IMG/VR virus record: IMGVR_UViG_2595698755_000001
Span: 96,001-160,000 of that record
Direction: 5' to 3' (one strand)
DNA length: 64,000 bases
Origin: a virus
Taxonomy: Duplodnaviria > Caudoviricetes
Below, piece by piece: positions 1 through 64,000 of the stretch; position 1 is the stretch's first letter, and each line of letters starts with the position of its first letter. The notes beneath the pieces were generated by a model. The model was given only the letters and a program-made list of their open reading frames with translations. It ran no database searches and was not told the DNA's origin. A program made the position numbers and the translations under genes.

Positions 1-1
1 C

Positions 2-487
2 AATAGATTCGTAGGACATTCATCTCGACCATACAGTGTAGGTGAGCACGTTTTATGGTGTCTATACATGGCAAAAGAATTAGGATATTCTACACGATTA
101 CAATTATTAACTCTGATTCATGACTTTGAAGAAGCGTATACAGGAGATTGTCCCACACCATTAAAAGTATTACTTCCAGAGTTTTCTGTAATTGCTAAGA
201 AAGTTGAGAATGCAATCTATGAGCATATTGGAATTGAACCTCCAACAGCAGAAGAGAAATATTTAATTAAGCGCATTGATTTAACAATGTTAGCAATTGA
301 AATGAGAGACTTAACACTTCATGCTTATCATGAATTTGTTGATGAACATACATATACTGACTTCTTAAATAGTCCAAACTTCGACTTAAACAATGTGACT
401 TTTAACATCCCTAGAACGTTGTCGATGAGTGTCAAACACTCTTATCATCAACTAATGCTTGAACTAACACTTGAAGGAGAGAAGTAA
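2..487 (+). CDS. HD-domain phosphohydrolase (YfdR/YfbR-like 5'-deoxynucleotidase), 5'-truncated by window
   Basis: Frame is open from base 2: NRFVGHSSRPYSVGEH...LIHDFEEAYTGD...P, matching the RFxGH-YSVxxH / HD-E-GD motifs. Confidence 0.85.
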   Translation, partial: NRFVGHSSRPYSVGEHVLWCLYMAKELGYSTRLQLLTLIHDFEEAYTGDCPTPLKVLLPEFSVIAKKVENAIYEHIGIEPPTAEEKYLIKRIDLTMLAIEMRDLTLHAYHEFVDEHTYTDFLNSPNFDLNNVTFNIPRTLSMSVKHSYHQLMLELTLEGEK

Positions 488-488
488 T

Positions 489-1193
489 ATGAGAAGAGTA
501 AAAGATTTGATTTTGGGGACAATGAACGCTTCAAAATCAGCACAACTTATGATGCAAGCTTTCAACTTAGAACGTCAAGGCAAGAAAGTATTAGTCTTTA
601 AACCAGAGACAGATACACGTGATGGTGCATTTGTTGCATCCAGAGCATTAGAAGAAAAACGTCCTGCAATTGTTGTACCTAAGAATGATTCTGGAATCTT
701 GATGTCTATGAAAGCATGGCAGGAGAAACCAGATGTAATCATGTTAGATGAGTTACAATTCTTTACAGTTGCACAGGTTGAAAAGTTAGCAGAAATCTCT
801 ACTACATATGATGTTGATATTTATGCTTATGGACTGTTAAACTCTTATACTGGTAAAATGTTTGAACCAACTAAGAGAGCGATTGAGTGCGGATTCCGTA
901 TCGCAACAATTACTATGCAGTGTGATAAGTGTATGAATGATGCAACAAATCACTTATTGTATATGGATGGTGTCCTGCAAGTAGAGGGTACTGGTATTAG
1001 TGTTGAGGACTTTGCCAATAAGAACCAAGAGTATTTATCTGTATGCTATGACTGTTATCAAGGAGCAATTGATGTACATGAGATGAATATGATGGAACAG
1101 AGACTCAAACATGCTGAAATAAAAATCACAGACAGCGCAATCATCAATAGAAAATGTAGCAATGATGACAATGGAGAATCTGCACCATTCTAA
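489..1193 (+). CDS. tdk: Thymidine kinase
   Basis: GTMNASKS P-loop variant, FKPETDTRD, LDELQFF, YGL, and Zn-binding CxxC...CxxC. ATG at 489 follows a GAAGGAG RBS. Confidence 0.88.
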   Translation: MRRVKDLILGTMNASKSAQLMMQAFNLERQGKKVLVFKPETDTRDGAFVASRALEEKRPAIVVPKNDSGILMSMKAWQEKPDVIMLDELQFFTVAQVEKLAEISTTYDVDIYAYGLLNSYTGKMFEPTKRAIECGFRIATITMQCDKCMNDATNHLLYMDGVLQVEGTGISVEDFANKNQEYLSVCYDCYQGAIDVHEMNMMEQRLKHAEIKITDSAIINRKCSNDDNGESAPF

Positions 1194-1221
1194 ATAAAAA
1201 TAAAAAATAATGATATAATAC

Positions 1222-1250
1222 TTGACTTTACCACTTAAACCTGCTATAAT
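1222..1250 (+). promoter_or_regulatory. sigmaA-type promoter
   Basis: TTGACT-N17-TATAAT with extended TG. Confidence 0.75.
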
Positions 1251-1289
1251 ATAAATATAGCAGGTTATTATTTTATGGGAGGGATTTTA

Positions 1290-1859
1290 ATGAGATATGG
1301 AATTGGAGATATTGTGAAAAAGAAAACCAATGCGAACAAGATGGAATATTATATTGTTGTCGATGTGTTTTTTAAGTTTGAAAAAGAAGTAAACAAACAA
1401 AACTCATTCTTTATCAGTGATGATGATACTAAATATACAGCAATCAAAATTTATCCAGTAGAACATGAGGGTGAGGTTTATATCTGTACTTCTGCAACTA
1501 TAGAGACTGTAGCATTCATGCACCAAAAACAGCATGAGGTAATCATGGAAATGATTAATAGAAAGCGTAATGAACGTGGTATGAAGTGGGAATCAGAGTA
1601 TATGAGAGCAATCAAAGCAAAGAAAAAACAAGGATTTATACAAAGCTTTGAGAAAGCAGAAATCAAACCTAAGAAGAAGCGTGGTAGACCTAAAAAGTTA
1701 AAAGATAAGGATGATGTGGTTGAATATCATAAACTTGAGACAGTTGATGACTGTTTGGATGCACTTAACAATCTGTCTGCTTTACATAAAATGTTTGGTG
1801 ATGAAGCATACATACAGCTTAAAGAAGTAGTTACAGATAGATTAAAAGAATTATGCTAG
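1290..1859 (+). CDS. Hypothetical phage protein
   Basis: ORF with GGGAGG RBS before ATG 1290 and a basic KKKRGRPKK patch. Confidence 0.75.
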   Translation: MRYGIGDIVKKKTNANKMEYYIVVDVFFKFEKEVNKQNSFFISDDDTKYTAIKIYPVEHEGEVYICTSATIETVAFMHQKQHEVIMEMINRKRNERGMKWESEYMRAIKAKKKQGFIQSFEKAEIKPKKKRGRPKKLKDKDDVVEYHKLETVDDCLDALNNLSALHKMFGDEAYIQLKEVVTDRLKELC

Positions 1860-1873
1860 GAGATGGTTAATTA

Positions 1874-4800
1874 ATGAGATACGAAAATATACATAAACAT
1901 ACTAAATATTCAAATATCAGTACACCCGATTCAATTATTTCAGTTGAGGACATTGCAAAGAGAGCAGTAGAACTAGGACATAAAACTTTATGTACAGTGG
2001 AACATGGATATGCAGGTAACGTATTTGAGTATTACGATGTAGCGAAAAAATATGGATTGAAATTGGTATTCGGTGTTGAGTTTTATTATGTGCATGACCG
2101 ATTTGCTAAAGACAGAACTAATGCCCATCTATTAATCTTAGCAAAAAACAATGAAGGGAAAAGACAGTTAACAAAGCTGATTTCAGAAGCAAATCAAACT
2201 GGGTATTATTTCAAACCACGTATTGATGAAGCATTATTATTCTCTCTTAATCCAGAGGATGTTGTTGTGACTTCTACATGTATCGCAAGTCCGTACAATC
2301 TTTATAAGGATGAGTGTTTCATTAAGAAGTGTCATGAGTATTTCGGTGACAATTTCTACTTAGAAATTCACGACAACACAAACATTAAACAGGTTGAATA
2401 TAATTTAATGTTATTGAATATGCATAATAAATATGGCATTCCATTTATCTTCGCAACTGATACACATTACATTCATGAAGAAGATGCAAAATGGCGTGAC
2501 CTTCTTTTACGTGGTAAAGGGATTTACTACCCAGAAGAAGATGGATTTATTATGGACTATCCAGAATCAGACAAGGTGTTTGAACGCTTTGAAAAGCAAG
2601 GTGTATTCACTCGTGAACAAGTTGAGAGTGCTTTGCAGAACACTTGGATTGTCGATGACTTTGAAGATATCGAGATGAATAAAGACATCAAGATGCCATC
2701 TATCTACCCAGATTTAAGTCATGAAGAGAAGATGAAAAAGTTAAAGGCAATCATCAATAAAGAGTGGATTGAGGATAGAAAGCATATTCCAAAAGAGAGA
2801 CATCCAGAATACATAGAAGCTATGAAGTTTGAAATGGATATCATCGAAAAGACCTTTACAGAGGACTATTTCCTACTGAACTATCCAATCATTAAACGTG
2901 CAAAAGAGTTAGGTGGAGTATTAACACGTACAGGTCGTGGCTCTGCGCCATCATACTATTTAAACAAGCTTTTAGGATTCACAGAGGTTGACCGACTTGA
3001 TGCACCAGTACGATTATATCCTACACGTTTCATGTCAATATCTCGTATCCTAGAAACAAAATCATTACCAGATATTGACTTTAATACTTCTGACCCAGAA
3101 CCATTCGTAACAGCAACAAAAGAGATTTTAGGGGATGACAATTGTTACTGGATGGTTGCATATGGAACAATGCAGGAATCAGAAGCATTCCGAAACTTGT
3201 GTCGTGCATACGATATACCACAGGATGAATTTAATGAAATTGGTAAAGACTTGGATTCATACAGAAAGCATCCTCGTTGGGGAAGCATCATTGAAGAATC
3301 TAAAATCTTTATCGGTGTAATTGATTCAGTCTCTCCACATCCATGTGCGAACTTGTTACTATCCACACCTATTTCAGAAGAAGTAGGAGTATTACGTGTA
3401 GGTAGTGATGATGAAGACACAGGTAAAAAGAAAGTTACATATTGTGCATTAATTGACTCTGATACATCTGATGCTTGGAAGTACCTTAAAAATGATTATC
3501 TGACTGTTACAGTTTGGAAAATTATTGCAGAAGGATTTAAAGCTGTCGGTCTTCCAATCCCAGATGTACGTGAGTTGAGCCAAATGGTTGAAGACAATGA
3601 AAAGGTTTGGGAGTTGTACGAAAAAGGATTAACTGCTACACTGAACCAAACAGGAACAGATAGCGGTACACCACAGGTTATGCAATATAAGCCTAAGAGT
3701 GTACGTGAGTTAACTGGTTGGGTGTCTGCAATCAGACCGTCATTCGCATCTATGAAAGCGTACTTCTTGAATCGTAGACCTTTCTCATATGAGATTCCAG
3801 AATTTGACAAGTTACTAGAATCAAGTGACAACTTCATTCTGTATCAAGAGAACATCATGGAAGCCTTGGTATATGCAGGATTCCCAGAGGATGAAACGTA
3901 TGGTCTTCTGAAAGCCATTGCCAAGAAGAAGGAAGGTATCATTGAACCTATCCATGACAAATTCATTAATGGATTCATTGAGAAAACAGGAAGTGAAGAG
4001 AATGCATTAAAGGTATGGAAAATCCTTGAAGATGCAGTAGGTTATGGATTCAACTCTTCTCACGCATATTCAGTGGCATTAGATAGTATCTATGGTGCTT
4101 ATCTAAAAGCAGTACATCCACTGGAATATTATGCAACTGTATTGAATATATATCAAAAGAGTACCGAGACAACAGGAAAGATTACAAAAGAATTAGACCA
4201 CTTCGGTATTGAGATTGAGCCAATTAAGTTTGGTAAATCTAGAGGTATATATTCTGCTGACCAAGCAACACAAAAGATTTACAAAGGTATTGCATCCATC
4301 AAGAATCTTAACGGTCAAATAGCAGAAGAGTTTTACGAGATGTCACAAGAACATGAGTTTGATACATTCCTAGACTTACTTCTTCATATCGCAAACACAG
4401 ACAACAAGATAAACAAAACTCACTTAGAGACTCTAATCAAATTAGACTTCTTTGCAGAGTTTGGAAGCAAGGGTAAACTCATGAAAATCTATACAGGATT
4501 TAGAGATGGTAAAGGTATCAAATACGATAAGAAACACGTTGACAAAACGAAAGTAAAACGTATTGAACTTTTACGAGCATTCCAAGAAGAGGTAATGAAT
4601 GCACCAGAAGAGAAGATTGACCTCTTTGAACAGATTGCATTTGAAAAAGATGCACTCGGATATGCTGTCACTACATTCCCAAATGTAGATGAGGATATCA
4701 CCCTTGTAGTAGATGTGAATAAGAAGTACAAACCAAAGATTACATTGTATCAAATTTCAACAGGTAAGGAGTTTACATTCAAAGTTGAGAAGAAGAAATT

Positions 4801-4984
4801 CTACACTGACGATGATGATTTACTCTATGTTGGAGATGTAATCAAAGTATTAGAAGTCGAAGAGAAATACGGATGGAAACAGGAACAAGTAAATGGTAAA
4901 GTGAAATGGGTTAAAGACGAGTCCAAAATCGAGCCACACCTTGAGCAATGTGAACTACTCCGAAAAAGCACGAAACGTAAGTAA
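1874..4984 (+). CDS. dnaE: DNA polymerase III alpha subunit (DnaE-type, with PHP domain)
   Basis: N-terminal PHP (HKH..S..D, EHG, GVE, AHL, TDTHY), GRGSA, PDIDF, HPC, YQE, YGFNSSHAYS. Confidence 0.95.
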   Translation: MRYENIHKHTKYSNISTPDSIISVEDIAKRAVELGHKTLCTVEHGYAGNVFEYYDVAKKYGLKLVFGVEFYYVHDRFAKDRTNAHLLILAKNNEGKRQLTKLISEANQTGYYFKPRIDEALLFSLNPEDVVVTSTCIASPYNLYKDECFIKKCHEYFGDNFYLEIHDNTNIKQVEYNLMLLNMHNKYGIPFIFATDTHYIHEEDAKWRDLLLRGKGIYYPEEDGFIMDYPESDKVFERFEKQGVFTREQVESALQNTWIVDDFEDIEMNKDIKMPSIYPDLSHEEKMKKLKAIINKEWIEDRKHIPKERHPEYIEAMKFEMDIIEKTFTEDYFLLNYPIIKRAKELGGVLTRTGRGSAPSYYLNKLLGFTEVDRLDAPVRLYPTRFMSISRILETKSLPDIDFNTSDPEPFVTATKEILGDDNCYWMVAYGTMQESEAFRNLCRAYDIPQDEFNEIGKDLDSYRKHPRWGSIIEESKIFIGVIDSVSPHPCANLLLSTPISEEVGVLRVGSDDEDTGKKKVTYCALIDSDTSDAWKYLKNDYLTVTVWKIIAEGFKAVGLPIPDVRELSQMVEDNEKVWELYEKGLTATLNQTGTDSGTPQVMQYKPKSVRELTGWVSAIRPSFASMKAYFLNRRPFSYEIPEFDKLLESSDNFILYQENIMEALVYAGFPEDETYGLLKAIAKKKEGIIEPIHDKFINGFIEKTGSEENALKVWKILEDAVGYGFNSSHAYSVALDSIYGAYLKAVHPLEYYATVLNIYQKSTETTGKITKELDHFGIEIEPIKFGKSRGIYSADQATQKIYKGIASIKNLNGQIAEEFYEMSQEHEFDTFLDLLLHIANTDNKINKTHLETLIKLDFFAEFGSKGKLMKIYTGFRDGKGIKYDKKHVDKTKVKRIELLRAFQEEVMNAPEEKIDLFEQIAFEKDALGYAVTTFPNVDEDITLVVDVNKKYKPKITLYQISTGKEFTFKVEKKKFYTDDDDLLYVGDVIKVLEVEEKYGWKQEQVNGKVKWVKDESKIEPHLEQCELLRKSTKRK

Positions 4985-4992
4985 CAGATAAT

Positions 4993-5021
4993 TTGACAGA
5001 AGTAAAGAATTATGATATAAT
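4993..5021 (+). promoter_or_regulatory. sigmaA-type promoter
   Basis: TTGACA-N17-TATAAT with extended TG. Confidence 0.8.
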
Positions 5022-5023
5022 AT

Positions 5024-5052
5024 AAATAGGTAGTTGAAAGACTGCCTATTTT
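5024..5052 (+). terminator. Intrinsic terminator-like hairpin after dnaE
   Basis: AAATAGGTAGT-TGAAAG-ACTGCCTATTTT. Confidence 0.6.
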
Positions 5053-5079
5053 GTTATAGGGAAAAGGAGAGGGACTACA

Positions 5080-5289
5080 TTGAATTACTTCGAGAGAGAA
5101 CTAGAAAAAGCAGGTTACGATGATTGGAAAACACTTGGAGGTAAACCATTCACATTCGTAAAAAAAGACGGTTTAGGTAAATGTCCTAAATGCAGTATAA
5201 TTGTATATGATGATGAGTTATTTGTAGAAGAAGATGGCGATGTGTATCACTACGCTTGCTACAACGAGATGAAATCAGAAGAAGAATAG
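5080..5289 (+). CDS. Small putative zinc-binding protein
   Basis: CPKC...YHYAC pattern, with a strong RBS before TTG. Confidence 0.7.
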   Translation: MNYFERELEKAGYDDWKTLGGKPFTFVKKDGLGKCPKCSIIVYDDELFVEEDGDVYHYACYNEMKSEEE

Positions 5290-5314
5290 GAATCGAAAAA
5301 GATTCCTTTTTCTC

Positions 5315-5343
5315 TTGACAGGAACAAAAGATAATGATATAAT
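5315..5343 (+). promoter_or_regulatory. sigmaA-type promoter
   Basis: TTGACA-N17-TATAAT. The TTG start in the ORF track is this -35 box. Confidence 0.8.
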
Positions 5344-5362
5344 AAAGGAAGAGTTAAGCAAT

Positions 5363-5911
5363 ATGAACAAGCGTTACTTGTATGGATTCGACATTTCACT
5401 TAAAAACACTGGTGTCGCAATCTATGACCTAGACGAACATAAGTTTGTTTATGTCGGAAGTTTTAGTACAGAAAAGATTTATGCAACAAAAGAGTACAAG
5501 GGTTTACACCTTAACGCTCTGAAATTAAAAAAGATTGTGGATTGGATTAAGCCGATAATCCTAAAGCATCCACCAGAGGTTGTAGCTATTGAGAGGATGT
5601 TTAGTCGATTCCCATTGGAGACACAAGCCATCGCCAAAGCGACAGGAGTTATCCAGTGTATGGTTTGGAATAAACCTCAAGAATTATATCCACCAAAGGA
5701 AGTAAAAGCGCACATATGGCATGGAGGGGCTTCTAAAGATGATTTAATGAGAATCATCAAAGATATCTATCCATATCTAGAAATGGCAAACGATGATGAA
5801 TCGGATGCTGTAGCAGTAGCAATTACATATCTGATTAAACATGATTTAATCGACTGGACGAAACCACCTGCTCCAGTTAAGAAACGAAAAACAAAAAAGA
5901 AAGAGGGATGA
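5363..5911 (+). CDS. ruvC: RuvC-like Holliday junction resolvase
   Basis: YGFDISLKNTG, VVAIE, PKEVKAHIWHGGASKDD, DDESDAVAVA motifs. Confidence 0.9.
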   Translation: MNKRYLYGFDISLKNTGVAIYDLDEHKFVYVGSFSTEKIYATKEYKGLHLNALKLKKIVDWIKPIILKHPPEVVAIERMFSRFPLETQAIAKATGVIQCMVWNKPQELYPPKEVKAHIWHGGASKDDLMRIIKDIYPYLEMANDDESDAVAVAITYLIKHDLIDWTKPPAPVKKRKTKKKEG

Positions 5912-5914
5912 TTT

Positions 5915-6448
5915 ATGAATATGTGGGAGAAAATAGTGAAAGTATTTGTAAAGCCACAAAGGGATGATGTACAGGAAACATTAGATTTGCTACATAAGAA
6001 AGACAAAGAAAAAGCAATTGAACCAGAGGAAACAATTGTAACTGTCCCTGCAAGAGTTGCAGGTGTATATAACCTCTATTCAGAGTATACTAAAAAAGAT
6101 TACTTTAGTTATCAACGAATGGAACGTGTCGATTATGAAATCTGGTGTATACATATGAATGTAAAAGCGATGGTTGAAATAACAGTCAATGGGGTTAAAT
6201 CTCGATTCAAAATAGAAGACACTGTAGAACTTATAGAAGGAAAGTATGGAGAAGATAGTCTGTATAAATTCTTTATGAGCCGAACAGACGAAAGAAAAAA
6301 AGAATTAATTGAAGAGGGGTTGAATAAATTGGTAATTAAAACATTCAATGATAATAAACTGAAAGATTACAAAGAGCAATTTCAAAACCTTGGTAAAGTC
6401 GAGTTTGACATCAAGATTGAGGTTAATGAAGAAAAACTACAAAAATAG
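5915..6448 (+). CDS. Hypothetical protein
   Basis: 177-aa ORF coupled to ruvC. Confidence 0.7.
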   Translation: MNMWEKIVKVFVKPQRDDVQETLDLLHKKDKEKAIEPEETIVTVPARVAGVYNLYSEYTKKDYFSYQRMERVDYEIWCIHMNVKAMVEITVNGVKSRFKIEDTVELIEGKYGEDSLYKFFMSRTDERKKELIEEGLNKLVIKTFNDNKLKDYKEQFQNLGKVEFDIKIEVNEEKLQK

Positions 6449-6464
6449 AACTATATCGTAAAAC

Positions 6465-6494
6465 AAAAATAATCCCCTCAATTGAGGGGATTTT
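6465..6494. terminator. Bidirectional intrinsic terminator between convergent blocks
   Basis: AAAAAT-AATCCCCTC-AATT-GAGGGGATT-TT. Confidence 0.8.
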
Positions 6495-6536
6495 GCTATA
6501 TGTGTTTTGCTGTATAAAACTGCACTTTTATAAAGA

Positions 6537-7040
6537 TTATTTACCGTTATACTGGTAATATCCTTTAGTCTTTGTACGTTTGATTTCATTCGTCACTTTC
6601 ATTGCTCTTTGTAAATTGTTATTCTGGAAGTTCTTTAGGCTTGTGATTTGTCCACCTAAACGCTCATTTGTTTTTTTGAATAACTCATTTAAATGCATTG
6701 GTGTTTTGTTTGCTTTTAATACTTCAACAATTGCTTCTGTTACGATTGGTTGTCTAATACCCATATGATTACGAATATTTTGATTGATTGGATATTTCGT
6801 TTTTGGTTTTTCTTCTAACTTCATTTTTTGTTGCTCTACTTTTACTTCTTCATTTAGTGCTGATTTTGCGAATGCAACATATTCACTTAGAGTGACTTCT
6901 GTAATTCCACGTGATTCCATTTCTGTTAGGTTGTTCAATGACTCTCTAAGACCAGAATGTAAATCAATCAATCTAGCTTGTTCATCTAGAATGTTCTTCA
7001 TCTTATTTTGGATATACGCTTTCTCTTGACTAATGTTCAC
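6537..7040 (-). CDS. Rok-like DNA-binding protein (coiled-coil N-terminus, winged-helix C-terminus)
   Basis: C-terminal EAIVEVLKANKTPMHLNELFKKTNERLG...KRTKTKGYYQY resembles the Rok wHTH (recognised by eye). Confidence 0.55.
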   Translation of the reverse strand: MNISQEKAYIQNKMKNILDEQARLIDLHSGLRESLNNLTEMESRGITEVTLSEYVAFAKSALNEEVKVEQQKMKLEEKPKTKYPINQNIRNHMGIRQPIVTEAIVEVLKANKTPMHLNELFKKTNERLGGQITSLKNFQNNNLQRAMKVTNEIKRTKTKGYYQYNGK

Positions 7041-7105
7041 ATTAATCTCTCCTTCAATGTTTATTTATCTTGTAAAATCTCACTCTCACAAGTCTTACAA
7101 TTTTG

Positions 7106-7134
7106 ATTGTATATTAGGAGAGATAGCTTGTCAA
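7106..7134 (-). promoter_or_regulatory. sigmaA-type promoter of Rok-like gene
   Basis: TTGACA-N17-TACAAT on the - strand. Confidence 0.7.
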
Positions 7135-7142
7135 CACAAAAA

Positions 7143-8096
7143 TTAATCTTTTGTACTCCATGTTCCGTCAGAGCCTTGACCATAGATTGTTACACGATGC
7201 AATCCTTCTGTTCCTAATTCTGAATGGTCAATCTCTGCAACAATATTTGTATTTGCTGTTTTTGCACCACCAGAATCAGCTAATAATCCTGTCATATAAT
7301 CCAAACCACCAACCATAACTTTATACGCTTGAACATCTTTATCAAATTTAAATGTTACTAATGTCTTTTCTGCACCCGTCACTCTGCTGATTTTTGTTCG
7401 AGTAGATGAGACAACAGAAGCAATTGGAGCAGAACTTCCCATTCCAATATCAATTCCATTATTATAATTTTGTAATACTTCTGCATCTGACAATGCTTTA
7501 GTATATCCTCTACAAGCATATATTTTACCATTAAAAAATGTATTCTTTGCATTGTAATAATTACATCCAAGATATAAGTTGTAGTTTCTAGTGAATGGAA
7601 GTGTATTTGCATTCTGCGTTGCAACTAATTGACCATTTAAATACATTTTCTTTACTGATGATGTGAATGTAAACACTACATGAAGAATGTTTGTCCCTAA
7701 AGTTGTCTCTGGACTGCTTAATGTTCCACCACCACCACGTTCATAATACATCCCAACTGATTCTCTTCCTGCTTGGAATGCACCAGTAGTGCTCATAGTT
7801 ACCCGTTCTGTCGTTCCATACCACTTTGTAATATGTGTTAATTGGTCTGGTAACCCACCAGTTCTTTGAATCACACAATCAAGTGTAAAAGCGCTTGTAG
7901 GGCTTCCTAATGTGAATCCTGTAAAATCTATAGAACTGCTTGTACCATTGAATGTAGGAACGCTATTTGTAAAAGTGATATTGTTCATTACTCCAGTCAA
8001 TACTGCCCCAGATGGAGCAATATTTTCCCATCCACTTGCAGAACACTTACTTTGATAATTCCAATAATACTTTAATCCATCTGTTACTACTGCCAT
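7143..8096 (-). CDS. LamG/ConA-like domain protein, probably virion-associated
   Basis: HVVFTF...KMYLNGQLVA...LYLG...FFNGKIY..RGYTKALSDAEVLQNY LamG signature. Confidence 0.8.
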   Translation of the reverse strand: MAVVTDGLKYYWNYQSKCSASGWENIAPSGAVLTGVMNNITFTNSVPTFNGTSSSIDFTGFTLGSPTSAFTLDCVIQRTGGLPDQLTHITKWYGTTERVTMSTTGAFQAGRESVGMYYERGGGGTLSSPETTLGTNILHVVFTFTSSVKKMYLNGQLVATQNANTLPFTRNYNLYLGCNYYNAKNTFFNGKIYACRGYTKALSDAEVLQNYNNGIDIGMGSSAPIASVVSSTRTKISRVTGAEKTLVTFKFDKDVQAYKVMVGGLDYMTGLLADSGGAKTANTNIVAEIDHSELGTEGLHRVTIYGQGSDGTWSTKD

Positions 8097-8108
8097 AATC
8101 TACACTCC

Positions 8109-8402
8109 TTAAATGAATCTTGTCATGAATGAACCTCTTCGAAGAGATGGTGTTCCATCAATCTCTCCATACCATTCATAATAAAGTTTCTGTTCTTTCT
8201 TCGGTGTCGTGTAATCATAAAAGTATTCTCCAACAGCTTTCTTGTTTGTTGATGTTAAAACTTCTGTTTTTACTTCTCTATATTTTTGGTCATAAATAAC
8301 TACCTTGATTAGTTGTGGGTCAACTTTTTCGCCCTCGAAATTATAGAACACACATTCGAATCTTACTGTATCACCATACTGATATATATTCATTTTATTC
8401 AC
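8109..8402 (-). CDS. Hypothetical protein (BppU/Ig-like)
   Basis: YQYGDTVRFECVF; beta-rich. Confidence 0.65.
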   Translation of the reverse strand: MNKMNIYQYGDTVRFECVFYNFEGEKVDPQLIKVVIYDQKYREVKTEVLTSTNKKAVGEYFYDYTTPKKEQKLYYEWYGEIDGTPSLRRGSFMTRFI

Positions 8403-8854
8403 TCCTTAATTTGACTCTTACCATCTCTGACAGTAAGTTGTCTATCCTTGTCGATTGTTTCTGCTTTCCGTTCAATATCTTTGTTCTGTATATTTGACTT
8501 TTTGGAATCAGATATAACTGGGTTTAATATAGTTAATGATTCTCTAATCGTAATAGTTTTTTCATACAATTCAGAAACATTATCAACCGTATCCTTAACA
8601 CGAACAAATAGTCTTGCTAATCCTAAAGGGAATCCATTGAAGTCTAAAATACCTGTCAATTGATTTCCATCTCTTCTGAAAGTATAATCGTGTCTTGTAC
8701 CACTCTCATCAATTACATAAATTTCATTTGGTGTCCCTATCATCTCATCTGCTTCAATTGTAACTTCAACGCTTGCTTCTCTCACTGTATATGCAGGTGC
8801 ATAGATTTCAATAGTCGGTGCTGTTGTATCTAATTCTACAATGATATAATTCAT
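8399..8854 (-). CDS. Ig-like domain protein
   Basis: LDTTAPTI...VKDTVDN Ig-like motif. Confidence 0.65.
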   Translation of the reverse strand: MNYIIVELDTTAPTIEIYAPAYTVREASVEVTIEADEMIGTPNEIYVIDESGTRHDYTFRRDGNQLTGILDFNGFPLGLARLFVRVKDTVDNVSELYEKTITIRESLTILNPVISDSKKSNIQNKDIERKAETIDKDRQLTVRDGKSQIKE

Positions 8855-8904
8855 TTTAATCCCCCTTTAATCTAAAAAGAGAGGTTGCGACTGCAACCCC
8901 TAAA

Positions 8905-9579
8905 TTATACAGACCATGTTCCTGCACTATTTTTTATGAATACTTTGATAATTTTATTTCCATCACCGCTAGATGCAAGTTCTAAGTCTTGTCCAGTAAT
9001 TGTTACAGTGATTGGATTTGTGTATCCTCCTGTATTACCTGCAATGTTTGAACTTCCATTTATAGTACCGATAGTAACTCCAGAACTTTCAACTGCTCCT
9101 GTAGAAGTAACAACCTTAACTTTGTATTCTTCAAATTGCTCTGGTGAAGAGAATGTGAATGAAACAACGTTCTTTTGCTCTTTCTTAGAGATTTTGTATT
9201 TGTCTGGTGCTCCAACATTAACTGTAGGAATAGCAGTATTTAAGCTGATATTATCTTGTGCAACGCTAGATTCATTGTATACATCATCTCTGATTCTAAC
9301 TGATACTTGTTTATTTCCATCACCACTAGAAAGCTGAATTTGCTTTGAATCAGTGTATGAAATCCAAGTAGACGTAGCTTCTGTTGTTTGGATGTTTGTA
9401 TCATATGCAGGGTCTACTGTACCCCAAATTTTCATTTGGTAGCCTGTTGTATCCTCATCTGTAGTTCCTATAGCAATCGAAACTACTTGACTATTAGAAT
9501 ATGTAGCACCTCCATTGATGTTGACATATGGATTACTTGGCGCTGTTGTATCTAATATAATATTAATAAAATTTGCCAT
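8905..9579 (-). CDS. Ig-like domain virion structural protein
   Basis: LDTTAP, GDGNKQVSVRIRD, GDGNKIIKVFIKNSAGTWS. Confidence 0.7.
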   Translation of the reverse strand: MANFINIILDTTAPSNPYVNINGGATYSNSQVVSIAIGTTDEDTTGYQMKIWGTVDPAYDTNIQTTEATSTWISYTDSKQIQLSSGDGNKQVSVRIRDDVYNESSVAQDNISLNTAIPTVNVGAPDKYKISKKEQKNVVSFTFSSPEQFEEYKVKVVTSTGAVESSGVTIGTINGSSNIAGNTGGYTNPITVTITGQDLELASSGDGNKIIKVFIKNSAGTWSV

Positions 9580-9592
9580 TAAATTTCACCTC

Positions 9593-9781
9593 TTAATCTC
9601 GTTCTGAGATTCTATTTCTTACTGGACTGCAATACTTCATGTCTACAACCATTTGTCCGTTATCATCTAAAAGCAATAACAATTTCTTGGAAGAATCATA
9701 GATTTTAAGAACCTTTCCCATATAAGTAATACCGCCTTGATTAACTAGTACATATTGACCAACTGTGTACATGAACATCAT
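9593..9781 (-). CDS. Small hypothetical protein (SH3/KOW-like barrel)
   Basis: 62-aa ORF with RBS, in operon. Confidence 0.6.
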   Translation of the reverse strand: MMFMYTVGQYVLVNQGGITYMGKVLKIYDSSKKLLLLLDDNGQMVVDMKYCSPVRNRISERD

Positions 9782-9789
9782 TCCTTCTA

Positions 9790-10128
9790 TTATTTTTTAT
9801 TTAATTCTGATTTAGCTGATTCTTTCATTTCTTTAACCATTGCTTCAATCATTAAGTCGATTTCTTTTTCAGTCATCTTGATTTTCTTTTGTTGCATTAA
9901 TTTAAGTAATTCCATTTTAGCTACGTTTAATTTTTCGTCACCTTTAAGTTGTCCGTACATCTGCTCAACAGCAGTAACAACAATCTTAACTACTTCTTTA
10001 TTGTTTTCTACTTGTGCAACAAGACCTTTTTTCTTTAAGAAACTCATCAATGATTTAGTTGCTAAACCGACACATGCAGTTAATACTGCTACAATAAGAT
10101 TTACTAATTCCATTTGGATATTTTCCAT
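9790..10128 (-). CDS. Holin (LL-H family-like)
   Basis: One N-terminal TM helix; VTAVEQMY...GDEK...IEAMVKEMK. Confidence 0.8.
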   Translation of the reverse strand: MENIQMELVNLIVAVLTACVGLATKSLMSFLKKKGLVAQVENNKEVVKIVVTAVEQMYGQLKGDEKLNVAKMELLKLMQQKKIKMTEKEIDLMIEAMVKEMKESAKSELNKK

Positions 10129-10163
10129 TTGTCATTCTCCTTTTTAAAAATCAACCATACCTG

Positions 10164-10192
10164 TTGACAATATCAGACAGGCATGGTATAAT
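10164..10192 (+). promoter_or_regulatory. Consensus sigmaA promoter antisense to the lysis genes, embedded in an inverted repeat
   Basis: TTGACA-N17-TATAAT with extended TG, overlapping CCATACCTGT...ACAGGCATGG. Confidence 0.65.
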
Positions 10193-10200
10193 TAAGTTAA

Positions 10201-10521
10201 TTAAAATTTACCGTCTAAACGTTGGTTTAGTTCAGTAATTTTTTCTTGCAGTTGTTTATTCTCTAATGTTAGGTTGATGTTAACAGCTTGAAGCTGTTTG
10301 ATTTCCTCACGCAAGTTTTCAATTTCTTCTCTTTGTTCTTGCATCATCTGACGTAATTCAGCGATTAATTGGTATTGGTCTTTTGAGAGTTGCATTCTGT
10401 CATTAATTGCCAGTTCTTTTTTGTTTGTGTTTTTGGTTACAAAATATGTAATACCAGAACCGAGAAGGGTTGAGAGTGCTGTTAACAATCCTGCATCTGT
10501 GAATAATTGTAAGAAATCCAT
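10201..10521 (-). CDS. Membrane-anchored coiled-coil lysis-module protein (holin-like)
   Basis: N-terminal TM segment plus coiled coil, between endolysin and holin. Confidence 0.65.
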   Translation of the reverse strand: MDFLQLFTDAGLLTALSTLLGSGITYFVTKNTNKKELAINDRMQLSKDQYQLIAELRQMMQEQREEIENLREEIKQLQAVNINLTLENKQLQEKITELNQRLDGKF

Positions 10522-10590
10522 AATTGACTTCCTCCCCTATCTTTTTATGCAACCCCTTTTAATCAAGCCCTTTAACTCCATGACTAACTA

Positions 10591-11532
10591 TTAGTCTTGT
10601 ACGAAACGCACGAATGAAGAGTCGTTTTTAATCCATTGGTCGCCACCAAGATTTAACCAACCATCTTTCAATGCCCATACTTTATATGATTCTGGTGCAT
10701 TCAATTGACGGATTACTGAGTAACCTGTCCCTGCTCCAGAACGTAGGTTGACATTATATCCAGTGATATAAGCTGTACCTGTAACTGGTTTTGGTTGTGG
10801 TGCAGGTGTTGGAGCAATGCTTCCTCCACTAATAACTTGTAGATAGTTACCATTGTCACCATAAGCCCATTGGTCACCACCTAAGTTGTACCATCCGTTA
10901 GAAATTGCCCAAAACTCATATGTTTCACCATAACCTAGTTGACGGATGATTGGAGCACTTGCACTTGGTTGTGTACGTAGATTCAAACCTGTTGTAACTA
11001 CTTTTACAACGCCTGTTGTGCTAGTTGGTGGTTGAGTTGTACCTCCACCATTTAACTCTGTTTGTACAGCGTTAAGGAATGATTGCCATCTTCCTTCTGC
11101 AAGGATACGGTGTGGGCAATATTTCCCACTCCAATCTTGGTGCTTTTTAACTCGACTGATACCCCATCCACGCTCTCTTAAAAGTTGTGCTGTGAACTTA
11201 ACTGCTAAAGCTTCTGCTTTACGATATCTGTCTCCACCACTTAGAGAGTAGCAGATTTCAATTCCGATAGACTTCATATTACCGTTTCCAGTTCCATCTC
11301 CACAATGCCAAGCATTACGGTTTGTAGGGATACCTTGAACAACTTCGAAATCATCAACTGCAAAATGGAATGAAGTAGCATTACTGTTTGTAATCATGTA
11401 CTGCACCTCGTTATTCGCACTTGCATCATTGTAAGTATTGTGGATAGTAATGTATTCTGCTGTCATAGTGTTAGGACACTTTAAGCTGTACTTACTTGAA
11501 TCCACCAATTTTTGTCTTACTGAAATAGCCAT
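10591..11532 (-). CDS. Endolysin: N-acetylmuramoyl-L-alanine amidase (Amidase_2, XlyA/CwlA-like) with two SH3b-like domains
   Basis: ITIHNT, SFHFAVDD, AWHCGDG, SIGIEIC, KHQDWSGKYCPH; two LNLR...GWYNLGGDQW repeats. Confidence 0.95.
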   Translation of the reverse strand: MAISVRQKLVDSSKYSLKCPNTMTAEYITIHNTYNDASANNEVQYMITNSNATSFHFAVDDFEVVQGIPTNRNAWHCGDGTGNGNMKSIGIEICYSLSGGDRYRKAEALAVKFTAQLLRERGWGISRVKKHQDWSGKYCPHRILAEGRWQSFLNAVQTELNGGGTTQPPTSTTGVVKVVTTGLNLRTQPSASAPIIRQLGYGETYEFWAISNGWYNLGGDQWAYGDNGNYLQVISGGSIAPTPAPQPKPVTGTAYITGYNVNLRSGAGTGYSVIRQLNAPESYKVWALKDGWLNLGGDQWIKNDSSFVRFVQD

Positions 11533-11559
11533 GTAAAATTCCTCCTAATATTTAATAGA

Positions 11560-11595
11560 CCTGCTAGGTTAGACTCTCGCCTAGCAGGATTTTAT
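11560..11595 (+). terminator. GC-rich hairpin upstream of endolysin, with T-tract on the + side
   Basis: CCTGCTAGG-N11-CCTAGCAGG-ATTTTAT. Confidence 0.5.
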
Positions 11596-11606
11596 ATCAT
11601 TATTTT

Positions 11607-11759
11607 TTATTCTTTGTCAGTTTTAGATTCTGCATCTTCTAGAATCTGTTTCTCTAACTGTTTGATATAAGCAGACTTCATGATTAACTCATTCGTTAAT
11701 TCTGCCACCTTATCTTGATATTCTTTAATTACGATATTAATATCTAATTTTCCTTGCAT
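11607..11759 (-). CDS. Small coiled-coil protein (50 aa, below the ORF-track cutoff)
   Basis: MQGKLDINIVIKEYQDKVAELTNELIMKSAYIKQLEKQILEDAESKTDKE, with AGGAGG RBS. Confidence 0.75.
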   Translation of the reverse strand: MQGKLDINIVIKEYQDKVAELTNELIMKSAYIKQLEKQILEDAESKTDKE

Positions 11760-11781
11760 TTCCTTTTCCTCCTAATATTTT

Positions 11782-12279
11782 CTATTCCCACTTAACAGCA
11801 ACAATTGTTGCATGGTCTGTGGCATTCTTAACAATATTTGTTTTTTCATTGTATTTCATTAGTTGACTGAATTTGTGGTCAAATGCTTCATCTTGTACTG
11901 CTAACCATTCGGCTCTAGTATGTTCTAAATAATTCTCTAAATCTTCGACTCTCCATTGAACAGTTGTGATATCTGGCTTTCTAGATAATCTCTCTGCCAT
12001 CCCTAAAAAGTTGATTTGGTCTGCATCATTCAAACGATAGTGATGTCCATTTGTTGATGTGAATCCATTTTTGATTCCTAAATCACAAGATTCATCTAGT
12101 ATTCTAAATTTAATATCTTTGTGATATTTAAGGATTTGTGTAGGAGACACTTGCCAAACCGCACAATTCAATTTTGATGCTATTGCATTAACTAATGCAT
12201 TCTGATTTGTTAGAGTCATATTTTCTAACCCTACTAAAATTAATTCCTTCTCATAAATTGTCAAAGTATCAAATACCAT
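11782..12279 (-). CDS. Tail fibre assembly-type protein (DUF4376-like)
   Basis: GFTS...DADQINF...VQW...HTRAEW motif, directly downstream of the tail fibre gene. Confidence 0.65.
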   Translation of the reverse strand: MVFDTLTIYEKELILVGLENMTLTNQNALVNAIASKLNCAVWQVSPTQILKYHKDIKFRILDESCDLGIKNGFTSTNGHHYRLNDADQINFLGMAERLSRKPDITTVQWRVEDLENYLEHTRAEWLAVQDEAFDHKFSQLMKYNEKTNIVKNATDHATIVAVKWE

Positions 12280-12281
12280 AA

Positions 12282-14999
12282 TTATATTTCCCCTTTATTT
12301 GTTTTTAAAATTTGAATTTCCTTTTTAAGTTCTGCGATTTCTTGGTGAAAATATCTGATATCAATATCATGCTCTTGTAAACCTTTAAATGCTAGAGTAG
12401 ACATACCGTATGCATCAACTGTGTCCCCATTTGCCCCAACAAGAATTTTTGGTGCTTCTTCTGCAATAAGACCAATTTTAACTGTTCCATGTTCGTCTTC
12501 TTTATATGTATATGTTTTTGCTACTGTTGAGTTTATGACTTCCATTGCACTTTCTTCAAAGATTTCAATGTTATCTTTAAACTCTCTTGAGGATGCATTG
12601 TTTAAGTTTCCTGCAAGTTCACACCAGTTTGTGTTTCCAGAGTTTCTTGCTTCTAATCGTCCTGCTCCTGTGTACCATTTAAGGATACCTCCATCATTAC
12701 CAAACTGGATACATCTTCCTGTGTAATTCTCATGTGTATAAAATGAGATAAACTTATGACCATCATGATAAAAATCATGACCATTAGTATAAGAACGATA
12801 TTCTGTTGGCATAGTCGCTCCTTTGCCAATTGGAGTGATAAATCTAGTTCTACCATCTGCATCAAGAACACCCCAAGTATTACCACTACCTGCACCAGAT
12901 TGACCCCTAATATTTCCATAGCTATCGAAGTAAACTCCACCACTACTCAATGAGTATAAATCCCCTCCAAGTCGCAAGTTTGCTGTGCCTGTGAACTGAT
13001 AGAAGATATTGTAGTCATTCATTCTCATTGCGTAATCTAAAATACCAAAAGTGCTATAGTCGGCACTGTTTGTAGAACCTGCTGTTTTATTTGTTCGTAA
13101 GAAGTTTAATCCTTGACCTACTGATTGCACTGGACTGCTAAAGTAGATAGAGTTAACTCCCATGAAATCTGAACCACCTGCATGTAATCCCCATTTACCT
13201 TGTGCTATCCATTGGCTTCCTTTAAGTTTAACAACACCATCAACATCTAAATCTCCTGCAATCTCTAAAGCGTTGTTTGCAGATGTTGGGAACTTGTTAA
13301 TACCAAGCGTTTTCTTCTCCCAGTCAATGAAGAAGATTGGAGAACCTGCACTTACTGTTCTAGTAATTGTTGTCGTTCCTAGTTTATCAGTTACTTTAAT
13401 TTCTAATGTCCAAGCTTTAGTATTGTCTAAGTTCTTTGTCAATGTTGTACATGCATATGTAGGAACTGTATTAGCAAATACAAAGTTTTCCCATGCTGTA
13501 AATGTTCCACCGATTGTCTCTTTATATCTCAACTGAACTGATGATACAGCGTTCTTTCCATTTAGACTTGACATTGCACCACTACAAGGAATCGTAGTTG
13601 ATGTTTCAAAGTTGTTTCTACGAACAACATCTGATGTTACTGTTGGAAGTGAATATGGAAGAACTGTTACAGTCTTGGAAATTGACGTTGAAAGACCACG
13701 ACTATCAACTGCCTTTACAGTTAAAGTAGAATTTGCACCTGCACTTACTGTTCCAAAATCAAGTGTCATTGTTGCTGTGGCTGAGTGAGCAACCCTTTTC
13801 TCCACACCGTTTAATGTTGCTACATATTCAACCATACTTGAATAATCTTGTGCTGTTGCTTTGTTTCCTGTTAGGATTTCAACTTGAACTGTAGACTTTC
13901 CTTGAATAACATGTTGATTGTTAGTTGTAATAGCTACTGTTGTTGCATTCGTATCTTTATATGTATAGTTGCCTGCAAACACTGGTGGTCTTGCCTTAGC
14001 ACCTGCGTATGCAGTATACCCAGAAGCGATGTCTGCCCAAACCTGTGTGTTACCCCAGTATGATGTAACATATGCTTCACCATAACCAGATGTAGCATTT
14101 GGAATTTTTGCAAGCATTGCATTTACTTCTGCATCTGTCCAAGTAACAGTAGATGCACCTGCACTTACATTTGTTAATGTTTTAATTAGCGTACCGCCAA
14201 AGTAAAACTTAACTGTGTGTTTTAATTTGCCAAGATTACTAATATTAATCGGCAAGTTAGCACCAAAGGTGAAACTATTAAAGGTAATTACTCCACCACC
14301 GACATTGTAACAAGTTCCATAGTAATCCTTTTCACCAATGTATTGACCATACTTAAATGTCTGAACATTGATTCTTGTTTGTTTTGTTCCTGCTTTATTC
14401 AACTTCTGGAATATTAATTCAATCTCTCCATCTGTGAAGTCGAATCTACCACCTGTTGTGATACCGTTCAACTCTTTGATTTGTGTGCCATCAACCCAGA
14501 GTCTAACCTTATGGTCAAACTCTGATGATGCTCTTGCAATCGCAAAATCATGTGAATATCCAACTGTGAAATCTGGTGCAGTCGTTAATGATGATGCACG
14601 TGGAATTGTATCTAGAGTCACTGTTTGACTTGTGTTTACTGATGCTACGTAAGAGCCATTCAGAGTAACCGCAATGTCAAATACACCTCTAATATCTAAC
14701 GATTTCGTACCATCCGAATTATGAGGAACTACAACCTCATGCCAAAAGATAAATTTCTTTTGGTTACCACTAAGTGAAGCAAGACCTGCACCACTACCAC
14801 CAGAGAACGCTCCATTAATCGTTAGTGAAACGTTTTTAGTTGCACTAGAGTTAATAGTCCAAGACGAACCTTTACTGATTAAGTAAAGGTCTGCCCGAAC
14901 TGTGCTTGTATTATTGGCAATATTTTGTGATGCCCACCAATCAACTTGTAAGCGATATCCACCACTAAAATCTGTACCAAAACTTCCGCTTAAAGCCAT
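12282..14999 (-). CDS. Tail fibre/receptor-binding protein (DUF859-like N-terminus, C-terminal S74 intramolecular chaperone)
   Basis: SQNIANNTSTV...VPHNSDGTK...LDTIPRASS; C-terminal SSREFKDNI...IGLIAEE. Confidence 0.85.
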   Translation of the reverse strand: MALSGSFGTDFSGGYRLQVDWWASQNIANNTSTVRADLYLISKGSSWTINSSATKNVSLTINGAFSGGSGAGLASLSGNQKKFIFWHEVVVPHNSDGTKSLDIRGVFDIAVTLNGSYVASVNTSQTVTLDTIPRASSLTTAPDFTVGYSHDFAIARASSEFDHKVRLWVDGTQIKELNGITTGGRFDFTDGEIELIFQKLNKAGTKQTRINVQTFKYGQYIGEKDYYGTCYNVGGGVITFNSFTFGANLPINISNLGKLKHTVKFYFGGTLIKTLTNVSAGASTVTWTDAEVNAMLAKIPNATSGYGEAYVTSYWGNTQVWADIASGYTAYAGAKARPPVFAGNYTYKDTNATTVAITTNNQHVIQGKSTVQVEILTGNKATAQDYSSMVEYVATLNGVEKRVAHSATATMTLDFGTVSAGANSTLTVKAVDSRGLSTSISKTVTVLPYSLPTVTSDVVRRNNFETSTTIPCSGAMSSLNGKNAVSSVQLRYKETIGGTFTAWENFVFANTVPTYACTTLTKNLDNTKAWTLEIKVTDKLGTTTITRTVSAGSPIFFIDWEKKTLGINKFPTSANNALEIAGDLDVDGVVKLKGSQWIAQGKWGLHAGGSDFMGVNSIYFSSPVQSVGQGLNFLRTNKTAGSTNSADYSTFGILDYAMRMNDYNIFYQFTGTANLRLGGDLYSLSSGGVYFDSYGNIRGQSGAGSGNTWGVLDADGRTRFITPIGKGATMPTEYRSYTNGHDFYHDGHKFISFYTHENYTGRCIQFGNDGGILKWYTGAGRLEARNSGNTNWCELAGNLNNASSREFKDNIEIFEESAMEVINSTVAKTYTYKEDEHGTVKIGLIAEEAPKILVGANGDTVDAYGMSTLAFKGLQEHDIDIRYFHQEIAELKKEIQILKTNKGEI

Positions 15000-15022
15000 T
15001 TATATCTTCTCCTTTTTCTCTA

Positions 15023-18000
15023 TTAATCTAGATTTTGAACGAATGCCCAACCTTTATTTGAAGTGGATTCAATTTTAATAATCTTAATTCCACCCATCGT
15101 AAATTCATCTTTTGCTCTGAATTTTTTAGAAACTGTTTCATCTTCTTGAAGATAGAATACTTTTTCATATGTTCCGTCACCATCTAAATCATAGTAACCT
15201 GCAAATTCTTGAGGTGTGATTTGTGTATAACCTCTATCTACTCCATTAACAATCTGAGAAACTTTAATACCGTTCATATCCATACGAATATTAGTATTGT
15301 ATATTTCACCCGTAGCCATTGACCATTGAAGAGGTACGTCACCAATATTGAACATCAATCCAGAAACAGTTGCATCTGCTAATTTTTCTGCGTAAATTCG
15401 AATCGTTACTACGTTGGATTTAGGTGTATAAACATAGCTATTCTTTTCAAATCCTTTTGTTGTAAATTCACTATTATACTTATAGCTTGCTAAAGTTGTA
15501 GCACCTTCCAAAATTTGCACCCACATTACACCATCATTGTTTGTTGATGGAGATGCATTTGTTTTATTCATATACCATGATAATGTATATGGTTGACCTG
15601 CTGTTACATAAACATCTTGCTTAATATGACTAGCACCTGCTGATGGGAAGAAGTAGAATCCTTTACCAAACCCTAAAGAATCTAGTGCATTATTCCCTAC
15701 AGTTTTCATGTATGTTGGTGAAACCTGTGACCAAAAACTAAAGTCTGCATATCCAACAGAGTTTTTAATTAAGTTTACTCCACCTCCTGCTTGGAATTTC
15801 GTAGTAATGTCATTGATGGTTTGTGTCATTTCTGATTTCACTACGAATGGTGTAAAGTCAATACTACCAACTTTTTCATCTGCATATTTATTAGCATCTT
15901 GTTTTGCTTGGTCTAGCTGTCCAGTTGTTGCATATCCCTTTAAGTCTTCTGAGTTAGCTTTAGCGCCTAAATCATTCTTGTAAGAAGTAGATTGTGTAAC
16001 TGTGTTGATAATGGCATTATCTGTAATCTTCTCTTCTGCTGATGAAACTCTGTCTGCAAGATTGTACAAGAATGAATCTGTATCCTCTGGAGCAGGTGTC
16101 CAATCTGTGTATCGTGTTCCTTCTTCAATCTTTACATTTCTAACCCACATTGAACCTTCCATCGTGCTGAAATATCCATATACATATAATGATAACGCTT
16201 TTGTTAAATCCCATTTATTGTTAATTGTAAATGTATGATATTTTCTTTCCCATACATTAGCAATCGTACAAGGCTGTAAATTCCATTGATATCCAAAGAA
16301 TCCTTGTGTTGCGTTTCCTGTCTCATAGTGATGGAATCCAACGTTTACGACCATTCCTACTGTGTCTGCCATTGCTTCAAGACTAATAGTGTAAGTTTTC
16401 CCAACTGCTAAACTCTGACAGAATGGGTCTGTTAACAGTATACTGTTAGACATCCCTAACCATCTGTGAAGACCACTGACATTAGGAGTTACAGATGTAT
16501 CAACTAAATTGCTATTTCTATCTATAAGTTCTAACACAGGATATCCAAATTTATCAACATTTAGATGAGCATGATATCCTTGTGTTGGGAATGGTTTAAC
16601 TCCTGCGTTATATCCATTACTCCACCATCCATCGGGTACGATGTTACCGTTTAAATCTTTATCCCATCCTAAAGTATCATTTGTTTTATATTTAGCAAAA
16701 TTTGAATTTCTTAAAAGATTTCTCATACCGAACTGTACAGCATTTAAAATTGCTCTCTCTAAGATTACTTTTTTATCATTATAGTCTTTAAAATAACTAC
16801 GCATGATAGTTGTAGTCTTAGGTTCAATAGATGCTGTTAATGTTGTTGTCGTTGTTAAGTCTGACAAGTGAGGTGTTAAAGATGATGTTAATTTATTATA
16901 TGCAGTGATATATGCATCTTTTTCTGTAGTCACACCATACTCATTTGCTTTTGCTTCATATGTTGCTTTTTCTGCAATAATCATATCAATTTCAGTTTTA
17001 AGAGTTTTCTTTTCTACTGGTGTAATCTTATCATCTGCAACAATGTTGTCAAATGATACTTGTGATTCATAAGCTTTGATTTCTTCTGATGTTGCAGGTC
17101 TTGAAATTACAGAATCAATATAAATTGTCTTTGCAGGTTTAGTTGCATCAAATGCACCATAACTACCCATAGCATACAATCTATATCCACCAAAGTCTGA
17201 CAATGCACCAACTTTGAACACTGTAGAAACTGTGTACCACTTATTCAATGTTGGACTTGCTACTGCATCTGAAAACTTGAATCTACCTTCGAATGCACTT
17301 TGTGCTCCATCGGCTTTTAAGTATCTAAATAGAATACCTGCACCATTGATAGAACCACTTTCTAATTTGAATGTTGACTCGACATACATATACTGGTAAT
17401 ATGGTTTATTTAAGTATCCGTCACCGCTTAAATAGCTTTCTGCTCCTAGAGCATTTGTATATTTAACTGATTTACCATTACCATTTTCTGATGCCACTTT
17501 TACGACTGCTGTTCCGACATTACCATTGAATCCAACAGGATATGTTCCTGTCCAATCAGCAAAGTTGTAGTTTTTATTAATATATGCAGATTCACTAGAA
17601 GTTGCTTTGTCAATACTTTCTCCAACTTTACTTGTAAATGTTTGATGACTCGTTACTGTAGATGTGATATTATCTGGTTGAACTGCAAATTCAGTTTTAT
17701 AGATTTTCTGTTCTAAATCGAATGGTGAAACAGACCAATCACTTGCTCTATTACCAAATTCAATTTTAATACCTGTAGTCCAGAACTCACCTGTACATCC
17801 TTCTAATCCATGTTTAAATGAAATCTTAGTAAGTTTTGTTGCATTTGAAGGTAGTGACAGTTTAACTGTTGCACTGTATTTCACCCATGTCATATTAGTT
17901 CCTGTAATGTATGTGCTTTCACCAATTGTATTTGATGCAGTGAATCTAGGATATCTATAAAATTTTTGAGCACTAGCATTTTCACCTTCAATGATTAACT

Positions 18001-19453
18001 CGCCAAATCTACCTGCTTGATAACTGTTAGCACCTTGTACAATATTCTGATATTTTAACCAGAATTGAATAGTTACTTCTCTGTCTACTAACTCTTCACA
18101 AGCTTTTCCACTCCATAATTGAGGGCTGAAAATACCACCGTTAGCCCCTACAGGTGTATTGTTTTTTACATGATATGCAAACTTAAAAGGTGGGGCTTCT
18201 GCTGAGATATCAACAATTTCTTTAACACTACCTGAACTACTATTAGAAGAATACGAATCTTTCCATAATCCTTCTGTCAAAGGAATTTCAAAATTACCAT
18301 TACTAGCATGATTCATTTTTACTGGATTATAACTTTCATCACTTGTTACCTGTGATGTATAAGTAGCTAAATCATTTAATGCATTATACAGATTCAACCA
18401 GTTAGTTCTAAATGTTGCTTTTGCAACTGTAATAACTTTATCTTTATTTCCTATAGAGACATCCCAAGGTCTTAAAGTAGCATTTGATGCATCCTTTAAT
18501 CCTTCAAGATAATTCTTTAAAGTTGTATATGTACTTTCTACTGTTGTATATTTTATGTGAGTCGAAGGAATACCTACTTGGATTGCTTGTCTTCGAACAG
18601 TGAAAACTAAACCCTTACCACTTGAATCTAAAGTTCCAATTGCAGGTAAAGTTCCTGTGTCTGTAGTTGAAATTCCGATAAGACCTTCAACTTTCTCTTT
18701 AATTACTTGTCTCTCATTGTAATCAAGTAAGTTGTCGTTCGCCATGTTCCCTAAAGTTTCAGTGATATCTACAATAACTTCATGAGCATCTTCTGGTGCA
18801 GGTTGCCAATCTAAAGGAATATTTCCCTCTGTTAACTGGATGTTTTTCATCCACCATGTTTCGGGCATTGGACTTTTATAAATGAATGGTGTGAATAAAT
18901 ATGAAACTCCATCATTCTTTACTTTGAATCTTAAAATAATCTTGTGCCATTTATTAGCAACAAGTGTTCTTTGACCACCATCTACAGATATAAATCCATC
19001 AATACCTGTTTGACCAGTTAACCCAGAAACAGCAACCCATTCATGTAGTGGTGTACTTGAACTTAATACCATATCTGTATCAAACATAATTTCCGTACTA
19101 TATACATATTCCTTGCCATTATTAACAGGAACACTTACAGTACCTTTTACCGAACCTGTAGCGGATAAACAAGGGAATCCATCCTTGTTAACAACGTTAA
19201 GATTCGTACCGCCATTGTTTGTAGTCCAACCATTTGTAGTAACGAATAGACCACTATATCTTAGTAAGTTTCTTCCACCCACTAAAACATTTGATGATTT
19301 TTGCCAATCACCATTTTGATAGACATACAATTGCGCTTCTGTTGTACTCCACCATAATTGACCCTCTACTGGGTTTGATGGTTTAGTTGCAGAAACAAGA
19401 ACATCGTTCATATCTACTAAGGTCATCTGACCTGTACCAACAATATTTGGCAT
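15023..19453 (-). CDS. Large tail fibre protein with several carbohydrate-binding-like modules
   Basis: Repeated GGRNLL...EGN..DWxPAPED modules; P...G.LW N-terminus. Confidence 0.8.
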   Translation of the reverse strand: MPNIVGTGQMTLVDMNDVLVSATKPSNPVEGQLWWSTTEAQLYVYQNGDWQKSSNVLVGGRNLLRYSGLFVTTNGWTTNNGGTNLNVVNKDGFPCLSATGSVKGTVSVPVNNGKEYVYSTEIMFDTDMVLSSSTPLHEWVAVSGLTGQTGIDGFISVDGGQRTLVANKWHKIILRFKVKNDGVSYLFTPFIYKSPMPETWWMKNIQLTEGNIPLDWQPAPEDAHEVIVDITETLGNMANDNLLDYNERQVIKEKVEGLIGISTTDTGTLPAIGTLDSSGKGLVFTVRRQAIQVGIPSTHIKYTTVESTYTTLKNYLEGLKDASNATLRPWDVSIGNKDKVITVAKATFRTNWLNLYNALNDLATYTSQVTSDESYNPVKMNHASNGNFEIPLTEGLWKDSYSSNSSSGSVKEIVDISAEAPPFKFAYHVKNNTPVGANGGIFSPQLWSGKACEELVDREVTIQFWLKYQNIVQGANSYQAGRFGELIIEGENASAQKFYRYPRFTASNTIGESTYITGTNMTWVKYSATVKLSLPSNATKLTKISFKHGLEGCTGEFWTTGIKIEFGNRASDWSVSPFDLEQKIYKTEFAVQPDNITSTVTSHQTFTSKVGESIDKATSSESAYINKNYNFADWTGTYPVGFNGNVGTAVVKVASENGNGKSVKYTNALGAESYLSGDGYLNKPYYQYMYVESTFKLESGSINGAGILFRYLKADGAQSAFEGRFKFSDAVASPTLNKWYTVSTVFKVGALSDFGGYRLYAMGSYGAFDATKPAKTIYIDSVISRPATSEEIKAYESQVSFDNIVADDKITPVEKKTLKTEIDMIIAEKATYEAKANEYGVTTEKDAYITAYNKLTSSLTPHLSDLTTTTTLTASIEPKTTTIMRSYFKDYNDKKVILERAILNAVQFGMRNLLRNSNFAKYKTNDTLGWDKDLNGNIVPDGWWSNGYNAGVKPFPTQGYHAHLNVDKFGYPVLELIDRNSNLVDTSVTPNVSGLHRWLGMSNSILLTDPFCQSLAVGKTYTISLEAMADTVGMVVNVGFHHYETGNATQGFFGYQWNLQPCTIANVWERKYHTFTINNKWDLTKALSLYVYGYFSTMEGSMWVRNVKIEEGTRYTDWTPAPEDTDSFLYNLADRVSSAEEKITDNAIINTVTQSTSYKNDLGAKANSEDLKGYATTGQLDQAKQDANKYADEKVGSIDFTPFVVKSEMTQTINDITTKFQAGGGVNLIKNSVGYADFSFWSQVSPTYMKTVGNNALDSLGFGKGFYFFPSAGASHIKQDVYVTAGQPYTLSWYMNKTNASPSTNNDGVMWVQILEGATTLASYKYNSEFTTKGFEKNSYVYTPKSNVVTIRIYAEKLADATVSGLMFNIGDVPLQWSMATGEIYNTNIRMDMNGIKVSQIVNGVDRGYTQITPQEFAGYYDLDGDGTYEKVFYLQEDETVSKKFRAKDEFTMGGIKIIKIESTSNKGWAFVQNLD

Positions 19454-19531
19454 TTAAATCCACTCCTAATTTCCTTTTATCCAAACAAAGAGTCTTACTA
19501 AACGCAAGACTCTTAAACTTTCCATATTTTT

Positions 19532-19560
19532 ATTATACCATTATTTTTGATTTTTGTCAA
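19532..19560 (-). promoter_or_regulatory. sigmaA-type promoter within tail module
   Basis: TTGACA-N17-TATAAT with extended TG, followed by the hairpin at 19488-19514. Confidence 0.75.
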
Positions 19561-19573
19561 ATAATATGTTATA

Positions 19574-20668
19574 TTATTTAGAAACTTCGCAAATAATATT
19601 TCCACGAACTGTAACATCTGCTCCATCAACAGTAATTGTTTTTCCTGTCTTGCTTCCAGTAGTATTCCAGTTTGCGATTTTGACATTATTATTGTCATAT
19701 AGATACCATGTGTATGTATATCCACCTGTACCTGCTGAGTCAATTTCTGCCCCACCTTGATAGATTTTAGCAGTTAGACTTGTAGTACCTACTCCATTTT
19801 TGAATGTGTTAATACCAACGATAGTAACCATGAATGGGTCTGATACGTCAATCACTGTACAAACATCTGCATATTTTTTAGTGCTGTAAGTCGCTACACA
19901 TTTGAATGATTCAACGTTTATGATTGCAGAAGCAGGAATTGTAATTGTTGCAGTTGTATAGCCAGTAACACCGTTAGCTGTCGCTGTATCCTTCATCAAC
20001 TTCCATCCGTTACCTCCATCTGCATCTCCACCAACAGTAGTTGTAGCTGTTGGGTCTTGGAAGTACCATTTGTATGTAACACCTGCTGATTGAACTGCTG
20101 AACCAACATATAAGTCACATGTTGCCTTTAAAGTACCATTAGCATTTTTAATAGTATTACCATCTGGTGTCCATACTGTAGCACGAATAGCATCTTGACC
20201 ATTTGTACCGTTAGTACCATTTGTACCATTCGTAATCTTAACAATCTCATATTCCGCTTTACTTGTTACTGTGAATCCTGTATCAGTATCTAAGAATTGC
20301 ATTTCACAAATATAAGTCATAGAGTTGTTGGATGCTAGAACGTTCCCTTTAATTGTAAGAGTTTTAGGTGTCCCAGTTCCTAAAGTGTAGTCTGTTGTAC
20401 TTGCTGTGATTTCAGTTGGTGTCCCAGTTGAATTAGTTTGTACGAACCATTTTGTAGAAGTAGCTTGGTTTGCCACATCTGTATTTGTTCCTGCTACGAA
20501 TAATTGCGGTGTCAAAACGTTATTCGCTGTTGTATAGTTAGGAACATATGTTGCTCCATTTGGATTATAAATTACTTGTCTTTGTTGCGATGAACCAATG
20601 AACATAATCAACTGCTTACTATCATTTAAATCCACCAATGTAAGTTGTCCACTTGCAACTATTGCCAT
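19574..20668 (-). CDS. Minor tail/baseplate protein
   Basis: MAIVASGQLTLVDLND N-terminus, GTNGTNG collagen-like triplets, Ig-like C-terminus. Confidence 0.75.
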   Translation of the reverse strand: MAIVASGQLTLVDLNDSKQLIMFIGSSQQRQVIYNPNGATYVPNYTTANNVLTPQLFVAGTNTDVANQATSTKWFVQTNSTGTPTEITASTTDYTLGTGTPKTLTIKGNVLASNNSMTYICEMQFLDTDTGFTVTSKAEYEIVKITNGTNGTNGTNGQDAIRATVWTPDGNTIKNANGTLKATCDLYVGSAVQSAGVTYKWYFQDPTATTTVGGDADGGNGWKLMKDTATANGVTGYTTATITIPASAIINVESFKCVATYSTKKYADVCTVIDVSDPFMVTIVGINTFKNGVGTTSLTAKIYQGGAEIDSAGTGGYTYTWYLYDNNNVKIANWNTTGSKTGKTITVDGADVTVRGNIICEVSK

Positions 20669-20687
20669 TTCAAATCATTCCTTTTTC

Positions 20688-23351
20688 TCAATCTTTATTA
20701 ATCTCGCACTTGAAAATAGCTTTCTGATTAACATCTACTGCTGTAACGCTAATCTTATTACCTACTCCTACATGTGCATTTGTCCATGCAGTATCAAGCA
20801 CTCCATCTTTGTCATATTTTGTCCAGATAAATCCAGAAGGTAGAATTGTGTCAGTGATTTCAGATTGTCCTCTAAATACTCTAGCTGTAATATCTGTATC
20901 AATTTGACCATTCTTGAACGTAAAACCTTTTGTCGAATGAAACTCAATTTTGTAAACAACATCGTTTTTAACTTCTTCAATATCAGTCTGGATTCCTTCT
21001 GCGATAGTTTTTGCATCTTTTGCAATCTGAGAAACCATAATGTCAATTTGCTTTTGAAGTTCTTCTTGAGCAGTGGAATAATTTTTCCATCTAGCATCAA
21101 ACATAGTTCTATCAATTCGTGTTGTAAATGCCATATTGGTAGGGTCTAATAATGGCTTGTCTCCATGTAATTGAACGAATAAATAGTCATACAATTCTGT
21201 ATATCTTGTATGGAAATCTGTAACGAATTGTAGTCCTTCTCCATCATTAGGGAATAGGTTATGAATTTTTTCTGTGTTTTTGTTATATGCTACTTCATAT
21301 TTGTCCCATTCAAGTTTTAACATCTTCTTCTCATATGCTGTAATCATGTTGTCATCTTTAAACTCATCAACAAAGTTAGATGAATCAATGAATTTGTTTC
21401 CATCAAATCTTCCACTAGATGATTCTAGAATAAACGCACTTGCATCAATTCTTACACCGTTTTTATCGAATGTGAATGTTCCTGCACTGTTTGTTAGAAT
21501 TAGATTTTCACCTGCGATGATTTGACCAATTAATCTTTCTGCAACGATTCCATCTGGCTTAATTGCTGTTTTCCATGTTTCACCTTTGTCTTGTGATAAG
21601 GCGATTACACCACTCTGGATAATAACTACTTCATTTGGATTATCGGGACTTGTAACAATCATCCCACGATTACCAATTTCGATAGAGTTATTAACCCCTG
21701 CGATGATTTTGTTTTTTGTTGCATCCCATTCACTAGTAACAATGTTACTAACTACATCTTCAATTTTGTTTACTTTGTCCCACTTATACTTATTAGCTTG
21801 AACAAGTGAAGATGCACTGGAATTGCTATATAATAATTGAACAAGTTTATCTGTGTCACTTAAAATATCTTTTGTGTTTGCCACTGTAATACTTGCTTCA
21901 TTATTTTCTAAGTCATATTTGATTTCAATAATCTTAGCCATATATTCAATCTTCATTTGTGGATATTTAACTTTAATTAAATCTCCTAATATCAATTTAT
22001 CCCAGTAATACTGTTCTTCAATGATATTCATAAGATTGTCAATAGTCACATCTATTACGACTTTTGGTTGTCTTAGTTCTTCAAATTTCTTGAGTCCATC
22101 TTGATATAATTCTTTTGCATCTATATATTTATCATCTACCCATTTTTTCTCAATGATGAATAGATTCAGTTCATCAAGAAGTTCTGGTGTGAATCCACTA
22201 CCTGTAGCAATTTGAGTTTGCAATGCATCAATCTGACTCTTATATGATTCTACTTTATTTTTGATGATATCATTTGCTTGTCGTTTTGCAGTAATCTGTG
22301 CTTCTTTATCACTCAACTCTAATTGACGTTGAGAAATTAGTGTCGCATTTTCTGTAGCTTTTGCAGTATCTAACAATCCCTGTATTGTTTTAAGTTGACC
22401 TTCTAGTTCTCGAAGTTCTGTTTCTCCTGTCAATAATAGAGTTTGTTGTGCTAACATATCATCTGTTAAACTTTTGATTTGTGGTGCTTTATCTGCAATC
22501 AGTATTTGTTGATTCAAGATAGCATGGCACAATTCATTAGACATAAAATAAGACTCTTTAATAACGTTCTTATTTACATCTCTTTCAAATGGATAAAGGA
22601 AGTAACTAAAGTCTTCAATGTAAGCTTGACCAGTAGGATTAACTCCATGAATACTTAATTCCTCACTACCATAAATATACAGTCTAGTTGTTAATTCATC
22701 TGTTGTTCTTGTTCTTTTGATAGACTGTAAAAATCTACCATAGTTTACTGTCATACCTTTAAATACACCATTCTTGGACATATCCTTAAATGATACTTTT
22801 CTAGTTACAGTATCCCAAACAATCAATGCACCGAATGTTTCTCCTGCTTGAATAATACAATCTAGAACGTTTGAATCTGTTCCAGAATCGAATGAACGAA
22901 ACATGACATCAAACATTGCATCCACTGTTCCAATCTTCCAAACTGTATTCTCAAGTAAATTGGTTAGTAGGTCTGTAGCATTAATTGCATCCTCTACATA
23001 ATCACTTACCTGTTTCCCCTTCAACTCATAACCCAAAGAAAAAGCCTTTACATTAAAAATATCTGAATCGTCACCGTCTTCTTCAATCTCATTAACAACA
23101 TACCATTCTATGTATGCTCCCATCGTTACTCTAATCAACATCATTTCCTTGATAGAATCAACGTGTGGGTTTGGCTCTTGGTCTTCAATGAAATGAGGAA
23201 TAGAGAAGCTTAATTCATTGATGTTTCCTAATTTAACAGACATCTCGCCACCGATTCTCTCATGAATGTGAGAAATGATTTGTTTATTAGGTTTTGCTAA
23301 ATGAAATTTAGCTTCTTGCAACCGTTTATTATAATCAATATCAATAAACAA
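20688..23351 (-). CDS. Tail tip/Tal-like protein (prophage tail endopeptidase family)
   Basis: Follows Dit; TTRLYIYG, LILGD.I.V, GETWKTAIKPDGIVAERLIG motifs. Confidence 0.8.
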   Translation of the reverse strand: MFIDIDYNKRLQEAKFHLAKPNKQIISHIHERIGGEMSVKLGNINELSFSIPHFIEDQEPNPHVDSIKEMMLIRVTMGAYIEWYVVNEIEEDGDDSDIFNVKAFSLGYELKGKQVSDYVEDAINATDLLTNLLENTVWKIGTVDAMFDVMFRSFDSGTDSNVLDCIIQAGETFGALIVWDTVTRKVSFKDMSKNGVFKGMTVNYGRFLQSIKRTRTTDELTTRLYIYGSEELSIHGVNPTGQAYIEDFSYFLYPFERDVNKNVIKESYFMSNELCHAILNQQILIADKAPQIKSLTDDMLAQQTLLLTGETELRELEGQLKTIQGLLDTAKATENATLISQRQLELSDKEAQITAKRQANDIIKNKVESYKSQIDALQTQIATGSGFTPELLDELNLFIIEKKWVDDKYIDAKELYQDGLKKFEELRQPKVVIDVTIDNLMNIIEEQYYWDKLILGDLIKVKYPQMKIEYMAKIIEIKYDLENNEASITVANTKDILSDTDKLVQLLYSNSSASSLVQANKYKWDKVNKIEDVVSNIVTSEWDATKNKIIAGVNNSIEIGNRGMIVTSPDNPNEVVIIQSGVIALSQDKGETWKTAIKPDGIVAERLIGQIIAGENLILTNSAGTFTFDKNGVRIDASAFILESSSGRFDGNKFIDSSNFVDEFKDDNMITAYEKKMLKLEWDKYEVAYNKNTEKIHNLFPNDGEGLQFVTDFHTRYTELYDYLFVQLHGDKPLLDPTNMAFTTRIDRTMFDARWKNYSTAQEELQKQIDIMVSQIAKDAKTIAEGIQTDIEEVKNDVVYKIEFHSTKGFTFKNGQIDTDITARVFRGQSEITDTILPSGFIWTKYDKDGVLDTAWTNAHVGVGNKISVTAVDVNQKAIFKCEINKD

Positions 23352-23367
23352 TCTCTATACCCCTCTC

Positions 23368-23853
23368 TTATATTTCTTTTAAATCGTACACCTCAAATAA
23401 TTCTTGTGGTGTTATATTTCCTAAATTATCGTTCGTCTTACGCTTTACACCAGAAGTGTAATAAGCTAAATCAACAAGTTCTGAACAAATCAATTTGTTC
23501 GCACTGTTGAAGAATAAATTTCTTTTTCTCTTTAATGCTAAAGACAAGAATAAACCAAGAAGCTGAGAATAATCATATCTCTTACCTATATTCTTATAAG
23601 CATAAGCAACAATCTTATCTGTCACTTCTTTTGGTTGATTTCCAGTAGTGTAAATTACATGTCGTTCATTTAACTCCAGTCTCGCAACTCTTGTTTTAAT
23701 GAATCTATTAGACTCAATTATTGTGATTACCTTTGTTGATTCATCGTATCCAACAACTAATCCAACATGAGTAAACTCACTATTTGTAACTTTAGCAATT
23801 AACTTAGATATAAAAGAATTTGTTTTCTTGAAAAATACTAAATTTCCAATCAT
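23368..23853 (-). CDS. Permuted papain-like NlpC/P60 amidase (YiiX/YebB, C92 family)
   Basis: GNLVFF...FTHVGL...GKRYDY...LICSELV..AY...ITPQEL (His precedes Cys). Confidence 0.85.
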   Translation of the reverse strand: MIGNLVFFKKTNSFISKLIAKVTNSEFTHVGLVVGYDESTKVITIIESNRFIKTRVARLELNERHVIYTTGNQPKEVTDKIVAYAYKNIGKRYDYSQLLGLFLSLALKRKRNLFFNSANKLICSELVDLAYYTSGVKRKTNDNLGNITPQELFEVYDLKEI

Positions 23854-23874
23854 AAATCTCACCTTAATAAATAT

Positions 23875-23903
23875 ATTATACCATAATTATTTGTGCCTGT
23901 CAA
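23875..23903 (-). promoter_or_regulatory. sigmaA-type promoter of NlpC/P60 gene
   Basis: TTGACA-N17-TATAAT with extended TG. Confidence 0.78.
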
Positions 23904-23930
23904 ATAATATAGTACATTATTTGGAAAATT

Positions 23931-24710
23931 CTAGAATCTATATTTGTTCTTATATCTAAACTGAATCGTACAACTACCTGTAATCTTGATTCTATTTTGT
24001 CCATAAACTAATCGAGGGAAGTTACCCACGATTTTGTCATATCTATACATACCAATAATGTCAGTCTGAATAATTTCTTTCTCACAATTGATATAAATAT
24101 CTTCTGCATTTGTTAAATCTCTTACTTCAAAGATATTGCCACCATCATCTAAAAATTCTAATGTAACTGTTCCTGCACCAGATTTCTTAATTGAAATTTC
24201 TGGATACACATCAAAATGACTATCACTACTAATAGTGATTGTTTGAGGTGTAGTAGTTACAGTTGTGCTAGAAGTTGTAAGAGTTGGTGAATATACTTGA
24301 GATGAATCACATCTCATAGTGATTGTAAAGTATCCTTGCTTAATACCATTATGTACAATCTGTGCATCACTAATAGGCATACAGTAATACACTCTATTTT
24401 CTGCTCCTGCAAAGTATAAGGGTTTATGATAGTCAACCCACAACCATCTGATAATGTTTGAAATTTGGTCATCTGTATAAGTCCCATTGATTGCTATGTT
24501 CATTTCAAATTCAAGTGGAGAATCTTCTACACTATGTAACAAAGGTTTACTATTACCTCTAACTTTTGTCTCATTTAAATCCCTTGAAGCCACGAAAACT
24601 TCTTCATACATTCCAGAATCTAGAACGACATTCATAACATTATGTGTATCAGACCATACACCATTGAAATTAAATCGAACTTTGTCTTTAATAGTTGGCA
24701 TCCTTTTCAC
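23931..24710 (-). CDS. Distal tail protein (Dit)
   Basis: Directly after TMP; FNFNG, WL...KPLYF, FPRLVYGQNRIKITG. Confidence 0.8.
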   Translation of the reverse strand: MKRMPTIKDKVRFNFNGVWSDTHNVMNVVLDSGMYEEVFVASRDLNETKVRGNSKPLLHSVEDSPLEFEMNIAINGTYTDDQISNIIRWLWVDYHKPLYFAGAENRVYYCMPISDAQIVHNGIKQGYFTITMRCDSSQVYSPTLTTSSTTVTTTPQTITISSDSHFDVYPEISIKKSGAGTVTLEFLDDGGNIFEVRDLTNAEDIYINCEKEIIQTDIIGMYRYDKIVGNFPRLVYGQNRIKITGSCTIQFRYKNKYRF

Positions 24711-24739
24711 TCCTAAAAAAATAGGAAAGAGAGGATGGG

Positions 24740-27700
24740 TTATTTACCCATCTTCTTCAATCCTTTAATGATTTCACTAGTTACTGATTTAGCTTGGTCT
24801 TTAGTACCGTTCATACTTTCAATGTTGACATCTAAATAGTAATTGTTTTCTACGTTCATTCCGCTTACTCCACCTTCACCAACGAATTGACGAGCCATGT
24901 TGTTAGCTTGAATGTTTGGCAAGTAGTCTTTCACTTTATCAACAAGCTTGACAGTATCGAATAAATTCTTTGTGTCGTTTGCGTTTAATACTTGTTCTTT
25001 CTTGTGAAGCATTGCCATCTTTCCACCATTGCCACTCCAATCACCAGTATAACCGCCAGTGTCGAATGCTTTGATGTATTTCTTGTTTGCATACCCAGTG
25101 CTTGCTCCTCTATTGTTAGAGAACTTAACTTTCCACCAATCTCCTTCTTCTCCAAGGATTTGTACGTTTGCACCATTTAAGATACGTCTAATTACTCCAC
25201 CTTGCATGTTTGGTGCGTTACGAATGTTTAGATAACTATCTGATGTTACACCAGTTACGTTACCCTTCGTAGGCATTTGTTGTGGTGGGATAGGTGGCTT
25301 CTGTTGAGCAGGTGGCGTAGGTGGTGGTTCTGGAGCAGGTTTCATAGGTCTAGCAGGGTCATCTGGACGAATTACTTCGTTTTCGAATGTGTTATATCCT
25401 TTAGCCTTGATTAACTCTTCTACGTCACTCTTAGGGTCTTGTAGGTTGAAATCCATATTGTCAACAACCATGTCATTTGCATCTTGAACTTGTTTCTTAG
25501 TTTCATCTGAGAAGTCTTTGAAACTTGGTGTTAATCCATCGAATACTCCGTTGTTCATGTTGTTAATTTGCTGTTGCATTTTTTGTAATTCATCGTTTAA
25601 TGTTTGGAAGTTTCCTTTGATGAATTGGTCACGCATATCAGCCCAACGTTTTTCATTGTCGATAAGGTCATCGTATTTTGTACTTACGTTATCTTTTTCT
25701 TTGTCTAGTTCTTCAACTTTTCCGTTTAATACTTCTTCTTCTGCTTTTTTCTTATCTTCAATTTCTTTTAATTGCTGTTCTTTTTGGTCTTCTAACGCTT
25801 GTCGCATTAGTTCATCTTGACGTTCTTGTTGGAACTTAGCAATCTCTTTATCCATTTCAGCAAGTTCTTTTTTCATTTCCTCTAGTTTTTTCTTACCAGA
25901 AAGGCTAGTATCTTTGGATAAAATACTGATTTTATTCTGTAAGTCAGCACGTTCTTTGTTCTTGTTAGACAATTCTTCTTGATAGTTTGCTTCGTCTTTG
26001 TCTTTGTCCATTTGTTTTAGCTTCGCATCATATACTCCATTAATCTTTTCGATTTCTTTGTCGTATAATTTCATCTTAGCATCATGTGCTTTTTTCAAGT
26101 TCTCTTGTTCTTTATCAATAGCATCAATTGCCATATCTTTCATGTTCTTATAGTAGTTCTTTAATTGGTCAATGCCTTTGTCTGCTACATCTCCACGAGC
26201 ATCTTTAATTTCTTTTTCAGCTTGTAATACAGCTAATGCTGAATCTTCCCAAGCTTCTTTTACTTTATCAATCTCTGCTTTGATTTCTGTAGCTACTTTG
26301 CTATCCTTACCAAATTTATCTTCCGCTTCGTAAAGTTTTAGAGTTAAATCACGTTGTTGGTCTTCTAGCTTTTTCTTTTCAAGTTTTAATTGTTGTGCTT
26401 TCTCAATATAAAGATTCATCATCTTTGTCATGTTGTTAGGGTCTGTCAATTCCGCTACTGAGATATTGAAATCAATATCATCAACTTTGCCCTTGATTTC
26501 CTCTAATCCTTTTGTATAAGCTTCAACAATAGCATCTACGTGTGCTTTCAGAATGTCTGCATAACGTTGTTCCCAGTTGTCTAAGAACTCTTGCCATTCT
26601 GCTCTCATTGAAGTAATAGAACTTAAATTACTTTCGTATTCTGACCATAGTTTGTTGTATTGGTCACGTTGTTCTTTTGTATGACTATTAATGTTTTTCA
26701 GACCTTCTAGTTCACGCTTGATTTGTTCATTTCTACGTTCTTTATCCCATAGGTCATGATTTAAAAGTTCCCAACGTTTGATTTCAACTTGATACACATC
26801 ATGCATCATCTTGCGATATTCTGCTGTGCTCTTATTCATGGATTTCATCTTAGCTTCCATCCACTTTAATGTTACGTCTAATTCTTTCATGCTACGTTCA
26901 TAGCTACTCCAAACAGTAGGGTCTGCTAGTTTATCTGCTTCTGAATCTGTACTACTTGCTTTTGCAGAATAGAATGATTCTTTAACCCAACTTCCGTCTT
27001 CTGTTTGAACGTATCCTTTTTTACGTCTGTTAGGGTCATTTCTATCGTTGTCTTCAAAGCTATCACTGTATCCAGATAATGCTCCAAATAATCCATAAGA
27101 ATTATATCCTGTATAGATTGATGGTTGGATTGTACCAGAAGTACCTCCACCTCCACCGATAGAACCAGAGTCTCCACTACTTGCAGAGAATGAACCTAAA
27201 GCACTTGACATTGCTGAACCGAAGTTCGTTACTGCACTTGCTACTTCTCCGTTACCAGTATCAGCAAGAACATTTGTAATAGAACTCATTGTCCATGTTG
27301 CACCTGTTGGTAATGGTGGTAATGATGGTGCTTTAACTTGTACGTTAGAAGCTTGTTGAGCCTTTGCAATATAATTGTTTAAATTAGTCATTGCACCAGA
27401 GATTGTGCTATTTAAACCTTGTACAGCAGATTTAGCTTGGTTAGCTGAATCTCTTACTTTGTTTAATGCACTAGCTTGTGAGTTGTGAGCACTATTCATA
27501 GCACCTGTACTTCCAACAACAGTTCCTACCATTGAACTGAAAGCACCTTTGATAGCACTACTTGCTTGCATAGTTCCAGAAGCCATTGCGAATACTGCCA
27601 TCATGTAACTTGAGATTGCTCCCACGATAGATGAAATAGAACTGATTCCTGCTTGAGCCATTGCTGAATATGCTTGTGCCATATTTTGCGTTGCTGAGAT

Positions 27701-30700
27701 TGCACTCATAATTGCGCTTGCTTCTGATTGTTTAGCGTTTGCTACATTGAATGATGCTGTAGCTGAGTTTTGTGAAGCATTAGCTTCTGCGTTTTTAGCC
27801 TGTGCGTTGTTTTGTGATGCGTTTGCACTTGCTTGAGATGCTTGAGTTGCGCTTGCTAATCCGCTTGATGCTGTCGCACTTGCAGAACCCATGTTTGCCA
27901 TAGATTGAGATGCTAATGAACATGATGCACCGACACCATTCATTGCTCCTACAAAGCTACTTGCGCTACCGCTTGCGTTTGCCATTGAATCTCCAATGCC
28001 TTGTAAGCTTTGTGCTGTTCCGCTTGCTTGAGATACTACGTTAGACATTTCACCTCTAACACCACTCATAGATGTTTGGAATCCACTCATCGCTTGACCT
28101 GCACCTGCAAATGCCATACCGAATTGACTTAATCCTGTAGCTGTTCCCGTTACTTCTGTTGCCATTCCGTTCATTGAAGTTTTAACGTTGTCTACTGCAA
28201 TCTTATATTGGTCTAATGCGTTTTTAGCGTTTCCAATTGTTGTAACGTGTCCTTGGATTTCTTGTGCACTTGTACCAGATTGTCTTGACATTCCTTGAAG
28301 TTGTTCTGTAAACAATTGTGCACTTGTTTTAAATGGTTGGAATCCTTGGTTGATACCAGTACCTAAGTTGCTGAATGCAGTGTTAATACCACCAACGTTT
28401 GTTTCAACAGCAGTTTTCGTGTTGCTCATTTCTGTTCCAATGTTTTTAACATTTTCTTTTAATGGTGCTAAACTATTTCCAGAGTTGCCGATTTGAGACA
28501 TTCCAGATTGGAATCCTCCAACTGTTCCTCCTAGTTGTGTGTTCATGTCAATAAGTTTTCGACCTACTGCATCTGCTTCTGTTTTAAGAGGACTCATGTT
28601 TCCACCAGAGTTACCAATTGCAGTTGTATCAGATGATACTTTACTACTCGCTTCACCAGATTTTGTTGTTAGTTCATCGAAACCTAAGTCTCTCATCTTT
28701 TGTTCTAGTAATGATAATGGTGCACCAGAATTACCTGCACGTTGCATGTCTGCTTCGACTTTACCTGCTGTTTCACTAGATTTCGCTGTGAACTCATCAA
28801 AGCCTAAGTCTTTCATTTTGTTTTCTAGTAATGATAGTTTTTCACCAGAGTTTCCAATCTTAGCCATTTCTTCTGGAGTAATTGCTCCTGCTTTTTTAGC
28901 GTATTCAATTACACCTTCCATTGTAAGACCCAGTTCATCACCTTTTGCCTTAACTTGACTAAAATCTGCAAGGTTGATTTTTTGTAATCCTTCGATTACT
29001 TGCTGACCAGTTTGACCACTCAATTGTCCAAGTTTTTCCATTTCTTGAATAAATGGTTGGAACTTGCTTCCAGATGAACCTACTTTATCACCTGCTTCAT
29101 TGAATTTGTCTCCTGCTTCGTTGGCTTTGTCGCCACCTTCTTTAGCCTTATCACCTGCTTCGTTAAACTTCTCTCCACCGCTTTTAGCTTTGTCTCCTGC
29201 TTGGTCAATACGGTTTCCGTTCTCATCTAGGATTTGACCTTGTTCTTTGATACCATGACCAAATGTACGTGCCTTACCTGTTAACAAGTCTACGTCTAAA
29301 CCATATTTAGCAACTGACTCTCTGAATCTATTGATTTGACCTTCTGTTGCGCTACCCCAGTCTAATGCTAGCTTTCCACTTTCATCATACTTAACGCCAA
29401 TTTCTTGCATTACAGAAATAGTTTCATGTAATCCATCAATGTTTTCATAAACTTGGTCTTTAGAGATTCCTAAGAACTCTGAAAGTTTTGCTCCAGATTC
29501 AGCCCAAAGTTGTGTTCCTTTTGCGTTTTCACCATATAATAGTTGAGCAGTTTTAAGTGCTTCTAGGTGACCTTGCATGTTTCCTAGTTCTTCATTTTTA
29601 TATCCGAATAATTCTTTTTGAGCATCTATTGCATCAATAACTGCTTCTTTGTAATCTTTAAGTGCACCTGTAGCTTCATCAACAGAACCGCCTGTTCCTT
29701 CCATTGCAGATGAAACACCGTTCTGAGATTCTTCTAGTGCTCTATTTCTAAGTTCTGCGTTAGCACTTTCCATACCAAGTTTCATAACAAACTCTCTAGC
29801 TTGCTCTGCACTTAATCCGTATTTCTCTGCTTCTTTAGCAAGTTCATCAAATGTTCCACCATTAGATGATTTAACCTTCATACCAACGTCAATTAATTTT
29901 TCCATGTTCTCTTTTGCTTTATCTAAATCATCAAGATTTTTGATATCAAAGAAATCGTCTGGGATTGCTTTACCAATACTACCAAGTTGCTGTTTGATTT
30001 GTTCGATTTTTTGAGAACCTTTTAGAGTACCAGAGTCAATACCTTGAGTCATTTTGTCGAATGCTTTTGCAAAGACATCACCCATTTGGTTACCGCCCTC
30101 GGTAATCTTTCTAATCATTGAATCAATTTGCGCTTGAGATTTTCCATCTTCTACTAGCTTCTTGATTTTATCACTGTTCATAGTAGCGAATTTCTCTACT
30201 ACTTGTTGAGCACCTTCACCCATTTTAGCTAGGCTACCTTTTGCTTCTAGATATGCTCTAGATTGCTCTTGGATTTTTGCAGTTGTTTTTTGTGTTGCAT
30301 CTAAACGTTTGTAAACTAGGTCTGCCATACCTTTTTCGTATTTCATTTGCGCTTCTGCACGTTCTTCTTTAGAAGCACCACCTGTACCTGCTTTCCAATC
30401 AACCGAACCAGTTTTAATCTTGTCACGTTCTGCTTTAAGCTTTTTCTCTTCCTCTACTAATTCTCTAAGTGCTTCGGCTTCTTTCTTAACGTTTTCATCG
30501 AATCTCTTATTAGTAGCATCTGCTTTAGCTTGTGATAATTCTTTTGTTAATTTTAAATGTTCTCTAAGTTCCTTAGAACTCTTCATCCATGCTTGACCTT
30601 GTGAGTCAATTGTTTTAACCATGTTTGGCATAGCTTGTGATAGTTTAGTTTGTACAAGCATGAACTCATCGTACTCTTTAGTACCTTTCTTGATGCTGTC

Positions 30701-33700
30701 TCCTGCTCTTTCGAATGCTTCATACTTAGCAAGTAATCCTTCTAAACCATCTGCACTCTTACGATAAGCGTTAACAGTTTGGTTGATACTCTTGTCAAGT
30801 GCTTCTTGTTCTTGTTTAGCTTTTTGATATTTCCCGATAAGGAACTCAATAGCCATACCAATACCCATGAAGACTGCACCCATACCAAGCATACCCATTA
30901 AAGACCTACCGAATCCTGCAAGTGCACCACCAAGTGATTTCATAACACCTACTCCACCAGTTGACGTTGTGATAACTCCCTGCATACCGCCTTTGAACTT
31001 ATCTAATGCAGTTGCTTGAGCACCCATTGTACGAGTTGTTTCAGCCATACCTTGTTTGAATACTCCAACAGTTGCGCCCATTCTACCAAATAGACCTTGG
31101 AATGCACCCATTTTAGCCATTACTGCTCCAAGGATTAACCCTACACCAGATAACGCTCCAAATGATTGTGCTACGTTTGTGATACCTTTTGCTACCGCAC
31201 CTAGACCATTGATAGCCATTAAGATTCCACCACTTAGGAATGCTTTACCGATAGCCAATGACATTTCAGTGAAACCATTTTTAAGTTTGTTAATCTTAGC
31301 TTCGAATGATTGTAGATACTTTTCATTCTCACGCATTGCAGAACCTTGTGATTGGTAAGCAGTGTTTGTCGCTTTAACAGCCATATCGTAATTGTTCATT
31401 ACAGCTAGGAAACGTGTTAATTGGTTACGACCTGCGATTTTAACTGCGATGTTTTGTTGTTCTTCTTTTGTTAAAGTTTTCCATCTTTCACCAAGTTCGT
31501 TCATGATTTGAGATACTGGTTTAACAGATTTTACACCATTTTCACCAATCTCATACATTGCAATACCGACATTTCTAAGTGTCTGTTCTGAGTCTTTCAT
31601 TGTTGTCATACGAGAATAGATTGTTTTCAATGAGTTACCAATGATAGCACCAGACTCCATTGTTACCGCACCAATCGCTGTGATATGACCAATGTTTTCT
31701 TCTAGACCTACACCGAATGTTTTACCTGCTGATGCAGATTTTTGTAAACCTTCTGCTAACTGTTTCGTACTGATAGCATAGTTGTTATCTACTTCGTTCA
31801 GTGCATCTACGATTCTGATAGAATCAGAAGCTTCAATGTTGAATGCGTTCATAGTACCTACTAGAGATTTCTGTGCTTCTTCAACTGATAAGTCAGATAC
31901 GTTTGACATTAGTGTTGCTGTTTCTGTGATAGATGTTAATTGTCGTTCATTGAAGTCACCAAATGTACGAGCAAACTCATTCATACCTTTCATAATATCA
32001 TGGATATTATTACCAAGTTTACCAGATAATTCTACAGCGTTTCCGAATAGAATATCAACGTTTTGGTCTGCACTCGCTACTCTTCGTAATTCAGTCATAG
32101 CTTTATCTACTTCTAGAATCTCTCTAGTCATAGCTTGTAAGCCTTGAATTGGAGCAGTCATCATTTGTTGTGAAATCATCCATACTGGAGCACTTTGCAT
32201 GAAGACTTTAAACTTCTCCCATGCACCTAAGTTACGGTTAACGTTACGAACCATTTCGTCAGAAACTTGTCGCATTTGACTAGAGCCTTGTGTCATACTA
32301 TATGTAACTTTACGAACGTGTTCTCCTGTTCCTTGGAATACAACAGACATATTTTTAACTGAACGACCCATTGAGTCAATTCCGTCACGACCAAATGAGA
32401 TAGAAGCTACTCGTGCTCTCTCAACTGTTCCAATATATCTCTGTAAGTCAGCAATTGCCTTGTTACTCATTGTTCCAGAACCAAAGATTTGTGATTCGAT
32501 GTTTTTAACTTTCGCTTCTCCACCGAATTTAGCAGTGATGTCTTGACCTAATCTGATTGCTTTTTCTTTCTCTTTGATTTTTCGTTGTTCTTCCGCTAAC
32601 ATTCTTTGGTATTTGCCTAATTCATTTCTAATATCTTGTGTTGCGACAGATACACCTTGACCCATTTTGTTCTTAATTCCACTTAGGAAACCATCTAATT
32701 TAGGTTGTGTCTTACCAATAGCTTCAAATTGACGTTGTACTGCTTTCAAGTTTTCAACTAATGCTCTTGCTCTAGTTTGGTCTGAATCAATCCATTGCTT
32801 ATCATTAATGCTTTGTAATCTTTTCTTTGCATCTGCAAGTTGTTTATATGTATTGATGGCATGTGTTGCTTGAATAGCTTCTGTGACCATACTACGTTGT
32901 AATTTGTTTTGTGGGTCATCACTTGGCATAGAACGTAGAATATTTTTAAGTTGTTGTCTTAATTGAATAGTTTGTTTAAGTACCGCTTGTGACTCTTTAT
33001 CTTTAGCAATTAATTTATTTTGAGCATCTACTAGACTTTGTGCTTCAAGTCTGATACGCTTCATTTCAGCAGAAGGGTCACTTGCTTTAGCTGAAACCTT
33101 CGATTGTTGTAATAACCTATCGAACTCTGATTTGAAATCTGTTTCTTTATCAGTTTTAGGTTTTCTAGCTGTCGCTCTTAGTTTTTCCATATCTGCTTCT
33201 AATTTAGCTTGTTTAGCCAATTCAGCATTTCTTGCTTTAGTTGCTTGTGCTAATTGTTTTTCTGCATTAACTGCATTTTGAAGGTCAACGACCATTTGTT
33301 TAGTAAAGCCTTTACCATTCTCTTCTGCTAAAACTTTCTTGATGTCTTTAAATTGATTTAATAAAGCAGTTTTATCTGAACCTTTACCAAGATTGTTGAT
33401 TTCATTCTTCAATGTTTTCAACGTGTTTTGAATCGACTGAGCGTTCTTTTGTGTGTTATCTACGGTTTGTCTATTGATAATTTCAAAAGCACCTTTATTA
33501 GCATTCCAAGAATATTTCATTTTCTCAACAATACCATTTGCTTTTTGCAATTCTGCTACGAACCCTGTAAGATTACCTTTAGCATCTTTAAATTGAGTAG
33601 CTTTAAAAATACCGTCACCAAATTTACCGTTTAAGATAGATTTAGCTTTCTCAATTTCTGCTGTGTATTGTTTGATATTATTAAAGTTTTGAACCAGTGA

Positions 33701-34111
33701 ACCTGTTGGAATATTTCCTCCAGATTGTGCTTTCCCCTTGATAGAAGAAGCTTGATTCATTTGTTGTTGCATTTGTTTTACTTGTTGACCATATTTTCTA
33801 TTAAAATCTTCAACAGTTTTATATACATCTTTAAGTTGTTGCTTGATATTCTTTGTTGAACCTGCAACATCAATTTCTACTTTCAGCTTCATAGGTTTTG
33901 CCTGTAAAGACGTACTAATAGTTTTCATTTGTTTAGTTAAATCGCCAAGTTTAGCTTCAAGTTTAACTTTAAGCTTTACAGGATTATTTGCTAACATCTT
34001 AGAAATATTATTTACCTGTTGTGGTAACTTACTTCCCTTTGCATCCAATTCTACCTTTAATTTTACAACTTGTGCTTTTAGCGATATATTTAAATCATTA
34101 CTACCTGCCAA
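24740..34111 (-). CDS. Tape measure protein with C-terminal SH3b-like domain
   Basis: 3123 aa; TP901-type TMP core (DKAMTELRRV...DALNEVDNNYA...IGNSLKTIYSR), Ala/Ser-rich repeats, AFDTGGYTG C-terminus. Confidence 0.93.
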   Translation of the reverse strand: MAGSNDLNISLKAQVVKLKVELDAKGSKLPQQVNNISKMLANNPVKLKVKLEAKLGDLTKQMKTISTSLQAKPMKLKVEIDVAGSTKNIKQQLKDVYKTVEDFNRKYGQQVKQMQQQMNQASSIKGKAQSGGNIPTGSLVQNFNNIKQYTAEIEKAKSILNGKFGDGIFKATQFKDAKGNLTGFVAELQKANGIVEKMKYSWNANKGAFEIINRQTVDNTQKNAQSIQNTLKTLKNEINNLGKGSDKTALLNQFKDIKKVLAEENGKGFTKQMVVDLQNAVNAEKQLAQATKARNAELAKQAKLEADMEKLRATARKPKTDKETDFKSEFDRLLQQSKVSAKASDPSAEMKRIRLEAQSLVDAQNKLIAKDKESQAVLKQTIQLRQQLKNILRSMPSDDPQNKLQRSMVTEAIQATHAINTYKQLADAKKRLQSINDKQWIDSDQTRARALVENLKAVQRQFEAIGKTQPKLDGFLSGIKNKMGQGVSVATQDIRNELGKYQRMLAEEQRKIKEKEKAIRLGQDITAKFGGEAKVKNIESQIFGSGTMSNKAIADLQRYIGTVERARVASISFGRDGIDSMGRSVKNMSVVFQGTGEHVRKVTYSMTQGSSQMRQVSDEMVRNVNRNLGAWEKFKVFMQSAPVWMISQQMMTAPIQGLQAMTREILEVDKAMTELRRVASADQNVDILFGNAVELSGKLGNNIHDIMKGMNEFARTFGDFNERQLTSITETATLMSNVSDLSVEEAQKSLVGTMNAFNIEASDSIRIVDALNEVDNNYAISTKQLAEGLQKSASAGKTFGVGLEENIGHITAIGAVTMESGAIIGNSLKTIYSRMTTMKDSEQTLRNVGIAMYEIGENGVKSVKPVSQIMNELGERWKTLTKEEQQNIAVKIAGRNQLTRFLAVMNNYDMAVKATNTAYQSQGSAMRENEKYLQSFEAKINKLKNGFTEMSLAIGKAFLSGGILMAINGLGAVAKGITNVAQSFGALSGVGLILGAVMAKMGAFQGLFGRMGATVGVFKQGMAETTRTMGAQATALDKFKGGMQGVITTSTGGVGVMKSLGGALAGFGRSLMGMLGMGAVFMGIGMAIEFLIGKYQKAKQEQEALDKSINQTVNAYRKSADGLEGLLAKYEAFERAGDSIKKGTKEYDEFMLVQTKLSQAMPNMVKTIDSQGQAWMKSSKELREHLKLTKELSQAKADATNKRFDENVKKEAEALRELVEEEKKLKAERDKIKTGSVDWKAGTGGASKEERAEAQMKYEKGMADLVYKRLDATQKTTAKIQEQSRAYLEAKGSLAKMGEGAQQVVEKFATMNSDKIKKLVEDGKSQAQIDSMIRKITEGGNQMGDVFAKAFDKMTQGIDSGTLKGSQKIEQIKQQLGSIGKAIPDDFFDIKNLDDLDKAKENMEKLIDVGMKVKSSNGGTFDELAKEAEKYGLSAEQAREFVMKLGMESANAELRNRALEESQNGVSSAMEGTGGSVDEATGALKDYKEAVIDAIDAQKELFGYKNEELGNMQGHLEALKTAQLLYGENAKGTQLWAESGAKLSEFLGISKDQVYENIDGLHETISVMQEIGVKYDESGKLALDWGSATEGQINRFRESVAKYGLDVDLLTGKARTFGHGIKEQGQILDENGNRIDQAGDKAKSGGEKFNEAGDKAKEGGDKANEAGDKFNEAGDKVGSSGSKFQPFIQEMEKLGQLSGQTGQQVIEGLQKINLADFSQVKAKGDELGLTMEGVIEYAKKAGAITPEEMAKIGNSGEKLSLLENKMKDLGFDEFTAKSSETAGKVEADMQRAGNSGAPLSLLEQKMRDLGFDELTTKSGEASSKVSSDTTAIGNSGGNMSPLKTEADAVGRKLIDMNTQLGGTVGGFQSGMSQIGNSGNSLAPLKENVKNIGTEMSNTKTAVETNVGGINTAFSNLGTGINQGFQPFKTSAQLFTEQLQGMSRQSGTSAQEIQGHVTTIGNAKNALDQYKIAVDNVKTSMNGMATEVTGTATGLSQFGMAFAGAGQAMSGFQTSMSGVRGEMSNVVSQASGTAQSLQGIGDSMANASGSASSFVGAMNGVGASCSLASQSMANMGSASATASSGLASATQASQASANASQNNAQAKNAEANASQNSATASFNVANAKQSEASAIMSAISATQNMAQAYSAMAQAGISSISSIVGAISSYMMAVFAMASGTMQASSAIKGAFSSMVGTVVGSTGAMNSAHNSQASALNKVRDSANQAKSAVQGLNSTISGAMTNLNNYIAKAQQASNVQVKAPSLPPLPTGATWTMSSITNVLADTGNGEVASAVTNFGSAMSSALGSFSASSGDSGSIGGGGGTSGTIQPSIYTGYNSYGLFGALSGYSDSFEDNDRNDPNRRKKGYVQTEDGSWVKESFYSAKASSTDSEADKLADPTVWSSYERSMKELDVTLKWMEAKMKSMNKSTAEYRKMMHDVYQVEIKRWELLNHDLWDKERRNEQIKRELEGLKNINSHTKEQRDQYNKLWSEYESNLSSITSMRAEWQEFLDNWEQRYADILKAHVDAIVEAYTKGLEEIKGKVDDIDFNISVAELTDPNNMTKMMNLYIEKAQQLKLEKKKLEDQQRDLTLKLYEAEDKFGKDSKVATEIKAEIDKVKEAWEDSALAVLQAEKEIKDARGDVADKGIDQLKNYYKNMKDMAIDAIDKEQENLKKAHDAKMKLYDKEIEKINGVYDAKLKQMDKDKDEANYQEELSNKNKERADLQNKISILSKDTSLSGKKKLEEMKKELAEMDKEIAKFQQERQDELMRQALEDQKEQQLKEIEDKKKAEEEVLNGKVEELDKEKDNVSTKYDDLIDNEKRWADMRDQFIKGNFQTLNDELQKMQQQINNMNNGVFDGLTPSFKDFSDETKKQVQDANDMVVDNMDFNLQDPKSDVEELIKAKGYNTFENEVIRPDDPARPMKPAPEPPPTPPAQQKPPIPPQQMPTKGNVTGVTSDSYLNIRNAPNMQGGVIRRILNGANVQILGEEGDWWKVKFSNNRGASTGYANKKYIKAFDTGGYTGDWSGNGGKMAMLHKKEQVLNANDTKNLFDTVKLVDKVKDYLPNIQANNMARQFVGEGGVSGMNVENNYYLDVNIESMNGTKDQAKSVTSEIIKGLKKMGK

Positions 34112-34190
34112 ATTAATTCACCCCTTTAAAATCTAAAGGATGTATGTAACATCCTAATCTAAGAAGATTAAGATGTTACTCTTAAACTTC

Positions 34191-35168
34191 TTAGTCATAT
34201 AATTCATCTATGTCAGAAGACTTATCTCTCACTACATAGATTTGTGTAGTTTCACTACTGTTATGTCCTAATAATCCTTGTACGGATTCTATACTCTTTC
34301 CTTCTTCTACAATCGCAATCGTTGCACGACTCGAACGTAATAAGTGAGGATGTACTTTTTTACCTAAAATTTCAGAGAAATCTTCACACCATAGATTGAA
34401 AGAGTTTGCTGAAATCTGTCGATATCCGTCTTTTGTTTTACTAACGAATAAGTGTGGACAATCATCTTCTCCACGAACCTCTACCCATTTCTTAATTGCA
34501 GTCATTGTTTCATCGTTAAATGAGAAGTCTCTCATCTTACCAACCTTTCCTGCACCCTTTGCTCTAATCTTATGTGTCAAGTAATATTTCTTAACATTAC
34601 CTTTTGAATCAACGTAATAGTCATATGTAGCAACTTCTTTAAGAAGCTGTCTTGATTCTTCTCTTCGGCAACCTGTATCAAATGAGAATAATAGATATGC
34701 TAGTTTTTGCCATTCATTTCTCTTCTTTAATTCTTTTTTTAACTTTTCAATTTCTGCACTCGTTAAAGGAATTTTTTCCTTAACGTTTGCTTTAGCTACA
34801 TTTTTTACTGCTTTTGTAAATATGTTTCTAAAATTCGGATGGTCATCTGAAAAGAATACTTCAATGTATCCACACAAACTTGAAACAGCCGAACGTTTAA
34901 ATTTGATAGCATTAGGACTCAACCCTTTGCCCTCTAACCAGTTTTGATACTTCATAGCATCACGTGGTTTTAAATCTGGGATATCTTTATTTCTAGCATG
35001 GTCATGAACCCACTTTGCAAATATCTTTAATCCCGATTCATATTGTTTAAGAGTAGCAGGAGATAAACGACCTTGTGCTAAGAACTCTTCTATCAGTTCT
35101 TTGTTATAGTCATTTACCTCATCTTTCCAAAACTGCTCACTTACTTCTTCTATTTTTTTATATGCCAT
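34191..35168 (-). CDS. Tyrosine recombinase inside the tail operon (SPbeta YomM-like position)
   Basis: Intact catalytic set: GCRREE, RAKG, HPHLLR, LLGH, TQIY. Confidence 0.9.
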   Translation of the reverse strand: MAYKKIEEVSEQFWKDEVNDYNKELIEEFLAQGRLSPATLKQYESGLKIFAKWVHDHARNKDIPDLKPRDAMKYQNWLEGKGLSPNAIKFKRSAVSSLCGYIEVFFSDDHPNFRNIFTKAVKNVAKANVKEKIPLTSAEIEKLKKELKKRNEWQKLAYLLFSFDTGCRREESRQLLKEVATYDYYVDSKGNVKKYYLTHKIRAKGAGKVGKMRDFSFNDETMTAIKKWVEVRGEDDCPHLFVSKTKDGYRQISANSFNLWCEDFSEILGKKVHPHLLRSSRATIAIVEEGKSIESVQGLLGHNSSETTQIYVVRDKSSDIDELYD

Positions 35169-35177
35169 TTCAATCAC

Positions 35178-35678
35178 CTACTTAATGAATGCTCCACTCC
35201 ATTGTACTTCTACCATGATTCTTTTGTCTGCTACAGCTTTATACTGACTAACAACAGTATCAAGGTAACTTCCACCGCCACCATTCCAAGCCCAATATGT
35301 ATGTCTATAAATTTGCTTTCTGTAAATAGCTTCTAGTTTCTTAGAATGCCATCTAGTACCGATAAGCATTATAGCGTGACCTTTCTTATTGGTTGATGTT
35401 TTTCCTTCGGTGTATAGCCAAGAATCATGATAGGCTAGGCTGTTTTCCCATGTAAGTTCGATACTATACATGCCAAATCCATGACTCTTGATACCTTTAA
35501 GTTTAATGGCTCTTAGAGACTTTCCTGTTCTTCTATACTCTTTAGGAGAATAGCTTCCCATGTATTGTTGCCAAACTCGCTTGGCTATTCTCTCTATTTT
35601 CTTACCTTCTTTTGTTAAAGCCTTGATTGCTTCTATGTCGGTCTGGAAATATAAACCGTTATTCTTTTGCTTTACCAT
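35178..35678 (-). CDS. Hypothetical tail-module protein
   Basis: YSPKEYRRTG motif; position in tail operon. Confidence 0.65.
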   Translation of the reverse strand: MVKQKNNGLYFQTDIEAIKALTKEGKKIERIAKRVWQQYMGSYSPKEYRRTGKSLRAIKLKGIKSHGFGMYSIELTWENSLAYHDSWLYTEGKTSTNKKGHAIMLIGTRWHSKKLEAIYRKQIYRHTYWAWNGGGGSYLDTVVSQYKAVADKRIMVEVQWSGAFIK

Positions 35679-36174
35679 TTTCCATCAATGCTCTCACTTC
35701 TGGATTTTCAATGCTATCAAGAATCTCATTTGCTTCGGCTACTGACTTAGACATATTCTCTGAAATCTCATTGATAGTTTCTGTTAATTTTTCATATAAA
35801 TCAACGATTTGGTCATCTGGCATTGCGTTAACAATTGTACCTAAAACTCCTAAGTCTAGTAAAACTTGTAGATAGTCTAATGCTTCCTCGATGTCATCTG
35901 GTACATCTAAACTAGTGAAGTGCTTAACCATCAATAGAGATGTGTAAGGCGTTGCGATAGAATATAACTTCTCATCGTTACGACCTGCTTCAAAGAATTT
36001 GATTAAATCATCCAGAACCTTATTTCTTTTTGATTGTCGGAAATGCACATCAATTTCAACTTTGTAAACTGTATCATTGATTGTAATAAATTCCTCTTTT
36101 GTTTCACTCAATACTTTATCTTGCTTCTTCATCTCAGCAAGTGTAAGATGTTTGATTTTTTTCTCTTTAGCCAT
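35659..36174 (-). CDS. Putative tail assembly chaperone
   Basis: Helical acidic protein downstream of the major tail gene. Confidence 0.55.
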   Translation of the reverse strand: MAKEKKIKHLTLAEMKKQDKVLSETKEEFITINDTVYKVEIDVHFRQSKRNKVLDDLIKFFEAGRNDEKLYSIATPYTSLLMVKHFTSLDVPDDIEEALDYLQVLLDLGVLGTIVNAMPDDQIVDLYEKLTETINEISENMSKSVAEANEILDSIENPEVRALMENGKAKE

Positions 36175-36254
36175 TTTTAAAAACTCCTTTTATATACTTT
36201 TATACCATTATATTTAGCGCTTGTCTGCAAAGAGCAGTATAAGTCTATAATACT

Positions 36255-36283
36255 ATTATACCACAAACTTGATAAAATTTCAA
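36255..36283 (-). promoter_or_regulatory. sigmaA-type promoter
   Basis: TTGAAA-N17-TATAAT with extended TG. Confidence 0.65.
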
Positions 36284-36304
36284 TTTTATCTAGTACATTA
36301 TTTC

Positions 36305-36343
36305 AAAAAAAATAGGGTAGAGAAACTTTATGTTCTCTACCCT
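36305..36343 (-). terminator. Intrinsic terminator after major tail gene
   Basis: AGGGTAGAGAA-loop-TTCTCTACCCT followed by a T-run on the - strand. Confidence 0.8.
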
Positions 36344-36357
36344 TAATGAAACAACTA

Positions 36358-37101
36358 TTATAGACGGATGATGTCGTATAATTTGTTTGTTTCTGCATCT
36401 ACTAATACGTCTAGTGTGAAGTCGAATGTAGATACGTTTTCTGCATCCATTGTTAAGTTGAATGTAGATTGTAATTTCGCTTTTGGTACAACGAATTGCA
36501 TTTTACGGTCAACACCGTCTTGTCCACGAACTACTGTGTCACCTACAACACGATATGTAGCAGGGAAGTTAGCACCGTTGAATGTTACTTGTGTAGCACC
36601 AGTTGGAGCAACGTAAGTATAGAATACCATTACATTTGAACCTACTGCTACGCCAGTTGCGATTGTAACCTCTTTTTCATTTACAGTGATTCCTGCAACT
36701 TCTTCTGTCATAAGACCTTTTTCTACTTTGTAAACTGTTACTGAACCATCTTTTGGAGTTTGTGCAAGTGTAACTTTAACTGCTGGGTCTGTACCTGCAA
36801 CCGCTGTTAATACTTCACGACCTACTACCTCGATGTTAGTTGTTTTTACTGCTGTACCTGCTAGTAAGCTAAGTGATACGTCAGATAGTAATGCATCTTG
36901 AAGTGTTAATGTAGCTGTACGTCCAAAGTCCCAAGTCATTAAACGACCGTTACCTTGTCCACCACGTGCTTCTGCACTTTCAGATTCGTTTTCGATTGTT
37001 GACACCTTTAAAGTATCAAAGAATAAAACTGGTTTGTTTGTTGCAACGTCAAAGAAGATAACGTTTGCAACCTCTTTTAAGCCATAACGAGTATTTGCCA
37101 T
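36358..37101 (-). CDS. Major tail protein
   Basis: RYGLKEVANV, LKVSTIENE...ARGG.GN...WD, highly biased codons, own terminator. Confidence 0.8.
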   Translation of the reverse strand: MANTRYGLKEVANVIFFDVATNKPVLFFDTLKVSTIENESESAEARGGQGNGRLMTWDFGRTATLTLQDALLSDVSLSLLAGTAVKTTNIEVVGREVLTAVAGTDPAVKVTLAQTPKDGSVTVYKVEKGLMTEEVAGITVNEKEVTIATGVAVGSNVMVFYTYVAPTGATQVTFNGANFPATYRVVGDTVVRGQDGVDRKMQFVVPKAKLQSTFNLTMDAENVSTFDFTLDVLVDAETNKLYDIIRL

Positions 37102-37151
37102 TATAATTTTCCTCCTATAATTTTGAAAAAATTCTATGTATCAAGCAAGTT

Positions 37152-38000
37152 TTATAACTTACTAGACCAATGCTTTAAATCTACTTTTTCTGCCCCTGCC
37201 ATTATAGCCTTGACACTGAAATCGTAGTTGTCGATTAACTCCAATCTTGCGTATTCATCGTACATTTGATATAAAGTTAAATCCCAAATATTGAACTTAT
37301 TGATTGAACTACTTTTAGAACTAACTGCACTAATAATATCTGCGATGTCAATTCCATCACCGTCATCACCTTGTTCGTTCTGTTTTAATTTATTAACTTT
37401 CTCTCTATTCTCTTTCATTTGCGCCATTAGTTTTCTTGTTTCTTCGTCTACTGGATTTTCTTCTTCAACCTTGACTTTAGTTAGTCCATTCTGTAGTTTT
37501 ACTACTTGGATAATCTCATCGAAATTATCTCTATGAACAACTTTAAAATCTTCTTCTGGAATACTATCAAGCTTTTCACTATTAATTTGAAAGTGACCAT
37601 CTTCATCTCTATAGAAGATTCCTAATTTGAAGAAGTCAAAAACTACTATTCCTTGGTCTTCCAAATATCTAATATCATTGTTTTGGAATATCATAGCTAG
37701 AGACATAAGCATAACTTGTGTCAACTCTGCTCCACCAAGCTTTGAGAAAAAGTCAAATGATTTCAAACTGTTTCGTTCAGCCATCAATATCATTTTCTTT
37801 TCAATATCTGTTGTTGATGCAATGAAATCTTCAACAGATGGTAAAATCCATTGTAGATTCTGCATATATTTTGTATAACCATAATCTCTAACTTGTGCTA
37901 GAGTGTATGGTGTTAACTCTAAATTATCTACCTTTATCCCTTGTCCTCCAAGCAATAACAACTTTAAGTCGATACTACTTAATTCTTTGAAGTTGTGCAT
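37152..38000 (-). CDS. Hypothetical tail-associated protein (SPbeta YomV-like position)
   Basis: NIWDLTLYQMYDEY..L...AGA...HW C-terminus. Confidence 0.65.
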   Translation of the reverse strand: MHNFKELSSIDLKLLLLGGQGIKVDNLELTPYTLAQVRDYGYTKYMQNLQWILPSVEDFIASTTDIEKKMILMAERNSLKSFDFFSKLGGAELTQVMLMSLAMIFQNNDIRYLEDQGIVVFDFFKLGIFYRDEDGHFQINSEKLDSIPEEDFKVVHRDNFDEIIQVVKLQNGLTKVKVEEENPVDEETRKLMAQMKENREKVNKLKQNEQGDDGDGIDIADIISAVSSKSSSINKFNIWDLTLYQMYDEYARLELIDNYDFSVKAIMAGAEKVDLKHWSSKL

Positions 38001-38494
38001 TAAACTTCAACCGTCATGTATTCGCTAGTAATACGAACTGCATCGAATTTAGTATTTACTGCCAAATGTTGGAATCCACTCATTTTCAGTTTAATACCAT
38101 TTCCTACTGCTCTCTTACCTACCATGTCTATTACTCTAGCCATAATCTCGTATGGTCTAATCATTTCTCCTTTGATAAGCCAAAGTTCTTTTGCCACAAC
38201 AATATCAATATGTAAAGTTGTTTCAGAGATAACTTCGCTCTCATCTAAGTCTCCATAATTGTAATAAACACGAATGAACGAACCATTGGTTTCAGTTGCT
38301 TCAACATCGAAAGGATAAGGTTTAATACGACAGAGTTGATGCTTCGGATTGATAACATTAGCAGGGTTAATTACAGGTAAGTTTGGGTCAAAAGGATTGT
38401 CCACATCATTTACCAATAATTGTAATAGCCCTTGATTGTTCGATAAAGTCTTCATAACATTAACTACATTTTTTGATAGTGAATCAAATCTCAT
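38000..38494 (-). CDS. Putative tail terminator/neck protein
   Basis: Position and size in the head-tail block. Confidence 0.55.
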   Translation of the reverse strand: MRFDSLSKNVVNVMKTLSNNQGLLQLLVNDVDNPFDPNLPVINPANVINPKHQLCRIKPYPFDVEATETNGSFIRVYYNYGDLDESEVISETTLHIDIVVAKELWLIKGEMIRPYEIMARVIDMVGKRAVGNGIKLKMSGFQHLAVNTKFDAVRITSEYMTVEV

Positions 38495-39264
38495 TACCAA
38501 ATGTCACCTCCGTCATCAGTTCCTTCACCTGTTGGTGGTTTAGGATTAACTCCTGTCTCTTTATATTCGTTTACTGCAATATTGTTTTCAAAATCATCAT
38601 TTGCTTGTTTAGTTGTAATCTTGATTGTTAACTGGATTATTCCATTACCATTTTTTGTGATACCTGTTACATCATCTCGACCTACTACTTCAAAAACATT
38701 ATTTCCAAATATGAATCTCTGATTTAAATCAATACTTTTTGTTTCTTGGTTTGCTTCAACGAATACAAATAATTGACCTACTGGAAGTCGAACGTCATAT
38801 TTATTCCATTCGATTTCTACTCGGTTTTGTTTAGCTTTAGAACCTAAATCTGTAGAACCTGCAATACAATCCCACTCTCGAATAACACCATCTTTATCTT
38901 TCCACTTTAAAGTACGGTTACATTTCTCAGCTAGCATCTTTACACTAGTTGAACCTGTCCCACCATACTTATCAAATAGAAGCCAAGTGTCTCCATCGAA
39001 TTTGACATAAGTTCCTGTTTCTAAACTTTGATTTGGTCTGAAAATAACTTCTCTTAGAGAACCCATTCTCTCAACCTCTACAACCCTTGCATCCATCTGT
39101 TTTATTTCTGGGAACTGTGAACTCACAACTTCCAATACTCTAAAAGTAGGGGATGTATGGAATGTAGCTTCTATAAAAGCAATGGTGTTGTTCTTATATG
39201 CATCACCAACATCATTACCGCTACGTCTTAATCGTCTTTTGTATTTTCCAATATAATCACTCAT
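38494..39264 (-). CDS. Putative head-tail joining protein
   Basis: Position; KCNRTLKW motif. Confidence 0.55.
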   Translation of the reverse strand: MSDYIGKYKRRLRRSGNDVGDAYKNNTIAFIEATFHTSPTFRVLEVVSSQFPEIKQMDARVVEVERMGSLREVIFRPNQSLETGTYVKFDGDTWLLFDKYGGTGSTSVKMLAEKCNRTLKWKDKDGVIREWDCIAGSTDLGSKAKQNRVEIEWNKYDVRLPVGQLFVFVEANQETKSIDLNQRFIFGNNVFEVVGRDDVTGITKNGNGIIQLTIKITTKQANDDFENNIAVNEYKETGVNPKPPTGEGTDDGGDIW

Positions 39265-39266
39265 GG

Positions 39267-39587
39267 TTACTCACCTACTTCTTCAAGTTTTCCTACCATG
39301 TTTTTGATAATATTAATACATTTAAAGATTTCTCTTTTTACAGTAGCTTTTCTACTGTTTTCTTTGCTAATTTCTGCTCTAACTGATTCCAATGTTGACA
39401 ACAATGAAATGTACTCATAACTGTGTTCCACATTAACTGCTTCGTTTAATCCGTATAATTCAAATAGTAAAGATTCGATATATGTATCGACTCCAACATT
39501 CTTTTCCTCGAATAGAGGTAGAATCTTGAAGACACTGTTTACTACTGAATTTAGATAAACTACTAGTTTGGAATTATCATTTATCAT
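39267..39587 (-). CDS. Hypothetical head-tail region protein
   Basis: VFKILPLFEE motif; operon coupling. Confidence 0.6.
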   Translation of the reverse strand: MINDNSKLVVYLNSVVNSVFKILPLFEEKNVGVDTYIESLLFELYGLNEAVNVEHSYEYISLLSTLESVRAEISKENSRKATVKREIFKCINIIKNMVGKLEEVGE

Positions 39588-40048
39588 TTGTAATTCTCCT
39601 TATCTAACTTAAAGTAAGTATAAGTAGAAATCATTTTATTTGCTTCTTTTTTCAGTTCCTTAGACAGTAATCTTAATTCTCTTAACTGATTTGCTTGTGA
39701 ATAAATCTTGAAGTCTTTATCACTTAAAGATTGTTTATTAACCTCTGTTGATACCATTAGTGGTTTCATATATTCAACCAACATTAATGCAATTAAAATT
39801 TCAACTTCATATTCTGTCAATTCAACTTCGAAAGAAGTAAATTCCTCTTGAACACCGTCAACCATTTCCGTTGCTATTACTGTTTTCAAACTTTGTCTAC
39901 ATCTAAAAAACTTGGCACGTGCAGATTTGAAATATGAGAATAATTCTTCGTCAATATCCATATCTGTGATTGTGTTTGCAAGCAATGTATAATCTGATAT
40001 CTTACTTAAAAATCCATCATAAACTTCTGCAAGGCGTGTATTTGTCAT
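39584..40048 (-). CDS. Putative head-tail adaptor
   Basis: EVYDGFLSKISDY...DFKIYSQANQL. Confidence 0.6.
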   Translation of the reverse strand: MTNTRLAEVYDGFLSKISDYTLLANTITDMDIDEELFSYFKSARAKFFRCRQSLKTVIATEMVDGVQEEFTSFEVELTEYEVEILIALMLVEYMKPLMVSTEVNKQSLSDKDFKIYSQANQLRELRLLSKELKKEANKMISTYTYFKLDKENYK

Positions 40049-40063
40049 CTATCTCACCTCACA

Positions 40064-40774
40064 TTATCTTTTTTCTACAATTATCGCTTTCTTTAAACCC
40101 ATTTGAACTGTTGGTACTGTGCTTACTACATCTTCTAGAGGTGCTGAATCTTCAAGTGAAAATCCAAATTTCTTTTCGATATATTTAATAAGTTTCATAC
40201 TATCTAGTTCACCTTTGTTGAACTTTTCTTGTGCTTTATTAACGAACGTTTTTTGTGTACCTTTTGGCATTACGTCAATTAGATTAACAATTTCTTCATA
40301 TGGTTTTTCGAATACTAAGTCAATATTTTCTTTTGTTAAGATATTTTCATATGAATCAACTAATCCAAATTCTTTTTGAACTTCTTCATCTAAAACAATT
40401 AACATACATTCTGTAAGCATACGTGGAGATTTGTTACGTAAAGTTAGTAATTCACCATATTCAATAGTATCTTCTTGACCAAAATCTTTAAATTCCCAAG
40501 ACCTGTTAGTACGTTCGGAATGATAATATAGTCCACCCATTAATCCATTCATTACAGGGATTAGGTCACTATCATTAATTTTTTTATTTTTTTCTCGTAC
40601 AATACGTTTTGATTTAGATTGTAAAACTTCTGCATCTTCTTTTTCTGCATCAATTAAAGCTTGTAATTTTGCATTTGTGTAAGGTTTACCTTGTGCATCA
40701 AATTTTAAATCTGCTTTTTCATAACCATATTCATCTACTAAAATTTTAATTAAATCTGATTTTTTTAAACTCAT
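40064..40774 (-). CDS. Hypothetical protein (SPbeta YonA-like position)
   Basis: Directly downstream of the capsid gene. Confidence 0.6.
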   Translation of the reverse strand: MSLKKSDLIKILVDEYGYEKADLKFDAQGKPYTNAKLQALIDAEKEDAEVLQSKSKRIVREKNKKINDSDLIPVMNGLMGGLYYHSERTNRSWEFKDFGQEDTIEYGELLTLRNKSPRMLTECMLIVLDEEVQKEFGLVDSYENILTKENIDLVFEKPYEEIVNLIDVMPKGTQKTFVNKAQEKFNKGELDSMKLIKYIEKKFGFSLEDSAPLEDVVSTVPTVQMGLKKAIIVEKR

Positions 40775-40804
40775 TTTAATTGTCTCCTTTTATCCTTTTA
40801 TTCT

Positions 40805-40839
40805 AAAAGATAACTAGAGGAATAAATCCCCTAGTTATA
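40805..40839 (-). terminator. Terminator after major capsid gene
   Basis: ATAACTAGGGGA-loop-TCCTCTAGTTAT-CTTTT on the - strand. Confidence 0.7.
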
Positions 40840-40857
40840 CTATTATTTTTGACTCTA

Positions 40858-41853
40858 TTAAGTTAACTTAACGAATCCGAACACTTTAGAAGTGATTACC
40901 GCAATACCGAAACGGTTAGCGATGAAGTATTCTTGCATCATGTCAGCAGAGATACCGCCCGCTTGGTCTTGGATAATTGCATCTCCTTCGTTGATGATTT
41001 TAATCATCTTGTCATGATTTTGAGGTAGAATTAGTAACATGTTGTTGTCGATTGCGAACGTGTCAGTACCGTAGTTGTGAGCCTGTTCGATTTCACGTAA
41101 TTCTACTCCTGCGATTTCACCGTAGTAACCTACTTTGTTACGGTAGTTACGCATTTCGTCAGTAATCATACCTGCGCTTGGAGCAAGTCTACGAAGTGCT
41201 AATTTAGTACCGTAGATTGCTACATCTTCACCTGTACGGATTTTGATGTGCATTGCAGTTTCTACAATCTTTTCTTCGTCTAAAGTTCCAGTCCAGTGAT
41301 ATGTACTGTTGTACTCACCGTAAGATGCTAATAGAGCATCGTAGATACGTAGAGTTAAGTCACGCTTGAATGACTCAGCGATAAGACCCATTAAGTCAGA
41401 CCATTGTACACGACCTGCTAAGAAACGGTGGAAGTCTTCACCAATTTTGATTGCGTATGTATCAACATTAACCGCAAACTCTTGGTCGTCACGTAAACGC
41501 TGTCTACGGATATTACCGTTACCATCAGATACTAAAGCCACTCGGAAGATGTCTTTAACAGGTACTTTGAATACGTTTGTGTCTCCCCATTTAAGGTTAC
41601 GGTATTCAGCGAATCCGTCAAATTGATTTCCTAAACCTTCGTGTAAAGTTTCGTTGATGATTTCTTCTAAGATTTCGAAAATCTCTGCTCTGTGTTTACG
41701 GAACGTTTGACGAGAAATTTCACCACTCTCTGTTGAAAACTCCATTAAGTCAGCGAATGCGCTACGTAAAGTTTCGTTTTGTTCTTGTTTTGAATAATTT
41801 GTAACTCTGCCTAGAGTGATATCTACAGCTAATTTAACAATATCTTTATGCAT
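40858..41853 (-). CDS. Major capsid protein
   Basis: 331 aa, after scaffold/decoration genes, strongly biased codons, followed by a terminator. Confidence 0.85.
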   Translation of the reverse strand: MHKDIVKLAVDITLGRVTNYSKQEQNETLRSAFADLMEFSTESGEISRQTFRKHRAEIFEILEEIINETLHEGLGNQFDGFAEYRNLKWGDTNVFKVPVKDIFRVALVSDGNGNIRRQRLRDDQEFAVNVDTYAIKIGEDFHRFLAGRVQWSDLMGLIAESFKRDLTLRIYDALLASYGEYNSTYHWTGTLDEEKIVETAMHIKIRTGEDVAIYGTKLALRRLAPSAGMITDEMRNYRNKVGYYGEIAGVELREIEQAHNYGTDTFAIDNNMLLILPQNHDKMIKIINEGDAIIQDQAGGISADMMQEYFIANRFGIAVITSKVFGFVKLT

Positions 41854-41884
41854 TATTTTTTCCTCCTTGGATATACCTTTTTAA

Positions 41885-42409
41885 TTATTTACGCACAATT
41901 TTTAATGCGAAAGCTTTTGCTTTTTGGTGTAATTCATAACCAGAATCTTCGATTACATTGAATACGATTTTAGCTTCTGCGCCTGTTGTAGCATCAGCTT
42001 TAACTAAAAGACCGTTAGCACCTGCGATAAGTTTGTCGCCTACTACTGGAGCAGTTCCGAAGTAGTCTGCTGTTAAAGTGATGATATCACCTGTAGCTAA
42101 TGCGTAAGCACGAGCAACTTTACCTGCTTCGATACGGAAGTCCTCTAATTTGTATTTCTTTTCGTCATACATTACTTCTGAATTGTGAATGAAATAGATT
42201 TCCTCTGTGTGGTCACCAACTTCTGTTAATGTAGCTTTGTGAACCTCACGTGGATTACGAACGTTCATTAACTCTCCAAGTGTAACGAATACACCGTTTT
42301 GAGTTTCTACTGCAACTCCTGCACCGTTATGTACGATTACTGATTCTAAGTTACCGTTGTAACCAGATAATAGAATATCTTTTCTTGTAACATAAATTTT
42401 ATCTGCCAT
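41885..42409 (-). CDS. Head decoration/capsid cement protein
   Basis: Between scaffold and MCP; NGVFV.LG, GKVARAY.L..GD motifs. Confidence 0.7.
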   Translation of the reverse strand: MADKIYVTRKDILLSGYNGNLESVIVHNGAGVAVETQNGVFVTLGELMNVRNPREVHKATLTEVGDHTEEIYFIHNSEVMYDEKKYKLEDFRIEAGKVARAYALATGDIITLTADYFGTAPVVGDKLIAGANGLLVKADATTGAEAKIVFNVIEDSGYELHQKAKAFALKIVRK

Positions 42410-42437
42410 TATTTTTTCCTCCTAGTAATTTTACAAA

Positions 42438-43868
42438 CTATTGTTTGTTTCCATATTTCTCGAATAATCCGCCATATTGCTTTGGCTTTTCTTCGTTTTT
42501 ATCATTACCTAATGGTAATCGAATGCTAGTATTCTCTTTCTTATGAGAGAAGTTTTGCTTGTTAGCGAATGCTTTACGTCCTAAGATGCTGTAGCATTTT
42601 TCTTGAACTTGCTCTAATGTAAATTCATTAGCACTTGCTAAGATTTCTGATACACCTTCATCTTCCTCAGTTAAGCCTAACTCAGCGATTGTGTCTGCAA
42701 TTTTAGTTTCATGCTCTGCATCTTCTACAGCTTTCTTGAAAGCTTTTAATTGCTTGTTTTCTGCAACGATAGAATTGTAAGAAGCTAAAAGTTCGTCATA
42801 GTCAGCTTGGTCTTCTTCATTAGAGAATTTACCTTTTTCTTTCTTAGCTTTCTTTTTCTTCTTTTCTTCTTCTTCGTCTACTGGTTTCTCGTCAGCAGGT
42901 TTCTTTTCATCAGCAGGAACTTTTTCTTTGTCCTCTGGTTTCTTTTCATCCTCTGGCTTAGAATCCTTTTTGTCTTCTGGTTTCTGTTCCTTATCGTCAG
43001 CAGGTTTTTGTTCGCCACCATCTTTGTTATCTTCTGGTTTTTTGTCTTTTTCTTCATCGTCTTTCTTCTTTTTCTTAGCGAAATCAGAAATAACTGTTTC
43101 TAAAGACTCACCTTCTAGACCTTCAATAGCAACTCCTGCTTCTGTTAAGTCCTCAACTGAAACTGAATACTTTTCTAGTAATTGTTCTAAAGTCAAATTA
43201 ATAACCTCCTTGTTTGTATTTAGAGAATTTTTCAACTCATTCATCATTTGTGCGAACTCTTCTTTCATTTGAGCGAACTCGCTTTTGAATGAATCTTTAT
43301 CTTCAAATGAATAAGCTGTAATATTAGCATCTTCAAATGCAGGTTCAGTCTCGTCACCTAAGATGCATAGTGCAGAGAAAATAAAATCATCTATACGATA
43401 ACTATTATCTTTTTCTACCCATTCACCATCAACGACTTCAATTTCCATTGATTGACCTTTGCCTTTTTCTACTACGCTAAAAGCTTCTTCATATCTACCT
43501 GTCCATAAATAACAACCGTTAATAACTAGATATTCACGAGTTGTTCCATCTGCACCCTCAACCGTTTCCCAACTAAAAGTAGCTGATTCTGGTACGACAC
43601 CATAAGGTTTAGTAGTGTGAACATATTTATATGTATCTAAATCTATCTTTCCACCATGACCTTTATAGTCTTTAGCTTCCATTGAAAACTCACCAACAAT
43701 AGGAATGTTGTAAATAGTTGGTAGTGCTTTTTCAACTGCATCTCTTGTGATATTCGACATATTACGATTTTGACCAGTATAAAGTGTTCTTACTTTACAG
43801 GTGGAGAAAAGAGGGTGGACTTTTTTGACATCACTAATACTAGCTTGGAAGTCTAATCTTTTACCCAT
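42438..43868 (-). CDS. Prohead protease/scaffold protein
   Basis: NRN.S...PIVG, GQSMEI, FSALCILG...PAF protease-like N-terminus; KPED-rich low-complexity scaffold region. Confidence 0.8.
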   Translation of the reverse strand: MGKRLDFQASISDVKKVHPLFSTCKVRTLYTGQNRNMSNITRDAVEKALPTIYNIPIVGEFSMEAKDYKGHGGKIDLDTYKYVHTTKPYGVVPESATFSWETVEGADGTTREYLVINGCYLWTGRYEEAFSVVEKGKGQSMEIEVVDGEWVEKDNSYRIDDFIFSALCILGDETEPAFEDANITAYSFEDKDSFKSEFAQMKEEFAQMMNELKNSLNTNKEVINLTLEQLLEKYSVSVEDLTEAGVAIEGLEGESLETVISDFAKKKKKDDEEKDKKPEDNKDGGEQKPADDKEQKPEDKKDSKPEDEKKPEDKEKVPADEKKPADEKPVDEEEEKKKKKAKKEKGKFSNEEDQADYDELLASYNSIVAENKQLKAFKKAVEDAEHETKIADTIAELGLTEEDEGVSEILASANEFTLEQVQEKCYSILGRKAFANKQNFSHKKENTSIRLPLGNDKNEEKPKQYGGLFEKYGNKQ

Positions 43869-43895
43869 TTCCTTTCACCTCCTTTAAAGATTTGT

Positions 43896-45404
43896 TTATT
43901 TAGTAGTTGGTTTCGCATTCGGTTTATCTTGACCTCTTGCAGTCTCATCAGAAACGTCTTTGGCATCCTTCTTAGGTCTACCATCTTCTGCTCCTGCTAA
44001 TCCTTCTGCACCCATTGTGTGGGACGACATCATAGGAATAAACTTGTCATGCATCTCTAGTAAGTCATTCTCTAAGTAAGCCATATTCATTGTTTCAATT
44101 GGGTCTAAACCTACAACTGCACAAACATGACTCTTAACTGGAACGCCAAACTGACCTGCTTCTAAGTACATCTTGAATACTTCTTGCTTGTTGTATTCTG
44201 TTACGTGAAGCAGATTTATATTAAACATTAAATCTTTAAATTCATTTTTTAAATATCTATTAATCCATCGTTGAATTTGAGTCAATACTGCAAAGACAAT
44301 TTCTTCATCTGTTTTAATAGACATTAGTAAGCCTTGTGATGTTGACTTGTCAGCACCGAATAATAGGCTTGAAACACCTAAACCGTCCCAAAGGTCACGT
44401 TGTGCCTTTTGAACTCCATCGCTATCTGCTCTGTCTCTATCAAACTTAACTGGCTCAATTTTCATTGGAGATGTAATAATACCGACATTATCTGGTACAG
44501 TATTACTTGCCATTTCATGGAAGAATCTCATTGTTTCTTCGTCAATTGCGAAGTCATTGTTATCTTCACTATCTGGGCGCATTGGCAATTGTTGTGTAAG
44601 AATCATATAGTTTCCTAGTTCTTCTTTATCTTTACGAAGTTGTTTAAATCCTTCGATATCAAACATTGCATCAAATGACCCTGCGAATGGTGGGAAAATA
44701 TCTAACATATGTTCGTTAATCTTAATACAGATTGTGTTCTCTGCACTAAGTTCTACATATGATTCCAATTTAGAATTAGTATTTTTTACTCTTTTCCAAA
44801 CTGCATATTTTTCTTGAACTTCTTTTCCATATAATAGAAGTCTTTCTTCATCTTTTTCAAAGTATCTCATGTCAATACTAAAGTTATAAACTCCATCTTC
44901 TACAGATGTGATTTGACAGATATCACCTTGAATATGCTGAATGTAAAATGATTTTTTATCTCTATGTACATATCCATAAAAAACATCTTCTTTAAAAGCT
45001 GTTGATAGAACTTTTGACATCTCATGACGTAATTCCATGAGTTTCATCAATTCACCAATCTCAGTATATTGTTTTAATACTTTACTTTTGTTTAATTTTT
45101 TGATATCCTTAATAGGAGTGATAACATGTGAGAATAACGCCATGTTAGAAAGATACCATAATAGACGTTGATATTGTGGACTCTTTGCAAATAAGATGTT
45201 GGAAATCTCAACTAGTTTCTTTTGATTTCGTTGGTCTTTATAATTTTCAACAATCTCTCGAACTTCACTTTGTTTATACTTCTTTAAGAATTGACGACCA
45301 TCTCTGCTCTTTCTTAAATCATTAACGATAAGTCTTTGAAAAGCCATTCTATCAAACTGCATTCGGCTAATTCTTTCTTTACTTTCTTGATTTTGCTCTG
45401 ACAT
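43896..45404 (-). CDS. Portal protein
   Basis: 502 aa between terminase and protease; GRP-containing C-terminal tail. Confidence 0.85.
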   Translation of the reverse strand: MSEQNQESKERISRMQFDRMAFQRLIVNDLRKSRDGRQFLKKYKQSEVREIVENYKDQRNQKKLVEISNILFAKSPQYQRLLWYLSNMALFSHVITPIKDIKKLNKSKVLKQYTEIGELMKLMELRHEMSKVLSTAFKEDVFYGYVHRDKKSFYIQHIQGDICQITSVEDGVYNFSIDMRYFEKDEERLLLYGKEVQEKYAVWKRVKNTNSKLESYVELSAENTICIKINEHMLDIFPPFAGSFDAMFDIEGFKQLRKDKEELGNYMILTQQLPMRPDSEDNNDFAIDEETMRFFHEMASNTVPDNVGIITSPMKIEPVKFDRDRADSDGVQKAQRDLWDGLGVSSLLFGADKSTSQGLLMSIKTDEEIVFAVLTQIQRWINRYLKNEFKDLMFNINLLHVTEYNKQEVFKMYLEAGQFGVPVKSHVCAVVGLDPIETMNMAYLENDLLEMHDKFIPMMSSHTMGAEGLAGAEDGRPKKDAKDVSDETARGQDKPNAKPTTK

Positions 45405-45418
45405 ATTTCAACCTCCTT

Positions 45419-47113
45419 TTAATTCCAAATTTTGTATTTTGCTTCTTTGACTGCAAAGAAACTTGATGCATCGAAAGTTTGTCTCTTTCTTTGCTTATTT
45501 TTTTGTTCTAATTGATACATATAGAAGATACCGTATGCTAAAGCCGAGTATCTATCTTTCTCAATACTTCTAGAAATCTGTTTAACATTTGTTGTGTTAC
45601 CAGTTTGTACATACTCCAAGTTCATGATTTCATCAATCATTCTGTCCACTTGAATGTGTGGCATAAGCTTTTCAGCTAATCTATTACCATCTTTATCTCT
45701 GATAATACCACGCATATTTGCTTCTGATTTCAACATAAAGATATCACCATTCTGAATCGTTGACATGAATACGTTAACGATATCAGTATTCTTAGATTCT
45801 TTAGATTGTGAAGAAATCAAGTGTAACATTGGAATACTATTTGCTTTCTTGTATTTGTCATATCTGTCATCATTGACAACAGCATATGGAGGATTTGCAT
45901 CAATCTCTGTTACTAGAATATCTGTAACCCCACGACCAATACCGTTGTGGTCAAGAACTAATATACTTGCATTATATTCTACGACTTTCTTTTTCAAGAA
46001 CAACGCTTGCTCATGGAAGTGAGTACCTTCTTTTGTAAACATGTTTACTAAGAATTTCTGGTATGTACCATCACCACGAGGAACTGCTTTGATAACAGCT
46101 AAAGACGAGTTAGCAGTTTGTTTACCTTCTGCACGAGCGATGTCGTAAGCAAGAACATAAATTGCATCCTTATCTTTCTTTTTAGTTGAATTAGGGTCTA
46201 CTCTGAACTCTGCTTCCTCGACAGTTCTACATCTAGTAATCTCTTCAACAGTTACTAGTGAACGTTCATTTGAACCTGTAAAAATACTTCCATACTCTCT
46301 ATCGAATGATAAAGGAGAATATGTAGCTGAATTTTTCTTTTCAATAACATCGGCATAATCTAATGTACCGAATCGAGTACCCATTTCGTAAGAACTACCT
46401 AATACGATAGTAGGCTCTCCACGAACCATTTCTCCAAACAATTCCATATACTTTTCATAACAGTATGATTGTTTGTGTGAAGCAGTTGTGATATATGCTT
46501 GTGTCTTAGAATACTCATTTGGGTCAGCCCCATGTTTTGTCATACGTGGTTGTGCTAGAATTGGAAGGATAACGTTGTTTATCGTATCTCTATCCATCTT
46601 CTCATCTACAATCTCTTCTAGTGCAATACCATTAGCACGAAGACCACGAGATGATTCTCCAACTGTTAGTGTATCTAGTGATGCACCATTACGGAATCTT
46701 AAACTCACATAGTCCTTTTGAAACTTGAAATCAATTAATTCATTTTTTAAAATAGGATAGTCACGCCATAGTTCTTCTACTTTCTCTTGAACTACTTTCG
46801 CACTTTGAGTTTTCGTAGGCATCGCTAAACAGATACTAGCATCTGGATACATAACACATTTTAAGTAATGTGCCATTACATCTATGTATGTCTTGGAAAT
46901 ACCACGACTTGCAACAATTCCAACCTTTTTCTTTCTAAAGAATGCTCTTAAAAACACTCGTTGGAATGGTGTCAAATCAAATCGGGTAACATCCGTTTTA
47001 ATATAATCTATAAAATAATCTGGATACTCTCTGAAAAAAGATAACATTTTTGCGAAGTCATCTTTAACAGCATCAAAAGTACCGCTTTTATTATTCTTCT
47101 TCTTCTGGCTCAT
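45419..47113 (-). CDS. terL: Terminase large subunit
   Basis: ASRGISKT Walker A, RGLRANGIALEE Walker B, YITTA, YDIAR and KDRYSA nuclease motifs. Confidence 0.92.
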   Translation of the reverse strand: MSQKKKNNKSGTFDAVKDDFAKMLSFFREYPDYFIDYIKTDVTRFDLTPFQRVFLRAFFRKKKVGIVASRGISKTYIDVMAHYLKCVMYPDASICLAMPTKTQSAKVVQEKVEELWRDYPILKNELIDFKFQKDYVSLRFRNGASLDTLTVGESSRGLRANGIALEEIVDEKMDRDTINNVILPILAQPRMTKHGADPNEYSKTQAYITTASHKQSYCYEKYMELFGEMVRGEPTIVLGSSYEMGTRFGTLDYADVIEKKNSATYSPLSFDREYGSIFTGSNERSLVTVEEITRCRTVEEAEFRVDPNSTKKKDKDAIYVLAYDIARAEGKQTANSSLAVIKAVPRGDGTYQKFLVNMFTKEGTHFHEQALFLKKKVVEYNASILVLDHNGIGRGVTDILVTEIDANPPYAVVNDDRYDKYKKANSIPMLHLISSQSKESKNTDIVNVFMSTIQNGDIFMLKSEANMRGIIRDKDGNRLAEKLMPHIQVDRMIDEIMNLEYVQTGNTTNVKQISRSIEKDRYSALAYGIFYMYQLEQKNKQRKRQTFDASSFFAVKEAKYKIWN

Positions 47114-47990
47114 ATTCCATAACCTCATCTCGCCACTCTGTATCTGGCTCTGTGGTCACTGGCTTATCAACTAATCTTTCTACGAATTGTTGGTAATACA
47201 TTAACATGTAATCAATATCGTCTTTCTTGAACTCTACTAGTTTAGGAGGAATGAATCCTTCTTTCTCAATCTCAGCCCATACTTGAGAGAATGAGAAAAG
47301 ACCAGTTGCTTCTGACCCACTCTTCTTATCTACAGGGCGCATACCTGCTGATTTAAGGAGGATATCATATTCTTTATTAATCTTCCCATATTGTGTGAAG
47401 TCTTTTCTTGCTAGTGCGTTGTCGGCTTCTACAGATAATTTTGCTAATTGCTTTAACATGTGTTTGTGATTCGTTTCTTTTACTTCGTAACTCATCATCA
47501 TATCTTGGTAGTATTTTTCTAATCGTAAGTATTCGTGCTTTTGATAACCAATGCCCCAACGAGACACTAGAGAATCTGAATACTCGATTATTTCACCGTC
47601 TTCTCTTTCAATCTTTTCTGAAAGTTGTGAAGCTTGTACATCAAGTGCAGTACCAATACCAACAGCTTGACTGTCATCGAAACTTTTATTTTTTACTTGG
47701 TTAAGAGAATTTATTTTTCTAATATATTCTCCTAATGGATGATTTTTTGATTTTGTTGCTTCATCCCAATACTTCTGATTGAAAGGTTTATCAATCTGTC
47801 TTAGGAAACTAATTACTTGTTCCATATCATTAACATCGACTTGTGCACGAACACAATCACGACATGTGTTTATCATTCCATCTGGAAATAACGGACTATC
47901 AACTTTAAAAAAGAAAGTAGTCGCTTTATCCTTACCACAAGATGAACATTGTTTCTTTGGTGTAGGCTCTTTTTTCTTCCTTGTACTCAT
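47091..47990 (-). CDS. Zn-finger protein upstream of terL (possible terminase small subunit)
   Basis: CSSC...CRDC; overlaps the terL start. Confidence 0.55.
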   Translation of the reverse strand: MSTRKKKEPTPKKQCSSCGKDKATTFFFKVDSPLFPDGMINTCRDCVRAQVDVNDMEQVISFLRQIDKPFNQKYWDEATKSKNHPLGEYIRKINSLNQVKNKSFDDSQAVGIGTALDVQASQLSEKIEREDGEIIEYSDSLVSRWGIGYQKHEYLRLEKYYQDMMMSYEVKETNHKHMLKQLAKLSVEADNALARKDFTQYGKINKEYDILLKSAGMRPVDKKSGSEATGLFSFSQVWAEIEKEGFIPPKLVEFKKDDIDYMLMYYQQFVERLVDKPVTTEPDTEWRDEVMEYEPEEEE

Positions 47991-48146
47991 TAACTTCACT
48001 CCTTTTCTCAATATAAAAAAGAGTATTTAGAGAACGTCCCAACCGCAAGGGAGAGTTAGCGATTGAGACATTATAAAATACCCCTCATTAATAATGCCTT
48101 TAACTAAGGCACTTTGTGACCATTTTGATAAAATTCCTCTTTTATC

Positions 48147-48710
48147 TTAAATAAAATCTCTATCATGATGGAATCCACCACGAATATGTTTGTACTTTCT
48201 GATTTCTTTGTAGTCTTCGTATCTTACACTGCAATCTACTAAAATACCATTAGGGAATTTGCGACCCATAACTTCATGATATTTACCTACCATTACAGAA
48301 AGGTTTTCTCCACGTGCACCAAACTCTTTAACAGCAAGTTCTTTTGCATGTTCTACTAAACCACTATGACCTACTAAAATAGGTATATTAAAATCTAAAG
48401 ACAGACCAATTAGTAAAGTTGTTTTCCCAACTTGTCTATCTGCTTCGGTTACTCTAATCAACTTTCCTTGATTTGCTATACCATCTTTTAATCTTGAATT
48501 GAAAACTTGTTCCTGCAATAATTTGTTAAGTTCTAAACGTCTGAAAGATGCTTGAATCTTACCATCAAATCCAAATTCTTTTTCATGTACGATTTCTAAA
48601 ACTTCTCTAATTTCCTTTTCACAACGGAATCCATTAGAGTTTAACCCCGACAAAATTCTTAAATAATCCAACATTTCTTCTCTTTCAATATTACTCATCA
48701 TCATCATCAA
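48147..48710 (-). CDS. Hypothetical protein with P-loop-like motif
   Basis: RQVGKTT. Confidence 0.6.
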   Translation of the reverse strand: MMMMMSNIEREEMLDYLRILSGLNSNGFRCEKEIREVLEIVHEKEFGFDGKIQASFRRLELNKLLQEQVFNSRLKDGIANQGKLIRVTEADRQVGKTTLLIGLSLDFNIPILVGHSGLVEHAKELAVKEFGARGENLSVMVGKYHEVMGRKFPNGILVDCSVRYEDYKEIRKYKHIRGGFHHDRDFI

Positions 48711-48729
48711 TCTTCTTTCTTTGAAAAAT

Positions 48730-49971
48730 TTATTTAAAAGTTACCCAACGCACTTCAATCTCGCCATCTTCATGAATGATATGATAGCTTTGTGAAGGAG
48801 AGGACACCTTTCTTAACTTGTTTAAAACAAAATCATCTGCACCCTTTAAACTTCCACTTACTGAAATAAACTTGTTATCATGTACCTCTTTTAAATAACG
48901 TGTGTGAGTGTGTCCCATCAACACTAGGTCATAATCTATCTTGTCAATTTCAGAGTGTCGTGCTAGTAAACCTGCATCATTCTGGTTGTCTAGGTCACCA
49001 TGTAATGCCAAAATACTCTTACCATTTACAACGAATGAGTGCTTATAGTCTTCTGCTTGCTCATATGTAATTCTATCAATCTTTGCATTAGTGATAAATT
49101 GTTCAATTGCATAGTTGATAGCTTTTACTGCATGGTCACCATCAATGCCTTTGTTCTTATCTCCATCTACTCTATCGTGATTACCTGCGATACCTGCATA
49201 GGTTACCTTGACATGCTGTGATAATCCGATTAGGAATTTCTGGATTAAGTCAGATGCTCTTACAATCTGTTCTGAATATGAAAACTCTACTCCAAATCCT
49301 TGTGCAAATCGCATTGAAGAATGTTCTACAGTGTCTCCAAGGTTAATTACGTATACGTCTGTAATACCATTAGTTTTAGCTTCTGCTACGATTTTATTTA
49401 AGTATTTTTGCATTCTTTCTTGTGCGATGAAATAATTATATGTATTAACTTTGTTGTCAACGATTGCTCCAATATGTAAATCTGATAAACTAACAACCAT
49501 TTTTGAGTTACCTTCAAATTTAATATCTTCTGCTTCTAACTTAAACTCACTGAAATCATGAGCCTTAAATGCATTTCCAATTTGCTCTGCTGTCAAAGCA
49601 AAATCAATAACATCTCGTTTTACTTTATTTAGTTCTTTTAACACATGTTGATTCTCACGCTTCTCATAAGCCATCTCGCCAACGATTTCTTTAATAGACT
49701 CTAGTTTACTATCGGCTACCATATCAGCGTACTTAGGCGCTTCTGGAAGTTCTCCGATGGACTTCTGATAAGCTTTAATCATGCAACGATATGATTCATT
49801 GTTATCTGCATCAAAATAGCCTTCTCGCTCCATCATTTTAACTAACAATGACCATGAGCATTTTCTAGATGGTGAAGCTTTTTGTAATTCTTGTTTAATT
49901 CTTACAGCAGTGTTTAAGTGGCTTTCAGAAACTTTTACAAGTTCTCCACTCTTATTAGTATATGACCGCAT
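48730..49971 (-). CDS. Calcineurin-like metallophosphoesterase (SPbeta YonJ-like)
   Basis: SDLHIG, LGD, GNHDR, HGD, GHTH. Confidence 0.88.
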   Translation of the reverse strand: MRSYTNKSGELVKVSESHLNTAVRIKQELQKASPSRKCSWSLLVKMMEREGYFDADNNESYRCMIKAYQKSIGELPEAPKYADMVADSKLESIKEIVGEMAYEKRENQHVLKELNKVKRDVIDFALTAEQIGNAFKAHDFSEFKLEAEDIKFEGNSKMVVSLSDLHIGAIVDNKVNTYNYFIAQERMQKYLNKIVAEAKTNGITDVYVINLGDTVEHSSMRFAQGFGVEFSYSEQIVRASDLIQKFLIGLSQHVKVTYAGIAGNHDRVDGDKNKGIDGDHAVKAINYAIEQFITNAKIDRITYEQAEDYKHSFVVNGKSILALHGDLDNQNDAGLLARHSEIDKIDYDLVLMGHTHTRYLKEVHDNKFISVSGSLKGADDFVLNKLRKVSSPSQSYHIIHEDGEIEVRWVTFK

Positions 49972-49990
49972 TACTCAATCACTCCAGTTC

Positions 49991-50194
49991 TTATTCTTCG
50001 TCTTCTTCTTCTGCTTCTACACCCATAACTTCGATATCTTCTACAATAGAAATCTTAACTGTCTTACCATCAAACTCTTTTAAATACTCGAAAAATTCAA
50101 TTGTTTCTACTGATTCTTTCTTAACTTCGTAAACTACACCTTCTGCCATGTTTAGTTCACCTTTAACACTAAAACTATTTGTACGCTTTGCCAT
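49991..50194 (-). CDS. yonK: YonK-family protein
   Basis: SVKG.L.M...V.E.KKE......F...LKEFDGK.V.ISI.E pattern and SPbeta synteny. Confidence 0.7.
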   Translation of the reverse strand: MAKRTNSFSVKGELNMAEGVVYEVKKESVETIEFFEYLKEFDGKTVKISIVEDIEVMGVEAEEEDEE

Positions 50195-50301
50195 TTCATA
50201 TTACCCCTTTAATATTTTTGATTTATACTAGAATAAGCCAAGAACACAAGGCTCTTGACTTTATCTATTTCTCTTCCCGACCACTTGCATTATGCAAGAA
50301 A

Positions 50302-50520
50302 TTATTCAGTTGTAGTTGTTTCTGTATCAGTTCCAAACACTTCATTGTAAGGACGAGGTTCGCCACCTACGAATACTTCTTGTTCTTCTACTGTTGTATA
50401 TGTACCATCTTCGTTCTGCTTCACATGAGCAGGAATACGTCTAATTGCTGATTTGTATTGCGGTTCAAACTTTGTTTTATTCTTACGTGCTTCTTCTCTA
50501 CGCTCTCTACGATTCTTCAT
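50302..50520 (-). CDS. Hypothetical protein
   Basis: MKNRRERRE N-terminus; RBS present. Confidence 0.65.
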   Translation of the reverse strand: MKNRRERREEARKNKTKFEPQYKSAIRRIPAHVKQNEDGTYTTVEEQEVFVGGEPRPYNEVFGTDTETTTTE

Positions 50521-50561
50521 ATTATTATCCCCTTTTTCTCATAATATGGAAGATACGGTTT

Positions 50562-52004
50562 TTAAACCGTAACCTTCGCATATCTTTCAGTCTCTAAAAC
50601 ATCTAACATAAACTCGTATGGAGTCTTGCCATTGGAATCTAGTAATTGTTGTAGAATACTTGGTGAGTAACCACTTACTAGCTGTACGCCTTGTGCGTTC
50701 ATCGTCATTGGTGTATTGCCGACAGCACGTACATTCCAGAATACGATATTAGGGAAGTCATATCCTGCTTCTTCAAAACGCTCACGCATCTTGTTGAAGA
50801 TATCAACGCTATTTCCTTTGATACAGTATTCGTCAAACTGCATATCAGAGATTATGTATAACTTCTTGACTACATCATCATTTGACACGTTATTCTCAAT
50901 AGCTACATCTAACACTTTTTGCAAAGCAAGTTGGATGTTTGTGCTATAGCCTTTACGTGCATTGATGTTTCTTACCTTCTCTACGATGTCGCTACCTTTA
51001 ATCTCTACGAATGAAGGACGGTCTGTGAAAGTTAAGAAGTGGTTATGGTAAATACCTTTGTTGCGTTCTGCAATATACATTGCTAGTGCAATAGATACTT
51101 CCATTGGTGTTCCATTCATACTTTCACTCACATCAGCCATAACTAAAGCATTATCAGTTTTGTCACCGATGAAGTTTGGTAAGTTTTCCCATTGACCTTC
51201 AAACAACTTAATATCTTGTGGAGATACATAGCGATGAAGAATTTTACCTACGATGTCGTTTGGATATAATGTTTTCGCATTAACCTTCACTTCACCTTTA
51301 GATAAACTGTCAAGGAAACCTTTGTAACGTTCTTCGTCATTTCGGAAGAATGCTCCACGATAAACCATTCCTGCACGTGATGGAAGTTTGTCATACTGGA
51401 TGTCTCCATAACGCTTTTCTGAAAGCTTTGTCTCAACTAGGTTAAGCTTCGCTCTCAATTCAGATAACAGTTTACGATACTGTTTTGGTTTTACACCAAA
51501 ATGTTCTCGCATAAGTTTTGCATACTTCTTTGTAACATGACTAGAAGCATTTTCAGATGGCATCCACTTAGCTAGTAAGGATGGACGGTCTGTTTGCTTG
51601 TCTGCTACTAACTGACGTTTAACAAACGCTAAAACATCTGCTTTCAAGTCTGTTTCTAATAATACCCATAAATCATCCCAACGACCAAATGCAGGTACAA
51701 GTTCAATGTTATTACGTAAAGCTTCCTTGTGATGTAAAGCTAAGTGTTGCATAGCTAAACGGAAGAAACGTCTTTCCCCTTGTCCTTGTTCAATGTCACG
51801 TAAGTAGAAGATTGCTTTCAATGTCAACAATTGATTTTCACCAAATGCCTTAGACACGATTGCTTTAATATCAGCTTCACTACGTTGTCTCATTGCACCG
51901 CCTTGAGAGAATAAATCTAAAACATCAGATTTTGTACTCTTATAAGCGATAGCACCATTTTCAGTTGTTGTTTTATTAAATTCATTTTTTAAGTGATTCA
52001 ACAT
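50562..52004 (-). CDS. DUF2828-like protein (TROVE/Ro60-related helical domain plus vWA/MIDAS domain)
   Basis: TTENGA.AYKST...LDLF, FYLRDI..GQGERR, FGRWDDL, AKWMPSE, MADVSESM (DxSxS), IISDMQFD, IVFWN, LVSGYS. Confidence 0.85.
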   Translation of the reverse strand: MLNHLKNEFNKTTTENGAIAYKSTKSDVLDLFSQGGAMRQRSEADIKAIVSKAFGENQLLTLKAIFYLRDIEQGQGERRFFRLAMQHLALHHKEALRNNIELVPAFGRWDDLWVLLETDLKADVLAFVKRQLVADKQTDRPSLLAKWMPSENASSHVTKKYAKLMREHFGVKPKQYRKLLSELRAKLNLVETKLSEKRYGDIQYDKLPSRAGMVYRGAFFRNDEERYKGFLDSLSKGEVKVNAKTLYPNDIVGKILHRYVSPQDIKLFEGQWENLPNFIGDKTDNALVMADVSESMNGTPMEVSIALAMYIAERNKGIYHNHFLTFTDRPSFVEIKGSDIVEKVRNINARKGYSTNIQLALQKVLDVAIENNVSNDDVVKKLYIISDMQFDEYCIKGNSVDIFNKMRERFEEAGYDFPNIVFWNVRAVGNTPMTMNAQGVQLVSGYSPSILQQLLDSNGKTPYEFMLDVLETERYAKVTV

Positions 52005-52096
52005 AATATCACTACTCCTTTTTATCTTTTATTAAACACTTTCTTAAACTCTAAATCTACGTTTCTAATTTAAAATGCAAGAAACTGCTTAATAAC

Positions 52097-52157
52097 AAGA
52101 CACTCCTATTTTTCATCGCATATGATATAAAATTTAGGTATTTGCTGTATGTGTCTT
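52097..52157 (-). ncRNA. ACAGC-stem RNA element copy 1 (candidate Y-like RNA, minimal)
   Basis: AAGACAC-ATACAGCAAATA-CCTA...TAGG-A-GTGTCTT. Confidence 0.7.
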
Positions 52158-52170
52158 TAAGCAATTTTGC

Positions 52171-52299
52171 TAGGCTCTACCTCTAATCCTGCATCGGCTG
52201 TGACCCCTAATGCAAGACGACCTTTCGGAAGGGTCTTTCATCGCTTTGGATATCTTTTAATTGTTCTTATGTATTTTAAGATTCGCTGTGATGAGCCTA
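52171..52299 (-). ncRNA. ACAGC-stem RNA element copy 2 (long, internal hairpins)
   Basis: TAGGCTC-ATCACAGCGAAT...A-GAGCCTA; stem covaries with the other copies. Confidence 0.6.
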
Positions 52300-52307
52300 A
52301 TTTGGGT

Positions 52308-52475
52308 GTTCCTCCCTCGATGTGGACTCTTAGGAAGAACGGGTTGTGAGAGTAAGACATTGCGAACTCTTAGTTTTTGCCAAGAGTTATTAGGTGAGGT
52401 ATCTGGGATTACTTAACCCACTATGGGCTTCTCTGCCCTGTGAGCCTTTCATTCCTACCTCGTTCCCCTTACGGG
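52308..52475 (-). ncRNA. Unassigned GC-rich multi-hairpin RNA
   Basis: Several stems, including a GAGGTA/TACCTC-closed junction and CCC-GTAA-GGG; no credible ORF. Confidence 0.45.
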
Positions 52476-52486
52476 TTATAATTAAC

Positions 52487-52546
52487 TAGACACTATACTT
52501 TTATCACCATTGATTGTCGTAAGTATGTATTTGCTGTGTGTGTCTA
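52487..52546 (-). ncRNA. ACAGC-stem RNA element copy 3 (minimal, at transcript 5' end)
   Basis: TAGACAC-ACACAGCAAATAC-ATACTT...AAGTAT-A-GTGTCTA. Confidence 0.7.
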
Positions 52547-52554
52547 CATTTATT

Positions 52555-52583
52555 ATTATACCATTATCTTTTACTTTTGTCAA
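52555..52583 (-). promoter_or_regulatory. sigmaA promoter for the ncRNA/DUF2828 unit
   Basis: TTGACA-N17-TATAAT with extended TG; predicted TSS about 52548. Confidence 0.82.
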
Positions 52584-52616
52584 CAATTTCTGTTACATTC
52601 TATAAAAGATTTTTGA

Positions 52617-52689
52617 CACCCCAGAAAGGATTCGAACCTTCAACCTTGTGGGTAGAAACCACCTGCACATCCAATTGTGCTTCTGAGGT
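52617..52689 (-). tRNA. trnR: tRNA-Arg(TCT)
   Basis: Cloverleaf; anticodon loop TTTCTAC; GGTTCGAATCC. Confidence 0.85.
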
Positions 52690-52694
52690 ATGAA

Positions 52695-52767
52695 CATCCC
52701 TATCTGGATTCGAACCAGAATTAAAAGCTTCGTAGGCTTTCGTGTTAATCCATTACACTATAGAGAT
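52695..52767 (-). tRNA. trnR: tRNA-Arg(ACG)
   Basis: AAAGC-CTACGAA-GCTTT anticodon arm. Confidence 0.9.
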
Positions 52768-52773
52768 AAAGAG

Positions 52774-52845
52774 TGTGGTATATCGGATTCGAACCGATGT
52801 CTCATGGTTGGAAGCCACAAATCATAACCCCTAGACCAATACCAC
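52774..52845 (-). tRNA. trnG: tRNA-Gly(TCC)
   Basis: TGTGG-CTTCCAA-CCATG. Confidence 0.88.
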
Positions 52846-52853
52846 ATAATATA

Positions 52854-52938
52854 AGGAGAGTAAGGGATTCGAACCCTTGGAAGTTTTACCTCCACTTGGT
52901 TAGCAACCAAGCACAATAAGCCACTCTGACAACTCTCC
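52854..52938 (-). tRNA. trnS: tRNA-Ser(GCT)
   Basis: CTTGG-TTGCTAA-CCAAG; long variable arm. Confidence 0.9.
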
Positions 52939-52946
52939 ATAAAATA

Positions 52947-53032
52947 AGGAAGGTAGCGGACTCGAACCCCTAGACCATTGCTGACCACTAGTTTTCAAGA
53001 CTAGCTAGCACTACCGATATGCAAGACCTTCC
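52947..53032 (-). tRNA. trnS: tRNA-Ser(TGA)
   Basis: CTAGT-CTTGAAA-ACTAG; long variable arm; atypical D arm. Confidence 0.8.
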
Positions 53033-53039
53033 ATAAAAC

Positions 53040-53124
53040 TAGGCACTTTGTAGGGAATTGAACCCTTTATACATTCTTCTGAGTGATTGTATTCATACCA
53101 AAGTATATTAGCTGTGTGTGCCTA
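53040..53124 (-). ncRNA. ACAGC-stem RNA element copy 4, with T-arm
   Basis: TAGGCAC-ACACAGCTAAT...AGGG-TTCAATT-CCCT-ACAAA-GTGCCTA. Confidence 0.7.
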
Positions 53125-53127
53125 AAA

Positions 53128-53199
53128 TGCAGGTTGAGGGAATCGAACCCCCGATTATCGCTTACAAGGCGATTGTTATAGCCCCTTAACTAAACCTGC
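53128..53199 (-). tRNA. trnT: tRNA-Thr(TGT)
   Basis: ATCGC-CTTGTAA-GCGAT. Confidence 0.9.
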
Positions 53200-53200
53200 G

Positions 53201-53274
53201 TGGTGGAGGATAAGGGAGTCGAACCCTTGACTATGGCTTGCAAAGCCATTGTTTTCCCACTAAACTAATCCCCC
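53201..53274 (-). tRNA. trnA: tRNA-Ala(TGC)
   Basis: ATGGC-TTTGCAA-GCCAT; G3:U70; encoded CCA. Confidence 0.92.
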
Positions 53275-53279
53275 GAAAG

Positions 53280-53352
53280 TGCGGGTAGCAGGACTCGAAC
53301 CTGCGACATCTAGCTTCCAAAGCCAGTAGGCTACCAACTGCCCCATACCCAC
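53280..53352 (-). tRNA. trnP: tRNA-Pro(TGG)
   Basis: CTGGC-TTTGGAA-GCTAG. Confidence 0.88.
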
Positions 53353-53364
53353 ATATTAAGATGA

Positions 53365-53447
53365 TACAGAAGGAGGGACTCGAACCCTCACGCCACTAGG
53401 ACAGCAGATTCTAAATCTGCCAAGTCTACCAATTCCATCACTCCTGC
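53365..53447 (-). tRNA. trnL: tRNA-Leu(TAG)
   Basis: GCAGA-TTTAGAA-TCTGC; long variable arm. Confidence 0.9.
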
Positions 53448-53451
53448 ATAA

Positions 53452-53537
53452 TGGTGGGGCAGATAGGATTCGAACCTACTAAGCCGATGGCAGTGGATTT
53501 ACAGTCCACCGTAACTCTCCAACGTTACCGCTACCCC
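53452..53537 (-). tRNA. trnY: tRNA-Tyr(GTA)
   Basis: GTGGA-CTGTAAA-TCCAC; encoded CCA. Confidence 0.92.
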
Positions 53538-53546
53538 ATATTTAGA

Positions 53547-53617
53547 TGGTGGATGGAAGAATCGAACTTCCGTTTATCGGTTATCAGCCGATTGTATTAC
53601 CTCTATACGAATCCACC
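53547..53617 (-). tRNA. trnI: tRNA-Ile(GAT)
   Basis: ATCGG-CTGATAA-CCGAT. Confidence 0.88.
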
Positions 53618-53643
53618 AGATTGAGAGATGACCAGTCTCTCAC

Positions 53644-53766
53644 AAGACACAAACTTTTGTGCTCCCACTACACCACATCCCTTAGGTCTTAGGATGGTGA
53701 GGAATCGAACCTCACGCCACTACATTGATTGGTTAGTTAGTTGTATGTATTTGCTGTACGTGTCTT
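53644..53766 (-). ncRNA. ACAGC-stem RNA element copy 5: YrlA-like RNA with circularly permuted tRNA domain
   Basis: AAGACAC-GTACAGCAAAT...T arm GTGAGG-TTCGATT-CCTCAC, loop-closed acceptor CATCCT/GGGATG, D arm TG-GTGT-AGTGGGA-GCAC...GTGTCTT. Confidence 0.78.
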
Positions 53767-53772
53767 TATTAA

Positions 53773-53844
53773 TAGCGCATACGGGACTCGAACCCGTTAC
53801 TGTAGCGTGAAAGGCTACCGTCTTAACCCATTGACCAATGCGCC
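53773..53844 (-). tRNA. trnE: tRNA-Glu(TTC)
   Basis: GTAGC-CTTTCAC-GCTAC. Confidence 0.9.
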
Positions 53845-53853
53845 ATGATATTT

Positions 53854-53930
53854 TGGAAGGACTAACCAGATTCGAACTGGCGATTGTCTGGGTTGCAACC
53901 AGATGTGTTTGTCCACTTCACCATAGCCCT
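53854..53930 (-). tRNA. trnC: tRNA-Cys(GCA)
   Basis: TCTGG-TTGCAAC-CCAGA; U73 followed by CCA. Confidence 0.9.
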
Positions 53931-53937
53931 TATAATA

Positions 53938-54009
53938 TGGCTCCCGTTGGTATCGAACCAACCTCCAAGGATTTTCAGTCCTTTGCTAATCCATCTCAGC
54001 TAGAGAGCC
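53938..54009 (-). tRNA. trnF: tRNA-Phe(GAA)
   Basis: AAGGA-CTGAAAA-TCCTT. Confidence 0.9.
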
Positions 54010-54013
54010 ATGA

Positions 54014-54086
54014 TTACGGTGGTGGGAATCGAACCCACTATCTCTTGGTTATGAGCCAAGCAACTTAGCCGTTTGTCCTCACCGCA
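54014..54086 (-). tRNA. trnM: tRNA-Met(CAT) (initiator/elongator/Ile2 identity uncertain)
   Basis: CTTGG-CTCATAA-CCAAG. Confidence 0.8.
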
Positions 54087-54137
54087 TTAATATGAATGAA
54101 AGCTTCTTTTAGAGTTGAAACTGACCAACATTCTCTA

Positions 54138-54210
54138 TCAGCATGGAGGGAATCGAACCCTCATTCGTGGATTCACAGTCCACTGCGTTAAGCCATTACG
54201 CCACACACTG
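54138..54210 (-). tRNA. trnH: tRNA-His(GTG), atypical acceptor end
   Basis: GTGGA-CTGTGAA-TCCAC; C at -1 and A73. Confidence 0.85.
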
Positions 54211-54270
54211 GAAACTAAATACTAATATCTAAGACTAATATTTAGTTTCCAAAGAATGGAATAAAGATGA

Positions 54271-54344
54271 CTTCCGAGGAAGGCTTCGAACCTCCAAACC
54301 CTAGCTTCAAAGGCTAGTGACTTTACCAGTTTGTCTACTCGGAA
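54271..54344 (-). tRNA. trnQ: tRNA-Gln(TTG)
   Basis: CTAGC-CTTTGAA-GCTAG. Confidence 0.88.
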
Positions 54345-54355
54345 ATAATAGGATA

Positions 54356-54426
54356 TGTGGAATAAGGGAATCGAACCCTTGACCTCTGAATGGCAATCAG
54401 AAATTTTACCTCTAAACTAATTCCAC
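54356..54426 (-). tRNA. trnG: tRNA-Gly(GCC)
   Basis: TCTGA-TTGCCAT-TCAGA. Confidence 0.88.
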
Positions 54427-54427
54427 A

Positions 54428-54501
54428 TGGCATACCCTCTAGGATTTGAACCCAGACTAGAAGTTTTGGAGACTCCTGTGCTACCATTACACTAAGGGTA
54501 T
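54428..54501 (-). tRNA. trnW: tRNA-Trp(CCA)
   Basis: GGAGT-CTCCAAA-ACTTC; encoded CCA. Confidence 0.9.
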
Positions 54502-54502
54502 A

Positions 54503-54576
54503 TGGCGACCCGTAGGGGAATCGAACCCCTAACTCTGCATAGACAGTGCAGTATTTTTCCTTTAAACTAACGAGCC
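54503..54576 (-). tRNA. trnD: tRNA-Asp(GTC)
   Basis: CTGCA-CTGTCTA-TGCAG; G73 followed by CCA. Confidence 0.9.
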
Positions 54577-54578
54577 AT

Positions 54579-54653
54579 TGGCTGGGGTGATAGGAATTGA
54601 ACCTACACTCTTTCGGTTAACAGCCGACTGCTTTACCTTTAAGCTACACCCCA
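54579..54653 (-). tRNA. trnN: tRNA-Asn(GTT)
   Basis: GTCGG-CTGTTAA-CCGAA; encoded CCA. Confidence 0.9.
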
Positions 54654-54659
54654 ATATTC

Positions 54660-54708
54660 TAGACACTCAACTTTATTATCCAAAAGTTGTAATCGCTGTA
54701 TGTGTCTA
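54660..54708 (-). ncRNA. ACAGC-stem RNA element copy 6 (minimal, first unit of the tRNA operon)
   Basis: TAGACAC-ATACAGCGATTA-CAACTTT-loop-AAAGTTG-A-GTGTCTA. Confidence 0.7.
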
Positions 54709-54734
54709 AGTAGGTTTCTCAACCTTATAATACT

Positions 54735-54763
54735 ATTATATCATAATCTTTTGTGTTTGTCAA
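54735..54763 (-). promoter_or_regulatory. sigmaA promoter of tRNA operon (P2)
   Basis: TTGACA-N17-TATAAT with extended TG. Confidence 0.82.
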
Positions 54764-54844
54764 GTAAATATGTTACATACTTGAAAACTTTTTTTTGAAG
54801 TTAAGTGGCGGTTTGATTACAACGTCACCACTTAACTTATACTA

Positions 54845-54873
54845 AGTATACCATTATCTCTGATGTTTGTCAA
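54845..54873 (-). promoter_or_regulatory. sigmaA promoter upstream of tRNA operon (P1)
   Basis: TTGACA-N17-TATACT with extended TG. Confidence 0.75.
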
Positions 54874-54901
54874 CAATATATCTTAGATTATTTAAAACTT
54901 T

Positions 54902-56137
54902 TTACATTAGGTCAGCAATGTCTGCTACACGACTTCTATGTACTCGTTGAAGTTCAACTTCTCCGAATAGGTCTAGACCTCGGAATACCTCTGACATACG
55001 CTTCATACCATTGTTAGAAGAATATGCATCTCGGTCAACCTGTGCGAAGTAATCACCGTCTACAACAACCTTAGTATTCTCTGAGATACGTTGTAGTCCC
55101 AGTTTCATTAGGTCTGCTGTTAAGTTCTGTGCTTCTAGAATCCATACGATTGTTTTGTTATCGCCTGTGTCGAAACCACGTAGGTCTACGAATGGAAGGA
55201 TGTCTAGTTTTTGGTCAAAGATTTGCGCTAAGATTTCTTCCTCGCCACCAAACTTAGATTTAAGCATTGTACCAACTGCTGACTGCATTAACTTCTCCAT
55301 ACGGTCACCTTTGTAGAATCCAAGTTCTTGTGCTTCACGTAGAGGTGTTGGGTTAACAAACATTACTAGTTTGTATCCTTCTTCTTCAACCATTCTCCAA
55401 GCAGTGTTCAGAGTGATTAATGATTTACCACTACCTGCACGACCACGAAGGATTGTTAACTGGTTACTTCTGATTGAATCAATTGCCATGATTTGATGCT
55501 CATCGAATGGCTTGAATTTACCGAATTGATTTGTTCTAAATTCAGCACCTAGTTTGCCTTGTACATCACGTAATGATTTTGTAGTTGTCCCAGTCCATTT
55601 TACGATGTCAAGTAACTCATCATCCACACGATTATTTACGATAGCGTATTCATTAATCATTAAACCAAAATGGTTGTGCTCTGGAGTTTCCATCATTCTA
55701 TTATATCCTGTCTCTGACATTGCAAATTCTTGGAATCCCTTATTGTCAACGAAATTACTGTCATCCATTTTCTGGATAGTGATATTGTATAACTTACATT
55801 TCTCTTTTAGTAAACGGTCATTAGTAATCATTCCATAACCATTATCTACAGCTACTTGAAGCAGGATGTTGTCTACATATTGTGAGTCAAATCCATCTTC
55901 TTCTTTTTCTAAAGAAAACTTGTAATCTTTAATGTCAATGTATACATGAGGGTTGTCTTCATTTTCATCAAGGAATTTTTTAAGTCTACGAATCTCAAAT
56001 TGTAAAGTTCTGTCACTCTTACGTTTAAGTTCAAGTTGTTCAATCTCTCTTAACACATGTGAAGGAATCACACAATCAAAATCGAAAACAACTTCTGGTT
56101 TTCTTAGTAATGCATTTGTATCTACAACAAATTTCAT
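54902..56137 (-). CDS. phoH: PIN-PhoH protein (YlaK/PhoH2-like)
   Basis: N-terminal PIN (VVDTN, VLREIE, DN.LL, ITNDR) plus GRAGSGKS, LGFYKG, LRG, EAQN, DGD..QVD, HRSRVA. Confidence 0.9.
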   Translation of the reverse strand: MKFVVDTNALLRKPEVVFDFDCVIPSHVLREIEQLELKRKSDRTLQFEIRRLKKFLDENEDNPHVYIDIKDYKFSLEKEEDGFDSQYVDNILLQVAVDNGYGMITNDRLLKEKCKLYNITIQKMDDSNFVDNKGFQEFAMSETGYNRMMETPEHNHFGLMINEYAIVNNRVDDELLDIVKWTGTTTKSLRDVQGKLGAEFRTNQFGKFKPFDEHQIMAIDSIRSNQLTILRGRAGSGKSLITLNTAWRMVEEEGYKLVMFVNPTPLREAQELGFYKGDRMEKLMQSAVGTMLKSKFGGEEEILAQIFDQKLDILPFVDLRGFDTGDNKTIVWILEAQNLTADLMKLGLQRISENTKVVVDGDYFAQVDRDAYSSNNGMKRMSEVFRGLDLFGEVELQRVHRSRVADIADLM

Positions 56138-56157
56138 ATTAATCTCTCCCTAGATTA

Positions 56158-56454
56158 TCATTTGATTTTTTTTAATCCATCTTTAAGTTTTTTTGAAGGT
56201 TCTAGTCCGACTTTGTGATAGTCCTTACTGTGCATAATTTCACCAGTTTGAGGATGTCTCATTCGTCTTCCTTTTGCTTTGCGGATATCCAAAGTGAATA
56301 ACCCCATAACTTTCAACTTACCATATTGTAGTAATCCTTTTACCATATGGTCTACTGCAACTTTTACAATTACTTTTACTTCACTTTTTCTTATCTTCAA
56401 CTCTCGTACACGTTCGTCCTTCCAGACTTCATGAATTAATTCTGTTAAGTTCAA
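56158..56454 (-). CDS. HU/IHF-family DNA-binding protein
   Basis: GKLKVMGLFTLDIRKAKGRRMRHPQTGEIM...PSKKLKD; TTG start after GAAGGGG. Confidence 0.85.
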   Translation of the reverse strand: MNLTELIHEVWKDERVRELKIRKSEVKVIVKVAVDHMVKGLLQYGKLKVMGLFTLDIRKAKGRRMRHPQTGEIMHSKDYHKVGLEPSKKLKDGLKKIK

Positions 56455-56467
56455 TACTTTCACCCCT

Positions 56468-56764
56468 TCAAACTCTGATATTAATAAATTGTGGTTCAAT
56501 ATAATCATAATTTTGATTATAGAATTTCAAGTCACCAGTCTTAGCAACCACTACCAATACTTGTTCCATGTAAGCTTCATTAGTGTATTCATCAACCGTA
56601 CCTGCTTTGTTATAAACCTTGTATTCATCAACACTATCATGGATGACTAATTTCAGATTCATAAACGTAAATTCATTATCTGTATTAACGTATCGCCATT
56701 CGGATTTGATTGAGTTTGAGATAATGGCTGTGCTTCTTTCTAATCGTGTAAGCTTTTTACCCAT
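56468..56764 (-). CDS. Hypothetical protein
   Basis: Translationally coupled ORF. Confidence 0.6.
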   Translation of the reverse strand: MGKKLTRLERSTAIISNSIKSEWRYVNTDNEFTFMNLKLVIHDSVDEYKVYNKAGTVDEYTNEAYMEQVLVVVAKTGDLKFYNQNYDYIEPQFINIRV

Positions 56765-57120
56765 TACTCTGCACCTCTCTCACCAAATAATAATTCATGC
56801 TGTTCTTTTGATAAATCTGAAAAGTTAATTTGCTTACTTGTCTTTTTCATTTTAGACATTTTTTCTAATTTCTTACGGGATAGAATCTCTTTATCTTCCA
56901 AACCCTTTTGGTCTTCTTCTTTATGCCAGACTAGATAATTAGCTAACGAGTCTAAAAAATACTTTACCGAATTACTGTGCCAATTGAGCCTAAGTACGTG
57001 CATCCACGTTTCGGTCAAATCTTCAACAATTTTCTTTTTCTCTTCAATGGAGATATTCTCATCGAGCGTTTTCTGTTTCCCATCGGGTAGCTGAATCTTC
57101 ATTGTTGCCATTCCCTTCAC
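56764..57120 (-). CDS. Hypothetical protein
   Basis: 118-aa ORF in operon. Confidence 0.65.
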   Translation of the reverse strand: MKGMATMKIQLPDGKQKTLDENISIEEKKKIVEDLTETWMHVLRLNWHSNSVKYFLDSLANYLVWHKEEDQKGLEDKEILSRKKLEKMSKMKKTSKQINFSDLSKEQHELLFGERGAE

Positions 57121-57176
57121 TATATCGCTCCATTAACTTTGTATGTATTGTCTTCATCCGTACAACCTTCTTTCTT

Positions 57177-57605
57177 TTATTTTAATATTAATCCGTTGTT
57201 CCCAACTGTATAGTACCAAAGTTCATTATTTGCATTTACTACTCGTTCTACGATTCTTTCAAACATTCTATGTACTACTCTACGATGTTGTCCTAGCATT
57301 TCTGACACATCGACTAATGAATTTCCTTCATACAACAAATGTAAAAGATTCAATTGCTTCTTAGTAAGGGAAGCTTCCTCTGTAGTTTTGTCCAATGATG
57401 CATATAACACTATTAACTCTTGATTAAAGTCAAAGGTGTCACCTGCTTGATTCATTTGAATGTTTGTATTTGCACCATAGGTCTTATCAACTTTGCTTCT
57501 ATACAGGATAAGGTATTTTACTACATTCTCATCGGAAAGAGTTAGATGTTCAAACTCTCGTTCCTTCTTTTTTGTATCTATTGCTACAGACCCCAACCCA
57601 TTCAC
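57177..57605 (-). CDS. Sigma70 region-4-like HTH protein
   Basis: LTKKQ.NLL.L.Y.EG.S..DVSEMLG..R..V......I.ERV. Confidence 0.65.
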   Translation of the reverse strand: MNGLGSVAIDTKKKEREFEHLTLSDENVVKYLILYRSKVDKTYGANTNIQMNQAGDTFDFNQELIVLYASLDKTTEEASLTKKQLNLLHLLYEGNSLVDVSEMLGQHRRVVHRMFERIVERVVNANNELWYYTVGNNGLILK

Positions 57606-57647
57606 CGCCTATCCTATATGTAAGGTAACGTATTACCTTATAATATT

Positions 57648-57676
57648 ATTATACCATTATTTTTTGCATTTGTCAA
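57648..57676 (-). promoter_or_regulatory. sigmaA promoter (leftward of divergent pair)
   Basis: TTGACA-N17-TATAAT with extended TG. Confidence 0.78.
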
Positions 57677-57717
57677 AAAAGTATGCTATATACAGATAAA
57701 GAATATGAGAGATTTCA

Positions 57718-57775
57718 TTGACAAGCACGAGAAATTATGATATCCTATACTTTAAGCAGGTTGCTTAACCGAATA
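57718..57775 (+). promoter_or_regulatory. Rightward promoter with operator-like copy of the origin repeat
   Basis: TTGACA-N17-TATCCT, then AGCAGGTTGCTTAACCGAA. Confidence 0.6.
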
Positions 57776-57792
57776 ACGAGGGAGATGATAAT

Positions 57793-58629
57793 GTGTATAT
57801 GATTGAGAACTTTAACAACATTCAGAAGTTATATAGTAAACCTTCTGTACAAATCCCAAACTGGATTTTCAGAAGATTAGCAGAAAGCACTAAAGGGAAG
57901 GTGCAAAGAACAAATGTAAAACAATCTTCATTTGCTTATGCTTATGTAGTCACGATTGCGTTTTTATATAAATATACTCACTTTGTGGATTTAGACAATG
58001 GTACATATATCCAGAACAAGGACATTAAACAGATACTTGGATATGACCCATCGACTAAGACAATTGATAAGGTGATTAAAAAAAATGGCATACTCGATGA
58101 AATAGGACTCACGTGTACAACTAAAAATTATCCTGTAACTTTCGAGTATACCACAGAAGAGATTAACGGATTTCCCATTAGAGAGTTTACAACAATTAAC
58201 ATGTTAACTGTTGATGACGTTAATTATAGCAAATACAAAGAAATTGTCAAGAACAGAAACTATACAGTAAAAGAGCCTACGTTCTTCTTCAACAATGATG
58301 GAGATGTAGGAACACTATATAACTACAACAACACCCATACAATAACGTTAGAAGAATTTATGGAGTTTGTCTATAACGATGACCTCAACAATGTAGATTT
58401 CTTCTTGTATGGATTCTTCAAAAGTAAATGTCTAGGTTTGAACAATGATGAACGAGGTATCAGTCAAGCGTTAATCATTTCCGAAATTGGATTATCAACA
58501 GAAACCTTCCACAATCACATAAAGGTATTGGAGAAGAAAGATTACTTGTCAGTCGAAAGAAAAAGGTGGAGATACGATGTAGGAGAAATATTAGAGCCGA
58601 ATATTTATGTCTTTAAAGGTGTTCATTAG
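57793..58629 (+). CDS. Putative winged-helix DNA-binding/replication initiator protein
   Basis: Two wHTH-like regions (ISQALIISEIGLSTETFHNHIKVLEKKDYL...NIY); adjacent to the origin-like element. Confidence 0.5.
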   Translation: MYMIENFNNIQKLYSKPSVQIPNWIFRRLAESTKGKVQRTNVKQSSFAYAYVVTIAFLYKYTHFVDLDNGTYIQNKDIKQILGYDPSTKTIDKVIKKNGILDEIGLTCTTKNYPVTFEYTTEEINGFPIREFTTINMLTVDDVNYSKYKEIVKNRNYTVKEPTFFFNNDGDVGTLYNYNNTHTITLEEFMEFVYNDDLNNVDFFLYGFFKSKCLGLNNDERGISQALIISEIGLSTETFHNHIKVLEKKDYLSVERKRWRYDVGEILEPNIYVFKGVH

Positions 58630-58643
58630 GAGCACCTTTTTTT
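58615..58643 (+). terminator. Intrinsic terminator
   Basis: AAAGGTGTTC-ATTAG-GAGCACCTTT-TTTT. Confidence 0.75.
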
Positions 58644-58653
58644 CTTTTGTTTC

Positions 58654-58820
58654 GATAGGAATTTTAGCAGGTTGCTTTATCGAACTAATAGCTATATTAT
58701 TATATTTATTATTATTATATTTATTATTTATATATATATAATATACACTTATATTATATATATTAAATTATATTATATATAGTAATTAGTTCGATAAAGC
58801 AACCACCTAAAAATGCTATC
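58654..58820. repeat. 36-bp inverted repeat flanking a 95-bp near-pure AT core (origin-like)
   Basis: Perfect 20-bp core GGTTGCTTTATCGAACTAAT at 58670-58689 and its reverse complement at 58785-58804. Confidence 0.85.
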
Positions 58821-58832
58821 AAAAATGCAAAT

Positions 58833-58857
58833 AAAAAAACCCTCTCATTTGAGAGGG
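58833..58857 (-). terminator. Intrinsic terminator
   Basis: CCCTCTC-AAAT-GAGAGGG-TTTTTTT on the - strand. Confidence 0.8.
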
Positions 58858-58864
58858 CAATCCA

Positions 58865-59095
58865 TTAACATACTGTTGCTAACTTCGGAAACATGATTGG
58901 TTCGTGGCTACCTTCTACTATGGCAAACACTGTACCTTCCTCGTCAACGATTAATTCGATAATTGCTTCGTGTCTCAACTTTGCGTTTGAGATTTTGCTT
59001 GGGAAGATGTGGTTTAAGTTTCTTAGATTCATATTCTCAACGATACCTTTTAATTCCGAAAAACTTACACCTTTAGCAATTGTCATTGTTGTCAT
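58865..59095 (-). CDS. Hypothetical protein
   Basis: AAGGAGAGGG RBS; own terminator. Confidence 0.65.
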   Translation of the reverse strand: MTTMTIAKGVSFSELKGIVENMNLRNLNHIFPSKISNAKLRHEAIIELIVDEEGTVFAIVEGSHEPIMFPKLATVC

Positions 59096-59205
59096 TTAAA
59101 ACCCTCTCCTTTTGGTTGTTGTTTTTGTTTTGCTTTATATTGTATTCTATGCAGGTGTTCTAGGAATGTTGCCTAATAAATTAAAAAATAATAAAAAAAG
59201 ATGGG

Positions 59206-60222
59206 TTACATTTTACCCATCTGTCTCAATAACTTTATTTGTGTGTTTCGGTCTGTATTCATTAGTAGTTCCAGTAAATCATCTCGTGTTAATGTTTCAA
59301 ACTCTTCAACAGGCACATGTGCATTTACATCTACTGTTACTAGGTCTTCTAGCTTCTTGTTAGCAAGGTAATTATTAACTGTTGTTGTTGGGTCAGAGTG
59401 GTCACCATGTGCTTGCATTGCCTTTAGGTCACCACCAGTAATTACGTTAACTTCTTCAATTGATGCTTTCTTGAAACTATGGAATACGATTCTTCTGTCA
59501 CCAAAATCAATCTTCTCACGAATAAGATTCATCATTTTGTTTACAGTTTTTGTTGTTAAAGTAAAAATTTTCTCTCTTTTTACTTCTGCTTTGAAATCCA
59601 TAATTTCTTGGTATAAGTCATCAGTTAATTTTTTGTGCGACCATTTGTTCCCTTTACCTAAAGTTTTGATGTACCAAATTCCATTAATGTCAACCACATC
59701 GGTAAATTTCAAATCCAATAACGATTGCTTACGGAAAGCAGTTGCATATGCTAAACGTACAAGTAAAGCTTTTTGACGACCTGCTCTCGTTGCTGATACA
59801 AGATTTATAATTTCAACAACCTCATCATGAGTGAATGCATCCCAACTTTCAGAATCGTGCTCATCATATCTATCCAGATTAAACCATGAAGCATTAACAT
59901 CAAACCCTTCATCTTCCAATTGGTCATAGCATTCTTTTAATGCACTAATAGCATTGTTTACTGTGCTACCCTTATATTGCTCTTTTAAAGCTACTTGATA
60001 CGTCTTAATTTGATTCTTGTTAAAGATTAAGTCAGATTCAATTAATGTTTCCAGTTCTTTGTTTCTCATTGTTCTAAAGAAATCTCGAATATGTCTTTGG
60101 TAAGTATCCTTTGTATTTGCACTGTCTTGACCTTTGCGTGTTAAAAACGTAAGAATCGTTGAATATGGATTTCTATTTTCACCTTTATTGTTTAAATGAA
60201 ATACATTTCCTAATTTTGCCAT
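59206..60222 (-). CDS. Tyrosine recombinase-family protein (HxxK variant)
   Basis: SANTKDTY SAM-like N-terminus; TAFRK, GKGNK, FHSFKK, HGDH, NNYL. Confidence 0.85.
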   Translation of the reverse strand: MAKLGNVFHLNNKGENRNPYSTILTFLTRKGQDSANTKDTYQRHIRDFFRTMRNKELETLIESDLIFNKNQIKTYQVALKEQYKGSTVNNAISALKECYDQLEDEGFDVNASWFNLDRYDEHDSESWDAFTHDEVVEIINLVSATRAGRQKALLVRLAYATAFRKQSLLDLKFTDVVDINGIWYIKTLGKGNKWSHKKLTDDLYQEIMDFKAEVKREKIFTLTTKTVNKMMNLIREKIDFGDRRIVFHSFKKASIEEVNVITGGDLKAMQAHGDHSDPTTTVNNYLANKKLEDLVTVDVNAHVPVEEFETLTRDDLLELLMNTDRNTQIKLLRQMGKM

Positions 60223-60261
60223 AATATCATCCTCCTAATTTGTAAGTGACCCTATAATCAT

Positions 60262-60290
60262 ATTATATGCTACTTGCATAAATTTGTCAA
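60262..60290 (-). promoter_or_regulatory. sigmaA promoter of recombinase gene
   Basis: TTGACA-N17-TATAAT. Confidence 0.75.
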
Positions 60291-60442
60291 CACTTTATCT
60301 CACATTATCTAATTATTTTTTATGTATTACACCTTGGCTACGTTAAAATCAATTTTAAAGCCCCTAGAATCCCCGTAGAGCATTTTTAATTTGATTCTGG
60401 TGCAATGACATTCAAACCCTCCAGAATGCAAAAGAAAAGCAT

Positions 60443-61309
60443 CTAAACCATTTTGGCAAGATGCTCTAAAAATCTGGTATAATTTTTGTGATAAACTCCA
60501 AACCCCTGCAATTCATTTTTCTTACATTTCTTATTAAAGTATCCAATTCGCTTATCATCTTCTGTAACTAGAAGTACAATTGGAAAGTGGTCTGAATGGT
60601 TTTGCCATAGTTTGGACTTCTTATATTGTCGATACTTTACAACCTTGTCATATATAACAGGAAACTTGTTCTTATTTCTGAAATTCTCTTGACCTGTATC
60701 ATATTCTAAAAACAAGTCAACAACCTTTTCACCGACTTTCAATCTGAAAAATACATCGGGAATAAATGCAACATCTTCATTGTTGAATCTGAATATTGAA
60801 GTTTTCTCATGTTCCCATATTTCAATCTCATATCCATTTGCTTCACAAAACAGTATAGTATCGACTTCCATTTGGTTAATCCCATTGGTGTGTCTGTATA
60901 TTAATGGCACATGTCGTTCAATGACAACCTCTCCATTGACAAGCGATTTTTTCTGTGGTATCCTACGTTTGTGAGGAATGCCAAGCAGGATAGAACCACC
61001 CCTCTCTAGAGCGAGGATAGCAGGGGTGTTTCCTTTTCCTAGTTCCTGTTTCTCATGCACCTTATCTAGACACATCGAGTCGAATAACTTCCTAATAGTT
61101 CGATTAATGAGCCTTGTTCTGTTGTTAGTTAGGTGTCGAAATGATGGTGCGATGATTTCCAAATGTGACCTGTTAACCAACTTACGCTTACTCACTATCT
61201 CCAAAAGTTCCATATCTCTGTCTGTTGGTTTAACGTTAGATTTTAACCAGTCTAAGGTCACTTTTTGGATTTCTTCTCTTTTGTACCAAGGTCTTCTAAA
61301 GTTTGCCAA
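60443..61309 (-). CDS. Replication-relaxation (Replic_Relax) family protein
   Basis: TDRDMELL wHTH, HTNGIN, IPDVFF, FLEYDTGQE, KVVKY, FPIVLLVT. Confidence 0.8.
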   Translation of the reverse strand: MANFRRPWYKREEIQKVTLDWLKSNVKPTDRDMELLEIVSKRKLVNRSHLEIIAPSFRHLTNNRTRLINRTIRKLFDSMCLDKVHEKQELGKGNTPAILALERGGSILLGIPHKRRIPQKKSLVNGEVVIERHVPLIYRHTNGINQMEVDTILFCEANGYEIEIWEHEKTSIFRFNNEDVAFIPDVFFRLKVGEKVVDLFLEYDTGQENFRNKNKFPVIYDKVVKYRQYKKSKLWQNHSDHFPIVLLVTEDDKRIGYFNKKCKKNELQGFGVYHKNYTRFLEHLAKMV

Positions 61310-64000
61310 TCTTGCTCACCACCCTCAACAAAACCACTTAGAATCGACTGCTCAATCATCTGATAACTTCTATCAAGATTCTCATCACGTACTTCATCCT
61401 TGTCTCGACCAAATTCAGACCTGTAAGCTGTTAAGAAACTAGAATCAACTTCACTATATTTTTTAAAGTCTGGATTCATCCCTAATGGCAATCCCAACTT
61501 TGCTTGAAATACATGATTCTTGTCTTTCCAACGTATTGCAAATATTCCACAAAACTTCATATTCATTAAGTTGTTGAAGTCAGCGATTGTCATTGGATGT
61601 AAGAAGTCTCTTAAACTTTCAAAGGCTTCTCCACCACCTTTTAACATAACTAAGTTACATCCATTATCCATAATAGATTGTTTAATATCACCTTCGATAC
61701 CTCGACCTGCTTTTGCTAACGATGACCAACCATGCAGTGTTAACCAAAGTCGTAGTGAATATTTACGTGGCTCTTTAAACAAGTCAATGAATAATCGACC
61801 AATTAATGGTATATCTATAATTTGATGTATTTCATCAATTACAACTAATGTCTCTGGTCTATATTCACGACCTGCAAACCCAACTTCCCTAGACAATGCA
61901 ACGTTCCAGATTTTTGTAAAGTAATGTGCAAATAAGAATTTTCTGTATAATTGAGATACACCAGATTTTGGGATATATACTAGAATCATATATGCCCCGT
62001 CCTCATCTCCATCCATCATTTGTCGGAAGTTTAATTTCACTTTACCTTCTTCATCTCGTAAAGGCTTTTGTGCGATGCAGTCCCACAATTTTTGGTCACG
62101 TTCAAGTTGTGAGAATCTATTTTCGATTGTTTGAATGATTGTAGTTGTTTCTCCTGCCATAGCCATATTATGGTAAGTCTGCATTTCTAATTTCAAACGT
62201 CTGTTCTCTAAGAATGGTATAATTTCAGTTGCTCTAAAATCATCATCAATAAGTGCTCTCATTGCTTCAATATATCCATAATCCTTGTCAATAGTGTGTA
62301 CTGCTTGCAATGCAGAAGTAAACCATCTATCCATAGCCATTGTTTTGTCAGACTTCAAAATTTCTAAAACTAACTTTGCTTCCATCTCTGCTAATGTGTA
62401 AGCATAATCATCATCTTGCATTATCTCTTCGTTGTATTCTTGAAGGTCAGCATTGTTAACTGCAATTGGATTCTTAAAGTTACTATGATTTAAAACTACA
62501 ACCCTGTCTCTCAACCAATCTGGAATATGGTTATAGATGTTGTTAATCATTGCTCCATCTGCTACATCGAATACCACAACCGACTTACTTTGCTTCTTCC
62601 ATTCGTCCCTATCGTTTAAATGCGCTCCAAAGCTGTATAGCGCTTGTGTTTCACTCATGGTAGTCTTACCACTACCCATCGAGCCAAAGAGCATGGTGGC
62701 TGTGCTACGGTCATCTAAACGTGTCTTATCCTTAACGTATCTCCCTTTAGATGTCCACCAATCTCTCTTGTACCCTCCAAAGTATATTTTCCTAGATTCT
62801 TTCTCTAATGTGAAGCCCAGAGGAATTGCACCATGTTTATCTGAAAAGAAGTCAGCACTAATGTCAGTTCTTGTAAAGTTATCCTGCGTAATCACCTTAT
62901 CATACTCTTTAAGTGTTTGTTTACTTGGGATTTTCAAAATATTCGTCATCTCCTTCTCAAAAAATATGTCAGTCGTCTTTCCAATTTGAGGGCGGTCATC
63001 TTCAACTGCTTTAATGATTGACTTGATACCTCGTTTTGTTTTTACATGACTAACTGTAAATTTGTTGTCACCATTTAATAGTGTGAAGGATGTCTCAATA
63101 TTTTTAAAAGCATGTTTTACCTTCTTATCTTCTTCGGCTTCTCCTATGACCCTAATCTGCATTTTACATCCTTTGGAATTTGCATGTATCTTATTATCTG
63201 TATATTTCAACTCAAACAACTGTTCTGCTTTCTGGTCTTTCTTATTTTCTGCTCCCATCAGTCCTTCTATCATATTCACAAACTCATCGAATATGACATT
63301 AAACATGTCGAAGACTTTTCCTGCTACTCCATTTACAGTGAAAGTATCTTCTCTGTTTGGTATTTTACCATTCTTGAAATCTTTAATTTTCTTAGTTGCC
63401 TTTTCTTTCCAACCATTATTGACTGGTTCGATATTGTAGTCAATTAAAACTTTATCGCCTTTATCCATTGTTGAAGCAATAGAAGCTAATGCAGAATAGA
63501 AAGAATCGTTTTGTGTCTTGTCATGTTTCAAGGAAAGTGCATAATGATGTCTCAAATGCACCTCCATTGCTTTAGCCCTTGACGGATTAAAGTCTACGAT
63601 TCTTTCAGATACCTCTGTAATATCCACCTGCCCCCAGTCTTTCTTAATTGCTCCTGTAAAGCTTTTAGCCCACTTTTTGGGTACAGTCAGATAAAATTTC
63701 ATTTCCCCATCTACTAGTAAAACTTTGTAACTTACAACATCATTCATTTTAATTTTTACACCATTCTTTGAAAATCGTATTCTTTCTGGGGCATAAAACT
63801 TTGAAAACAATCCACTAATCGTATTTAATAGTAATTCAGATGTTTGCTTTTGGTTATAGACATCATCCTCAAAATCTATATATCTAGGTCTACGACTTCC
63901 ACGACCTTCTCTTTCTACAACCTCTGGTGAATTATTTGGAGTTATCTGATAAGTTATAACAGGTTCACGATACAGGTTTACAAATTCCTTGAGGTTAAAA
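61258..64000 (-). CDS. VirD4/VirB4/HerA-like P-loop ATPase (conjugation-type), 5'-truncated by window
   Basis: LFGSMGSGKT Walker A, VVVFD, VVIDEIHQ Walker B, EPRKY. The frame stays open to base 64000. Confidence 0.78.
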   Translation of the reverse strand, partial: FNLKEFVNLYREPVITYQITPNNSPEVVEREGRGSRRPRYIDFEDDVYNQKQTSELLLNTISGLFSKFYAPERIRFSKNGVKIKMNDVVSYKVLLVDGEMKFYLTVPKKWAKSFTGAIKKDWGQVDITEVSERIVDFNPSRAKAMEVHLRHHYALSLKHDKTQNDSFYSALASIASTMDKGDKVLIDYNIEPVNNGWKEKATKKIKDFKNGKIPNREDTFTVNGVAGKVFDMFNVIFDEFVNMIEGLMGAENKKDQKAEQLFELKYTDNKIHANSKGCKMQIRVIGEAEEDKKVKHAFKNIETSFTLLNGDNKFTVSHVKTKRGIKSIIKAVEDDRPQIGKTTDIFFEKEMTNILKIPSKQTLKEYDKVITQDNFTRTDISADFFSDKHGAIPLGFTLEKESRKIYFGGYKRDWWTSKGRYVKDKTRLDDRSTATMLFGSMGSGKTTMSETQALYSFGAHLNDRDEWKKQSKSVVVFDVADGAMINNIYNHIPDWLRDRVVVLNHSNFKNPIAVNNADLQEYNEEIMQDDDYAYTLAEMEAKLVLEILKSDKTMAMDRWFTSALQAVHTIDKDYGYIEAMRALIDDDFRATEIIPFLENRRLKLEMQTYHNMAMAGETTTIIQTIENRFSQLERDQKLWDCIAQKPLRDEEGKVKLNFRQMMDGDEDGAYMILVYIPKSGVSQLYRKFLFAHYFTKIWNVALSREVGFAGREYRPETLVVIDEIHQIIDIPLIGRLFIDLFKEPRKYSLRLWLTLHGWSSLAKAGRGIEGDIKQSIMDNGCNLVMLKGGGEAFESLRDFLHPMTIADFNNLMNMKFCGIFAIRWKDKNHVFQAKLGLPLGMNPDFKKYSEVDSSFLTAYRSEFGRDKDEVRDENLDRSYQMIEQSILSGFVEGGEQDWQTLEDLGTKEKKSKK

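What the first reader, a model, noticed from the sequence alone, without database searches (positions are those of the whole stretch)
50562..54763. Candidate non-canonical Ro/Y-RNA system: DUF2828 (TROVE-vWA) gene plus six covarying ACAGC-stem RNAs in a phage tRNA array
Seen: six - strand elements (52097-52157, 52171-52299, 52487-52546, 53040-53124, 53644-53766, 54660-54708) share a 7-bp terminal stem with compensatory changes (AGACAC/GTGTCT, AGGCAC/GTGCCT, AGGCTC/GAGCCT). The 5' strand is always followed by an unpaired ACAGC motif (consensus RYACAGCRA). In the short copies this forms a 12-13 nt loop opposite a single A, before a second stem. The interiors differ completely (49-129 nt total length). 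Three copies lie among or beside the tRNAs; three lie between a sigmaA promoter and the DUF2828-like gene. Known: Ro60/Rsr proteins are TROVE+vWA rings that bind a bulged terminal stem of Y RNAs, which have variable effector domains and are encoded next to rsr. Inference: this protein is a divergent Ro whose ligand is the ACAGC loop rather than the canonical GUCCGA/UUGAC bulged-C helix, which I do not see here. It may load a family of modular RNAs with roles in RNA protection, decay, or decoying of anti-phage tRNases.
Basis: partly seen in the sequence, partly recalled or inferred. Interest (0 to 1): 0.93.

Follow-up and report, generated by a model that had tools for sequence, protein, structure and literature searches.

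The report
Phage Ro-like protein with partner RNAs
A Bacillus phage encodes a ring-shaped RNA-binding protein of the Ro60 type next to six small structured RNAs sharing one conserved "handle", and the same protein-RNA pairing recurs in many other phages and bacteria, pointing to an undescribed branch of the Ro/Y-RNA system for RNA repair or counter-defence.

Summary
Six minus-strand elements share a 7-bp closing stem, two or three free bases, ACAGC, and a G after the stem. In the whole 168,876-bp phage genome the strict motif occurs only at these six places.

The 480-aa DUF2828/DUF7788 protein has no Pfam TROVE hit. Its AlphaFold model nevertheless matches Ro60/Rsr/phage phiRo60 over its full length as the eight best PDB hits.

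The motif follows the gene:
- In 160 loci with DUF2828 homologues of roughly 37-91% identity, covariance model R1 gave 168 and 124 hits, all on the gene's strand.
- A stem-agnostic pattern gave 274 sense and 6 antisense hits.
- Three Bacillus phages with tRNA arrays but no DUF2828 gave no hit.

Of 21 long copies, 18 carry a T arm, closed acceptor-like stem and D arm in the order of bacterial YrlA Y RNAs. In 27 of 80 bacterial loci the RNAs lie between rtcB and the DUF2828 gene.

Rfam 15 holds no such family. Two papers guessed at Y RNAs near such genes but did not define them.

Verdict: a new variant of the Ro/Y-RNA kind. Binding and function are untested.

The parts
54735..54763 (-). SigmaA-type promoter (TTGACA, 17 nt, TATAAT, with TG) heading the unit that starts with element A and runs into the tRNA array
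   Evidence: 12 of 12 consensus matches. Consensus match only; the transcription start was not measured.
54660..54708 (-). Element A, 49 nt: closing stem TAGACAC/GTGTCTA, AT, ACAGC, inner hairpin. It ends 7 nt before tRNA-Asn.
   Evidence: R1 50.2 bits, E 1.4e-8
52615..54653 (-). Array of 21 tRNA genes in which elements B and C are embedded
   Evidence: ARAGORN; Rfam tRNA hits
53644..53766 (-). Element B, 123 nt: closing stem AAGACAC/GTGTCTT, GT, ACAGC, then variable region, T arm, closed acceptor-like stem, 2-nt spacer and D arm. This is a permuted tRNA-like module in the order of YrlA. It lies between tRNA-Glu and tRNA-Ile.
   Evidence: R1 36.9 bits
53040..53124 (-). Element C, 85 nt: closing stem TAGGCAC/GTGCCTA, AC, ACAGC, two inner hairpins, one of them T-arm-like. 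It lies between tRNA-Thr and tRNA-Ser.
   Evidence: R1 40 bits
52555..52583 (-). Second perfect sigmaA-type promoter. Its -10 box ends 8 nt before element D, so D may form the 5' end of a primary transcript that continues through E and F into the DUF2828 gene.
   Evidence: 12 of 12 matches; sequence. The transcript extent is inferred.
52487..52546 (-). Element D, 60 nt: closing stem TAGACAC/GTGTCTA, AC, ACAGC
   Evidence: R1 69.9 bits
52171..52299 (-). Element E, 129 nt: closing stem TAGGCTC/GAGCCTA, 3-nt spacer ATC, ACAGC, and a large interior with two conserved hairpins
   Evidence: R1 missed it; the patterns found it.
52097..52157 (-). Element F, 61 nt: closing stem AAGACAC/GTGTCTT, AT, ACAGC. 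It ends 93 nt before the start codon of the DUF2828 gene.
   Evidence: R1 66.1 bits
50562..52004 (-). Gene for a 480-aa protein with DUF2828 (helical part) and DUF7788 (vWA with invariant D291-x-S293-x-S295). Its predicted fold is that of Ro60/Rsr.
   Evidence: Pfam; alignment; AlphaFold2 pLDDT 80.8, pTM 0.75; Foldseek PDB top eight hits all Ro60/Rsr/TROVE, E 2e-8 to 1.9e-5

Best explanation
The locus encodes a phage version of the Ro60/Y-RNA ribonucleoprotein, built from a divergent protein clade and a previously undefined RNA family.

The protein is of the DUF2828/DUF7788 type. It is a helical-repeat ring joined to a vWA domain with a metal-site motif.

The six RNAs are transcribed with the tRNA array and the gene from two strong sigmaA-type promoters. 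They are probably released by the tRNA-processing cuts at their neighbours and by trimming.

Each RNA consists of a constant 'handle' and a variable 'cargo'. The handle is a 7-bp closing stem, two free bases, single-stranded ACAGCAA on the 5' side, and a G after the stem. The cargo is a plain hairpin, a T-arm hairpin, or a permuted tRNA-like domain like that of YrlA.

I infer that the protein binds the handle, as Ro60 binds the 5' strand motif of Y RNAs. The cargo would then tether or gate the ring towards other RNA enzymes or RNA substrates.

The function is most likely RNA repair or quality control during infection, serving counter-defence.

Shown here: the motif, its covariation, the fold prediction, the gene-RNA linkage, and the rtcB linkage in bacteria. 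Inferred: expression as discrete RNAs, binding, and function.
For: Fold:
- The eight best PDB matches of the AlphaFold model are Ro60, Rsr and Thermus phage phiRo60 over 509-569 alignment columns, with TM 0.35-0.58.
- D291, S293 and S295 are invariant in 29 homologues.

Linkage:
- R1 on 80 viral loci gave 168 of 168 hits on the gene strand. By my count of the table, 45 of 80 loci have a hit at E<=0.01 and 55 of 80 at E<=1.
- R1 on 80 bacterial or MAG loci gave 124 of 124 hits on the gene strand, mostly 200-500 nt upstream of the gene.
- R2 on 32 further or previously blank loci gave 29 of 29 hits on the gene strand.
- A stem-agnostic pattern gave 158 versus 2 and 116 versus 4 hits (sense versus antisense), with 57 of 80 loci positive in each set.
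- Patterns or models found copies beside the gene in Listeria, Enterococcus, Staphylococcus, Mycobacterium, Campylobacter and Felix-O1-like phages.
- Control: BCP78, BCP8-2 and Thrax5 have tRNA arrays but no PF11443 and no R1 hit. Thrax4 has the gene and 5 hits, all beside it.

Structure:
- On 90 diverse hits, 630 of 630 cells pair and 7 of 7 pairs show double changes, with 0 of 500 shuffles reaching the observed value. CAGC and the 3' G are invariant in 90 of 90.

Y-RNA likeness:
- 18 of 21 long copies have T arm, closed acceptor-like stem, 2 nt and D arm, with many different stem sequences.
- This is the order V, T, AS, D described for YrlA (PMC4201824, section 6 read).

Repair link:
- An RtcB gene lies within 5 kb in 28 of 80 bacterial loci, and in 27 of these directly upstream on the same strand. 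One to six elements fill the gap to the DUF2828 gene.
- The upstream ORF in L137 is confirmed as PF01139, 369 bits.
- 48 of 60 viral loci have tRNA genes within 6 kb.

Literature (passages read):
- A Ro60-like gp130 of the Felixounavirus Bas63 sits directly upstream of tRNA genes and counters the Ppl defence.
- The Listeria phage protein CKA15_055 is Rsr-like by HHpred. It lies within 2 kb downstream of three very highly transcribed non-coding regions and was detected in purified virions.
Against:
- Pfam TROVE does not match the protein. A profile of 29 homologues finds no Ro60 in PDB sequences at E<=10. Kinship with Ro60 therefore rests on a predicted fold with modest TM scores and rmsd of 7.5-13.4 A.
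- The canonical Ro-binding words are absent from the RNAs, and Rfam YrlA does not match element B.
- About 23 of 80 loci in each set show no element with my patterns, and KVP40 shows none.
- In the Bas63 preprint, gp130 alone rescued T7 on a Ppl host, whether expressed from a plasmid or from the T7 genome. The protein can therefore act without its own RNAs. That gp130 is a DUF2828 protein is my inference and was not tested.
- The most highly transcribed region of phage CKA15 maps to L092:5475-5966, which has no ACAGC element.
- The hits used for the covariation counts were chosen by a model that rewards pairing.
Confidence: 0.65

Rival explanations
1. The elements act in cis. They would be leader or operator hairpins that control translation, stability or processing of the DUF2828 mRNA and the tRNA transcript, perhaps through feedback binding by the protein, and would not be free-standing RNAs.
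For: - Most copies lie directly upstream of the gene on its strand.
- D, E and F lie between a promoter and the gene.
- No discrete RNA has been observed.
Against: - Copies lie up to 2.7 kb upstream, between tRNA genes.
- Copies lie downstream of the gene in Staphylococcus phage SEP9, mycobacteriophage Faith1 and Citrobacter phage Michonne.
- Cargo modules with covarying tRNA-like arms have no obvious use in a leader.
Confidence: 0.12
2. The handle is read by another factor, such as RtcB, RNase P or Z, PNPase, the neighbouring PIN-PhoH nuclease-helicase, or a host protein. On this reading the DUF2828 gene merely shares the operon.
For: - RtcB sits beside the RNAs in 28 of 80 bacterial loci.
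- A PIN-PhoH gene flanks the array in this phage.
- Bas63 gp130 works without its own RNAs.
Against: - Within the fetched flanks, PhoH2 occurs in only 6 of 160 loci. RtcB occurs in 0 of 80 viral loci. The motif occurs in 114 of 160 loci.
- Thrax5 has the YlaK-type nuclease and tRNAs but neither the DUF2828 gene nor the motif.
- DUF2828 is the only constant neighbour, by design of the sampling. This argues for linkage but cannot exclude a distant or host partner.
Confidence: 0.12
3. The repeats act at the DNA level, as ends of small mobile elements or as recombination sites that shuffle cassettes in tRNA arrays.
For: - They are short inverted repeats flanking variable inserts.
- Homing endonuclease genes are inserted in the arrays of relatives.
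Against: - Orientation is strictly one-stranded relative to the gene, 274 versus 6.
- G-U pairs are tolerated in the stem.
- The conserved ACAGCAA lies on one arm only.
- Orthologous copies keep their place across phages, with compensatory changes inside the cargo.
Confidence: 0.03

Closest known systems
Bacterial Ro60 (Rsr) with YrlA/YrlB Y RNAs, as in the Salmonella rsr-yrlBA-rtcBA operon (PMC4201824, sections and passages read; PMC7790460, search listing only)
   Same: - A ring-plus-vWA protein.
- Small RNAs encoded within a few kb on the same strand, often several per locus.
- 5' and 3' ends paired, with a short conserved single-stranded word just after the 5' strand.
- A tRNA-like domain in the order V, T, AS, D.
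- Linkage to rtcB in bacteria.
   Different: - The protein is not matched by Pfam TROVE.
- The conserved word is ACAGCAA, not GNCGAAN0-1G.
- Rfam YrlA does not match.
- Most copies have no tRNA-like domain.
- Up to eight copies per locus among the 11 related Bacillus phage loci, often inside phage tRNA arrays.
Thermus phage phiLo phiRo60 with Yrl1 and Yrl2 (PDB 9KOP; PMC12135203, abstract and passages read)
   Same: - A phage-encoded Ro60-type protein with candidate Y-like RNAs just upstream of its gene.
- The best structural match to the model here (E 2e-8, TM 0.56).
   Different: - 16% identity.
- Its RNAs were picked by a CGAA motif.
- Binding to the RNAs and to host PNPase was shown there; nothing is shown here.
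Bas63 gp130, a Ro60-like counter of the Ppl defence (bioRxiv 10.1101/2024.10.10.617714, passages read)
   Same: - A Ro60-like protein directly upstream of a tRNA gene stretch in a Felixounavirus.
- Felix-O1-like phages hold DUF2828 homologues at about 32% identity.
- In the Felix-O1-like phage Michonne (Mooglevirus), four ACAGC elements lie in the array after the gene.
   Different: - That gp130 is a DUF2828 protein is inferred and not tested.
- The authors guessed that some annotated tRNAs are Y RNAs and defined no motif.
- The protein alone sufficed in T7.
Listeria phage CKA15 protein CKA15_055 and its abundant non-coding transcripts (PMC12282133, passages read)
   Same: - A DUF2828-type gene downstream of the tRNA region, by likeness to L092.
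- Strong sigmaA-like promoters drive non-coding regions within 2 kb upstream.
- In the 98.6% identical relative, one of these regions (L092:6594-6988) holds three tandem ACAGC elements.
   Different: - The authors offered Y RNAs as one of several guesses.
- Their top region, 26,236-26,727, maps to a stretch without the motif.
- Which of the other two regions carries the elements could not be checked. Figures are not held and supplements are closed.

Membership tests
Ro60/Rsr (TROVE + vWA) proteins | Match to the Pfam TROVE domain (PF05731) | tested here: not met
   No TROVE hit for the protein even at E<=10. No PF05731 match anywhere in the phage genome, while the control genomes did give matches.
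Ro60/Rsr (TROVE + vWA) proteins | Fold: helical-repeat ring followed by a vWA domain | tested here: met
   AlphaFold2 model with pLDDT 80.8. The top eight Foldseek PDB hits are 9kop, 1yvr, 9nep, 1yvp, 2i91 (two chains), 9nfa and 2nvo, with E 2e-8 to 1.9e-5 and TM 0.35-0.58. This is a predicted structure, not a solved one, and ring closure was not inspected.
Ro60/Rsr (TROVE + vWA) proteins | Metal-site (MIDAS) motif DxSxS in the vWA domain | tested here: met
   D291, S293 and S295 are invariant in 29 homologues. That Ro60 has a MIDAS is stated in PMC12135203.
Ro60/Rsr (TROVE + vWA) proteins | Binds Y RNAs and misfolded RNAs | not testable with these tools
   Needs EMSA, RIP or a solved structure.
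Y RNAs of the YrlA type | Encoded within about 4 kb of the Ro gene on the same strand (criterion of PMC4201824) | tested here: met
   The six copies lie 93 nt to 2.7 kb upstream on the same strand. All 292 R1 hits in 160 loci are on the gene strand.
Y RNAs of the YrlA type | Conserved 5' motif GNCGAAN0-1G (or GGUCCGA in animals) | tested here: not met
   The words are absent from the six RNAs. ACAGCAA stands in the same relative position instead.
Y RNAs of the YrlA type | tRNA-like domain with V, T, AS and D elements | tested here: met
   Element B and 17 others of 21 long copies have it. This holds for a subset only: five of the six copies in the window lack it.
Y RNAs of the YrlA type | Match to the Rfam model RF02553 | tested here: not met
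   The only YrlA matches are weak ones (E 0.54 and 0.86) that overlap true tRNA genes.
Y RNAs of the YrlA type | Carries tRNA-type modifications and is a substrate of RNase P | not testable with these tools
   Needs modification mapping and cleavage assays.

The most novel reading that the evidence does not exclude
The ACAGC handle is a universal loading tag. It lets one Ro-like ring display a phage-chosen set of cargos, including permuted and acceptor-less tRNA bodies. The loaded particles would act as decoys or sensors for host nucleases that cut tRNAs and would hand damaged RNAs to RtcB-type ligases. They may be pre-assembled and carried in the virion, so that they act from the first minute of infection. 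This would be a programmable, RNA-guided counter-defence platform shared by phages of at least four bacterial phyla (Bacillota, Actinomycetota, Pseudomonadota, Campylobacterota) and by bacterial rtcB operons.
Probability: 0.2. Interest if true: 0.88.

Novelty: new variant of a known kind. Interest (0 to 1): 0.78.

Why it matters
DUF2828 proteins form a very large family. A full-database search gave 6,912 cluster representatives at E<=0.001, and 709 of 50,697 phage records hold a homologue. Members include phages of Listeria, Staphylococcus, Enterococcus, Mycobacterium, Campylobacter, Vibrio and enterobacteria.

One probable member has a published counter-defence phenotype. Another is reported to lie downstream of the most abundant transcripts of its phage. 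In neither case were the RNA partners known.

A defined RNA motif with a clear handle and modular cargo turns the published guess that Y RNAs lie somewhere near the tRNA genes into testable molecules. It also extends the Ro/Y-RNA/RtcB repair theme to a second protein clade. And it flags mis-called 'tRNA' genes in phage annotations, because some elements are called tRNAs by ARAGORN.

Tried and rejected
- **Rfam.** An E-value scan of 49500-56000 and a gathering-threshold scan of four other loci gave only tRNAs and weak noise.
- **PDB by sequence.** Neither the single protein nor a profile of 29 homologues found Ro60. Only the comparison of folds did.
- **Alignment of all copies.** A MAFFT alignment of all 60 non-redundant copies split the 3' ends into two blocks and was unusable for pair counts. 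I therefore built R1 from 27 of the 60, the shorter ones.
- **Limits of R1.** R1 carries the Bacillus-type stem. It missed element E and all Listeria copies. R2 and stem-agnostic patterns recovered them.
- **MAFFT on the tRNA-like arms.** Registers shifted between subgroups. I replaced it with a per-sequence search for the arms. Beforehand I dropped 3 of 24 long copies (L055 twice, L023 once) that have another layout. Three of the remaining 21 then failed.
- **Pseudoknot.** I looked by eye at element A for a partner of ACAGC inside the element and found none. This was not tested systematically.
- **PIN-PhoH nuclease as partner.** Rejected because of its rarity in the other loci.
- **Literature.**
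  - 'DUF2828' gave 5 papers, none relevant.
  - Searches for Ro60-like, Y RNA-like, Rsr homolog and 'Ro-like RNA binding protein' found no description of an ACAGC motif in the held library.
  - Papers outside that library were not seen.
They include Table S2 of PMC4201824 listing its 22 phages, the supplementary figures and tables of PMC12282133, and Supplementary Figure 7E of the Bas63 preprint. They may bear on priority.
- **Not used.** Complex prediction was not used because it takes no RNA. Read laying was not used because no run ids could be obtained.

Full report
**What the window is.** The region matches large Bacillus siphophages of the Tsamsavirus group. The DNA is 92% identical to vB_BanS-Thrax4 over 2.8 kb. 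The protein is 98% identical to those of Izhevsk and Thrax4 and 98.8% identical to that of KoopaTroopa. The window is part of a 168,876-bp virus record with terminal repeats. On the minus strand, in order of transcription, lie:
- a PIN-PhoH gene at 54902-56137;
- a perfect sigmaA-type promoter at 54763-54735;
- element A;
- 21 tRNA genes at 54653-52615, with elements B and C embedded;
- a second perfect promoter at 52583-52555;
- elements D, E and F;
- the 480-aa gene at 52004-50562.

**The observation.**
- B and C sit 4-6 nt after the 3' end of the preceding tRNA gene.
- A, C and B end 7, 8 and 26 nt before the next tRNA gene. The elements are thus packed like tRNA genes.
- The strict motif with its partner occurs six times in the whole genome, all of them here.
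- In eleven related phage loci the same family appears 5-8 times per locus at matching positions. All 73 of 73 copies have a perfect partner, and seven stem sequences occur.
- Folding energies alone are weak evidence: z-scores run from +0.3 to -3.3. The case rests on comparison between sequences.

**The protein.** Pfam gives DUF2828 and DUF7788 plus a sub-threshold vWA match, and no TROVE. The phage genome has no TROVE gene.

Sequence and profile searches of PDB sequences find no Ro60. An AlphaFold2 model built on 29 homologues has pLDDT 80.8 and pTM 0.75. Its eight best Foldseek matches in the PDB are all Ro60-type proteins over the full length. They are Thermus phage phiRo60 (9kop, E 2e-8, TM 0.56), Xenopus and other Ro60 entries, and Deinococcus Rsr (2nvo, E 1.9e-5). 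After these come isolated vWA domains.

Among predicted viral structures, DUF2828 proteins of phages and giant viruses match best. A TROVE protein of a crAss-like phage and a Gordonia phage 'Ro-like RNA binding protein' also match. D291, S293 and S295, the DxSxS metal-site motif, are invariant.

tblastn finds homologues in 709 phage records. These include mycobacteriophages of the Faith1 type, at 37% identity over the full length, where the gene is already annotated 'Ro-like RNA binding protein'. The Ro60 kinship is therefore supported at the level of a predicted fold, and phage annotators already assume it.

**Does the RNA motif follow the gene?** I built covariance model R1 from 27 short copies, with the closing stem as its only structure.
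- On 80 IMG/VR loci holding homologues of 40-91% identity, each oriented with the gene on the plus strand, R1 gave 168 hits at E<=1, every one on the plus strand. By my count 45 of 80 loci have a hit at E<=0.01.
- On 80 loci from bacterial and archaeal genome records it gave 124 hits, again all on the plus strand, mostly within 500 nt upstream of the gene.
- R1 carries the Bacillus stem sequence. I therefore also used a pattern that leaves the stem free: any 7-bp stem, 2-3 nt, ACAGCNA, and a partner followed by G. It gave 158 sense against 2 antisense hits in the viral set and 116 against 4 in the genome set. In each set 57 of 80 loci were positive.
- Copies were found beside the gene in Staphylococcus phage SEP9 (3, downstream) and Bacillus phage FADO (six at E<=0.1).
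- They were also found in mycobacteriophage Faith1 (3, downstream, one with a T arm) and Enterococcus phage 113.
- Further copies lie in Listeria phage 20422-1 (3 in tandem after a promoter), Citrobacter phage Michonne (4 inside the tRNA array after the gene) and Campylobacter phage CP81 (2, upstream).
- KVP40 showed none.
- As a control, whole records of three Bacillus phages with tRNA arrays but no PF11443 match gave no R1 hit. In Thrax4 all five hits lie beside the gene. That control has only three genomes.

**Structure.**
- On the 90 hits from 39 diverse viral loci, all 630 cells of the seven pairs are standard pairs. All seven pairs show changes on both sides (122 cells). No shuffle out of 500 reaches the observed values, and slid registers pair in 26-51% of cells.
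- These hits were selected by a model that rewards pairing, so the 100% figure is not independent. The variety of compensated stems is real.
- CAGC is invariant in 90 of 90. The preceding A occurs in 80, the two following A's in 82 and 89, and the G after the stem in 90 of 90.
- Stem sequences differ by lineage and even within a locus. Any base-specific reading therefore probably concentrates on the single-stranded word and the 3' G.

**Cargo.**
- Short copies hold one hairpin that begins one base before the 3' strand of the closing stem. This leaves about 12-13 free bases on the 5' side.
- Of 21 long copies, taken after dropping three with another layout, 18 show a 5-bp T stem with a TTCRANY loop. 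An acceptor-like stem of 5-7 bp, closed by a loop, follows directly. Then come two bases and a D arm. Ten different T stems and ten different acceptor-like stems occur.
- This is the V, T, AS, D order described for YrlA, where the conserved word near the 5' end is GNCGAAN0-1G.
- A few copies instead enclose an unpermuted D-anticodon-T body without an acceptor stem. ARAGORN and depositors call some of these tRNAs.

**Neighbourhood and function.**
- tRNA genes lie within 6 kb of the gene in 48 of 60 viral loci, nearly always on its strand.
- The PIN-PhoH and metallophosphatase neighbours of this phage are rare elsewhere, at 6 and 10 of 160 loci.
- RtcB is absent from the viral flanks. It is present in 28 of 80 genome loci, and in 27 of these it lies directly upstream on the same strand. 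One to six elements fill the roughly 500 bp to the DUF2828 gene.
- In Ruminococcus flavefaciens YL228 the upstream ORF is RtcB by Pfam (369 bits), and the elements are plain in the sequence.
- Listeria phage 20422-1 has an annotated RNA ligase 1.3 kb downstream of the gene.
- This mirrors the known rsr-Y RNA-rtcB arrangement and points to RNA repair.

**Prior art.**
- PMC12282133 reports that CKA15_055 is Rsr-like by HHpred and is present in purified virions (20 peptides). It lies within 2 kb downstream of three very highly transcribed non-coding regions. The authors list Y RNAs among the possible explanations.
- By coordinates, their top region maps to L092:5475-5966, which lacks the motif. 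The tandem ACAGC elements lie in another promoter-headed stretch within those 2 kb. I could not confirm that this stretch is one of their three regions.
- The Bas63 preprint shows that a Ro60-like gp130 directly upstream of tRNA genes counters the Ppl defence. It works when moved alone into T7. The authors guess that some annotated tRNAs are Y RNAs.
- PMC12135203 shows a canonical phage Ro60 binding two upstream Y-like RNAs and host PNPase.
- PMC4201824 searched only genomes annotated with TROVE.
- None of these defines the ACAGC family, and Rfam 15 lacks it.

**Verdict.** The RNAs are real, conserved, structured elements tied to DUF2828 genes; I rate this at about 0.9. That they are the ligands of a Ro-like ring, bound through the handle, is the best reading, at about 0.65. 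A role in RNA repair or counter-defence is plausible but open.

Noticed in passing
window 52300-52486 (-): A 187-nt G+C-richer stretch between elements D and E folds well (z -3.1). It is almost invariant in six Tsamsa-like phages, with only 3 of 49 predicted pairs showing compensated changes. It has no Rfam match and no ACAGC handle. It may be a further co-transcribed RNA.
   Followed up: partly
window 54780-54873 (-): A third near-perfect sigmaA-type promoter (11 of 12, 54873-54845) is followed by a long hairpin and an A-run, just upstream of the promoter of element A. It may give a short transcript, or the hairpin may be a terminator for the opposite strand.
   Followed up: no
window 54902-56137 (-) and 48730-49971 (-): A PIN-PhoH (PhoH2/YlaK-type) nuclease-helicase gene and a metallophosphatase gene flank the locus. 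Both are kept in the Tsamsa-like relatives but are rare next to DUF2828 genes elsewhere (6 and 10 of 160 loci).
   Followed up: partly
L092:5404-6061 (Listeria phage 20422-1): A promoter-headed non-coding stretch of about 650 nt contains the region reported as the most highly transcribed of phage CKA15 (26,236-26,727, which maps to L092:5475-5966). It has no ACAGC element and no Rfam family at gathering score.
   Followed up: partly
L024, L027, L031, L036, L037, L053, L066 (viral contigs): ARAGORN calls tRNAs with anticodon CTA (labelled Pyl) near the DUF2828 gene in several viral contigs. They may be amber-suppressor tRNAs of phages that recode TAG.
   Followed up: no
L137:846-3084 and 6525-7724 (Ruminococcus flavefaciens YL228): The rtcB-RNA-DUF2828 unit is flanked by divergently oriented WYL- and WCX-domain proteins, which are likely regulators, and by a second RtcB paralogue on the other strand.
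   Followed up: partly
L002, L005, L006, L007, L009, L010, L011 (related Bacillus phages): HNH and GIY-YIG homing endonuclease genes are inserted at different points of the tRNA arrays, with loss or gain of single tRNA genes between relatives.
   Followed up: no
L097:1525-1872 and L068:1457-1741: Phage-encoded tmRNA genes lie in the same tRNA clusters near the DUF2828 gene, in Enterococcus phage 113 and in one viral contig.
   Followed up: no
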